DNA from: Pocillopora damicornis
Taxonomy: Eukaryota
Direction of reading: 5' to 3'
NCBI RefSeq assembly: GCF_003704095.1
Contig: NW_020844031.1
Location: forward strand, 434,001-498,000
Length of the DNA stretch: 64,000 bases
In this document: in pieces, positions 1 to 64,000 of the stretch
Numbering within the stretch: position 1 is the stretch's first letter
Layout: each line of letters begins with the position of its first letter
The notes under the pieces: model-generated
What the model was told of the DNA's origin: nothing
What the model saw: the letters and a program-made list of their open reading frames with translations, nothing else
The model's database searches: none
Position numbers and translations under genes: made by a program

Positions 1-56
1 AGCTAAGTTTTTTATTTTGGCTTATTTAAGTCATGTTCGTTTGATTTTCTCCTCAG

Positions 57-2573
57 TGATATTATGAGTCAAAAAGTAGTTTGCTTCAAATCAGTAGAGA
101 AGGTAAGTTCGATTATTTCTCCACAGCTCACCGCTTTAGCTTGGATTTACATCCTACGAGCGAAACATGTTCAATTATCCACCTTCTTCCCTAACATTTC
201 CCAGTCTGTGGGTTACTCCAACATGGATTTAGTTTGTGCTCATTTTTGAAAGTTCGTCTTAATTAATCTTGGAACTTGGCCTGAGAAATTTTTCTCCCCT
301 CTGTCAAGCCCATTTCCGAACTGCCTCTTGTTTTTATTACATTTGGAAAGTGTTTCGTCACAGTAAGTAGTTCAGTTATGGAACGGCCTAACCTTTGCGA
401 GAAAAATAATGCGCTCGCGGTTTTTTTAGGTAACCTCCACGAATTTCTTGTAAATCTCAAGGAAGTTTTATCATAGGCCCTGTATAAGCCTTGTATTAGC
501 TTCTGCCTTTTACTAAAAGAGTGACTGATTCCCGACGATGAAGTGGAAAGCTTTCGGTTATTAAAGGATGTCTACCTCAACTCTCTCTCTCTCTCTGAGG
601 TTGTCTGAGGTAATTTTGAGGCGTTTAACTTAACCAGTTTTCATCTTGTCAGGTTGGACGAATAGTTGACGTATTGAAAGACACAAGCTCTCACCACAAT
701 GGGTTTCCTGTAGTTGATTTCCTTGAATTAAGAGAAGGAGAGGTATGCTTATTTGAGCTGTTTTTATGCTTTGTTTAATTCAGGTAAAAGACACTTTTCC
801 ATCGCTTTGTTCTTTCGTTTCAGGAATCCAGTAATGCAGACAGAGACACGGCCCCGTTCGGGACTTTCCGCGGCTTAATACTTAGATCCCAGCTTATTAT
901 TCTTCTTAAACAAAAGGTAAGAAAATGAAGCACATAAATGTCTAGAAGGATACAAAATTAGAGATCCCAGAAATTAATAAAGTGTTCCAAAGGAAGATCA
1001 TTCTGTTGAGAAGCGTCGAAGGGAAGAGCTCGAGGTTGAACTTTCGGATTTGATTCACGACAACCTGACACTTGATCGGGAGCTTTGTCATTTTGCGCAA
1101 CAAGCAAAATTGTGGCAAGAGCTTGAGAATGAGACCTCTTTTCTGGCTTTGTCAGTCGATAATGACTCGGCACGTACTCAGCAAATATCGGAAAGCGTCG
1201 AAAATATCAGCTTGGTTAACGATGACTCGTTTGTTCTTGTAAATGAAGAACTGAATCGCCAAAGCAGTGCTGTGTCGGATCAAAGCGAGGTTGAAGTTTT
1301 AAATCCATCGCTTTTTCTCATTCTATTTAATTTCTTCCTTTTAGATATTCTCTGAGAATAGTCGCCAAGGGAAAAAACATAACTTGATGTTGCAAGATTT
1401 CAGAGACGCTTATCCGCGATTTCCTCCCATCCGAGTGAGTATGGGTTCGAGTGAAGATGTTGAGTTTATCTCTCTTGCTTAAAGGTTCTTCAGACGTACC
1501 TACTTAACTCGAACCATTGGCAAGCTTATAAAGAATTTTGCGTCCAAACCAAACATAAGTGTTGGAAATTAATTTTTTGTTCCCATGATGCTTCTGTGGC
1601 TCATCGTGCTAGCGACTTGAATTTAACAAAGCTGTTCACATAAAATAGAGGATCTCTTTTTGGATTTATATTTTTGTTTGTTTTTGTTTTGTTTTGTTTT
1701 GTTATGGGTTTTTTTATCATTTCGTGTATTGGCGTCTTAGGCATTGCGGTTTGAGGGATCACTGATAAAGATTTCTCAAAAATATGATATAATTTCATTT
1801 CTCCTCGTGATTGTTCAATTGATGCGTAGTTGCTTTTTTTTTGCAGAATGTCAGTATATCAAAGAAAGAGAGAGACTGCTACATGGATCTTAGACCGTTT
1901 ATGAACCCAAGTCCCTACACAGTGCATGAAGTGAGCTCTATTTTCCTAAATACCGTCGTAGTTTTCAGAACATTTGCTGTGTAAAGCCGATATGAAATGT
2001 AAACTACGGTCAAGCCTCATAACGTCCTTACTCTTTTATTTCAGAATGTATCCCTTTCGCGTGTTTTCAAGTTATTCAGAGCTCTGGGACTCAGGCATAT
2101 TGTTGTGGTAAATGAAAACAATGAGGTGAGTAGGGTCTGGAAACTAGCTAAATGTCGGGGTCGTGAAATTGTTTCTGCTCACGCGGCCTTGGTGCATTTA
2201 CATGTTGGAGCGAGTTCCTTTAAGTCCTTTGTGTAGTGATTAAACAAATTATCGGCGTGATTCGTCTGGCACATTTCGAACTGAGCTGGGTAGTCCTGAT
2301 AGTTGAAAGCGTATGCGGTTAGATGTGAAAGCATCTCGTGGCGCGACAGTAAACAAAGGAGTTACCAGATGACCAAAAATCGCTTAATTCTCAACACTTA
2401 ATTGTCGAATCTTATTCACGATATCTTGACTGACTTTACGCTCTCTGTTACAGGTTGTTGGTATAGTAACGAGAAAAGACATCGCTCGTTTTCGAATGTG
2501 GAGTCATCGTGGTCAGATTGGCCTAGAGGAAGTTCACATTTTAGAAGAAAACTCCATACACGATTCTTTTTAA
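57..2573 (+). CDS. CLCN7: H+/Cl- exchange transporter 7 (ClC-7), last 7 coding exons covering the CBS domains; 5' part lies outside the window
   Basis: GT-AG exons 57-102, 653-742, 824-916, 1345-1434, 1847-1930, 2045-2125 and 2454-2573 splice in frame to DIMSQKVVCFKSVEK/VGRIVDVLKDTSSHHNGFPVV.../GLILRSQLIILLKQK/...DFRDAYPRFPPIR/...MDLRPFMNPSPYTVHE/NVSLSRVFKLFRALGLRHIVVV.../VVGIVTRKDIARFR...DSF*, matching the ClC-7 CBS1/CBS2 signature. Confidence 0.95.
999..1311 (+). pseudogene. Inverted partial duplicate (313 bp) of the CDR2-like terminal exon, inside CLCN7 intron 917-1344
   Basis: Aligns without gaps to the reverse complement of 5933-6245 with 18 substitutions by manual count (~94% identity); no ATG start or splice context of its own. 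Confidence 0.9.
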
Positions 2574-3113
2574 TCCATTCACTTAAGAACGCAATAGATC
2601 TCAAACCGACCTTGGGTACTTAAAATTGGAATAAGTCTAAAAAAGCTTCTTATGGTGGCTTGACTAATTGTCCAATCTACCAAGACGCCGTTCTCGGTGA
2701 GCGAAAACGAAGCTGTAGAAAGTTGTTTCCATGAATCGAGAAATTTGAAAAAACTGCCGGGCTATGTAGTGAGGTGTTGACTATCGTCAATGAGCGTGAT
2801 ATATTTAGTAATTGAATTCTTAGGGGTCTATTTAATATAATTGCGATTAAATTGTCAAAATAAATGAGAGGTTGATCCAGGGCGCCGTATTGAATCGCGA
2901 AAGTTAGAAAATACTCAGAGGGAGTATTTTCACCAATTTTTTTTAAGAGACGGAGTGCAGGGAGAAGTCTGGGGAAGGGATAGGTTTTCGTCGCCTCTCC
3001 CACCCGTCCCTCGTCTACTATGTTGAGTTGTTACGTCACCCAAGGCCTTTCACGTCTTTTTTTTTACTAATATCAGACACGACCCGTTTTTTCGATACTT
3101 TTTTGACGAAAAG

Positions 3114-3119
3114 AATAAA
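3114..3119 (+). terminator. Candidate poly(A) signal of CLCN7
   Basis: AATAAA about 540 nt after the CLCN7 stop; opposite-strand signals (TTTATT at 3183 and 3221) lie just beyond and may serve the CDR2-like gene. Other AATAAA copies exist nearby. Confidence 0.35.
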
Positions 3120-5582
3120 TGAGGTATAAAAAGTTATAAACAGAAATTTCAACTAGGCTCTGAGATATTTCGTGAAAGAAAATTTATTGACAGGTAGATT
3201 TGAAAGTCACATTTGATATATTTATTTTTTTATTTGGAAACAGAACATAAATAAAATTTATAAATATATACATATATATTAGAACAAAAATATAGAATAA
3301 CACTCTGTTATGGTAACCACTTTAAGAGACCAAACGGTTAAATAAAGTTAGAAATACGGTTTTAGATTGGGAGCAAAATTATCTTGTCATAATCATCACG
3401 AGCATAACCACATTATATCTTTGCTGTGATAGGTCGATAGGCATGCAAACTAATTTGTACGGACAAGTTCTTAATTTACTTTTTCATTCAATAGCTCGTC
3501 ACTGGTAGTGACTGGAAATTATTAAAACAGCAAATATTTTTGAAAAAAATCTTAGTTATTCCTTTAAAGGTTGACATTTTTTAATGCCGTTCTGGCTTTC
3601 TTACAATTTTCAATATTCTAGCTTCCTAAGGAAAAGACTCGACTCCTGAAAAGCGCGGTAACTTGTAAGCAGACGGCTGCTATTATTCGTGACCGTTTTT
3701 TTTTTAAGTTGAGGGGGTTTATCACACACCCTCCACCCCCGATCACACAAGAGGAGGTATTTTTATGTTCTCGGGTGACTGTAGGATAATCAACGAGTTT
3801 TTGTACTAAACTCAGTTACGCGATCGACGCTTACACTGAGAAATTGTCATCTTAAGAGATCTTGAGCACACGTTAATCCTGTTAAATACTAGATATTATT
3901 TACACTCTTGCTTTAATAGAGAGAAGAGAAAAAGGAAACCATTAAATCGAGTCGTCGAAAAAGTTTTTGTGTTTTGCTTTGAAGGAAAATTTTATTTTTC
4001 ACTAAGACACTTTTGAGTACTCTGAATCAACTTAGGACTTTTTGTTGAAGTCCTTAAACCAGGCCAAATTTCCCTCAACTGTGATTGGCCCAATCTGATC
4101 ACATGTGGCGCTTGATTACGAATCACCGCCGTAATGGGAAGAAGATAAGTTTCCTGGTCTCGGCTAAGAAGAATGACATAAGTTGCTTTAAGCGTTGGAA
4201 ATGTGCTCCAATCAGTTCACCGTCTGATTATGTTCCTTAATATTTCCTATTACACTTGAATTATATTCGAATATGCAAATTAATATTTTCCAGACAAGAA
4301 TCCTATCATTTATATTAATTGGTTTGTACTAGCTGTGATTTCCTTGTTTGTTATTTTTTATCGCAATCTCCATTGTTAAGGTCAGCGATTTCAAGAGATC
4401 TTTGACGTTATGAATAGTGCGCTCACAAAACGATTTTTTAAACAAAAGAATTCAATTTAATGAGAAAATAATTAACTGTGCCAACAAAACAACACAATGG
4501 CCATAAAACCAACAATGATGTCTGCATGTAAAACTAGGATTTCAAATTCATTATGTTGTTTGATCATTCGTCACGAAAACTCAAGTTTGCTCTGCGATAC
4601 TTCTTATGTTGGTTTTGAAATCTTGGCCTGACCTTCTGGAGCTGACAAGTCGCTTCAAACTTTGCCGGAAAGTCTACAGGTATCAATTTCTCTTTCAAGT
4701 TTATTTAAAGTAACGAAACTGGGCGGTAATTGTACTAAAATAATCACTCCTGCTCGGCAAATTTAGCAAAACATTCATGTTACGTTAGTTTATAGATCTT
4801 ACTTGTTCAGAATTGCAAAAACATTTTGTACACCAAGAAATCAGATACTGTTTGGTATCTGTATTAATTTGGGGTTAAAATTGACTTGCTAGGCAAACGC
4901 TTCGCTTTCGTCCAGAACACAAGACCAAATCACTGTGTCTAAATGTATTTGCCAGAATTCGAAATCTTACAGAGCATGATAAAATTTTATCAAGAAAGTT
5001 CCTTACGATTGCCATGGTTTCCTACTTGCCGATATGAAGTCACTCAAAAATCTGAGTCTTTAGAAGGCCACTGAAGAGTGCGCTATAGGTATCAAGACAA
5101 GAAATTAAATTTCTAAACGAACACGTTGAAATGTTAGCTCTCCCAGGGAGGGGAGGATGGGACCACCTTGACAGCGTTCCCTGCCCACTATAAGCCATTA
5201 ACTTGCGATCTTCGAGACAATGGCAAACAAGAAAAAAAATTAATTAGCTTATTGTCCCTAAATTAGAAACTTCGTGGTCTGATATATCAATTTAACTTAT
5301 GGTATATACAGTTGAATTAAATTTTAAACTTTCGCTACAACGAAATTTAGGGAGTTTAGGTAGTTGCACCTTAAAGCTTTATCCGGAAGCATACATCCTT
5401 TTTCCTGTAAAATAGATCATGCATGGTAAGATGTTTTTCCGAGCTAAGTGATTTTCGGCACGAGTAAATGAAATCGTGTAAATGAAATCTCACCACGCAA
5501 AGATACCCGTTCCACTCCTTATTTGCACCGTCTTTTAACTTGTGGGAAAGCCAAGCTCCAGAGCAGTTTTCGACATTTCACA

Positions 5583-8500
5583 TCACTCCTTAGATTCGCT
5601 TCTGTCTGCCGGTTTAAAAGTTTTGGATTCCTCTATTTTGGAGTAGATTTGTGCGAAGAGTTGCTTGTATTCCCTTCCGTTCCCTGATAAGCTGTTTTGC
5701 CGTGAAATATTTTGTGAACCTATTTCTTCAAATCGAACGTCGGGTTTCTCGTCCAGTGGCGAAGTTTGAATCGCACGCTGTACTGTCGGAATCGGAGCTA
5801 TATCTTGAACGATTCCTTCGCTTTTGCATCTCTCAACCAGAGAGTCGTATTTCCTAACAAGCTCGTGATATTGGCTTCCAAGCTCTGACAAAAACGATGT
5901 GCTGTTCTCTTTGAGAGGAGACTTCGCCTCATGCGACGGACTTAAAACTTCAACCTCGCTTTGATCCGACATAGCGCTGCTTTGGCGATTCAGTTCTTCA
6001 TCTATAAGAACAAACGAGTCATCGTCATCCAAGCTGATATTTTCGACGCTTTCCGATATTTGCCGATTATGTGCCGAGTCATTATCGACTGACAAAGCCA
6101 GACAAGAGGTCTCGTTCTCAAGCTCTTGCCACAATTTTGCTTGTTGCGCAAAATGACAAAGCTCTCGATCAAGTGTCTGGTTTTCATGAATCAAATCCGA
6201 AAGTTCAATCTCGAGCTCTTCCCTTCGACGCTTCTCAACAGAATGTTGTCTTTTTAACTTCATAATCCTATCGTTGAGAATTTCAATATCTTTCTTAAAA
6301 CTTAAAACTGCCTCGTCTTTTTCGGTGTGATCAGACTCGTTGTCGCTGCCTAACTCGTACCCATTCTCCTTCTGAGTAAGTTTGAGAGACAGACTGTTGG
6401 CCATCTCCCTCTGAAGTCTCATTCTTTCTATTTGGAGTTCTTCTAACTGCACCCTGTACTCATCGCACTTATTTTCCAAGGAGTCCACGGTTTGCACAAG
6501 CGTTTGGTAGCGTTTTCTCATAACCGCAGTCTCACTTTGTAATTCCTTGTTAGTATTCTGTAGTTCCAAAGCAGTGGATTCCATTTGTTCACAAGCCTTC
6601 ACTTGACCATCATGCAATTCCCGCAGTGTTTCCAGTTGTTTGGAAAGAAACTGAAGATTTCAAAACAGTTACATATATTATGAGCGCGCATTGATTATTA
6701 TAAGAAAATATTAATTACCACTTTTAACCATTTACACAAATTAAGTAATTGTAGAAAAATCTGTCTTCTCCCCTAAGTAGCGTATACATACGGGATAGTC
6801 TTTAGAGTGTCACGCAACGCTTGGGGGGAAGGGGGGTGACTTCCCTAGGAGAGGTACGGGACAGAGTCGCTAAGTCGCCTGCGCTTGCTCTAGCTTCCCT
6901 AGTATGAAGCGCCAACCAAGAGTACTAATATTCCGCTTAGGTGTACTTCAAACGGGGTGAGTTGAAGTTACAAGCTCGCAATCGTTTATTTGACCAGGCA
7001 TGTTTGATTCAGAGTTGACGTGCACGGTGGGGTGAGGGGGAGTGACCTATTTCCTCTCCTCTCCTAAATTTTGACCGTCGCTCCCCCGCTTAGCATAGAT
7101 TTCTTTCCTTTCCAGTCTTACGCGGAGGTAAAAATCAAAATGGCCTTTAATTTTTTTCGGAAATTTTATCAACTTAATTCAAAGGTTCGAGCGAATAAAT
7201 CCGTTCGAATTTTGGGTGGCTAAACTGTCTTTCTCTAGTCAGTTACTTCTTTTCTTTTCTCTCTCTGCTTCCCTCCTCTTAGATTAGAAACGCGTTCAAT
7301 CTATGCGATTACTGTATATTGAGCCAGTAAGAATATAATCTGAGAGATAGAAGAACGTGATCAAGAATGAAAAACAAACAAATTTCATCGCTAAAAGCAT
7401 ATGGAATATTTCAGTTTCTTTACCTCATTTTTAATGGACTGCTCCTCGAGATAGTGATGTGACGACTTCAACATTACTTCCAGTTCTTTGTTTCGTTCCA
7501 GAAGATTTTTGCCGATCTCAGCCGCCAGCTCGAGATCTATAATATGGCCAAGGTAAAAAAATAAAACGTTCCTTCAGTGATATTGGTTGCAATGTAGGGT
7601 ACAAAGATAGCTTCATTTTGTCACGCTTGAGCAACGATTACAAGATGAACGATTACTTAGCGCGCATTAGTTCTGAAGAAGTCAGTAATCGTGAAGATCA
7701 ATGATAAATCATAAAACAGTAAATCTAAATCTCATTTTGCAGTTTTACGAATAACATTTCAACGGTAATAAACTCCGTTCCTGTTTTCTTTGATCAATAA
7801 CAAGAGAGATGAACGTTTTCTTAAAGCGGGAGAGGCCAGCATCAACTACGATTTTCACAACACTTCCATAAGTCTACCATTACTTTTTGTTGGTCGAGAC
7901 TAGAGTTGGATAGGAAGCGAAAGGAATCGGAAGGCGACTTAACCAGGCGATAACGAACAAATTAAGTAGGATTTTTCTGTTAAAGTGCTAAAAGCTGGAA
8001 AGAGAGCAGATATTGATGTTGCTCTGAGCTATACAACTGAACATTCATAGCGCTCCAAGCACAAAAAGGGGTTTACATAACCAAAGCTTCCAACCTACCC
8101 GCTTTATGCCATCTATTATCACACAAAGGGTAAGATTCACAAAACACCGATGGATGTTCAGATTCCATGACAAAAGATGCTTTCACAATTAACTTGTTAC
8201 CAAGACTAAAAGTTCATGCAACTTAGTTTGAGCATTAGCGTTGTTTGACCAATGAGATTTCACTTCTGGTAAATAACTGAATAATGGCAGAGAAAGTTTG
8301 TTTGCTGAATGAATGTAATATTGAAACAAGTCTTTCGACCTAATCAGTGATAAACTCTTTGTGAGTGATAAAATTTCCCGTGATTTTTTGGCGGATCAAT
8401 ATGGAATCTCTAACAATTCGCAATTTAACACCGTTTTGCGAAACAAAAACTTATGTGATTAAAAGTAATCTTATACGTAGCTTATTCACATACTGTTGCT

Positions 8501-9334
8501 GTTCATGTTATTGTTTTTCCTTTCCTTTCCTTTGGTGGAACAAGTTTTTAATGTGTGTCGCCTATGTTCGTATTTATCACTATTGCCTTGGTATCGCTTT
8601 CCAACTTTCCCCACAAAGCGGAAGTGACGCAATTTTCTTGCGCAGCGGAAGCGAAATGTTTGGGTGTTGCTGAAAAAGTCTACAAGTTTGCCTAATAACC
8701 CGCGGAAAATAAATTAACTGACCCACCGGCAAAGATAATCTGTTTTCTTAGAAACATTCTCGACGGCATAACAGTTTTATCCGATGACGATGTTGATTTA
8801 AATATAAATCACCAAATCCTTGAGTGGCTTTTACATGATATGGTGACAATAAAATTATATTCGAACTTTGTGTTGAAATATTCTTAGATAAAAGACATGA
8901 TTGACTGACTACCCTCATTCAAGATCGCCTTGAAAATGCATAGAAACACAGAAATCAAATAATATCACTGGGTTAAAAATGTCTTGAATTTGTATGAATC
9001 TCGAATCAAATTTCACACAGAATCAGACAAAAACCTTTTGATCAATCAACTTGTTCAATACACTCGCGATCGCATTTTAATAGTGGAATGTCTGTACTCA
9101 AAAAAATCGACAGGATACATGCTACTTTTTTTTTTTCGTTAGGGTCACTTGCAATTATTCTTGAGGTAGTGAAAGGAAACATTTTTCACGGCAGAATGCA
9201 CTAAACGGCGAGAAAGACACAGCGATACTAAGGACATAATCTCACTCACCAGTACAGCAATGTGATCCGCGATCTTTCTGCTCCATACTATCGCTGATGT
9301 ATTCCAAATTATAAAGCGACGAATTCACCTCCAT
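5583..9334 (-). CDS. CDR2L: Cerebellar degeneration-related protein 2 / CDR2-like coiled-coil protein
   Basis: Exons 9334-9250, 7536-7424 and 6650-5583 are phase-consistent: MEVNSSLYNLEY...CCT/DLELAAEIGKNLLERNKELE...KNE/FLSKQLETLRELHDGQVKACEQME...; DLxLAAExGKxLLxRN (CC1-box) plus C-terminal EYKQLFAQIYSKI match the CDR2/CDR2L family. Probably co-ortholog of both vertebrate genes. Confidence 0.85.
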
Positions 9335-9700
9335 GGACGCGATTCCAAATATTGTCTAAAAATTTGCCATATCGGTTTCTCGCCCAAATAATATCGCAAT
9401 CCCGCCCGAAAAATCGCGCTTCTCGTCGGCGAAAGAAACCCAAACCAGAACAGATTGCCGGGAATGTAAATATCAACCACTCATGCGAACGAGGCCGGCT
9501 GTGCCACGTAAGGTCTAGTGTCGTCATTTGCATATCACAGACGCTGACCTGCGAGAAACATATCATCATACACCACGATTGGGAGGCATCGCTCATTCAA
9601 ACAGCCAATCAAATGCAGCGAATAGGGAACAAACTGACATGTTTTGACCTTTTTCAAGAGGCAGATGTGTATGTCACATCTTCCGATATCTTCAGGATTA
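9335..9700 (-). promoter_or_regulatory. CpG-rich 5' UTR/promoter region of the CDR2-like gene
   Basis: High CpG density upstream of ATG 9334; octamer ATTTGCAT at 9526-9533, CCAAT near 9605, ACGT core near 9505. Confidence 0.4.
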
Positions 9701-10307
9701 TACATTTTTAAAAACAATGTTTGCTTGATAAAATATGCATACAACCCGCTGATTTACTTACAATTTAGTTATACGGTAACCGCGGTCAATTTTTTTTTCT
9801 GACATGGATCGCTGAAGGTTGATTTTTACCACAGCAGGTGACTTTTGTACAGGGAAAGAAATTTCAAATTCATATTTCATGTACCGGCAAAGATTGAGAG
9901 GAAAAAAAACATTTGGGGGGGGGGGAATTGTTGGGCATAAAGGTTCGGCAAAGCTTCCCGTGTCGAAAATGATTCGAAAATATGGTGTAGGGTGGGGGGA
10001 GGGGTCGGGAGGCTGAGGATGCGAATATCAGACCTGTACCTGAGGCACTACTTTAGTTAGCACAGACGGGTCCGTGGGTCAAAGCCGCGTTGGTTTAGAG
10101 GGGAAGAGGGGATTGGGGAATAGTCAATATAATATTAGTCAAAGGAAAACGAAGAACAATGGATCATAGTATAAGGATCGAGGAATGTGAAGTTGAAAAT
10201 AAAGAGGCAGGAAGACCAAAGGAACGGAGGAAGGGGAACGGGGAATGACGCAAACTGCTGAAGCCAAATAAGGGAGTGTCTCGTCCCTATCCAGAAATGA
10301 TGGCAAG

Positions 10308-10329
10308 CAGGAGCCCATTTGGGCTCCTG
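10308..10329. repeat. GC-rich palindrome CAGGAGCCCA-TT-TGGGCTCCTG (copy 1)
   Basis: Perfect 10-bp stem; near-identical copy at 12618-12640. Confidence 0.7.
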
Positions 10330-10464
10330 TAGCCAGCGAAAATCTGTATTTATGTGACTTTGCACTTCTTTCGTATTAGCCACGGTGGCCCTTCAGTCAG
10401 ATGTTAATTAAAATGTCAACGAAGTCAGTAAGCTTTGCTGTCTTGACTGGCTGGTGTCTTCGCT

Positions 10465-10545
10465 TTCGTTTTTTTTTTTTTTGTTTGTTTTTTTGTTTTT
10501 GTTTTTTCTTTTGTTTTTGTTTTTTTGTTTTTTCTTTCTTTTTGC
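10465..10545. repeat. T-rich low-complexity tract (TTTTG/TTTTC)n
   Basis: Directly visible; source of the spurious poly-Lys and poly-Phe ORFs. Confidence 0.85.
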
Positions 10546-12617
10546 CAATTTTGTGTTCAATGTTCGAGAAAATAAAACAAAACTCGGTCCTAGTCTTCTT
10601 TTGTCGGATACTCTTGAACAATGACCAAATACTGGTTATGTAATACTCAAACAACTTGCGCTACGCCTTGCACGTAGGTCGGAAATCGGTCAGCAGTCAT
10701 TTATCAAATTCTGAGACTTTTTCAACATCCGCTTACTTAAACAGCCACACAGTACCATTGACGAGTTTCCTGACTGATCTCAGAATCGCCGGAAATGATT
10801 GATTTCGTACGAACGTAAACTGTCCATTGTATACAACGCTTTCTATTCCATTTTCATTACTAGTGTATGTTTTGTATGCAGTATTCTTTTGTAAAAAAAA
10901 TTCAAATCTAAAGGGTAGCTTAGCAGAACTCAATAAATGATGAAGCTTTTATGACATTTCGCTATTCTAATTGGCTGTTGAAACTTTCGAAGTGAGATTA
11001 AAATTTGCCTTTTTTCGGTGTCCACCATCTGCTTTGAGATTTTCCTCTTTTGAAAGATTTAATTGCAAATCGAAGCTGACAAATTTTTAAGTTTAAATGG
11101 AAAGTTAGCTTGAATTTCTTGACTAGGAGATTCCTCGATAAACACAACTCAAATGATCGATTTCAGGAGAGTTCATTTCCTCAGGATGCATAATCGAAGG
11201 TAAATTAAAATATACGAATTAAAATGACATAATGTTATAATTTAAAAGTCGTATCGTGCAAGGAGAAATATACTTTTTAAAAGCCGCTAATTTCAGTTAC
11301 GTCACAGTAAAATTATTAATACTTTTATATCTGTGCTTAGACGATTTTGTCACAAATTTATCCCTCGCATTTAAGATTGAGGTAAGCGTCACGTGTAGTC
11401 AGTTTCGAATTAATCTTTTGCCTGTCAAAATGGAAATGGTTAGAATTGAAGATACAGTCTATAATTTACCAATGGTAAGTTTCTTCAACTAGATGTACGT
11501 GCAAGTATGAAATCCCTGTGTGATTCAGAAAAAAACCATGGTAGGCAAAGCCGTAAGATCACATTTGAGCTGAAAGACTTTTAAAAAGCGCAAGCGAAAG
11601 GACCGTTTTTTTTCTCCATGCAAAAGAAAATGCTTTGGATCAGCGGTGAGCGCGTCATTTTTTTTTCGCGTGGTACGTAGGTAAGTCTGGCAAAAGCTGG
11701 TTGAATTTGTCGAATGTATCTTCATATGTAAATTATCAGCGTGTGGGGCTTGCTCGGTGAAAATAAAGGTCATAACAAAAAAAAGGGGGGAGCTTTAATT
11801 AAACGATGGCACATCAAAAATTTGAAATCTTTCAAGACTGAGAGAAGGTGACTGGTGCAACCACACCGAATTCACGAATGATTTTGTTCTTGGCCCAATT
11901 TCCGCTGGGTTTTTTGAGTCTAACTCGCCAAAATGGTCAGAAAGTGTAAATTGGTGATTTTTCTAAGCGGTTTAGTTTATTTCAGTTTCATGCCTCACAA
12001 AACAACTTAGAGTTTATGTGTAATAATATTTCCCCAAAATTCTAACTTTCGATTGAAATTTTCCTTGTCAAAGAAGTAACATTGCCAATAACACCTGCTG
12101 AGGTTAACTAATGGTCAGGTTTATTGTGATACAAATTAATTTTCACTCTTTTGGCTGAAAGCAGGATGAGTGAAAGGCCATACGAAAAAAAAAAGATTCT
12201 ACATTCATCATTTTTCCAAATCATTCATCCATACTACTATTTACTCCATCAAATGTTTTCTGTTTGTGTTAGCTAACGAGCTCATCACGGTATCGTTTAC
12301 TGAGAGAGCAAATATGTACACAGAATTTGGCTTTCTCCATTTTCTGTGACCTTCTAAACCGCATGAGTCATGAAAATCGATCTGTTGGTGGTGGTAGTAT
12401 TAGAGATGTGCTATCTGTGAAAAGTTATCATTTCGCACCTCACACTCTAGTAAATTAGTAATTTTTTTCCAAAACCGCAAATTAGTCAACACTTTGAATG
12501 TGAACTTAAACTAACCCCAGGTTAGGCGAAGATTTCTTTCACTATGTAATTACCTTTTTTTACAAATTGGAATGTCTTTTTATTCTGTTTCTACCGATGA
12601 GTTAGGTTAAATAACGC

Positions 12618-12640
12618 CAGGAGCCCATTACGGGCTCCTG
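12618..12640. repeat. GC-rich palindrome CAGGAGCCC-ATTAC-GGGCTCCTG (copy 2)
   Basis: Perfect 9-bp stem; same arms as 10308-10329. Confidence 0.7.
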
Positions 12641-12745
12641 ATAGCGCCTGGATCATTTATATTTTCAGCATTAATCCAAATTTTTTCGAATTGATTATAA
12701 GGGTCCTAAAAATAGCGTGTGAAATTGTCAATCGTTATAAATATG

Positions 12746-12900
12746 TATATAAACCCGTTTTCAAAAGCATTGTAATTTGAAAATATCTTTTAAATATACA
12801 TATCTTTTCTTTTCTTGTCACTTTTGGATGGAAAAAGAAAAGGTGTATATATTTCATATATTTATTTTGAAATTGCAACGTATTTGAAAAAGGCTATATA
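12746..12900. repeat. Imperfect AT-rich foldback with ~70-bp arms
   Basis: Left arm TATATAAACCCGTTTTCAAAAGCATTGTAATTTGAAAAT...CTTTTCTTTTC resembles the reverse complement of the right arm GAAAAAGAAAAGG...ATTTTGAAATTGCAACGTATTTGAAAAAGGCTATATA. Confidence 0.6.
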
Positions 12901-15900
12901 TGTATAGATGTAAATTACATCTTTTTTTTTTATCTGAAGAATACAGTAGGCAAAATATTTTTCAATCATCCAGAACAGTTGCAATTTCTACCTCTAAATC
13001 CAAATCGTGACTGCGCAAAATTTAATGACGCTTTCGATGTGGTCACGTTTCGGGGAACAAATTTACAAACATATTGCACAACAAATTTTCATTAGTCAGC
13101 GTTTGATAGACGATGATAACGTCTTTTCCCTAGTTTTCGACATTCTCCTCGCAAACAACCACTTTAGTGAATGACACTAAGAGGAATTAAACAGCAGATG
13201 GCAAATTTCTTTTCTAAGAAAGAAAGAAAGCCGTAATATATTGGATGTTTCTTCAAGCTCGTCTCGTCCATCAAATTCGAATTAACTCATAAATGCTAGT
13301 CTTTTGTAATCGGAGAGAGAAATTAATCATGGGCAAGGGAACAAATGTCACATTTGCGACGTGTACTGATGATATTGTGATAATATGCGCGTTTTTTTGG
13401 TGGTTACTTCATATCTGTAATTCGTACTGACACATATGGGAAAATAAGTAAAAATTTTTATCTCTTATCACCTCCAAGAACTTTTTGATTGGTGAAAAAT
13501 CAAAAGGAGCCTCATAGCTAATACCTCCCTTAAAAAAATATTTGCTCTTCCTTCAATAAACAATTTCGCAGTTTTATAAAATCTAGAGCGTCAAAGTAAA
13601 AAAAAAAACCATCGATGATTCTAATATTAAACAAAATTTACTCCCAGGACGAAAAGCAGACGACACCAGCCCAATAAACCGCCATATTTGACAGTTCTCA
13701 TAAGCTTGGCTGAATGAAAAATAAACACTCACTACAAAATTTATTGCCATCTCAGCTCTGTCAGTCAAAACATTAATCATACCAAGGAAGGTGAAATCAA
13801 ATCGCAAGGGTATTATCATTTCTAAGGGGTTCTGTACTCCAAAAGGATAAGATTTGAAGAACAACGCTCGGAAACGCATTTCAAAATACTTTGGAAAAGT
13901 CATGTAAGTTTGTTTAAAATTTACCATAAAAGTCTTCCTCTAATGTGTTAATAGGAAATATTTTTTGATGTTGTGTTTAAATGATGGATATGCGATCGTA
14001 CTGGTGTGTCCAACTAACACGGGCGGTGTCGAAAAAAAAACATGTAAGTGATTCTTTAGTTTCTAATTCATCGGAATGATGCAGTCATTTTCAAAGCTAA
14101 ACGGCAAATCGGCCGAAAAAAAATTACGATGATTTTTGAGCCAACATTAGGATATATATAAGCTGTCGTTAGCGAGAGTGCGAATTTCATTGCGGTATTA
14201 GCTTTGTTATAGCAAATTACCCAAATTAAAAGTTGTCATTTCCTCCACTTTGGTTTTCTAGATACTGAATATCTGCAATTTTCTTTCTCGGTGATTTCAA
14301 TCATCAGTTCGTATCATATAATTTTGCTTTAATTTTTCAAAGGAAGCGACAAGGTTCTGACGATTTTCCGTGGAAAAAATAATTTCACCTTTGTACTGAA
14401 ACTAGTCATGCGTTACAATCGGTTTTCATCAGAAGACCATTTCATTGACATAAAAAATTAATTAAATAAGAGAGAAATTTTGATTTAAATTTAAGGCAAG
14501 TAACCTCAGATGTACCTAAAATATTCCTGACTGCATTAATAAAACGGGGTTTAACTCAAATAAAAATCTTTAAGTGGTAAACTCTATTTAAAATATTGCA
14601 ATTAGACATCCTCAACTTTTATTCAACGCAGTATGATGTTCCACTTTTCACATTTAAACAGTAAATCAAGTCTTTTGTATCCTAATGTCAACCCAGAAAA
14701 GGTAGTTATCATTGAAGATGTTTTGAAAAAGACAAGATGAAAAAAACTTGTTTGTTTTGTTTTGTTTTGTTTTTTTGCATTCAAATAAAAAATCAGACAG
14801 TAAAGTAGATCTTCCCCTTGAGGTTCTAAAACCCAATTTTCTCATAATGAGGTGCTGATATAAGATCCATGGAAAGAATTTAAAAAAACATTTACCGGCC
14901 ATTAATCCGATAAAACTCCTGATGTGTAGATGCTGGCAGGTAATTAGCACAAAATTCGATAGTATTGTTGTTCAAAAACCGCTTTTACGAAACTAAGGCC
15001 AAAAGATCCTAAAATGTCAAAAGAAATTTCAAGAAAAGGCGCGACTATTCCCATCAACGGGTAGAAATTTTAATCTCAGATTAGCCTGTGCATAATTCAT
15101 ATTGGAAAAATAACACGAAAGTCCGGCAATTTCGTAGGCAGGGGATGTACGTTTACCTCAACATCAGCAAATGATATTTGTATGTCAAGATTTTTCTCGT
15201 TTTACGGGGCTGACTATGAAACAGAACACTGTAAGTATTTGATAAGTTGTAAATTAATAATCTGTTCTGAATCGATAGCTAAAGGCCCTTTCTACTTCGT
15301 TAGAACTTTAGTTTCTTCCATTCATTATATTGTAAGCTTTCATTGATCGGAACATTTTACAATGTTTTACCTGTGTTTTCGCACTTGCCGAATTAGAGAA
15401 AATTACAGAGAACACAAGAATTGGGAAGCCCAATTCTGATAGTCCCATCCAGTTTTTGCCCACGAAAAGTCACAGAGTTTGATTAAGCTTTAACTTCCGT
15501 TTCTTCGGGGCGCACCATTCGGCGATATTTTCCACACCCGTCCTCAGGGATTCTTTTTAAAGAAACTTCAGTGTTTTTACCATAGATCATTGATCATATA
15601 TTGCTTTTCTCTTAAGATGCTTCTTTAAGATCTTACGACCATTTTTCTCCTAAACTTTTCTTTTTTTTTTCTTTCATTTTGTTTTGGGGGGCAAGAGCTG
15701 GGAGGCCCCATTCAGTGACATGTGGGATTCCTTGGTTCTTTGTCTCGGACATACGCATGCGTTCAAATGACTAGGAATTCCTTTTATTTTCCATTCAAAG
15801 TTTTAGCTCTTTACATTTTGTTGTTGTTTATTTTGCTCAGTTTGTTTCTTTTTTTCGTGCGAAGAAATAAAGACAAGAAGGGACACAGAAAGGGTAGGAA

Positions 15901-18900
15901 ATTATTCTTATGCACCTTGAAATATTTTATCAAATTTGGCTGTCACAGTCATAAACTCAGATTTTAAATAAAAAAAAAAGATGTATGTAAATGCAACAGA
16001 AAGTAACTTTCTCTTCCTAAATAATTATGTAGGTATCATCAAATGAAATTCACAGCTAGTCTAAAGCCATGCATAATTTTTGACCTTATAGCTGCAAATG
16101 CTTTTGATCAGGAACACTATTTATGCCAAAGCCAGGCCTCAAGAACCGGTGGTCCATTCGCTAAGAAATAATGTCTTACAGACACCATAAAGTAATTACA
16201 AGAAGTCAAATACCGGTATTTCAGTTTGATTTTCCTGATTCGTGGCCTAGAAGAAGATGGCTGAGCTGAATTTGCGGTTGTCCCATATGTGGCTAATCTG
16301 TCGAAAAACTAAGTCTTCAAAATCTGGATCGCATAATGTGATAAAATTCAAAAGAGTTCCTAGAAATTAAGAAATTTGTTCAGCTTCATACATGTCTTTT
16401 AAAATAAGAAAGCTCCATTTTCCTTTTTGAAGTGCCGTCTACAAGAGTTTGCGATTGATAACGACAGTTAAGATTTATCTATATTGATCTGTCAGACACC
16501 AAAGATTATTTATCAGAGGGTTTTTGCACGCAATGAAATATATTTCGGGACGTTTACGAAGGAGGAAAATCTGGATTTACACAGGCAAAGCAAACGGAAG
16601 CAGGGTGTAAGACAAAATGTCAATTTTATCAGCGATAGGTAAATGAAATAGGCATATTTACCGACAAATACTCCAGTTCGTGTCGTATAATTACATCATA
16701 TATTTGACCTTAACAGAAACAGACGAAATGATTGTCAAATATAAAAACAAAAAGCGCTCTGTATGTGGAGCTGAAAAGTTCAATTCTAACGCAAAACGGA
16801 AGCTTGTGACAAAAAGGCTCGGATTGAACTGTTCTTTGTAAAAGGTGAGGTGCTTAGCTCTAAGTAGAATTTCAAACTTTGCGAAAAGTCTCTGTGAACA
16901 TTTGCATAGAAGTGTTTCAAGATTTCGCCATTGTTTCAGTTTAGCGATTTTAAAAATTGACTGCTTATAATTCTGGTTAAAGACAAAGATCCCGAAAACC
17001 GCAAACCAAAAGCTTTCTAAGTAATACGTCCCAGCCAAAAATGTTCTTCTCTAAAATATGTAGAGCTAACAGATCTCCCGTTGATAAAATATCTTATCAA
17101 TTATACAATTTAGAACATTACTAGCGGCCTCATTAAAAGTAAGTTTGACGCTGATAAGCAAGTGTTTGGATTCTGAAAAATTCTATAGCGTCATTTAATG
17201 AATAAACAAAGTAATTCCTGGTAGCAACACTAAAGAGCTTTAGCCTTTCTTTGTGGTGTTCATAAAATATCTATGTTATGTAGATTTTGGTGTTATTTAG
17301 ATTACGCCAGTCTCATTTGTAATTAACACCATCGTGAAATTGAAAAGGAAAATGCGTTTCCTTCACATGTAGTTGAACGAGACACTTGGCAAAAATCCTA
17401 CTCGGAAAGTGTGACAATGAAAAGGTCGGATTGTGTTGGGAAGAAGGCCAACCCTTGCACAATTTCAAACGTGTTTTCAGACTTTTGGTAAACACGCTAA
17501 ATTGTATATAAATCATTTTCAATGACTGATAATAATTCTACCAACAAAAAAGGAAAGGAAGAGAAACTTTTACAGGAAAACTGCTGCGGCGGAAAACGTT
17601 CAAAAACTTGAGGTAGGGTGGCGTTTTAAATGATGTTGTGTCGTCGCGGTAGATACCTTCAAAAATCGTGTCACGAGAATAGTCGCAGTTTTTTTTTTGT
17701 TTTTGTTTTTTTTTTGCTGTTGTTTTAATAACAAATCCAAAACGTCCATGATGACGATTTTAAGTTCCTCAAACAAAGGCTCAAATGAGTAGTTTGACAC
17801 GGCGATTTCTGACTGATGAAAATTACGAAATATTGTCAATGCAACTCGGAAAAGTGTTCGGGGATCATGGAAATTTCTCGATAAAATTTGCTGATTATTT
17901 AAATCAGGCTGTATTATTTTTCCCTCAGGCTAAATAGTCAAATGGCAAAAGATCTTTCATATCATCAAGGAAAATAAGATTTTTCAATGTAAAAATTAAT
18001 GATAAAATATTTCTGAGTTTCAGTCAAGTGCACAAGGTTGTGAAGTTTATTCGCTGTGGTTTCTAGCTTGAGCCGGGCACAAAATACCAAAGACCTTTTA
18101 TAGCATCATAAAATTTTTTTAGAAACGCGACTCGGTGACTCAGTTAATTTGTCAGTGTTTTGCTACAATAATTAAGTCATACAACGACAAAATGCAAATT
18201 TTTAGAGTAATTTTCAGTCATAGATTACAAACCACGTCAAATTGTATCACAAAACACCAATTCGTATCAGATATCTACGAGCATTTCCAGTTTTAATCAT
18301 CTTCAAAACAGCAGTTTTAAATGATTTTCCTAATTCATTGATGGTGTATCTGTGCCGATCTGTTAAGTATTAAATGAATAATTTTTTTATTGGAGAAACG
18401 TTTAACATGACGTGTTACACCGAAAACTTGCTTGACCAATTATTTACTGTAAATTCTTTCAATTTGTCCGTTTTACTGGATTAAGCGGGGCCAGAAATTA
18501 TCTTCTAAAACTTTCAACTTCGTGGTGAACCAAGATTTTCCTCTTAATTGAGTCATAACATGCCATGAATCGGCTAAGTGAGACTTGGTCATAAGGCCTA
18601 GAAGCATTTTTCAAATGTGCCCTCCATCCCATCCACTGTACATTCTGTTTTCGAAAAAATAACAGTGGTCCAGTTAATTGCAAATCGTATCCTCTTGTGT
18701 TTACCCAAGTCGCAGTGTAAGTTTGTGTCAAACTCCCTCACAAAACAACGTGTTTAACGTTCTCAGGGAGATTTGGTTGTTCGTTTAAAACCTGCGTCGT
18801 AAGACTGAGGAAGTTATACATAGGCACTGTTGAGTTAACTATGGGAGGTCAATATTACGAGATTACCATCACAACGATGAGACATGTTCAAATCAAAGAA

Positions 18901-21613
18901 CACTGACATCCGTTGTAAGCGGAGACTATCGCCGGCTCCCGATTGCATGTAAGTTCGTGTACTTAAGCAGCAGACCGTCGGGAAACCTAGAAAAGTCATT
19001 GTTGGTTTTACAAACAGGTGTGTCCCATGACAACGCTGTGCCATTTGAAAGTAAAATAAACGGAGTAATTCAATTTTTGTGGCATCCCTGTGTCTTCGTT
19101 GCCAAACTGGCGAACGAATACATGTGAAGGGACCTAAACCTGGCTTTACTCTGAACTCTGAATACATAGATAGCATCCCTCGAGCACTGCAAGAGGGACT
19201 GTTATCACCAACAAAAAACAAGCATCATCCTATTGCATCACTGTGGTGCTAATTTCCTCTCGTCAATCGCATCGTTGACCTTCTTTTCATTTTTAAAGTA
19301 AACTCAAATATATTAATATGATGGATGGGACAAATCGTATTTGTTTAAACACACCCATAATGGAATTTTTTAATAAACTTGGAATATCCCTTTACAACAA
19401 ACTATTCTGTCTGGTGTTGATGGTATTTGATCGGCCGTTTGCAAAGATAACAACTCAACTTGAGTTTCTGTTTGATGGTTTCACGGATGAAATGTTTCTC
19501 TATCCCTGCTATTTTTTAGGTTGTTAAAGTCATTTCTTTTCCAGGAAGTATTTCTCCCCTGAAATTATTGTCGTCTTTGCCTCAATAAACAACAACTTAG
19601 CCCAGATGGTTGCAAAAAGGTTTCGTGCCTTCTACCCCACTGACAAATGTCTGTTTGGCTAATGGACTTACAAGTCATGTGAACTGCAGTTTCCGTTCGT
19701 GTTGATTGATGTATAAAATACCATCAAGGCTAATAATATTTGATCTGAGAGTTACCTTTTCAATTGGGTGATAAATTCAAGGACTATTCAAGAGTCTTAT
19801 CTACTTGGAATTAAGTCGGAACTCGTGCTTCACTTAACAGTGAAGTCCGTTTACTAACCGTTTGGACGTTTGAATTGTATTGTTTGAGGACGGTTACGTT
19901 TTGGATTAATCGTACAAGATTACCAAGCGAGGTAGGGCTCCTAGAGAGCTGTGTTTTGATGTCTCGTTACTTTTTATTTCCAGGCAATTATCAAATGCAA
20001 CAATCGGAATAGATTAAACGCAGATCATTATTAACAGGTTGTTTCGGAAAATTTTCACGGTCATGTATGCAAACATGAATAGATTTAGTTTGGAAATGTG
20101 GGAGATCTGAACCTCATATTTGTTGATTCCATCTTTTTAACCTGGATTTAACCCAGGAGAAAGGTATTCTGAGACTCTTAGAATAAAACGTGTCTTCGCT
20201 GTGGTCAACTCATACTTAATCGACCGTGCCGTAAGAAAATTAGGTCTTATTGCTTCTCTCAGACGGTGGTAAGCAGTTGCTGCACCTCATATAGAATCTC
20301 AATTATTTAAAAACACTCCTTGATTGCCACAACGATTGATGTAGTCCTTAACCTCGATACATGCTTCCTGAATGAACTGAAAACCAATTAATAAAAGCAG
20401 TAAAAACAGATTTATTTATTTATTATCTGGAAATCAGTGAATTTTGCCTCTCTACTCACGCAGTCCACAACGTAAGCTGTCTCATCCAGGTTCTCACTGG
20501 CAAAACATTTACATAATCGACAACAAAGCTGTAACGAAATATTTATCAGAACTGGCCCAATGATTGTTAGTTACATAAATGGACTTTGAAACCCTAGGCG
20601 CACTGGTCTGTTGTCGAATTTTATCTTGTGACAATGAGTTAAACATGTTCCAATGCTTTATAACAGGAACGTTACTACAGGAACACTTCGTGCGATTTGC
20701 GCGGCTATTTTCGACTGGAATTCAGCCGTTGTCATCGACTTTCGGTTCCTTCTCACCTCTGTCTAAATATCAGCACTAATCCTTCGTTATTTGCTCATTT
20801 GTTAGAACTCATAATTGCTATTACATACAAATTTTCCTTGTAAGGATTTGGGCAGAAGGGTAGCGATACAAATGTTTAAAACGCTAGAGTCTCTTAAAAT
20901 GTTCATCATCTCAAGTTACTGTTTAATGAAGCTATCGCTATCTCGGAGACTCCATCTTCTGCCTAGGCGTTGACAACTTACGAACGATCTTCACTGAGCC
21001 AGAGCGCGATTTTTTACATGGGGAGAAACCACCAAATTCAAAATGTGTACAACTTCAGCTTGTTTTTTAACTTTTATAGAAGGTTTGAGGTTTGACATGA
21101 AGTTATAATTATCTTATTCTGATCTATTCTAACAACATACGCTGAAAGAAGTCAACTGAATAGTTGTCTTTCAATGTTGTTGGCGGCTTTTAAAAGCTTT
21201 GTTCATAATATTGAAGCTAGAATTTCAACCAGGGTTTTTTCATTTCCATAGAGCAGATTACTTTGTATCAAATTAAATTTTTTCTATTTTTATCTTTTAT
21301 TTCATTGATATCTTTCCAAATATTACTCCTCAATCGTTGCAATTGCAGTTTGCTCTTTAATTTCTAAATATTTTGAAGCGCCGTTTTTTCCAAAAGTTAC
21401 TTATTAAGTTGTTTTATCATTTTGTGTCTGATTGCAGATTTTTGGATCCAAAAGTTTCTTCCGCCGAACTTAAGTGCTATCTACAACCACTTGGTTGAAA
21501 ATAATTGACATATTTATCTGTAGTTGTCTCTTTTTTCCAGACTGAAGTGAGCAAGTACTTGTTTGTTGGCCTCCAGTAAACATTTCACATTTCGACAATT
21601 TGTTCTTGTAAGG

Positions 21614-22705
21614 ATGATTTATCCTGGTAACTCCAGCTACCCTAACGCAAGTCAATCGGTCGGCCCGCGTCCTGAACTGGAACCGAGATACGCCGTGACT
21701 CTTCGCCTTACCTTAAGTGCTATCATCTGCTCCATTGGAGTTGTGGGTAATATTTTGGTTGTCATCATCACAGGAGCAAACCACGGTGGTAAAACCGCTG
21801 TACACAAGTACATCCTCAACTTGGCCATCGCAGATATCAGTGTACTGGCAATTTGTTACCCGCTTACTCTTGTGAAAGCCGCGGATCCTGAAAACTGGCC
21901 GCTCGGAAGGTTTGTATGCAAGTTTGTGTACCCGTTTACGGATATCTTCTACAGTGCTTCCATTGGCTCCATCGTTGCCATAGCAATGGACCGCCACACA
22001 GCAATCGTTCGTGGAATGACAGCGTACAGGTCGAGGACGATTGCTAAATGGGTGATCCTGGCGATCTGGATTGCAAGCTTCATGAGTTCCGTGTTTCCAG
22101 TTTACTTGGTGATGGAATACATAGAGAACAATAGTACAGTTGACTGTACTCCAAAGTGGCCAAGTCACACCACTTTTGCCGCTTACGTGTTTTCTTTAAC
22201 GATTTTTTGGTACGTTATACCGCTGTTCTTGATTCTCTGGGCATACCGGCAGATCGCGTGCAAAATTCGCGACAGCAAAATACTCCACCAAAAAATGCAC
22301 AATATGGTTGGCTCTTACAAGAGAGAAAGGAAGAAGAAATTCGAAACTGCAAACACCAAAGCTCTTAAAATCCTCGTGCCGGTGGTGATTGTCTTTGCTA
22401 TAACTATGTTTCCCTTTCATCTTTTTCAAGTAGTCAGAGTTTTCGTTGACGTGGGTCACATGAAATACATTTGGGTCGTGTATAACATATTTATTACTCT
22501 GATGCTGACAAACAGTGCTGCAAATCCGATTATTTACTCCCTTGTGAGCGAGGAGTTTCGGCAACAGTTCAAAAACATTTTGTACTTTAAATGTCAGCGT
22601 CTATGCCTCGAGCCGAGGAAAAAACATGATGCATCTATCACATATCGATATTCTCTTTCAGTAACTGCGCCTCCACCAAATCCTGACCGAGAGACAGATG
22701 TGTGA
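21614..22705 (+). CDS. Rhodopsin-like (class A) GPCR of neuropeptide-receptor type (galanin/allatostatin/somatostatin-like); single coding exon
   Basis: Seven hydrophobic segments with GVVGN (TM1), NLAIAD (TM2), WPLGRFVCK, AMDRH (TM3), YVIPL (TM5), NSAANPIIY (TM7); N-glycosylation sites NSS/NAS. First ATG at 21614 (the track's 21563 start is TTG); likely 5' UTR splice acceptor at 21436-21437. Confidence 0.92.
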   Translation: MIYPGNSSYPNASQSVGPRPELEPRYAVTLRLTLSAIICSIGVVGNILVVIITGANHGGKTAVHKYILNLAIADISVLAICYPLTLVKAADPENWPLGRFVCKFVYPFTDIFYSASIGSIVAIAMDRHTAIVRGMTAYRSRTIAKWVILAIWIASFMSSVFPVYLVMEYIENNSTVDCTPKWPSHTTFAAYVFSLTIFWYVIPLFLILWAYRQIACKIRDSKILHQKMHNMVGSYKRERKKKFETANTKALKILVPVVIVFAITMFPFHLFQVVRVFVDVGHMKYIWVVYNIFITLMLTNSAANPIIYSLVSEEFRQQFKNILYFKCQRLCLEPRKKHDASITYRYSLSVTAPPPNPDRETDV

Positions 22706-23021
22706 AATGGAGAGTCTTGAAGCTAAACTCAAATGAACTTATCAGCCAATGAAATCTCAGAGTGAAAACATTAACGAAAAAATAATAATAATAATAAAAC
22801 GGATAAGGCCATATCAGGAATGAGGCGCTATAAAAAGAACTGGTAATTTGGGAGAGAGTTTGAAAATACTACTTATCAAACGAGCGCCTGCTTCTCATGA
22901 GCCTTCAGTTGTATTTTATAGGCACGCACAGTGTGCTAAGAGGACAGGACAAAAGTGACTAAAGCTTCCATCCCCAACCTTGAACCCTAAGAGGGATTCA
23001 CGCGTAAGTTCTTCTGATCAT

Positions 23022-23298
23022 AGAGCAGTTTTCAATGAGTATCGAAATACCAAATAATAATGACTACCAATCAGAGAAACGGTTAACATCCTCATTTTTC
23101 AATGAGAATTTGAGGTAAAAAAACAAGCAACCTGCCTGAAGGGCGGGAAAACGCGACAGACCAAGTTGGGATTTGTTTTATTTTTACATTTGATTGGATG
23201 GGTGGGTGGTGAGAGTTTTCTAGACCAATCACAGAGTGAGATAAAACAAATCCAAAGTAATCCAGGATCACTTTTAAGACTAAATTGAAAACTGCTCT
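23022..23298. mobile_element. MITE with TIR AGAGCAGTTTTCAAT...ATTGAAAACTGCTCT and internal CCAATCA motifs
   Basis: Perfect 15-bp terminal inverted repeats; related copies at about 33070-33287, 40103-40365, 51297-51450 and 52781-52935. Confidence 0.8.
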
Positions 23299-24259
23299 TG
23301 TATTAAAAAAGTTTGATAAGAATGAACAAGCTTATAAGCTATGGGGCGTTATCTTGATAAAACAACAAGTTCTCTTAACTAATTTGTAAGGAAACGTATA
23401 GCAGTTTGAGGGAGAGGTAAGATCAGATGTAAGGAGTACAGCGCAACCATACTTAAAACCAGAATTAATTAAAACTATCAGAATCATTTCCAGATTTCCT
23501 TGGAGCGAATTGGAGAGAAGGTAACCTTTCGGGGGAGGGAGGGGGGGCATGGGAGGGAGAACAAAGTAATGGCGTCGAAAGTCTCTTCATAACACGCTTT
23601 CCCAGACCTGTTTATAAGCACGTGTGTGGTATGTTTTATGATCAAAAGGAAATCTTTACAATCAGAGAAACATATGATTGCATTTTTTCCCAAATGGTTT
23701 GATATGAATCAGTATATGCTACAAAAACGATTACTAAATCGAAGTAAAACAATTTTGTTCTAAACACAAGATCGTGCACATCAGGTAAAATGTAAATTCC
23801 TTATCAGTAACCCTTCATACTGTGCTATGTTCAAGCGCTTTCACCTTTCTTTTTGTTTGGTCTTTGAGAAGAAAAATCCTTAAATAAACTATATAAAAAC
23901 TCAAATAGGAGTTAAAAACTTAGAAGAGCTGGGAACCAAAAGGAATAAATTCAGCGTACAAACTCAGTCTCAAATCTTCCCGCAGGCGGAGAACGCACGT
24001 CCTGCAGCGCAATCTAAGAGGGCTTTCTCGAAGGCTAATGAAATAAAAGAGTATGAACAAAACTGACAAAGCTTCGCCTGATTTATTCATTCTATGATAA
24101 AAGGAAAAAGTTACAAAGGCAACTAATGACTTTATAAATAGTTCTAAGATTTACTATAAGCGCCCTCCTCAGCTTTTGCCGCTAAACGCTGTTTATTATC
24201 AAAATAACTGTACGTTGAAGATATTTCTTGATTATTTACATTGATCAATGAATTCTGCA

Positions 24260-27200
24260 TTAGAATTCTTCCACTACCCATTCGTTTTCTGTGATAAACG
24301 CATCTATGACCTCTTTCATAACGAGGTTTGGAGTCAATTGTTCTTGTTTCAAATCCGTTCTTGTCACGGGATCAAAATGGCCAACACGCTAAGAAAGAAA
24401 AAAAGGAAAAATGGCTACAAATATACATCTGAACTGAAGATGATAACAATGCACGCTGGTGAACACCGACGCGTACTAATTCTTGTGAAAAAAATTACAA
24501 TATTCGATGTCGAAACCCCAGTCTCGATTTTCCCAAATCTTCGTTGGAGAGCTCGTTAATCTTTCGATATACGTGTCCAATCAAATAATAGCACCAGCAC
24601 CTAGAGTTCCCCGAAATTCTCACGCCAGAAGAATACGTCGCGTTACTTGAAAATATCGAGATAAACCCCGCTGGATAAAGAAGTTCCGGAATACCAGGAA
24701 TAACATCACAATTATTTCATGTCACCGCGTTTTTTTCGCAGATTGACTAGCACCATGATAACCAAGCAAACCTGTTTTTTTTTCTAAAAAGATGTTTAGA
24801 CTGACATACCTGCAAATGTTCTTCAATGTGTTTACGATCGTATCTACGAGAGTTAAAAGTTTCCAACATTGTCCAGAAGTAATTAGCTGGCATCTGGGCG
24901 CAGCAGAGAAACGCCATGTTACAGCTTGCATAAGGATGTGCTACTGGACTGGGTGCGGTTTATAGCCTTCCCTTCCTCACACTCTCTCTCCTTCCTCACA
25001 CTCTCTCTCCTCCCCCACACTCTCTCTCTCTGTTAGGAATCTTAATCTGCTCTAAGAAGTAATTTTTTTCGCTACATATTAATTCAGAGATAAATCATAA
25101 GGTTTCTGGAATATACTTTATCCAAGTCTCCATGATAAACTCGGTTCTAATCTTAAATGTTACGCCAAAACTTCAAAGGTAACAAGGGCAGGGTTTTCAC
25201 CTTGCACAGAAGCAAAACCTTCACATCTGAATTTCAGTCAAAGTCTTCCCAGAGGGCTTTTCACTGGAAACAATTCCAGTGATTTTTCCAATTGGCAAAT
25301 TAATCAATTATATAAAAAAGATACGTGATTCCACTTGGTGTAATGACTGGATCCTTCATGAGTTCAAAACTAATTTGTCCACACAAGAAGTCTGGCACCT
25401 CTCTTTTCTGTAAGAAACCAGGAAAAATATTTCAGAGGAAGAAGTTGGGTTTCTGGCTTTCAAAGAACAAATTAAAGTGACAGTAAACAGGCAACAGAAC
25501 ATAAAACCAATAAAACACAATCATTGATTAACTTCAGAAAACTGTATTTGAACAAGTCATGGCAAATCTTGATTTACTGTCTCTCAACTCACAATTCAAA
25601 TTCTGATAACTGTAATTACCATAGCCTCACAAGAGCTTAAATTGCCCATCCTCTAAGAGCCTAAACTGATTTTGTACCAAGAAGTGACTAAGAGAATTGC
25701 TAGTCTCCCTGGGTGAGATGCTAGTCCATCACAAGGTTACCCTTCCATCCCCTCCCCTCCCCTAAAAAAAATGTGTAAGGCTTTAATGACAGCACCCTAG
25801 CACCCATTTATGGGTGGAGAGAGGCATTGCAAGAGCAAGGTGTCCCACCCAAGAACACATCAAAATGACCAGATCTGGTCTTGAACTTAGACCTGTTAAT
25901 TCACTGATATGAAGCACTGATTTTATTATAAAAAATATAACTGTTTCATCAAGCTTTACTGGTACAGTAGGTGAATAGGATGTTAAACTTTACATTCTGA
26001 TACCTGCACTGACTACCTCCGATGGGAAAATCTAAGACTTTAAACTTCATCCTCACCATTGGAGTTATAATTACTACCAGTGACTCACACTGTTTCTTAA
26101 GATAGTCATAATACATTCAGCAAACTGAGGTAAGAAGATGAGCTCTCACCTTTCGTCTGACATCAACTTCTTTAAAAAGGCTATTTACTTCTGATAGTCT
26201 TTTATCCTGGAAAAAAGATGCAACAACAATTAAGCAACAACCTACTGACTTTGGGGCGTATTGATGAAAAGGTGAGCATGTTGCATTTGTCAATGCAAGA
26301 AAAAAAAACCAAACTTTACTCACACATTCCAATTCAATTTTATCAAGTTCTTCTTTATCAGGATCTTTTCCTGCAGCTTTAATTTGTCTGAAAAAGGTTA
26401 ATTAATAATGTTAACCCTTTAACTCTCAGCAGTGATCAATATGCAACTTCTCCCAATAATATCTATACATTATCCAGCACACAGGTAATGAGAATATTCA
26501 AACTTATCAGGTAGAAGTTGTCATCTTGATCTAACACCTAATTCTTGTAACTAATATACAAGGAAATGTGTAGCAGCTAGAGAGGAGAATTAACAATCAG
26601 ATCTTGGGAGTTAAAGGGTTAAACCCTTAATATCCTAACATAATTCTATATACTGTTTTCCATACATTTCTTAAGGAGCAGACAAAGAGAATTGTTGAAC
26701 AATCGAGAGCTTCTTTGGTTGGTGATCATTTCCTTTATTCTCATGACCTTACTGTGTGATTCAGGGGTGATATTGTAAGGAGAAATTAGATGCTGGTCAC
26801 TCTTAGTGGTCAAAAAGTTACCCACTGGCAGCTCAAAAGCTGATACAGGTGACTGACAAAGTTAAAAGGGTAATGTCAGAGTCACCAAAAAAAGTTTACC
26901 TCTTCTTATCATCAAGGATTAGATTATTCAAATATGACTGGAGCTCTATTTCCTGGCTAATTCGTCTTTCTTCTGCAACACTAAATCTCTGGAATAACAA
27001 TATTGAAAATGAGACAAAATTAGATCTGACAACTAGCACACTTAAATTTGTGTTGTTCGTTGTGGAAGTAACCAGAGGTTCAAGTACATCTAACAATGCC
27101 TAATGTCTTGTCATCTGTCATCAGTCACTCATTTTGATTTTTTCCAAATTTTCTTTCAAGCCAAAAGTTTATATTTTCCATTTACATACAGTTAGCTTAC

Positions 27201-29110
27201 ATTATCAGATAATCATTTCATACACAATGTAGTCAATTCTTCATACCTTCTTTTTAGCCAGACGGACTGTACTTGCTATATCATCTCCAAAGTTAAGTTT
27301 CTGTTCTTTGGCTAAATCATAGGCTGGTTACAGAACAAACAATGATAGTGAACACCTTTTTGCTTGAGAGAACTTCATAGTTGATTTATATCTACCCTGT
27401 ACAATAGTTAGGCTCACTGACATTAAATGGACATACAGAAAGTCCCTAAGGACTAAAGGAGCTGTTCTATGATTGGAGCAGAGATTGGGGCTTTCATGGC
27501 ACCCTAAAAAGGCAACTAATGCAGAGTGTTAAAGTCTGTTTCTCATTTACAACCAGATTGCTATCTGCAGGTGATCATAGCAGAGGGGAACCCACATAAT
27601 ATTTCCATGCTACTGTTAGCTGTAAATTTTAAAGTGAATGAAAGGGATTTACCACAAGCTTTGAAGTTCTTACCGTATTCCAAATTACACTCTATGCCAA
27701 GTTTGAATGTCTAACAGCCCAATTGAAAAAACTCAAAATCAAAATTTTAACCCTTCACACCCTAACATCAACATACAAGTTCTCAATACTGTTCTCTACA
27801 CATTTCATATGGTCCTTACAAGGAAAATTTGTCTAAAAATCAAGGGCTTCTTGAATTTGTGATCATTTCCTTTATTCTCATTAACACAATGTTTGATTCA
27901 AGGGTGATACTATGGGAAGAAATTAGATGCTTATCACTCTTTAAGGGTTAAGATAATCCTTTTTTTCCACCTCTTTTTAAACTTGCAAGTGCTTCATCAT
28001 AATTCTCCTGTTCAAGGAGTGCCTGCCCAAGGAAGAAATGTGCCTTGACCAGGTTCACATCAAGTTCTATGGCACGACGACAGTCACTTATGACCTGAGA
28101 CCACTTCTTAAGTTTGAGATGACACAAAGCCCGATTTGTGAAGTATGTTGGAACTGTTGGATTCTTGATCTAAAATAGAGAAATTGAAATAATGGTGAAT
28201 TTGTGGAAATTTCCTGATGGAGCTAATAGATCAAGAAGAAAAAGAAGTATTCAAAAATTTCATTAAAAAAAGGAATTACTGTTTAATCACATATTTGGAC
28301 ATTTACTGTATTCATCAAAGAAAATGAAACAATGATTAAATCTTATTTCATAATGTAGAGAGTTTATCGGCTTCTGATTTAAGCAAACTATTTTTCAACT
28401 GTGTAATGTATCTGAAAATGAAACTGATTACACTTCTGCGTAAAATATTGTGCCCTAGTTTTTAGATGAGTGACTCAGTCTTAAACAAACCTTTTCAGAA
28501 CTTTTCTATCAGAAGGCACACCACATGAACAAGTGTTACATTTGAAAAGCTTTTAGCAGGGGAACGGAAAGCCACAACGTATCGTAGACACCGAAATTTT
28601 AGGAGGTTACAGAAAATTAAATTATATTTTCTTCAGATTTAAAAAATCCTCGCATCGTCCTAATCCTTTACTCTCCAAAATCAGAAAATAACAGACAAAT
28701 TAACTATGCTATTATGTCAATGGCGAAAAAAAATCCGCAAATGAAAATCACTATTTTTTTTTCTTTTTTTCCTGGTATCAAACTCGAGCTTTCCATAGGC
28801 ACGATCCAGTTCACAATTATAAAATTCGTGTGATCATGAAACTGGCAAGTAAAAGCGAGACAACTGATTTTATAAACTGCCATCACTATTCTCCGGATGG
28901 CCAACGCCAACTTTCAAATGTAATAGATAAATCTAAGTCAAAACTTCGAAGAAAACAAACCACAAATTCTTAGATGTAAGGCGATTTAACTGAATGTGAA
29001 TGAACGTGATTTCAACCTACAATAGCCTTTGTGTAACATTGCGCTGCATCATCGTAATGCCTGCCGCTAAAAAGACGATTTCCCTGTTCTTTGAGGTCTA
29101 TGGCCGTCAT
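24260..29110 (-). CDS. STUB1: E3 ubiquitin-protein ligase CHIP (TPR + U-box), 9 coding exons
   Basis: Exons 29110-29021, 28169-27971, 27323-27247, 26988-26900, 26387-26324, 26206-26150, 25407-25325, 24843-24810 and 24388-24260 are all phase-consistent: [19 protein letters not shown]..., [71 protein letters not shown]...[12 protein letters not shown]. Confidence 0.97.
24968..25031. repeat. Short tandem repeat (~19-bp unit CCTTCCTCACACTCTCTCT, about 3 copies)
   Basis: Directly visible in a STUB1 intron. Confidence 0.75.
25660..25900 (-). mobile_element. Degenerate SINE (cnidarian tRNA-derived type)
   Basis: GCTAGTCCATCACAAGGTTACC...CACCCATTTAT..GGGTGGAGAGAGGCA...CCCAAGAACACA resembles a common anthozoan SINE core from recall; related fragment at 51478-51635. 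Confidence 0.55.
26411..26622. mobile_element. TTAA-flanked piggyBac-type MITE (coral CMITE-like), subfamily A
   Basis: TTAACCCTTTAACTC...GAGTTAAAGGGTTAA termini; homologous inverted copy at 30324-30539. Confidence 0.85.
26623..26820. mobile_element. TTAA MITE, subfamily B, abutting the previous element
   Basis: Internal TGATCATTTCCTTTATTCTCAT...GAAATTAGATGCT shared with 27747-27951, 39258-39469 and 44928-45136. Confidence 0.75.
27747..27951. mobile_element. TTAA MITE, subfamily B
   Basis: TTAACCCTT...AAGGGTTAA termini, ~205 bp. Confidence 0.85.
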
Positions 29111-29638
29111 TCCAGTACACCTCTTGCGTCTATAACATCTCTTGTGATTAATATTTGTGTTAAAATTTTTAAAACAAACCAACCAAACTTAGTCCTGGCA
29201 CTTCGGCTGTTGTGATGTATCGCGCGACCGCAAAGGAGGCTTAGGGTGTTTTTTTACTAGGGTAGGGATGGAAATTTTTGTCGCAATAGTGCCGGGTAAA
29301 TGAATGACTCGCTCGTTATCTAACTAAACAGATGACATTGTCGATCACATTCGAGCCTTGTGTCACTATTGTTCCTGCTCTGTAAGAAATCTTTGGACCT
29401 TTGAAATCTTAAGAAAATTTCTTGCCAATGCAAAATTTTTTTAAAGAAAATATGCCCGGATGCGACGCACATATATAGCGGTGAAATTATGAGTGTGGAA
29501 TGACTCTTAAAGGCTCTATTCCGGCACACACGTTTCCAACTGAACAGCAAAGTTGAAGTCTTTTTCAATCAGGTTTTACGATCGACAGTTGCACTTGGAC
29601 GGAATATTTCTTCTGTTTAAAGACAGTCGATTTGAAAC
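29111..29638. promoter_or_regulatory. Bidirectional promoter / 5' UTR region shared by STUB1 and MMD
   Basis: Divergent ATGs at 29110 (-) and 29639 (+) only 528 bp apart; CpG-containing segment between CpG-poor gene bodies. Confidence 0.7.
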
Positions 29639-32600
29639 ATGGGTTGCTTTAGCTGTTCGAGGTAAGATGATTTTAATAATTAACTTTATGGGCTTTACAT
29701 ATCCGCATAGTTCATACTAGCATATTCTAAAGATTTCCTTTTAAAAAAAGGTTTTCTTTCGTCAGTAAGTAATCACAGTAAGCCTATTATTTGTGTAAGA
29801 AATTTATCTTAATTTTGAATTGCCTTTTTTGGAAATAATACTGTACTTGATCAACATTGCTGGAAACATTTCTGGCCTCATCAGTCAAGTTAAAACTCAT
29901 GAGTCAGTTTTCTATTTAGCCAAGGTCAGATGGGGAGGGGAGATTAGCAGGGCGCTCAGAAACCCTTTTGGAAAACAAGGAATCTCTGTTTTGATCTAAT
30001 TTTGAAATAACAGAGCATCATCGACCTTTTATTTCTAAGGGCATATCATCCATCTCATATACCATATACCAAGCATGCTGTGAAGACAGATAGACGTGAA
30101 TAATGAGCCTGATCATTAGCCTGACCTAGGAGATGAGTCGGCCTCTCATGTCACTCTCAAAAACCCATTACAGCAGGCTTAAAACTTGAACAAGGGTGCA
30201 AAATACTATCATGCAAAAATAAAGTTTTGTCATGTTGGTGGAGGAGGGGGGATGCCCTTGCTAGTTGCTGGAAAATGGGGTCAGGGTCATCCTTACTCAG
30301 TTCAAATTCAAAGTAAAACTGACGTAACCCTTTGACTTCCAAGATCTGATTGTTAATTCTCCCCTTTAGCGGCTATAAATTTCCTTGTAAATTATTGACA
30401 AGAACTTGGTGATACAGAGATCAAGGTGACATCTTCTGCTGGAAAAGTTTAAGTATTCCCATGACCTATTTGCTGGATAATGTATGGATATTCTAGGGAG
30501 AAGTTACATGTTAATCACTTCTGCGAGTTAAGGGGTGAATGGTATATTACCCAGTATTGGCAGTCTTCAGTAAAAAATGTTTATAGAGGAGAATATAAAA
30601 TCTACATTGTAGACAGCACTTTATGGAAATTTATATAACAATATGTTTAAATCTTGTTCCTCAGACTTATGAATCCACCTGCTGGTAAAAATGAGGCATA
30701 TAAACCCACTGTGATTGAACAAACAGCGAATATCATTACCCATGGAGTAAGCACTAAATAAATTAAATATTCCCTTTTGAATAGTAGTTTACAACATGTT
30801 GGAACAGGAAATTTTTAGCCTTTCTGTTTTTTGTTTCAGCTGTTTGTAATGCCAGCTGTTTATGCAGCATTGCGTCTTCACCAAAATTCTAGACTGCTAT
30901 CAGCAAGCCATCGTTTTATTGCTGAAGTGTATGGAACTGCTTTTATCCTTGTCTTCTTGATATCAACTTTATTTCATGTTGTCAGCCTGACTGGAAAGGC
31001 CAGGTGAGATGAGTTACCTACATCGTGTAACAGTTTAACATAAATTGGTCTCAAAATAATTGATAAAAATTGATCTTGACTGTACATTTGGCAGATGGAA
31101 ATTGTCATTTTAACCACAGGTTCACAAAGAAATTAGCAGAGAAAAATCATTCAGTTCTCTTCCATTTAATGTGATAATTTTCTTTATGCATGCCATACAG
31201 TTACAAAAAAATTAACCCTTTAACTCCCAGATCAAATTTGTAATTCTCTTTACTGTTAACCATACAATTTTTATAATGTTAGTTCAGAGAATTTAATATT
31301 GGATCAACCAATTATCCCCAAATTGATATTTTTCTTTATTCTCATTACTTATATATCTGATTGATATTTTATTGATATTGTAAGGAGAAATTCTGTCTTG
31401 GTCACGCGTGGAAGTTAAAGGGTTAAAGCATTAGCCTAATCAGTTTTAGTTCAAATCACTCATATATTCTCTTCCTGATCATAAAGATCACAAAAATTTG
31501 TAAACATACTTTCAATCAAAGGTACCGGTATCCATGAAAAAAAAGGCTGTAAGTGTCTTTTGATGGACAACTAGATTTACCTCTCAAATTGTCTTGTATG
31601 TCCTTGTAAAACAGAGGGAGAAGTTAATGTCTCATCAAATGTCTCTCAGGACATTATTTATTCACTCCATCAATTATTGGTAAATATTGATATTGTAATA
31701 TAATCATACAATTCACATAATACAATAATCTTTTTCTTTTTCAGCTCCTTGAGATTCTTTCTGCATTTGAGTGATCGTGGCATTATTTATTTCTTCATTG
31801 CAGCTTCATACATGCCATGGTGAGTGGATAAAAATTTTGTTTGGAGAAAATTTCAATACTCATTTTCATCAAATCTTACTACGCCAATACACCTTTAAAT
31901 TTTTTCTTGTGTATGATTAAAAAAAAAAACTTCCCTAACCACCCATTGGGAGGCACTGAAATTTTTAAGGGAGGAGGGTTTCAATAATTTATTTTGTGGA
32001 AGGAAATAAGGATTTATTCTCAAGGGTGGAGGAGAGGGTTTACCAAAACTCCTCTTTTACGATTTGCACAGATCTTTTTAGGGACAACATTTATGTTCCA
32101 AGGGCGGGTTGGGGTGAAACAGAATCATAAAGATGATTCTACCCCATATAAATGAGTAACTTCTGTTTTGTTTTCCAGGCTAGTGTTAAAAGATGTTGGC
32201 CAGTATGGAGATCTAATATCCTGGCTTTTATGGTGTCTTGCTGCGACTGGCACTGTTTATACTTACATGTTCCATGAAAGGTAACTGTCCGATCTCAGTG
32301 ATAAACTTGGCTCAACTGCTATCAATATTTTCTGTGTTTTCTTAATTTGTAATTTATTTTGAAATGATTTAAAGGAAGGAAGCTCTTTGCACTCTGTTTG
32401 AAAAGTTTCTGCAATATTGCACTGGCTGTTGTAATCAGTTCATGAGCTCTTTTTGTTTTTAATGTATGGTTATTTTTTCTGTTTGATTTTGTTTGATTTT
32501 GTTTTGCTTTTAGATATAAGACAGTAGAAACTGTTCTGTATCTGATCGTTGGAATATGTCCATCTCTTCCCCTAGCTTTTGCCTCAGTAAGTATATTCGT

Positions 32601-33570
32601 TTCTTTTGAGCCATCCCTTTCCAGCTCTAATCTCTCATCAGGATGCAGATTTGTGCTTTCTGTTAGTGTGTCTTAAACTACCGAGCTACGCTTAGCTACC
32701 CAAAATTTTCTAAACGTCTCGTTCTTGCGAATTTCCCCAACTCACTAGCGGTCAATCTATGTTGGTGACGTAATCGAAATTTGATGAGTATAGCCAATTG
32801 TTGTGGAAGTAGGAAACACAATATTTGCGCGCGTTTGAATATATTTGTCATTTTTTCCTTCTCGATCATGCCCAATAGTCATAGAGATGGCCGTATAGAT
32901 GATAACTCCATGCTGTTAGAATCCCTCTGCCTGCCTCATTTAGCCAATCGCAATGTCGCCACAGCTTTTCTCGCGCTTTTGATTTAAGCTTGTTGTGCAC
33001 AGAGGAATTTCCAACCAACTGATTATAGTAATCCGAAATTGCATTCAACTGGTTTACCATACCTCACTCTTTGATTGGTCTAGTACATTTGTGCCATCCC
33101 GTCAGCCGATTGTTGCAAAAATAAAACCAACTGCGACTTAGTCACTTGCGAATTTCCGCGCTTAAGGCCGTCAGCTGGCATTTTCTCTGGGCTCTCATTG
33201 GTTCCTCCTGCATGCTATTTGCGTTTTATGTCATGTTTAGTCGTTATGATTATCCTGGTTTTAACACACTCAATCAAAAGTGCTCCAGCCACTGTTATTA
33301 ATTTGGTTCGGAATTGTGAAACTCCATCTGAGACTGCTCTTTGTATGTAGGCCTTTTTTTCGAATAACTGTTTTTCCCTTTACACAGACGGACTCCGCTG
33401 GTCTAGCCGAGGTAGCACTGGGAGGAGCCTTTTACGTCAGTGGCGTAGTGTTTTTTAAATGTGATGGACGAATACCCTTTGCGCATGCTATCTGGCATTG
33501 TTTCTGTGCCACAGGAGCATGGTGTCATTTTTATGCTGTCTACACGCATCTATACTTGGAAAAACACTAG
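29639..33570 (+). CDS. MMD: Monocyte to macrophage differentiation factor (PAQR10/11, hemolysin-III family), 7 coding exons
   Basis: Exons 29639-29661, 30665-30746, 30840-31003, 31745-31819, 32179-32280, 32514-32586 and 33388-33570: RLMNPPAGKNEAYKPTVIEQTANIITHG, LISTLFH, DRGIIYFFIAASYMPWL, FHERYKTVE, GVVFFKCDGRIPFAHAIWHCF; PAQR motifs ExxxNxxxH, SxxxH and HxxxH present. Confidence 0.95.
30324..30539. mobile_element. TTAA MITE, subfamily A (inverted relative to 26411)
   Basis: TAACCCTTTGACTTCCAAGATCTGATTGTTAATTCTCC...GAGTTAAGGGGTGAA. Confidence 0.8.
31212..31426. mobile_element. TTAA MITE, subfamily C
   Basis: TTAACCCTTTAACT...AGTTAAAGGGTTAA termini; close inverted homolog at 55862-56073. 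Confidence 0.88.
33070..33287. mobile_element. Degenerate inverted copy of the AGAGCAGTTTTCAAT MITE family
   Basis: TGATTGGTCTAG...CTCTCATTGGT...CTCAATCAAAAGTGCTC resembles the reverse complement of 23022-23298. Confidence 0.55.
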
Positions 33571-36133
33571 TTACGAATTTCCGATCGTAGATCGATTATA
33601 CGTCGGGCATAATCGTGCAACCTGGTCTCCAGTGTTCTCGGATGTTATTGATACTGGATGAGGTGTGATTGCATATTGAACTGTAAGCGGGTTGTGGACA
33701 GAATATTTTGGACTGAATTTCATAGAATGTTTGCACGGAAATAGTAGTATCTCGCAATTTTGAGTGAGGTGTGGAGGAAAAGAAAGGAAACTCTATGTGC
33801 AGTGAAGCGTAAATTTTACTTAGTGTGTAGCAGTTTAATCATATTTATTGAATTCTATACATTGTACAGTGTAGTTCTCGTAAAACACCGACAAAGTTGT
33901 CTTGCTATTTAGGGCTCAGAAAATAAGCAGAGCAACAATAATTCTTACAAAAGAAACATAATTTTTAAGTTTGCAAAAAAATCTTGCACATTACTCATGT
34001 GATCTTCAGTTCCAAATGGTCATTGTACGGTTTTTATTTACACTTAAGAAAAACGTTATGGAACTACGACCTAAGATTACGTTATACAGATTCGGAAACT
34101 ATTGAAATAAAATACAACAGAATCACAGAAAAGCAGTGGCGAGACTATGAAGTAAAACAGGAAAAACCAAAACAAAACTGCCTAAAAAAATTAAAAAAAA
34201 AAAAAAACAAACGTGTACGACATATAATACAGTAAGAATTTAAAAAAGAAAATGAAAACTAATAAAAGCGAAGAAAGTCGGATTATCCTATTCAATATAC
34301 GTGCCCCCTTTTTTTTTATTTGAAAAATTGAGGGGGCAGAACCTGCAATTAGTTTTTTATTCAATTCCTATTTATTCCCGCCGGTGTATTCACGCCTCGA
34401 TATCCTTGGAATAAGAATTGTTTAGGATCCTTGGGTCAAGTAGGAAAACCAATATTTTAACCGTAACTCTTGCTGATTAGCATCATATTCTCTTTAGCCA
34501 ACGTCAGGTCACTGATTTTAATTGAAATTTTAATCAAGTTTTAAATAGTTATGATGTGTAACGCACACTCGCATTAGTCGATAGGTGTGTACAGATAAGA
34601 GCATGGAAGCATGGTGGTGCCGTTTCAGTTTTCCGCATATTTTTAAAGAAATCTTTCATTAAAACATCAGAGGCCCATTAACGTGTCAACATAGCCTCGG
34701 GGGGATTGAAGGATTCCAGAAAGTTATCCAGACCCAAAACGGCGCAATCAAAGTTCTAACCGTCTTTAATTCTCCCAATCCTTTTCAGGCTAAGCGATGA
34801 AAACGCGCAAGAGCTCTTTTAGTATAGCTACTGTCTAGATTTCATGAGAAATTAATTCTTTCCAGGTTATGTATGATAGCATGGCATATCATGTTGAATT
34901 TAAATAATGTCCCGAGCAGAATTTATTTGACTCCAATTGTCTTACCGCAAAGAGGGTTAATTTGAATTGAAGATGTCGAAAACTGAAGAAAGCAGAAATA
35001 AAACAATGAAAATTAGCGGGTATATATTTGTTTGTAAATTTATGTATTTTATAAACCAGTTAGAGTGCCAAGCAACCTTCTGTGTATGAAGTACATGTTG
35101 ATAAATTACTCTTCCTGAATCCACTGTTTCATTATGTTTTCACTTGTGTATGGACTGTCAACAAATTGGGTCACGGTTAGTAAATCTTAGTAAAGCTTAA
35201 AAAAAAGTGTGATGGCACGGGCGGGTCACACGCCTCTCGCCATGAATACGCCACCACCCACGTGGGCCAAAAAATTAACTCTTTTCCCGCGTGCTATTAA
35301 GCTACCAACTGTCTAGACAGCAGTGCAGATATTTTACTCGACGCACACGCCCTCAGCGTTGCAGGACCCGCGTTTCTCCGCCTGGCGAGAATATTTGAGA
35401 CGGGTCGGGGAGGGGTTTGCAGTAGGTTTTGGGTTAGTAAGGGAGTTGAAAGACTGTGCTCAGTGCATTTTGCACGTGGAACTGGCTTCTATATTACTGA
35501 AAATCAGTGACATCCTACATGGAATAAAGCTTTCCACTCCGAATTCTCAAATAAAACGTAACAGATAGTTTTTGAAATAAATTCTGTTTCTGTCAAAGTG
35601 TCTATGGTAGGAAATGGTAACTTTTTTCTCAAACTGACAGGGGAGAAACACTATTACATTCCACTTTCTCACAAGAATATTACAGACATTTCAGAGACCT
35701 TTTTTCTCATATATATAGTGCTGCCGCGAATTTTTATTGTTGTTTAAATGTACATCGAAAGATTTATCTAACATGAAACGTCGTTTCTTGTTATCTTCTA
35801 TCGAAATTGAAGGGGACGTAGCAACTGGGGAGTTCTTTGAGATGTGAATGAGACTTGCAATGCATTTTTAGCGGGGTAGGGTGAGGTTGTTTTTGTCCCG
35901 TCCTGCGCATGCCTAGTTGGCAGTGTAAAAGGATCAAACCCGGGGCGTCGTTTGAGGAGGTATAATAATTTCAGAAACTCTCTCCGAATCCTCACAAAGA
36001 GCTTTTAGTTGGACTTTTACGACCTTGCTTTCTTTTCGCCATTTAATCTGTGGAAGTAGGTAGTCAGAAAAAGGCGAGGACGTCTGATTTCGATTAAGAA
36101 TGAAACAGAAATAGCAGCGATCTACGATCTGCT

Positions 36134-39100
36134 ATGGCTGATCGTGCTTGCAGGAACTTTCAGCCAAATGTCTTCAACAAGAGCAAGTGTCAAAATTGTT
36201 TCAAGCTGCTAGAAGCACACAGCTCCTCAATTTCCGGCCAAGATCCCTCCTTTTCAAGTGCAACGAGGAGAAATTCAACTCAAAAGGTAGCAATGTGTGA
36301 TTGTTTGACTCCGTTCGGATAGCAACCGTCTATTGCCTATGTTATGGTGCTTTCTTGAGGGTTCTGTTTTAACTTGCGCTGGCAAAGATTTCCTTGTTTA
36401 GTCACAGTTCACGATTTTAATCACGAATCTTCTTTAAATTGATTTTAGGTTTATCCAAGGATCAGAACTGTGGTAAAATCTGGCGTTCTCTGTATAACAA
36501 CCCATGAATCCCTCGAGAAGGGAAGAGTTATTCCTTCGGTAAGTTGCAATATCCTTTGCTCCGTTTGTGAATTTTTTGCTAGTTATTTTCTTCAAGGTAG
36601 GCTACCCTATTTTGAATGGCTTATTTTATCGTTTTGTCTTATTTTCAGCGATGGAATAAGCGCTGGTTTGTTCTTAATTCCACGGGGACCCTCGACTTTT
36701 TTTACTACGATGAACAGAAGGTAGGAAATTTAATTTTCACATAGCTGAAATTAACATGGTATTTGTCTAGTGTTAACTATACCAACTAATATATTTAACT
36801 CGAGAGAAATCGAGCACATTCCTCGTCAATACAGCTATTTTGCGCTCATTGTCTACATCTCAGTCCCTTTATAACGACGAAAGAACAACGATAGATTGTT
36901 TTCGAACATTGCGGGAATAATTTTGCGAAGGTCTTTGTTTGTATCACCTATTGAAATTAACAGCGAAAAATATTTTGTTTATAAATTGTTTCCCACATGC
37001 AAATTGAATCCGATGGATCGATATATGTCCATCGCTTAACGTAAATATTTGCCGGCCGTAAAGTATTTTGACACATTAACCTTTAATATTATAATGAAGA
37101 TGTTTTCTGATGTATCAGTAATCTTTTGAAGGATGAATCTGTAGTGAGGCGATCACGTTTGAATAATCACATCTTTACTGATAATCCTGGAAGCTGAAGT
37201 ATGTCAGATTCTTCTCAGTTTTCAAACTTTGTAACGGGAGAAGCACTTTGTAAACATCCCACAAAGCCTTTTAAGTCCTTTTCGCTGTGAGCGGTGTTGA
37301 TTTACCCCAAGCTAAACATAATTTCGGTATGCTCCCTTTCGAGGTATCTTGTTAATCTAATTGTTCCATTTGCCCTCTGGGGAGAGAATATCTTTAGTAA
37401 TATTGCATTGTTTACCTTTTTTTTTTAAAGACTATGTAAGCGTATTTGTTGGGTCTGCTCTGATGAAATAATCACTCAACCAGTTCTGGGCCAAATTTTT
37501 TTTTTTTGGATATTGTTATAAATAATCCATGTCAGTGATGTTAACCTTGAGAGATAAAATTCCCTGTGATCTTATGTCTTGTTGTTACATTGCATATATT
37601 GTGTAATTTGAGCACTCATTTATTTGATCATAACATAGGCAATATTTTACGGTGGAAACTGGAGGCGTAGAAGGAATTTACATTTTTTATCTCTTGTTAG
37701 TATGAATCAAATGTCACATTGGCATTTTTCACACTCTCTTATGCCTTGTAATATCACCAGTGCATTCTTTCTTGTGGACAAATTCTACCTCCCAGAGTGG
37801 AAACTGGGATTTTTTATTTGTGCCTTTTGACACCCAATTGCATGTGGATAACAGCACATCTTCCTTTACCACCTTAAATTTCAGACTGTATAAAGTCTTA
37901 AAAGTAAAGACATTTTGATTTTTTTTTTTGAGATTTGTGTGGTTTTGTACCAACAACATAGAGATTAGTTTGACAATTTATTTTTAAATTTACTCAAGTA
38001 AATGATTTAAATTTGTATTTGTATTATCATCATGATACTCTAACATAACTAAGGGCAGGCAAGTGTTTTTTTTCATTTTTAATTCCAAACATTTTTTGAT
38101 GAGATTCATGAAATATTGAAAGTGTGTGGTCAACTATTTACTCATGAATATCTATAGCAGCTGATGATTGCAAAAATTTAATCCTTGTAAGCTCAATTAA
38201 ATTGTTTTGCCTATATGTGTTATGACAAGTACTGCTCACATATCTCAGATTTGTGTTTAATGCTCTTAAATTGCTTGAATTGTGCTCAGTCTTGGCAGAC
38301 ATGTTAAATATGTGAAAATGTATGAATAAATGCCCTTTAACTTGGAATAATGCTGAGGCAACTAAGAGTGTACAGTATTGGTTGCATTTAATCACTCTGG
38401 TCTGGCCTTACACATTTATACCATACTCATTTCTGTTTTCTGTTCATGTTAACTTTGCATAAATGTTTTCAAGTTAAAACTGTGCTACTGCTAAAAACTT
38501 TGGGATCAAATTATTATTTTTTTTGTATATAAAACTTGTACCCTTGCTTATGAGCAAATGCTCTACTATTAAAGCAATATATTTTTTCATGATTTGGAAA
38601 AAGTTAAATGGGCAGGTCCCCTTTTTTCCAGCATTGGCATCTTCACTCACATAGTGAATAACACAAATGTTAATCAGAGGATTTATTGTAACATTAATTT
38701 TGCAGAAATCTGCACAGTTGGCACATATATCCAGATGTATTCAGAGTTATTTGATGTACATTTTTTTATCATCTTTTTTTAAAAGGGCTGCTCAACAGAA
38801 CGACTTGATGGAAACATTAATCTGGACTTCTGCAGCGGGATGTTTATTGGTGAAGCAGATACTGGAGAGCCTTTTTCAATTGGATTGAAGCTGGGAAAGT
38901 CCACCTATTATCTGAAGGCAGAAAATCGATTGGAATTAGACAACTGGTCGCGAGTACTCAAACCTTTTGTCCAGGCATCTCAGGCATTTATTCCACGAAG
39001 AAGCTCAAGTAGTAGTTCTGCAGAGTCAGATGTGTTTGCGCATAGTGAGTCAAATCATTCAGTGCAAGTTAAAAAGTTTTGCTATACTCATATTTTTGTC

Positions 39101-42100
39101 AAAAGTTTAGAAGTTAGGATTATCTCAATTTTTTTTTCAGGGGAGGGGACCCTTACTTTGTGACTGTCATAGCTAATCTCTCCACTAAGACAAACCATCC
39201 CATTAGAGAATCCTGTCTAATGATTTTTTTTTTTCAGTTGTAAAATAAGAACATCAATTAACCCTTTAACCCCTAAGAGTGATTAGCATCTAATTTCTCC
39301 CTACAAGATCACCCATGAATCACACATTTAGGTCATGAGAAAAAAGGAATTGGTCACTAGGGAAGGGACCTTTTGATTGGCAAACAAATTCTCCTGGTCA
39401 GCAGCTTAGGAAATGTATAAAGAACAGTATGGAGAATATGCATACTGATGTTAAGGTGTAAAGGGTTAAAAAGCTTTGGCTTTGGCCAGTTATTGCTCCC
39501 TGTTTTCAAGCATGTGACACTCTTGTTTATATTTACATTGATGTAATATCTTGACCATTTTGAATTGTTTTTGAGTTATGGGTATTTAGAGAAACCTTGC
39601 TATCAGTGCATGTAATTACTGTTATGTGATCTGCTGAAGTAAACAAGCATTTTGATTGGTTGCTACTTATGATTAAATGGAGGACAGACTCATAGATAAT
39701 CTCACCATTAGCAACATTTTGCTTTTTTTTATTTTAAATAAATAGATGTCATGTTGCTGTGCAACTGTTCAGTAGTAGATTACAGTAGTTGTCAAAACGT
39801 GTGAAGACCATCGGTGACATGTTCTGCTTCGCCTCTGGCACCACATTTTTTGTTCTTGCCACATTTCGAATGGACGCATAGAAGTTCTTTGTTGTCGATT
39901 GAAAGTCTTCTACTATCCTAATTTGACAGGTACATCAACAAGCCTTGGACGCGCTCCAAGCTTTGGTAAATCCTCAGTGTCCAGAGTGAGCACAACTCCT
40001 CTTAGTACAAAAAGCACCACGGGCAATGAAGAACAGCAAACATCGGTGGGTGAAGTCTTGTTGTGTCAGTGCTTTAATCAGTGATCACTTTGGTTGACTT
40101 AGAGAGCAGTTTTCAATTTACTGTCAAGTACTTAAACTCCAAAACAAAAGGAATCACAACGGCTAATCATTACAAAGGTTAACATCAATGTGAGCCAATG
40201 AGCACTCAATGTAAAAATAGACAAACCATGAAAAAGGCAGGAAAATGCAGGTGACTAAGTCATGCTTGTTTTTTGTTTTGGGAGTTTTGTAGACCAATCA
40301 CTGACCGAAAACAATGCCAAACCAAACCATCTCAGATTACTTTAGATACTTAACTGCAAATTTCTTTAACAAACAAGAGAAATTATGGCAACCAAATGTA
40401 CAATGAAATTCACCAATTTGACAACCTGTGATGGCTGGCTGTGTAACAAGCGGAAAGGGTTTGATTTCTGAGTGTTTTATGTCTAAGTTAAAGTGAGATA
40501 AACTGTTACATGAAGTAGCATGTGAAATTGTACAAATTTGTTTTTCATGGACAACTAATGGAGTGCATTAATACCTCAGCGTAATAGAAATATTCCTTTT
40601 CACTTCATCGACATGGAACTAAAATAGTGTGCTTATCAGATAACCTAACAGACTTGTAGGAAATTAAACCCATGGGTCTGTTTTTAGTTTTTTGGTGAGA
40701 AGTAAACTTTTGAAAAATCTCTCAGATTTCTTTTGCTATCTAACAAATCCGTTCTGTTTTTCTGTTAATTTTTTTCTCTATTCAGTTGCAGCTAGAGAAA
40801 CTTAAAGACGAAAACAAACGCCTGAGGGAACAAAGCGTGTTATCCGTTAGGCAGAAGGATTCGACACATATTTTAGAGTTGGAACTTAAAACAAAAGTGA
40901 GCAGAATTAAAGAGTTAGAGAAGGAGCTCTCACAGTGCCGAGACTATCAGAAGGCACTGCTATTTCAGGAGAAAGAACTGCTTGAGGCCAGAACTAAAAT
41001 GAACGATTTGAAACAACAAATGGAAGAGAAAGAGAAACTTCTTCAGCAGCACAAAGGCAAGCTGTCGATTCATGCTAAGGAACTCGCCGAGGCCAAAGCC
41101 GACTTGCAGGAAGCCAATAGTATTATTGGCATTCACAGGGCGAATATTGAATCGCTGAAAAATGAACTTACTTCTATGAAAAATATCTCAGGAAGTGGGA
41201 AGGAAAAACTGATTGTAACTGGCGAAGAACCCGAGAGTGATCAAGTGTTTAGTTTGAAAACAGAGGCCAGTGGGAACGAAGGCAAGGATCTAGAATCTAA
41301 ACTTTCAGCTCTTATGCAGAAACTAAAGCAAAACGAACGCGAGTTATTAGTGAAGACTAGAGAACTCGAGAAAGCGAACGAAAGTCGGTCGAAAGTGGCA
41401 AAGTACACTCGGTCTTTGTTGCAGGAATTGGAGTCGAAACTGAGTAACAATGAGAGGAAGCTTGCAGAGACCGAAAATCAACTTGTAAACAAAAACGTAG
41501 AACTCGAATATGAAAAGGGAAGACGGCTTAAAGTTGAGGAAGAGAACAACAGATTGTTTTCAGAGCTTGAGTTGTTATCTGATGAAAGGAAAAAGGATGG
41601 GCTTTCGAAGGAAGTCGTCGAACTTTTAAAGAGAGCAAAAGAACGAGTCGCATCTGAAAATATTGTGCCAGTTAGAGAAATGTCTGTGGAAACTGGGCTA
41701 ACGTCAGTAATTCCGAAAACTAAAGATGACGAGAAAAGAACTAGTAATGGTGTCTCATACGTCGAGGAAATTGATAAATTAAAATCAGTTCTTGCTTCAG
41801 CGGAGAGTTCTTCGGATCAGAGTGATAGCGAGACGAGCTTTAGGTCGGCTAAGAAAGAAACTGATCGTCTTAAGGATCGTTTGAAAGTGCAACAAAGAGA
41901 TTATGAAAGTTTACGAATCGAGAGTAGCAAAATTAGGGAAGATTTGAAAAAGCGGGACACTGAACTGGATTCCTTGCGCAAGGAGCTGAGAAAGTTGGAG
42001 GATAGAAACGCAGATGTAGTTGAGAAAAACCGAGAATTAGAAGAAAGGCTTCAAACTGTGGAAAGCGAACTTACAGAAAGTATGGAAAGGGAGATATTCC

Positions 42101-45100
42101 TTCAAACTGAGAATGAAACCGATGAAGGTGAAAGATGGGATGTGAAAGAACGTATTGTGGGTTTGGAGGAGGAGGTGTCAATTTACAAAGACAAAATTGA
42201 TGAACTGGAAACAAAATTAGTTGAGAAGGAATCCAAAAATGTAAACGTAGAGAAAGATAGAAATCGTGTGCACGAATTAGAGCGTCTTTTGAAAATTAAA
42301 GAGGATGAACTGAAAGAAATAGAGAGGCGTAATTCTCGAAGAGAACGAGAGTTGAAGAAAGAGGAGGAAACAAAACGAGATGAAATGGAGATTGAATTAA
42401 GCCGAGAAAAGCTCCGACTTCAAGAACTTGAAGAGCAGTTCGGTCAGGTCCAAAACGCTTTGGATTCTGAACGAAATAAGTCGAAGGTAAAGGAGAATGA
42501 ACTTGAAGAACTCAGGAAGACAACCAGTCTCATGGTGTACAGAGAGGACGCAGAAAGACATATAGATGAGCTCGAATCGGAGTTGAAAGAAAAAGAAGAT
42601 AAACTCTCTGAAAGAGAGTCTTCTCTGTCCATTGCTAGCGAGAGAATCGCCGAATGCGAAGAAAAATTGAGGAATTATGAATTAAAGGCTAAAGAGTTTG
42701 TGTCAAAGAATTCGGCTGATCTGGAAAAGAAAATTCGAGAACTACAAGAGGAACTGGAAGACAGCAGGGAAAGGTTGGCCGCAGCCGAAGAAAAACTGGA
42801 GGATTTCGAAGTGGAAGAAAAACTTCTCGCTGCTGAGCTTCACAAAAGTGAAAGGGAAGACAATGATAAGGTTGACGAGGTGAGGAAGAAGTTGACGGAG
42901 GCAGAGGAGAAAATTAAGAAGTACGAAGACTTTGCCAAGGACAAAAATTCTAAACTTATAGCGAGCGAGGAGAAGGTCATCGAACTTGCTGAAGAATTAG
43001 CGAGAAGGCTCGCCGTGGAACAAGAAACGGCTGAGTGGATTGAAGGTGTTGAAAATAATCTTACTCAAAGAGAGAAAGAGCTTAATGTCACGCGAGAAAG
43101 TTTGGTAAATAAGGCCAAGGATTTAGACAAGGAAAAATACAGCATTTTAGACGTTATGGAACTGTCTATGAGGTACATTAAAGAGTTAGAGCTGGCTGTA
43201 GGTGAGGAGAGAGAGAATGCCAAAGAACTCGAGCGACAACTGGATGATGAAAGGGCACGTGTAACTCAAATGGTTCAAGAGATGAAGAGCGTCGAAAGTG
43301 AAGGAAATAAAAACCAAGACGCTCTGAATGACAACGCAAGCGTGGAAGAAAGGTTATCTTCTTGCGAGATAAGACGAGAACTAGAATCCACTCGAGTGAA
43401 GCAACTCCAGACAGAACTTGAAGACTCCAAGAGAAAATTCGCCGAAGAGCTGAGTTCGGAAAGGGACTCGCACGTAAATGAGATGAGGAAGTTAAATGAG
43501 GAGGCTTTGCAAGTCTCCGGAGCCGCTAATTCAGAAGCCGATGAGTTGAAATTGCGGCTGACTTCCCGTGTGATAACTCTACAGTCCGACATCAGCGAAC
43601 TGAAGGCTGCGCATCATCAGGAGTTGGAAAAACTACGGGCTCAACACAAGAAGGAATTAGAGAACGCCAGACGGGAAGCCATCTTGGAGACCAGTGCTAG
43701 AGAAGTGATACGAGAAACTGATGAGGACATGGCGGCCAGAGTTAAGGAGGTGGAAGACGAGATGAAAGAAATGACAGAAAGGTAGAAAAATTTTTAGTAG
43801 TTGTGTTTGTTTTGTTGAGAATACAAGGTCATTGTACGCTTTAGTGTCACTTGTTTTCACGTGTAGTGATAGTAATTGATTTTCTAGATATGAAAGTCAA
43901 ATGGAGACACTTAAGAAGAGCCATTCTCGAGAGATGGACAAGCTCAAGCGGAGCAGCGGAGACGGTGTGGATGGGCTACAGACAGAAGTGGTCCAACTAC
44001 AGGTTGAGATGGAGAACATGAGCCAGAAATACATGGAGGAAATTGAGAATCTTAAGGTTTGTTTTACGAGCATTTTTCCTCGGCTCCACTCCGCCACGAC
44101 CATTGCCTTCGTGGTGGAGGCTATGCCAGGGCAGACAGTGAATATGTTGGCTGACTCCTCTGAAGTTAATCTTGATATAATAGTTATGGGATAAAACTGT
44201 AGCACAACATAATTAACTCATATCGGCATGTTTACGTCAGAAAGTTGTCCCAATTTCTTGTTAGTATTTGATTTTAAGAGTTTTTTTTCAGAACTCATAC
44301 CTTTTTAACTCTTCACTGGTATTGTTATTTACACGATTCCTCTTCTTTTTCTTTAGGTTCAACACGGAGAAGAACTAGAACAACTCAAACGCGACATGGC
44401 TGTTGTTCTGCAGGCGTCTTTAGGAGCAGCACCTTCCTCAGCCAAAGACGACTCCAATGTCCAGCTGCTCAAGAACAGAATTAATGAACTGGAGCAACAA
44501 ACAGAAGAACTGAGCCGGAAGTACAACGAAGAACTCAAAGCTGAAAGGGTAGATTATTTTGTCAATATCTTTCGGGGTAAAGTTAGCGGCTAGTTTCCTT
44601 CAATTTCCCGGCTCATTTAACCTTACCTTCTTCATCTCTTCGTTTACAGGAAAAACAACAGCGAGAAATTGAGCAAACGCGTAACGACATGATGACAGTG
44701 ATCCAGGCAATCAGATCGGAAAAGTACGCCGACGAAGGTAGAGCAGCTTCTCCGCGCCATCTTGAAGACCTGCCTGAAGAATTGGCCAAGATGCAGGAAG
44801 AATACGAAGAAAAGATCGCTAAACTGCAAGAAGAACATGAAGAAGCCTTGAGGGAGGCGAAAGGATCGAAGACAGTTGTTTCAATGAATTCCATGAAAGG
44901 AGAACAAGAGGTAATGTGACATGACTCTTACGCTTTGACTCCTAAGAGTGACTAGCATTCAATTTCTCCTTACAATATCACTCCAGAATCACTCTTTAAG
45001 GTCACGAGAATAAAGGAATTGATCACCAACTGAAGAAGCTCTTGATTGTTAAAAAAATTCTCCTTGTGAGCACCTTGGAAAATAGACGGAGAAAGTATGG

Positions 45101-47970
45101 AGAATATACATACTGATGTGTGGTGTAAATGCTCAAAAGAGTTTAGCTTGTTTTTTTCTCCAGGTGATGTCTTTACATCGTCATATAGAAATGTTTTGCG
45201 AATTTATGAAATTATAATTCAGGGGATCTAAGCGAGTAGTTTACCGTTTACCGCTTCACTTTTTTATAGTGAAGAAAGTAGGTCAGCTATCAACTCAAAT
45301 TTTTCACGCGAAAAGATCGTAGTTTATTTTAATTGTTGTACTTTGTTTGTAGAATGATTCCCAGCTTAAAAAGAAAGTCAGACAGTTAGAGGCGGAGTTG
45401 TTGTCTTGTAAGGAGGAATTTCAGAAGCAGCTGCAACAGAAGGACACCAAACACGATGAAGAAGTGAACTTGCTGAAGGCCGACATGTTGGTAGCTCTTC
45501 AAGTGGCTCGGAGTGGTAATTTGCCCCCAGCTGGAGCTAGTCAACCAGATTCCCAGACTTCTAGCAGCACCATCACTCACGGAGGAACAAAGCTCTCCTT
45601 AGAGGTCTGGTGCTCTTGTTTCGTTTTTGATTGCGACCGTGTGGCATTGATCTGAGAACTTGTCGTCCAGACCATCTTGAAAGTTAAAGAAAAAAGCTAT
45701 TTGCTCAAGAGTAGAGGTTAAAGAAATTGGTCTATGGGAATTTTCCACCGAGCAAAAACGTTTCCTCTTAAAATGGGATTTAAGCTCTGTCGGCCGTTTC
45801 CGTCCTGGTGGGTCGTACTTTCGCAAAATTTGCTCCTCGTACACTGCTTTCTACTTCCTCGATTATCTCTTCCCTCTGCGCACGATTTTTGTTTGCATAT
45901 TGCCAGCTTTCGTCCAACCATCGTTTGCCGTCCCTCTTTGTTGCATTAGTAGTCTACTTCCCAGCCGTTGTTTGTTCTTGTTACGTTGCGCGTTTTCTCT
46001 CCGAAAGAGATGGATGAGACAAGGTGTGTTGCGTGACAAAACCAAATAAGGACTGCGACGGGGACGACTGTCACACTCGTTCGAAAGTAATGAGAATTCA
46101 TGAAGTTTTATTTCATGAGCATCTTTTGAGTAATTTTATCAATTTCTTGACAGGAAGCTGTCGCGAAAATCACCAGTTTGGAAAAGACAATCGAAACCAC
46201 CAAGAAACAAGCTAAGAAGGAAAAATCTGATTTAGAAAAAAGCTTGAAAAAATCCGAGGCTGCCACAATGTTTGGACTGAGACGAACCGAAGAGATGAGC
46301 ATAAAGATTTACCAAATGCAGAAAGAAATGGAAATTATTGACCGCAAATATCAAAAGGAGATACAAATGTACAAGGACGCGTTTGAACGAGAGAAAGAGG
46401 AGAAATGCCAGCTGGGAGACTGGGAGACACTGTCCTCCGAGAACGACAGTCTGCGACTGGAAATCGAAGAACTTGATTTGAAAATCGAAGAAATGGAAAA
46501 TACACACCAGGCCGAGATCAATATGTATAAACAAAAGCTCGGCGAGGAGGAAATGCAAAGTATCGAGAGCTTAAGATTGAAAATCAAGAGCTTAGAGGAT
46601 GTTATTGAAGAACAAAAGTTAGAGCATGAGAAAGAGTTGGAAGATTTGAAACTGGAAAGAGACGCATCCGTTCAGGAATTAAAAAGACGACACGAAAAGG
46701 AACTTGAGAATGTCAAAAGTGAACAGCGAGTGGTGAACGTAGGGAGTAGCCATACGCGTGCCACTTCTTTCGATTTGCAACAAAAAGATCTAAGAATTAA
46801 AGAGTTAGAGCTCAAAGTTGAGGAGCAGGAAACTCTTCTTGAGGTGAAAAGACGAAGACACAAAGAAGAGATAAAAAGTCTTCGTCAGAGATTGGACGAC
46901 GAAATGCAAAAGCACACCGAAGATGTTCGGTCGCACCGAACCAAGGTTCGGATGCTGGAACGACGCAAATCCGAACACTCGATCTCTTTCGGGTTAGTGG
47001 ACGACGATTATAAACGGATGTACGATGAACAACGTTCGGAGAATATTAAGCTTAAGTTTACTGTTGAGAAACAGAAGAAGGAGTTGGACGATATGCGCAC
47101 TGCTTTGGCAGCTAAAGAAGAGAAAGCAGCAGAGGTTACAGAGAGAAGAAAAGCGTTTGGTAAGGGGATTTCTGAAATTATGAATAGTGTGACATCGTGA
47201 AATCCAACGTATTTCCCTTTTCCTAACGCAACTTCTCTTTTCAATATTTTTATAGACTTTTGCTGGAAATAGATCACTGTCTGAATACTTTTTTAATAGA
47301 TCAATTTATTTATCGCTTACGTGAGAATACTTAAAAACTTAATGACCCATGCCAGGTTTTTTTATTTGGTATCAGCGACTTTGAAACGGCTTTAATCGTA
47401 ACGGGCTGTTTGACCGTAGGGTGATTCGTAGCTGTTGTTGTCCTCATCACGCCGCACACTCACATTTATAGAGAGCGTGTTGCCTGACGAGGCAAAACAA
47501 CTGCTGAGTAAGGGAATTGCAGCTTGATAGCGATCATTCTAAATTTCTTCTAACGATGGTTAGTATTGTGCCTTTCACATTTCTCTCCTCTTGTTCGTCA
47601 TTCATTGTCTCTTTGTTTGATGACCAATCTGCTAGACAAGAAAATTCATTATTGAGCTTGAATTTTGACCTTGTCTCTTTCAGGAGAATCACGGCGCCCT
47701 GTTTCAGATTCCTTCCCATCAGGCTTTTCGTACAGCCGGACCACTCCAGCCCAGGACTCCTCCTCCCAACCCGGCAAAGTGCCTCTGAGAAAAGTATCTT
47801 CGGATAACAAGTCAGACTCAGATCCTGTGTGGAAGAGGGCGTCAGGGGGACCACTGTCAAGACAGGCGTCCGAGGGAGGGTTAGGAAAACATGATGTTGG
47901 CAAGGGGAAAATATTTACAAGGCAACTCTCTAAAGGGGTGAGTGAGCAAAGTCGATTACTCATGGAATAA
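36134..47970 (+). CDS. MPRIP: MPRIP/TRIOBP/Outspread-like protein (~1950 aa): Cys/His N-terminal motif, one PH domain, very long coiled coil
   Basis: N-terminus CRNFQPNVFNKSKCQNCFK matches MPRIP CRKFQANIFNKSKCQNCFK; PH motifs RWNKRWFVL, GNINL, YYLKAENRLELDNW. Phase-consistent exons 36134-36286, 36449-36538, 36649-36720, 38786-39044, 39930-40045, 40786-43781, 43888-44056, 44357-44548, 44650-44910, 45353-45604, 46154-47159, 47684-47970 (5853 nt). The 3' end may be alternatively spliced. Confidence 0.8.
39258..39469. mobile_element. TTAA MITE, subfamily B
   Basis: TTAACCCTTTA...TAAAGGGTTAA termini. Confidence 0.88.
40103..40365. mobile_element. AGAGCAGTTTTCAAT MITE family copy
   Basis: Same left TIR and internal AGACCAATCAC as 23022-23298; right end decayed. 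Confidence 0.7.
44928..45136. mobile_element. TTAA MITE, subfamily B, decayed termini
   Basis: CCTAAGAGTGACTAGCATTCAATTTCTCCTTACAATATCAC...GTATGGAGAATATACATACTGATG aligns with 39258-39469. Confidence 0.75.
45950..46069. mobile_element. Short palindromic MITE-like element (AGTC..CAGCCGTT...GTTGCGTGAC...CTGCG..GACT)
   Basis: Imperfect inverted ends; similar decayed pieces near 6797-6865 and 47420-47517. Confidence 0.45.
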
Positions 47971-49079
47971 ATTTGTAGATAGTGAATTCAAGACAGGTTG
48001 ACATTTGAGTCTGCGTTGTTTAGTTGTTCTGAATACGTAAATCCGCTCATTATTGTTATAATCAAAACTTGGAAAAGTGGTAACCACGTTATTCGTCGCT
48101 TTCATTTGAGTTTCAAACATTTAAGGGGACATTTTCTTGCTCTTTATTACTTGAACGTCGGACTATCTAATTTTGTTTCGTGAACGTTTACATCAAACAT
48201 TTGTATCAAAGCGTACGATAATAGTTCTTACGTTCGCCGTCAACACTTTGACCGATCTGTTATCTTTGTGTTTTTCTCGTTATGACGGCTATCTTGAATC
48301 ATCAAGGCACTGGAACGTTGGGAAAAGGGAAAACTTCCACCAAGGGGGGGGTGACCCTGAATCAAACAGTGCGGCTCGGTAAACGAATTCGAGCTCGTAG
48401 CGCTAATGCATTCCTCCTTATTGCAATGCAAGCTGGGTAACTGCAATCACACTAATGTTTTAGTCTGGTTGGGTTTATAGGTTGAAGCACCAAACATGGG
48501 CTCAGTAGCAGCTCGCGTGGCCTTGTATCAAACTGTAGGTAGGTATCAAGCTCTTTTGTTTGCGAAAGTGGAAGTCATGAGCGGATAGTGGGAGGAAAGA
48601 AAAGAGAACGTCATGAGATATTTATGAGCATTTTCCTAGTGAGATTTGAAAATAATTAAATCCGAAAGAAATCCTCTCTACTTGCGCTTTACGTCCGTTT
48701 TCTGAGTTTTCATGGGCTCGTTGTGAAGTTTTCCTTCGCTTTGTTCGAACTGTTTGATTAATATCTTAGCATTTGTGTATTTCCTTCTATGTAGATCTCC
48801 ATGAAAGTGTCTTGTCCCATAGCTTTGGATCAGCAACAACAAAAAAACAAAAACAGTAGTTATTTAACATTGTACGTAGTACAGTTAATAAACCAGTAGA
48901 TAATAGGAAACAGCAAAAAACCAGAATTCTTTTTCACTTTTCTTCTGTAGCTTCCAAGTTTAAAGATAAAGATGAAAAGACAGGACAAAGGAAGCCGTGA
49001 TGTAAATCAATTCTTGCTGAGGTAATTTTTTAATGAAGAAACTTCCGGCTCAGCAAGTTTCAGGGTTGGTCCATGTTTT

Positions 49080-49322
49080 AGTCTGTCTGTCCGTCCGTCC
49101 ATCTGTTTCACTGTCTGTCTGCCTGTCTCCCTGTCCAAGTGTCTGTCTGTTTCGGTGTCTCACTGTCCGTCTGTCTATTTCGCTGTCTCCTTATCTGTCT
49201 GTTTCACTGTCCATCTGCCTGTCTGTTTTACTGTCCATTTCACTGTCTGTCTGTCTGTGTCAGTCCATCTGCCTGTCCATCTGTATGTCTGTCTGTCTCT
49301 CCTTTCCGTCTGTGTGTCTGTA
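49080..49322. repeat. Degenerate (CTGT)n microsatellite
   Basis: Directly visible; produces the spurious Ser/Val/Cys/Leu ORFs at 49033 and 49139. Confidence 0.92.
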
Positions 49323-50302
49323 TGTTAAACATCTAATTGACCTCTCAAGTTAGGCAGCTAACCATGATCTGCTTTTCGCAGTGATGAATTGGTTGCGATG
49401 GTTATTATTGTTTTTTTTTTAACATTTTATAACATATTTATTAAGTATTTCTTTTTCACCTAATTTTCAGGTCAAATCCTCGCTCTCAAGCAAAGTTCTG
49501 CTCAACTTTGGCAAATATTCCAAATTTGAAATACAATGTAATTATGTACAGGAAAAACTCTATAAATGTATGTAAAACTAAGTATTCTCGCTTAGGCGAA
49601 GAGATACTTAATATTTTGTATACGAGTTTATTGTACCGAAAGTCTGAATTTGTGAAAACAGTACAAAAGGATGTCACCAAGGAATGAGTAATTTCTGTCC
49701 ACAGTTTGTCAATCGAAAGGTATTTTTGTAATGATAATATGATAGCTATTTTTATAAGGTTCCGTATAGTGAAAGATTCATGCGGTAACCATTTCAATTT
49801 AAGTATTTCGTTTAGGCTCACTGGCGCTTGAGTTTAGTGAATAAACTTATTTACTCGTACTCTGTGGTCACGAGCTCTTTGAAAAGTACTTACCTTTTGT
49901 TACTGGCGTTCAAATGGAGCGGGAGAAGTTGGCCGAAGTTTACGGATTGGTTTAACAGTATTCAACATTTTCGTCTTTGTCATTTTATTGGCTCTTGTAC
50001 GACGAGGTGTTCCTCAAATGACTGGATTAAAAATTACCGCTCGAAGCGAACACGCTACTGCTACCTGTTGCAGCGTCGCTATCGCAGAACAAATCCTACA
50101 TCTAAATAATCTTAATGTTTTACTAACTCGCAAATTTTTTCAAATAAGTCCACTTGTTTCCATAAATCTTAACAGAGAGGAGCTGGAAAAAGAAAGTCGC
50201 AAAGTCTCAGAGAGAAAGTACAAACCCGTACTTTACGACCTTGATAGTATCATGTATAACAGGTTCATGTTAAAGGATAAATCATATGCAGTTCTGTTAA
50301 AG

Positions 50303-53300
50303 TCAAGTTCTTGGGGCATTGTTCGTCTTCTTTAGTTTCGGCACCCTCCACCCGTGAGATTTCAAGTAGTCCCGAACAGCTCGTGAAGTTATTTCCAGTG
50401 GTGGAAAGTATGGCCCAACTCTAGTCCGTTTCCACCAGAGTCCAGAACGTGCTTCTTTGCTCCCAATTCTTGTGAATTTATATAGGTAACGTTCACCACG
50501 AATAACTCTAGCGAGGGAAGAAAAAACAAAAGAAAAGGAATTCAGCTTCATTTAGACCCAAGGGTTGTACAGCCTGTGGTGTACGCGCTCAGAAGGTTGG
50601 GCCATTAAGTGACAGACACGTTTTACAGTAAATCGAGTAGTCTGGGTCCAGACTCGTCCCCAAACTCTCCCTAATTATTATTCGAAAGTAACGGAAGACA
50701 GAGCAGGTTGGTTGGGCCATTAGGCGACAGACACATTTTAGAGTAAATCGATTAGTCTAGGTTTAGACTTGTCCCTAATCCATCCCTAACCATTTTTCGA
50801 AAGTAACGGAAGACTGAGCAGAAATTACTTCATCGAAAAACTTGCACGGTGTGTCGTGTAGGACGCAAATACTTTGGACCTTCCCCCACGTCATGCGCAT
50901 TTGACCAATTCTTCGAAGAAGTGACTGAGATCGAGTCTGAAAGTGAACAGTGTCGTGTAAGGCTCACGGATTGAATAGGCGACGAAAGGATGGGACGGGG
51001 AAAGCGACGAACGCCAATAGCTCGTTGGACCATTCTCTGCTGAACAAGTCGCACGCGTTTTCCAAATGCGCTAGTATAAGTTAGCGACAATAGTGACAAT
51101 AAAATTACAACCAAACTAAACAACAACAAAGATAGCATCACTATGCAATACTTACAGCGGAGGAGTACCATTAGAGAATGGGTTGTGAGCTATCAATGAA
51201 GTGGCCTGTTCATCATTAACAAGAAGTTTAGCTGCCAGGTGTATCAGCCAAGGGTTGTACTGAAAGTTCTGAAAAACAGAATTAGATTTGCGTTTAGGGA
51301 AATACCATAAGCAGCCAATGAGAACCCCAAGTAAAAACAACCAAACTGCCCAAGTTTTGATTGGTTTTAGTTCTGCATCTGATTGGTTAAGGGAGTGGCG
51401 TGAATTTTCTAGACCAATCACAGGGCGAAGTAAATCTAAAACAAAGGCAAAAAAAAAAAAAAGGAAGTAAAGCCTGCACTGTAGCCAAGTGGCCCATCCA
51501 GGTGGAGCTCATTCCGGTTTTCAAGCAAGATACGCCAAGGAGTATTACTACTCCCCGCTGGATGGAATGCTTCACTCTACCAGGTTATTCCAAGCATTTT
51601 ACCAGGCTTTTCTTGCAGTTCTCTAATTCCCATTTGAAGGGAAAAAAAACTGCTACCACTAAATATATAGCCTTGTCTTTTCCACTGTTCGGATCGTTGG
51701 CGGCGTCTTCGTATTTAGGCCTCTAACTTATATTATTTCTAACAGGCGAGCCATTTCTAACACTAACCTGAAAAGCTGCAAACCACATGAGCCAGTCCAG
51801 TCTGTAGTGATAAGGTGAAATGAGACAAGGCCGCCTGCGGGGATCACCTGGTTTGCATTTAAACTGATATTCTTCCCAGATCCCGCCCCATTCATCCGGT
51901 ATTACTGTCAAATTTCTAGTACCTTGAAAGATCACTTCGGTTCTTTCCTTTGTCACACTAGTGAAAGGAAACACGATTTCATAAATTACGAATCCAACAC
52001 TCGCGCTGTAACCAAATTTTTGGGTTTGTGAAGAAACTAATTTGCTATTGAGTTTGTGTGTTTTGCTTCGCATGTCCCTCCAGCCAATCAGATGTGAGCA
52101 AAATTCAGTCCAGTTTACAAGTCTACAAGTAAATTGACGAGAGGAAAAACCAAAGAGTGGAAAGTCGAATACAATCAGAGCCCGTGTGGATGAATCAGGG
52201 CGTTGGCAAAGCATAGAAACAAACCTCTGTGGTCATTACACTGGACTAGTTTTGACTTTTTAAAAGCAAAATTTGTTTACATTGCCGAATTGAGAAAAAA
52301 GTTGGAGATTGACATAAGATACATGTCTGTAAGACAAAAATCGAGAGCTATGAAATTTGAAAGCCCGCCAGTTCTACGCTTGAGACAAAACGAATTGAAT
52401 GCAGTGAACAATACCTGGCTTACAAGGTTTTGAATTTTGTGTTACTTAAAGTACCTTCCAAAGGCGCCATAAGTGTTCACAATCCTGAAAGAATCGAACG
52501 ATGTGTTCATGGCTTGTCGAGAGGAAAGAAGATTTTGCACCACAGGGATACTAAGATAAGCTAACACGACTCCAAGCATGAGCTCAAACACACGACGAAC
52601 ACAAAGACCTACAAACAAAGACAAGCCGCAAAGAAACAAATGAGCAAACAATTGATTCGTACAATGTACAATTAGTTTTTCAGACATTTTTTCAAATGTT
52701 TGCTCTTACATACACAGTGTTTATTTTGAATTTCCAACAGCAGACGAGAGAGACTGATTTGCCGAGTAAGCTTTTTAATAATTTTCAATTGAGTGTCCAA
52801 AGTAATTCTGGATTGCTTCGTTTTTGCTATATCTCGCTCTGTGATTGGTCCAGAAAACACGCCTAACTCACTCAACCAACCAACTTGGTCGCCGACATTT
52901 TCCCGGGCTTTAGGAAGTTTGGCCGGTTTTACTTATTAGACAATTAGACTACGTTGATTTCGTCAGCGTTCTTCAGCTACTATCTCATGTAAAACAAACC
53001 GATTATTTCAAGACTGTCTAGACCTGTACATACCCCAGGTGGGTTTTGACGCAGTTGCATCAGTCTTTTGGAGATACTGTATTCTAATCACTTCTCTCTT
53101 GGCTGATGATGAGGAGAACAAGAAAGCCAGGCTTTTGTCATCAAAGCACAGGAGACTGGGAAGAATGGTCAGCCAGTTAAGGAAACTCAGGTTGCCACTG
53201 ATGATCAAAATAACCTAGCTTAACAGGAGTAAACAACACAACGACCTCAATGGCTGATCAAAAATTTAATTATGACCATAATGAAACTCACTAGCCTCAG

Positions 53301-56300
53301 CAGATCCTGTAATTTTTTGACAGCATGGGTCCAAACTCTGATTCAGAAAATACAGTGGTATTTTTAACCCTTAAGCTAAAAAATACTAAACGGTAAGTAA
53401 AGTTTAAATACTTCGGGTTGAGTAACAACAAATGTTTTTTTTATGGAAGAATTGTGATTTCAGACAAGTAGAAAAAATACCAGGGGGGAGGGGAAGGGGG
53501 TCAAGGAGTCTGAACCCCAAACCTAGATTTATCACTGAGACAATATATGTTCAAATTTTCTCTTCTTAAAATAACCAGGCTATGAAAATTAGCAGACTTA
53601 TGACAGTTATGATCCTAGTGGTATCTAAGAGGATTGTCACACATGAATCTGAAGCATGGTCTAGCTTGCCAGTGAATTCCCTGAAGCTCAGAGTCAGAGT
53701 TAAAATCCTTGAGGGTAACTAAGTTTTTTGTCAGTTCCTTGCTCCTAAAATGTTTAACATCTTATGGCACAGGGGAATGAAAAGGTGACAATACAGAAAA
53801 CTCACCTGAAAAAGAATTTGTAAAATGCCACACCAAATTCGAAATCTTCTTGTCAGAAAGATGAAAAATGGAACCACCAACTCAACGAAATGATTGACCA
53901 AAGTTTCACACTTGTGGAATATCTCTGGAGACTGGTGCATAAAGTAACTTATAGGATTTGGCACTGGCTGAGTCTGTCAAAGATTGGAAGAATATTTTTT
54001 TTAGGATTACATCCACTCTTTCAGTTGATGGAAGGTCATCAAAATTAATTACCTCATAGTGATAGTTCATACATGTCAGATCCCGCCAGCATTGGTCACC
54101 TCTTATCTTGATCAGTCCCTTAATGATAAAAAACATGCAATATTAGAATTACAAATTAATATACTCCAAGGGAACCTATCATTGATCCTTCCTTTACAGG
54201 TTTGAAATCAGGTACCTTGGGTGAGTGCTTTGGAATTTTTTGCTTTGCATATATTTTCTGTTTTGTCCTGAGCACCTCGGAATTTCTCTACTGTACAAAT
54301 TCTTACATCTGAAGATGATGTTCACAACTGAAGTTCAACCCTATTGCTGACAGTTTTCCTATACCTAGGGTTAGGTCAGAGCTCTGCCTATGGAAGCTTG
54401 ATCAATATCATTTCTATTTATTTAATGAAACAATACATTCTAACTAGTTTAATCAATACTTCTTGCCAAAACTTACAGCACCAATCATAATGCGAAAGAT
54501 AAGCCATCTGTATCCCCACACAACCACCAGAGGTGTTGGTGTGTAACTGGATACTTGCTGTAATTTAAACACTGGACACAAAAAGATGGCTAGGAAACCA
54601 GTCTCAAGAAGCTGCGATTCCCAACCTACAATGAAAAAGAAATTATTTTGTATTTAAAATGCAAAATCAACTATATTCTACAAAACCAGCTATGTTCTAA
54701 AAATCCACACAAAAAATATATATTGTGATTATACTTACCAAATGAGTACCTACAACAACAAAGTAATAGAAAAACATTTAGATTTACAAACGATAAATGT
54801 ATGAAAATCTACCAACAATCTTTTGTGTTGATTTTAAAATTAATCTTGATTGGGTATTTGTAATGCAAGGTTTGTTTACCAGGCAGTCCCATGGTAACTG
54901 ATATACAAAAAAAAAATTGTGCTCGCAATTATGAACTTTAATATAAGTTTTCATCTTTAATACCATCCTTACTTGCAATCACAGGTAAATTTCATTATTA
55001 TTCATGGCCTTGTTTAAAACACCTCAGTTAAACCCTTTGTCTTCCAATATCTAAACTTTACTTCTCCTTCTAAGCTGCTATGTATCTTCTTGTTGATCAG
55101 TCATGAGAATTTGTTGTTGTGTCATTATAAAACCCTGTAGCTAACGAGTCTGTGTTTTTCATCTCCACTCTTCAGGATTGTCTTCTAATATTTTTAAGCA
55201 TCTCATGTCTTTGACTCATTAAAAGTTGACAGGGACAAGACACCCTATCAAACACTTACCATCTTTGCCCAATGTTGACAATAGAATGATAGAGAACCCA
55301 CAGTAAGGCCATAATAATCATGTTTGCACATCCTGATAGGAGGATGAGTCCTGAGAAGAACATCCCAGTATATGCCAAAATGTCCAAATGCTCGTCAATC
55401 TTGGTTTTGTCAGTGAAGAGTAACAAGGTTGGAACATGAAGGACTTTTGTCCACCCAGCATCATCAAAATGTTCATCAATTTTTTTCAGATATAAGTCTG
55501 ATGGAAGAAGCCCATTTTTTCCTAGCAACTGTTTGTTTTGATTCAAGGCAACTGCAAAAGCCACAACTGAAAATAAGAAGAGGAAACTGTCCATTAAAAA
55601 AATTCAGAGATCAAATTGACCAATCTCTTGAACTTGATCATCGACTTAAAGGTGTTTTGATACCACAGTATATTATTTTTATAACAATTACAAAGGAATA
55701 TTATTGCATGTGCTCTGTAAATTGGACACCACAGGAGAAACCCACAAGTATTTCATCATCTATAGTTTAAAAATACCAATGTATTGGCATTCTCAGACCT
55801 ACCACAATGATAGGATTTTGTTCCCATGAATATAAGCAAGGAGAAACCATAATCATGTTTTTTAACCCTTTCACTCCCATGAGGAACCAAGACAGAATTT
55901 CTCCTTACAATTATCAATACAATATCAACCAGATAAGTGATGAGAATTAAGAAAAATATAAATTTGGGGATAATTGGTTGATACAATACTAAATTCTCTG
56001 AACTAACATTAAAAGAATTGTATGGCTGACAGTAAGGAGAGTTACAAATTTGATCTGGAAGTTAAAGGGTTAACCGAGGTACTTAAACTTAGGTCATTTA
56101 AATTGATCAGACATCCATTGTACTGATCACATCAGCTGTTTTAATGAACATGTACAAGTCTACAATTCTACAGTCCAGCACTTCACATGTGGGCCTAAAA
56201 CTGAACTTCTGGACCTGTTTTCGGGAATGATGACGGTTAGATTTTTTCTTTTGAATTCATTCCCCGTAAAACAATAAAGTATGCATATCCCAAACTTAAA

Positions 56301-56576
56301 TCTTGGAAATACTTTCTAAAAATCAACTTTCTTTCAAATTCTGTCAATCATATAAGAGAGTAGTTGAAACAACTTACAATAAATAAAGCCAAGTGACCTC
56401 AGAAACACGATCCTCGTCAGCCAGTAAGTTCCAGGTTCCAAATCAGTTCGCCTTGCCTCAGCTGACACTTCTTTAAAGTCCTTTTGATCGCAAGATTTTA
56501 TTTCCTCAACTTTCTTCGCGCCTTTCCCTCCATTAACAGACCCTTTTCTTTGCCTCAGGCCCTCAAGTAACTCCAT
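50303..56576 (-). CDS. LMF1: Lipase maturation factor 1, 11 coding exons
   Basis: Exons 56576-56378, 55566-55260, 54749-54739, 54625-54477, 54118-54053, 53973-53806, 53214-53034, 52608-52455, 51957-51768, 51268-51156 and 50507-50303: GTYWLTRIVFLRSLGFIY, QLLGKNGLLP, GQRWYSFGWESQLLETGFL, FRIMIGAGLIKIRGDQCWRDLTCMNYHYETQPVPNP, SGNLSFLNWLT, VNTYGAFGSVTKERTEV, SPYHYRLDWLMWFAAFQ. Confidence 0.97.
50595..50821. repeat. Tandem duplication, two ~112-115-bp units
   Basis: Units 50595-50706 and 50710-50821 both run GGTTGGGCCATTA..GACAGACAC..TTTA..GTAAATCGA.TAGTCT...TTCGAAAGTAACGGAAGAC.GAGCAG. Confidence 0.85.
51297..51450. mobile_element. Internal fragment of the AGAGCAGTTTTCAAT MITE family
   Basis: CAGCCAATGAGAAC...TGATTGGTT...TTTTCTAGACCAATCACAG matches 23050-23250. 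Confidence 0.6.
52781..52935. mobile_element. Inverted fragment of the AGAGCAGTTTTCAAT MITE family
   Basis: TTTTCAATTGAGTGTCCAAAGTAATTCTGGATT...CTCTGTGATTGGTCCAGAAAAC is the reverse complement of the right half of 23022-23298. Confidence 0.6.
55028..55230. mobile_element. Heavily decayed TTAA MITE (A-like)
   Basis: TTAAACCCTTTGTCTTCCAATATCT... left end, similar length, weak internal similarity. Confidence 0.4.
55862..56073. mobile_element. TTAA MITE, subfamily C
   Basis: TTAACCCTTT...AAAGGGTTAA termini; inverted homolog of 31212-31426. Confidence 0.88.
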
Positions 56577-56658
56577 AACAAACCACACCTCTCTAAGAAC
56601 ATTAAGACTAATGGACTAATTTTTCTAAAATAAGACTTTGGAACCCTCGATTTGCAGT

Positions 56659-56700
56659 TCATGCCGCCATCTTGGATTCACATGAACGACAAATGGCGCG
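56659..56700 (-). promoter_or_regulatory. YY1-type motif at the LMF1 5' end
   Basis: Minus strand reads CCAAGATGGCGGC (YY1 consensus) about 90 nt upstream of the LMF1 ATG; a second AAATGGCG lies on the + strand near 56692. Confidence 0.5.
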
Positions 56701-56928
56701 AAGCGATTGGACCGAGTCAACTTAAATAAAGGTTCAGTTGGTGGAGGAGAACAGAGCGGGCTTTATAAAGAGTTTCACTCAGAGGAAAATATTTTTAATT
56801 ACTTCTAGTGTAACCTTTCTAAGAGGGAACGCAGGGAGACGCTTAAAACACGATTTTATTCATCACGCAACGTTCAAGTAACTTTTTCGCGCAACAACAC
56901 TTGTAATTAACAATTATTCGCCGAAGGC

Positions 56929-57033
56929 CTATTGACCAGTAGCAAGTTGTCCTGAAATGCTCATGTTGACAAAATAACTAGTAAAGCAAACAGGATTCTT
57001 GGTCTTGTAGAAAGGACGTGCAAGGGTATGAAG
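56929..57033 (+). mobile_element. CR1/L2-type LINE reverse-transcriptase fragment (pseudogenised)
   Basis: Translates LLTSSKLS*NAHVDKITSKANRILGLVERTCKGMK, resembling the 'LSWxxHIxxIxxKANRxLGxIxR' C-terminal RT region with Trp replaced by a stop. Confidence 0.7.
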
Positions 57034-57777
57034 GAAGAAAATCCCGCAGGGCAAGCGACAAAAAAACCGCCTCCACCTCCTTAGCTCAAGGTCTGGATCC
57101 GCCCCTGTATAAGTCTAGACATATCTACGTACATTCAATTCTGTACTGCTTCTGATTGGTACCTCTTCATTAAAAGGGATGAACTCTACAAAAGAGTCAT
57201 AGACCCCATACAAAGGCAGACCACCCAAAAGAAAAGGGAAAAAAAAATTTTTTTTTTTCCTTTGAATGAATATTGTTAAATAATCTCCGAGACGAAGCCG
57301 AGAGTATAATGGTCCGGTGGGATGCGCACGCTTAATTGGTCATGGATTGTCATATTCAATAATCCCCGAAACTTCATCTCAGGGATTGTTCAATAACATT
57401 CACTTCGCCTTCGGCAGATTAAGGAAGGAGTGTCGGCAGGAGCGCTAAATTTCAAAATGGCAGCCTCGCGTTTTGCCAGTTATGTTATCGAGGAATATGC
57501 GTGACATAAGTACCCACCGCTCAAATAAGTAACCTCCAGGCCGGCCTTTTTTTGCATTTTCAGGAAACGGAGACAAGCGCAAGGCAAGCGCGAAGTGGGA
57601 GTCACACGCAACAGTGGGAGCTGCGCTTTAACCAGCCTGTCTCTCACCATCACTCACTCACTCACTTGGTGTCCAAAATCAAAAATCGGACACTAGTGTC
57701 CAAAATCATAACTTAGAACATAAAGGAAAATTGCAAATATCAAGCCAATCTTCACAACAAATTGTATTGCCAATTTA

Positions 57778-58006
57778 CAGGGCCGTAGCCAGACTTCAGA
57801 ACAAGACGAGACAAGTTTCGAGCGCCGAAGGCGCGAGCCGCTAAGTAGGTTTGGGGGCATGCCCCTCCAGAACATTTTGAAATCTGGAGGTTCAGAAATG
57901 CTCTTTTAAGCATTTTCCGTGGCATTTTTCCTCAGAAAAGTCAATCTTGGGCCAAAATCAAGACGAGGCATTTGCCTCGTCTTGCCTCATGCTATCTACG
58001 GCCCTG
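57778..58006. mobile_element. Non-autonomous hAT-like (hAT5-type) MITE with 5-bp TSD
   Basis: TIR CAGGGCCGTAG...CTACGGCCCTG; direct repeat ATTTA at 57773-57777 and 58007-58011; subterminal AAGACGAG motifs. Confidence 0.85.
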
Positions 58007-59317
58007 ATTTAGTTGAATATCATAGATCAGGCGAAATGGACCGACTGAAATGAAATCGGCAAATGTCATCTGAGTTACAAAGGCACAATGTCAAGAACGT
58101 AAGTTGCAAGAAATATTTAGCAAATTTTTTATACCAATATTTCCCTAGACATTACACTGCTACCAACTAGTACCGTTTAGCAGTATTATATTCACAGTTT
58201 GAGGCCAACATTGCAGTTTGCCAGACGATGATAACTCTGAATATAATTGAAAACGAAAGAGATTTTCTACAATGACGCAGAGGAATCAAGAGACTTGACT
58301 TTATCGAAGTTAAGTGTGATTTTGCAACCTGGTTTGTAGTTTGTAACGCAGCAATGCATTTTTTAAAAGCCAAGTTGTTCACTTAATGAGCGTCGTTCTT
58401 AACCCAGAGATAGACATGGGCTCCAAAGATTTAAAAGAGGCTTGATTAAAATTCAGTAGATAAATGCTTAACCTCGTGTGGAAAGCATCATGTGTGTGAA
58501 AATAGCATCCATCAAGGAAGAGAAGTGTCATTCAGCCACCTCACGCCGTGACTGGGAGGGAAACTAGTATTCCTGAGCTGTAAGTAAACGTAATGCCTCT
58601 CTGACTTGACACATCCTTCCCTTAAACTAAAGACGTTTATTTTTTGCTTTTCTTGTGACAGTCGTCCTAAAAGTTTCCATCCGCAGTGAAGCGGGCGAGG
58701 ATCCAGGCAAGGCAACGCACTCATGCGGCAATGCTTACATCCTGAAAGTGAATGGAAAGGACTCTTCTCCTTATCTCAGAGGCCAGAGAAAAGTTACTGC
58801 AAGACTCACCGTGACTGAACTGAGATTTGTGTGAAAAAAGACAATGAATTTTTTGATGAATAGGTATGAGTTCGAGACTATAGGAGGCAACTTAATTAGT
58901 TTCGTTCATTGGCCATTCATTTAAATATTTCAGCTTCTTTCTACCATGAAGTGTGAGCGGATACCGACGAACTCTCAGCGAAACAGGATTACACCGTGAA
59001 ATGCTGGGGGATAATTGCCTTACATCAGGAAGGAGGAGCATCATGCAACGAAAACTGGGAGCCGTTCAAGCGGAGTTAGTCCCTTACATGAAACGAAACG
59101 TCTTCATTGTTTGAGAATTTCTTCTAACAACATACTCTATGAAATTGCGAGATTCGCAAGTCGAAATTTCTCAAACAATTCATTGCTTGTGCGACGCGAA
59201 GTTCAGGGCATGGCCACGAGTTGAAATCCACTGACAACGACTGCACGCAGGCATTTCTGAGCACCTTTTTTCCGTTATCCGAGCTAGCTGGTAGGGTTGT
59301 GACGTTTTCGAGTCGCG

Positions 59318-62300
59318 TTAACCTCTCGTGATATATGTGGGGCTGTCGACATCCAGCACACTGTAAAAAGATATACTTCCTCCATCTACCAGAGCGATTT
59401 TAAGTGGAACACGAGCGCATTCCTTTTTCATAGCGCTCATAACCGCCAGTGAAGGGGGAGGGTCACAAAACCTGAAAGTACAGAATTGACCAGTTTCATG
59501 ATAAATTACACCTTAACCGTGGCCTGACTGACTTAATTAGGAGCGGGGTGGGTTACCGTGCATGAGGCCGAGGCTTCCCACTCACAGCAGACAAACATAG
59601 CAACATTTGACTAAATTAAATGAGGATTTTTAATCGGAGGACACCGTCAGGTAGGCACGAAGCCCCCTGTAAACGACACTTATGGTTGCGAAGGAAAAGA
59701 TTGGACAAACTACATATAACAGACTCAAAAGTTCGACGTTAATTGAAGAATTCACTTCGGATCACGCTTCACAACCCCTTTTCTTCATTCCTTTTAAGAA
59801 TGAGTGTGGATTTACAAGGTTGTATTCTTTAGCGATTGCCCCTTCGCGAGTTGGGAAGAAACAGTAAAGATAGGGACCTGAAAGAGTTGGAAAGGAACCC
59901 AGTATTGATCTTATTACTTGGAGAAATGACATTTTTAAGATTCATAGGAATTGTAACCTTTCCTATTAGCACTACGATATTTGCGGTTTAAACTGAATCT
60001 GAGATTTGGAACTCTAGGAGGATAAATGGGGGCCCATTTTTAGAAACTTTTCAAAAGCAGAGCACAAGCACAAGTTACCTGCATACAGAGACACAGAAGT
60101 CTGGAGTCCCTGGATCTGATTTCTTGAAATTCAGCCCAGGCTGATAAACATCAAATGCTATTTGAAGAGATTGCTGTTTTGTGCTGTAGACCGAATAGCA
60201 GTAAGCAGACATTTTAAAGTCAATGATGACCCATCAGCCCATTACAGAGCAGTGGTCATAGTGATACACAAAGTGCATGTAACTAATGACAATGGTTGGG
60301 TTCATTCTACTCTTGGAATCAAGTTCACAATTAAATAAATAATTTAATAGGAACATTTTCCAAAAGACTAACATTAGTTTTCAACAAATTGTATTGCCAA
60401 TTTAGTTAGAACCATAGACTGAAAACTAACATTAGTTTCCAACAACGAAACCAGGCAATCCAGTAGGATTGGTAATGCTTCCCCCCCTCCCCTCCCCAAA
60501 GTATAAATCTGATCACTCCACTTCAAATGTGCTCCTTTTTCCTATTTGCATAAGAAACAACATGATAAGGACAAGTAGCCTTCTTTGAAAAATTTACAAG
60601 TGCTTATTTATACCATATTGCATGAGAAATCATGTTGTTACTTGTTAAAAATTACTATGAAAATTGCATCACAGTCAGGCAAGATGGATGAAATTTTGGA
60701 ATTGGGTGAGCGGAATTTGAAATTTTCATTTGTGTTACAACATTGTACTTATATCACATGAAAAATGCACTCATTTTCAGCCAATCAGCCACAAGTAATT
60801 TTCATGCATATTATTAGGTACTTTAATATCACTGTCACTTTTCACAGCTCTCCTGCCTTAATTTTGGCCTGTATCCTCACTGCTTGCCCATGGCCATGCA
60901 GTTGCAGACTTTCCTATGACTTGATATTATGCAATGAGGTAATGAGCCCTCTGAAGGATAGCACCCTAAAATGTTTAATACAGAGGTACCTTAAATCATT
61001 AGCTTCAGTCATCCTTTGGTTTTTGATTACTTGTAGCTTGGACAAAACTGCAGCTAAAAAGGCACCAAAGTAATATTAGAATACAAAAGCTGAAACTCTA
61101 CTAGAGTGTTAAGGGCTTGCTTCCGGTGGGACCCTGAAGTCCATCCCCAATCATCCTTGCTCCTTAGGTTTTCCTCCATATTTTCTAGTCTTCTTCTCTC
61201 CAGAATAAACAACACCCCTAATTCAAATTCAAATTCAACTTGGAGACAAAGGCCAATAGGAGCATCCCCATGCTTATCCTTATTAATCTGATTCTACTGA
61301 TTTTTTTGTTAATTTAGCTCCATATAAAAAATATAGATACAAGGTATCATTTAACTTTGACACATCTCAAGATTTCAATGAGTCTACTTTGAACACTACA
61401 TATACATGCAACATACCTGTTGAGGTGGCATCCTCTGGCCTCACAAGGGGTCTGCAGCCATCTTCACTGGTCCAAAGGTGGGTAACAGGAGATGACGCCA
61501 GTGGTTTGCTACCTTTACCATGAGCAGTGTCAACACTTCCTTCACTTTCAACAGATCTCACGGCTTCTTGTTGTTTTTTCTTCTCTGGGCTGACCATGTC
61601 AGTCTGTGTGTCTGATCCATGTTTTTTTCTAAACAAGAAACACATTCACAGTGAATCCGACACCATATGCATGGTAAATTTAAATATGACAGGCCAGTGA
61701 CTTAAATTTTCATAGAGTTAGAGATATTCAAATATTCAACAATAATTATTGACACATACCTCAGGTTCTTGCTTCTGAAAAACATGTAAAGTACATGTAT
61801 AAGAATTTAATTATACCTTGATTGATGTCTTAGAACTGTGAATCCCAAGCGCAGAAAATAAGTGTAAACCTGGAATAACATGACACAACACAGAATTTCA
61901 AAAAAGAAGAAAAATTAATTGTTACAATAAATATCAAATGTATGGAATATGTTCTTAGTGCTGCCAATAAAAAACTCTAACACCAAACATTTCATTGGTG
62001 TGGATACTTCATTTCATTAGTTTCAAAGCCCTGAAAAACATTAAACCTTCAGCACTCATCATTAAAAGGACTCAAAAATATAGAAAAAACAGAGATTACA
62101 GTGTACAAAACTTGGTGTCCAATACAGGGAACCATTAAGACATTACTGATCATGGCACACCTTTCTTTAAATAAAACAAACACAATTTCATTATAAGTAT
62201 TAAAAAATAGTAATATTTTATTTCCACCAACCAGATAGAAATCAGGAGAGAAACCATCAGAGAGCATAGTCATATAGGCCTACAGTGCATCAGATTAAAA

Positions 62301-63484
62301 ATAAAAGGAAAATAAACTTTATGTTATCAGTGATAATACAACTTGGATACAGGAAAGGAAATGATCAGTTAGAAACACTTTGATAGCATTTCTATATTAT
62401 AAGGTCTAAGCATACATCGTTTTCAACTTAAAGAGTTCAAGCTTCACACTTGCACATGCAGTTTACTCTGAGATATGTTGAGCAATATATGCACATGCCA
62501 ATACATGCATAATATATGCATATACTGTGTAGATTTGTAAATGTATTTTGTTTTGAAAGAAGGAAGGACATATCATTCTTGCTACCTGTTGAAAAGACAT
62601 TGGAAGTCCACCATAATACAGTGCCAGCGATCCCTGAAGCATTAAATTAAAGCAAGTTATCATCAGTAGGGATAATTGCAAAATTTTGCCATTCAGTTTA
62701 TTTCACTTTTGAGAATGATCTCAATTTATAGAGTGTGTTATTATAAGATAAGAGAAAGTAGACATCCTGTGTGACTGTCTGTCTCTTCTGTGAATTAGGA
62801 TATAATTAATAGGAAATTTAAATGCAACTTCTCCACTTTACCAAAATATCTCTGGTCAAAGAGAAAAAAAGAAGGTGAGTATGGGTAAGTATAGTGGGTC
62901 ACTATAGCTGGTTCTGTGTGATTTTGCTTATAAAAATAAGATAGTACAAAAGAATTCTCAGAAAAACAAAAATGAATTCATCAAATACCCAAATGAAATG
63001 CAATATACCTGTTCAAGAAGAAAAAGAGCTTCATGTGGTTGTAGTAACATTTTGCCATGTTTTTGATGTCCAAAGTGCTGCCAGTGAGGACCCTGCAAAA
63101 AGGGAAGGCAACTTAACCTTGATAGCTCGTCACCTGAATCTGTTATAACAGAGTTCATTTCTAATGTCAAACACCTGACAGACATATGCAAGAGACTTTG
63201 ACAAGTACACAATTGGCCAAGACTTGGATCCAGACATATGGGCTTTCATTTATCAACTTTTCTCAGAATGGTAGCCCTTCCATCACTTTCAGGTAGAACA
63301 AAAAAACTTATACACTAAGCTCTGCGGAAATGTGCTAGAGCATAAATCAATGGGCAAACAATCAAACAAACCAAATTTTTTTTAAAAACATTATACATGC
63401 ATTTCCAGACAACTATTCACCTTTGTTACTGACATCTCCACAACTTTTTCACCAGGGACCCATGTGCCTACAGATAAGTTGCTC
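59318..63484 (-). CDS. TSEN54: tRNA-splicing endonuclease subunit Sen54, 3' part (5' exons not found in the window)
   Basis: Exons 63484-63421, 63092-63009, 62633-62586, 62279-62232, 61869-61817, 61774-61760, 61628-61417, 61053-60990, 60183-60079 and 59471-59318: SNLSVGTWVPGEKVVEM, GPHWQHFG...LQPHEALFLLEQGSLALYYGGLPMSFQQAY, VYTYFLRLGFTVLR, IAFDVYQPGLNFKKSDPGTP, VPLKIALVDGGSISFYS...RG*. Confidence 0.93.
61100..61235 (+). mobile_element. Degenerate tRNA-derived SINE fragment
   Basis: CCTTGCTCCTTAGGTTTTCTCCATATTTTCTAGTCTTCTTCTCTCCAGAATAAACAACA...AATTCAAATTC resembles a common cnidarian SINE body from recall. Confidence 0.45.
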
Positions 63485-64000
63485 CTGTCAGAAACATGAA
63501 TCAAAATTGCAATCACTGATTGTATTAACTGACACTTCGGAGTCTTCATGATGCTATTGTTGGGGTGAACGTTAAGATAATGAATTCTGCAAGTATTGAT
63601 AACTGCAATAAACTTACATAATAAAGAATGCAAGATTAAATTACAGAAATACTAAAACACTGATTGAGTCCGATGGCACGTTCAGAGTTGATTTTAGTTT
63701 TCTGATGAATAACATCTCATGCATTAAGCAATCAAATTTATTTTTGCATTTCTTTAGAACCGTGAAGCAGGGACCTTGCCATGTTTGTCTTGGTAGTGTT
63801 TAAACCAAACTAAAACCAACTCCGAACATGCAATTCGACTCAATCCATGTTAAAGTGTCCCTGTAATTTAATCTCGCATTCTTTATCAAGTAAATTTTTT
63901 GCAGTTATTAATGGTCGCAGAATTCACTATCCTCGCATAAATTGCCTTGACAATGGCGTCATGAAGACTTCGAAACGTCGGTTCATATCGCTATTACTTA

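Follow-up and report, generated by a model that had tools for sequence, protein, structure and literature searches.

An intron of the gene CLCN7 in Pocillopora damicornis contains an inverted copy of an internal piece of the third coding exon of its convergent CDR2-like neighbour; the copy recurs in other organisms, is removed with its intron and has changed in a neutral pattern. We infer that it is most likely an inert templated insertion that arose once during DNA repair and is without function. The features below lie in the stretch of 64,000 nucleotides analysed here, which we call the window.

Two Convergent Genes Share an Inverted Segment

57 to 2573, plus strand: 3′ part of CLCN7 (ClC-7), from exons, RNA joints, a weak CBS match and a ClC-7 match
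824 to 916, plus strand: CLCN7 exon upstream of the host intron
917 to 1344, plus strand: CLCN7 host intron of arm A (428 nt, phase 0, GT..AG), from the sequence and an RNA joint
999 to 1311, plus strand (the sense of CDR2): arm A, copy of an internal piece of CDR2-like exon 3 (313 nt), inside the host intron
1319 to 1327, plus strand: CATTCTATT, like the first bases of arm A (999–1007) in 8 of 9 letters, candidate junction microhomology or short duplication
1345 to 1434, plus strand: CLCN7 exon downstream of the host intron
2846 to 2864, plus strand: first CLCN7 poly(A) signals past the stop (ATTAAA 2846, AATAAA 2859), putative cleavage use
3183 to 3234, minus strand: candidate end of the CDR2-like 3′ UTR (AATAAA 3183, 3221, 3229), putative use
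5583 to 9334, minus strand: CDR2-like gene, coding exons 9334–9250, 7536–7424 and 6650–5583 (stop)
5933 to 6245, minus strand: arm B, the template, codons within CDR2-like exon 3, from a repeat search and alignment

CLCN7 starts upstream of the window (locus L003), and its exons in the window are 57–102, 653–742, 824–916, 1345–1434, 1847–1930, 2045–2125 and 2454–2573 (stop). The best match of its exon is ClC-7 (E = 2e-34), with ClC-6 at 2e-26. The opposing gene has 80% matches among coral proteins called CDR2-like, and its three coding exons are found joined in locus L007. None of five peptides had a Pfam family above its cut-off.

An earlier, sequence-only reading had described 999–1311 as a gap-free inverted copy of 5933–6245, which proved exact down to its 18 differences, and had placed it 33 nt before the acceptor of a 428-nt intron, a geometry with which the RNA splice joint agrees. 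The two arms, 94% complementary and separated by 4621 nt in the repeat search, align without gaps throughout, and the sequences beyond their ends are unrelated. A DNA search of the whole genome returned two places, arm A and arm B (E = 1.5e-135 for the partner), and the protein search matched the CDR2-like gene and its copy only. Isolated two-copy inverted pairs are uncommon in this region, with 2 over about 600 kb once a single duplication cluster is set aside. A literature search, which covered few subscription papers, found no report of this locus or arrangement in its listings. As an internal exon fragment, arm A lacks a start, a poly(A) tail and splice sites of its own; the insert stops within the exon, and T-rich intron sequence comes next. 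Its intron flanks comprise 82 nt on the left and 33 nt on the right, the latter with a polypyrimidine tract and AG.

The Copy Is Spliced Out and Has Diverged without Protein-Level Constraint

In both RNA runs (X15 and X19) the host intron is removed whole by a GT..AG joint skipping 428 nt, with depths of 333 and 261. The listed RNA contigs that fall on arm A are all CDR2 mRNA, and their loose ends at 999 and 1311 are the flanks of CDR2 itself.

By script, the 18 differences between the arms comprise 13 transitions and divide into 13 non-synonymous and 5 synonymous changes, without a stop. Six of them are polymorphisms on the CDR2 side, where other CDR2 alleles have the letter of the copy; against the common CDR2 allele arm A is 96.2% identical, and 12 sites are copy-specific (1061, 1066, 1141, 1174, 1180, 1218, 1239, 1242, 1268, 1272, 1303 and 1307). 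The changes at these sites are 10 non-synonymous to 2 synonymous (omega 1.3, P = 1.0 under the neutral expectation; omega 0.69 over all 18 differences), whereas the same codons of the CDR2-like gene, compared with three other corals, give an omega of 0.05–0.14, and under an omega of 0.139 the 10:2 pattern has P = 0.0007. Arm A has mutated without protein-level constraint, its reading frame showing no purifying selection; together with the intact removal of the intron and the lack of any joint into the copy, this bears out the earlier description of a neutral-looking, non-coding copy. A neutral protein ratio does not test function at the RNA level. Six of the 13 transitions are at CpG (P = 0.007), and such transitions are the ordinary decay of methylated DNA. 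DNA run X5 has a 21-nt tandem duplication within the copy, a multiple of three in length, which is absent from X6.

Occurrence in Other Corals

Contigs of both other DNA runs (X5 and X6) include the copy, which has no gaps in either X6 or this genome. In L006, a distant coral that also has the convergent gene pair, the corresponding intron is 409 nt long and without CDR2 likeness; its score against CDR2 (22) is like that of shuffles (21.1 ± 2.2), and an older, decayed copy in this outgroup was rejected. Among the three loci listed from at least 591 pattern matches of a metagenome scan, L006 was the only one to reach CLCN7. An empty, pre-insertion allele was not recovered from these sources: X5 and X6 both carry the insert, and the L006 intron does not align with the flanking sequence. 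As a counterpoint to the inert reading, a function would also explain why both other organisms have kept the copy and why it is without gaps in X6 and this genome.

A Probable Repair Origin of the Insert

The sequence-only reading had allowed that the copy may be an inert repair scar, and we adopt this as the best reading. A break or stalled fork in the CLCN7 intron may have been patched by copying the nearby gene on the opposite strand through a template switch, possibly primed at CATTCT; alternatively, cDNA from CDR2 RNA could have served as the source. The insert would have survived because donor, branch region and acceptor were left intact, and would then have spread by drift. The occurrence of CATTCT at both 999 and 1319 is suggestive of microhomology or of a short duplication: flank matches of at least six bases were found for 3 of 752 random 313-nt exon segments, or 10 of 752 when either end was counted. 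A templated origin of the intron flanks themselves from nearby DNA was rejected, the best local scores (19–26) being short, obtained without a control run and not distinguishable from chance. On the other side of the reading as an inert repair insertion stand a junction mechanism at the level of a candidate, a pre-insertion intron that was not recovered, the local rarity of isolated inverted pairs, the in-frame length of the X5 duplication and the abundance of ADAR editing near inverted sequence in coral.

Alternative Readings

That the copy is an assembly artefact is largely refuted and extremely unlikely. Its left junction is covered by overlapping contigs only, none having 31 letters on each side, but the right junction is bridged by single contigs at 1188–1541 (X5) and 1188–1569 (X6), which stem from two studies and two organisms, each with its own variants; moreover, on this assembly the RNA joint spans exactly 428 nt, and the copy has 12 differences of its own. 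Recombination between the arms, whether as gene conversion that carries variants from the copy into CDR2 or as inversion of the 4.6-kb interval in some individuals, we regard as quite improbable. Copy-type residues occur within the gene in 4 of the 15 listed members of a 256-member protein cluster (P0048, P0059, P0057 and P0058, the last extending into the intron flank), and the copy is closer to CDR2 in its 5′ part (2 differences in 142 sites) than in its 3′ part (10 in 171; P = 0.07). However, the copy-type tracts coincide with clusters of k = 31 bubbles, all four proteins are exon-only ORFs from DNA assemblies, and in X5 and X6 the arms are merged into one contig (1012–1217) with about twofold depth and mixed letters, as expected of an assembler artefact. 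Both the X15 and X19 RNA contigs and P0001, a spliced protein, have gene-type letters at those copy-specific sites that are shown, and an inversion would be expected to sever the last CBS domain of CLCN7 and the C-terminus of CDR2. Gene conversion drawn from the chimeric database proteins was rejected, bubble collapse in the assembler accounting for them. It is very unlikely, finally, that a cryptic in-frame acceptor (AAG, 990–992) joins the exon ending at 916 to the copy, producing a truncated ClC-7/CDR2 fusion: the reading frame of the upstream exon stays open through the copy (ORF 981–1355, phase 0) and the X5 insertion preserves that frame, but neither RNA run has a joint into the copy, the normal joint is strong, the acceptor is A-rich without a polypyrimidine tract, omega is neutral and the chance of no stop among 12 changes is 0.55.

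The possible long-hairpin dsRNA locus that headed the sequence-only reading found no support here: both RNA runs remove the intron whole, neither annotated-type transcript contains both arms, and poly(A) signals lie on both strands within the 4.6 kb between the arms, those of the plus strand including further ones at 3114, 3250 and 3341. Two further statements of that reading did hold. A transcript spanning both arms could pair, with a predicted arm duplex of −550 kcal/mol (minus strand) or −556 kcal/mol (plus strand), and the intron alone has the same sense as CDR2 mRNA, the sense–sense duplex (−130.7 kcal/mol) lying close to shuffles (−119.2 ± 7.2, lowest −133.3). Trans pairing between the intron and CDR2 mRNA was rejected, its energy being like that of the shuffles. 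If termination of CDR2 or CLCN7 failed, for example under stress, one RNA might hold both arms, form a 313-bp duplex and be edited by ADAR or cut by Dicer, with feedback on CDR2; this chain of events as a whole is unlikely. The predicted stability of the duplex speaks for it, as do the 140 of 293 21-mers identical to the common CDR2 allele, a CDR2 RNA contig of 2174 nt that implies a long 3′ UTR, to about 3900, and, in the cited sections, dsRNA editing in coral (PMC5850803) and endo-siRNAs in cnidarians (PMC6211395). However, 5247 nt of uncleaved RNA would be required, which on the plus strand means running about 3.1 kb beyond the first CLCN7 poly(A) signal with the intron unspliced, and on the minus strand passing the CDR2 signals by about 1.8–1.9 kb and crossing a gene transcribed in the opposite direction. 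Among the 13 transitions, 7 (plus) versus 6 (minus) are tolerated as G-U pairs and thus show no bias toward keeping the pairing; furthermore, even without the copy, any RNA reading through in this way is antisense to the neighbouring gene. It is rather improbable that the arrangement works as a termination sensor, in which read-through of the CDR2 poly(A) site, for example in heat stress, would copy the antisense image of the exon and fold the 313-bp duplex, and ADAR or Dicer would mark only read-through transcripts or siRNA would lower CDR2.

The RNA data are contigs, which cannot reveal strand, rare read-through, small RNA or low editing. CLCN7 contigs of X19 end at 2853, adjoining the poly(A) signals, with cover resuming at 3075, X15 has no cover past about 2445, a different stop, and the depth in bin 948–1034 is that of the CDR2 contig alone in both runs; being contig patterns, these are not read-through evidence. 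An A>G difference at 1162 in RNA contigs also occurs in DNA run X5, and no A-to-G cluster was found in these contigs, set against unmatched DNA; another A>G, at 1206, is on one of two allele-like X15 contigs, contigs being a source that drops rare variants. In human data, editing drops exponentially with arm distance, the scale being about 800 bp, and arms in exon/intron segments are edited more weakly (PMC4066801, cited section). ADAR editing in coral is described as abundant and tied to inverted sequence nearby (PMC5850803, cited section).

Implications and Comparison with Known Systems

Read as a scar, arm A is ordinary. Its presence or absence can serve as a dated marker across related corals, and it carries a warning: short-read assemblers merge the copy with the gene and thereby generate false CDR2 alleles, as in the four database proteins above. 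Were the read-through duplex real, it would show, in an animal, an intron of the neighbouring gene tying failed termination to silencing of the very gene that reads through, which coral heat-stress data could test via the 12 diagnostic letters.

Drosophila hairpin RNAs and mouse pseudogene endo-siRNAs are alike in that gene-derived inverted sequence could give siRNA against the parent gene; these cases have a dedicated transcript with both arms or an antisense pseudogene transcript, whereas the coral RNA contigs show neither. The partial duplicates of poplar ARR17 share with arm A the exon fragment, relaxed protein constraint, inverted repeat and homology to a functional gene, but there the hairpin forms from two fragments, with small RNAs and target methylation measured, while the second coral arm is the parent gene, which belongs to a separate transcription unit, and any coral siRNA is hypothetical (PMC9636151, cited section). 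As a further counterpoint to the inert reading, the same section gives the ARR17 fragments a Ka/Ks above 1, yet they make siRNA (PMC9636151). ADAR-edited inverted Alu pairs and coral hyper-editing likewise involve inverted arms of about 300 bp and high identity; according to the cited sections, the two members of an edited pair share one pre-mRNA and are mostly within 2–3.5 kb of each other, unlike the coral arms in different genes 4.6 kb apart (PMC4066801; PMC5850803).

Templated patches that come with microhomology and untemplated bases form a known class, which in the cited sections includes class 2 templated sequence insertions (TSIPs) as well as MMBIR-type insertions (PMC5110952; PMC8421209). 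These were described in humans, whereas the coral donor is the coding exon of a neighbouring gene 4.6 kb away, and the coral insertion is old, differing by 3.8% from the common allele, its empty allele not seen in X5 and X6, which carry the insert, or in the unalignable L006 intron. As in that class, arm A is a short patch whose template lies elsewhere in the same genome, its 3′ end has neither a poly(A) tail nor a polyadenylation signal, its junction possibly involves microhomology and a few untemplated bases, and it is heritable, with no function given for such insertions in the sections cited.

The Inverted CDR2 Copy and Its Host Gene

A repeat search of the window found two inverted arms of 313 nt that are 94% complementary and spaced 4621 nt apart; arm A aligns to arm B without gaps and with sharp ends.

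917-1344, + strand: CLCN7 intron hosting arm A, phase 0, between two CBS domains
999-1311: arm A (the copy), in CDR2 sense on the + strand
5933-6245: arm B (the template), CDR2-like exon 3
− strand: CDR2-like gene, three exons; 46 of 2160 candidate proteins match its product

On the + strand of the window lie the seven final exons of a ClC-7 gene. An exon in the DNA upstream of it (L003) has its best structure match in ClC-7 (E 2e-34), ahead of ClC-6 (2e-26), and five CLCN7 splice joints are confirmed by RNA contigs. All named proteins that match the CDR2-like product are themselves CDR2-like, from stony corals (80%) and from sea anemones (46%); by these relatives the source is a stony coral. 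The arms differ at 18 positions, comprising 13 transitions, 6 of these at CpG (P=0.007), or, counted by codon, 13 non-synonymous and 5 synonymous changes with no stops; repeat search, alignment and codon comparison reproduced every count that the sequence-only reading had given for the copy. Within its own genome, DNA and protein searches (the latter with the CDR2-like exon) each returned at least two places, gene and copy, and no others among the matches.

Across 678 kb of the window's contig there are 30 inverted alignments with arms within 20 kb, each at least 100 bp long and at least 85% identical. A duplication cluster that lies in the first 76 kb accounts for 26 of them and a high-copy family for 2; the other 2 are two-copy pairs, namely arm A/arm B and a 112-bp pair. 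Parts of the genome are rich in local inverted duplications; an isolated copy of this type is uncommon, though not unique. The cluster itself (G000:C666:1-76000, L008-L015) is dense in recent direct and inverted segmental duplications; assembly gaps may lie between the members of some of its direct pairs, which are separated by 101 bases.

Presence of the Copy in Other Individuals and Relatives

The stretch occurs in 20 of 24 listed runs, all as assembled contigs and 6 recorded as RNA; four (DNA-type runs X5 and X6, RNA runs X15 and X19) were compared with window 600-3200. Single contigs from two studies bridge the right junction of the copy, 1188-1541 in X5 (organism A) and 1188-1569 in X6 (organism B), and the left junction is covered in both only by contigs that overlap there, no single one of which reaches 31 letters to each side of it. 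Each of these individuals has variants of its own; in X5 one of them is a tandem duplication of 21 nt within the copy. The copy is therefore common to more than this genome.

Copy-type residues occur inside the gene in 4 of 15 listed database proteins (P0048, P0057, P0058, P0059), and P0058 continues from CDR2 into the intron flank. These mosaics looked like gene conversion or inversion between the arms; the copy also resembles the gene somewhat more closely in its 5′ part (P=0.07). However, the copy-specific sites form four clusters at k=31 to which the mosaic tracts are equal, and in X5 and X6 the arms are merged in one contig over ~1012-1217 at roughly twice flank depth, in X6 with mixed letters. 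Collapse of the two arms by the assembler is therefore the most likely explanation, true conversion being a less likely one.

Of at least three metagenome loci, L006, with 73% identity over the CDR2 exon, agrees with the window in its convergent gene pair and exon structure. Its orthologous intron (409 nt) contains no inverted match to itself, and its scores against both CDR2 and the copy are those of shuffled sequence; L006 is too distant to show an empty allele, so all that follows from its intron is that the copy is either missing or not recognisable there.

Alleles and Selection

The gene's protein cluster has 256 members, 40 read and 15 listed. The copy residues V13, T60 and V73, among the 13 amino-acid differences, occur in all 15, which makes this genome's CDR2 allele the odd one at those residues; over the 313 sites of 5933-6245 it departs from the most common alleles at ~6, of which three change residues. 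Letter counts in the RNA contigs added three synonymous CDR2-side sites: X15 records four other letters over 999-1161, all listed and none at 1035, 1058, 1079 or 1130, and X19 records nine over 1170-1311, seven listed and two deduced (1303 and 1307), an assignment that rests on the listed table rows (13 more exist).

The remaining 12 changes are copy-specific; 10 of them are non-synonymous and 2 are synonymous, which gives omega 1.3. They fit neutral expectation (P=1.0), in agreement with the earlier view of a neutral-looking sequence that is probably not a protein-coding paralog. Within the gene, these codons have omega 0.14, 0.05 and 0.12 in comparisons with three other corals, where dS is near-saturated; under gene-like constraint the observed counts have P=0.0007 at omega 0.139 and P=0.005 at 0.2. 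The open frame of the copy is uninformative because its chance of staying open is 0.55.

Transcripts and the Putative Duplex

In both RNA runs, from two studies, contigs join 916 to 1345 (depth 333 and 261) and skip the 428-nt GT..AG intron; neither contains a joint into the copy, despite a weak in-frame acceptor at 990-992. A coding paralog or exon accordingly fails as an account of the copy, its omega being neutral and the whole of it being spliced out with the intron. The listed RNA contigs on arm A have loose ends identical to CDR2 flanks and gene-type letters, and are therefore CDR2 mRNA (34 further pieces exist). The last CLCN7 intron is present in contigs of both runs (at 2098-2481) at depth 13-14 versus 220-330 at spliced joints, a possible case of intron retention or pre-mRNA.

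The sequence-only reading had proposed that co-transcribed arms could fold into a ~310-bp duplex, and their predicted pairing is strong (-550 to -556 kcal/mol). Predicted pairing of the intron with CDR2 mRNA, which has the same sense, is no better than that of shuffles; the reading was right that the intron alone is no simple antisense RNA. An RNA spanning both arms would be 5247 nt long and would have to run beyond the poly(A) signals at 2846-2864 (+) or 3183-3234 (−); on the + strand it must also retain the intron through 3.1 kb further. G-U-tolerated changes number 7 versus 6 by strand, so pairing is not visibly kept on one strand. RNA contigs, blind to strand, level, rare read-through and low editing, show no A-to-G cluster on the arm; an A-to-G at 1162 is also in DNA, and one at 1206 is on one of two allele-like contigs. 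For human Alu pairs, editability decays with a scale of ~800 bp, is reduced ~20-fold at 2400 bp and is also weaker when a pair lies in different gene segments (PMC4066801); a coral study links hyper-edited regions with inverted matches lying no more than 2 kb away (PMC5850803). The human distance rule would apply to a coral by analogy only. Judged by the features that define hairpin-RNA loci, the arm pair is at most a putative one.

Upstream CLCN7 introns hold opposite-orientation copies of a high-copy 215-bp element (L003:3786-4000 and L003:6396-6610), 95% alike, 2.4 kb apart on the same pre-mRNA and with a predicted duplex of -328 kcal/mol. The element ends TTAACCC...GGGTTAA, which we take to be piggyBac-type MITE ends. 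This pair is a more plausible ADAR substrate than arm A/arm B.

Other Features of the Window

21551-22705, +: intronless 384-aa ORF, by eye reading like a seven-transmembrane receptor
40744-43785 and 46151-47200, +: two very long exons, encoding 1013 and 349 aa of a coiled-coil protein rich in Glu and Lys; they cause the strong purine skew between 40 and 48 kb
63523-63987: probably a foldback or MITE element, imperfectly palindromic; its arms at 63576-63700 and 63807-63931 match at 82%, and it has outer arms as well

Origin and Comparison with Known Systems

The insert comes from the interior of an exon and has no poly(A). The bases with which it begins, CATTCT, recur 7 nt past its end; 3 of 752 random segments match likewise, or 10 of 752 counting either end. 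A templated repair patch using microhomology and a few untemplated bases could have placed the insert in the CLCN7 intron. Class 2 templated insertions show microhomology and untemplated bases, which the junction may share (PMC5110952), and the copy also fits MMBIR-type templated insertions (PMC8421209). DNA and RNA templates are indistinguishable because the insert includes no exon junction; the nearness of the donor would favour a DNA template switch. Among the literature matches listed, no paper deals with this locus. In our judgment the copy is real, common to related corals and most likely an inert repair scar.

Neutral protein change alone cannot exclude function, because the functional ARR17 fragments of poplar also have relaxed Ka/Ks; for those, however, hairpin and small RNAs were measured (PMC9636151). 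If functional, the copy would act like those fragments (PMC9636151).
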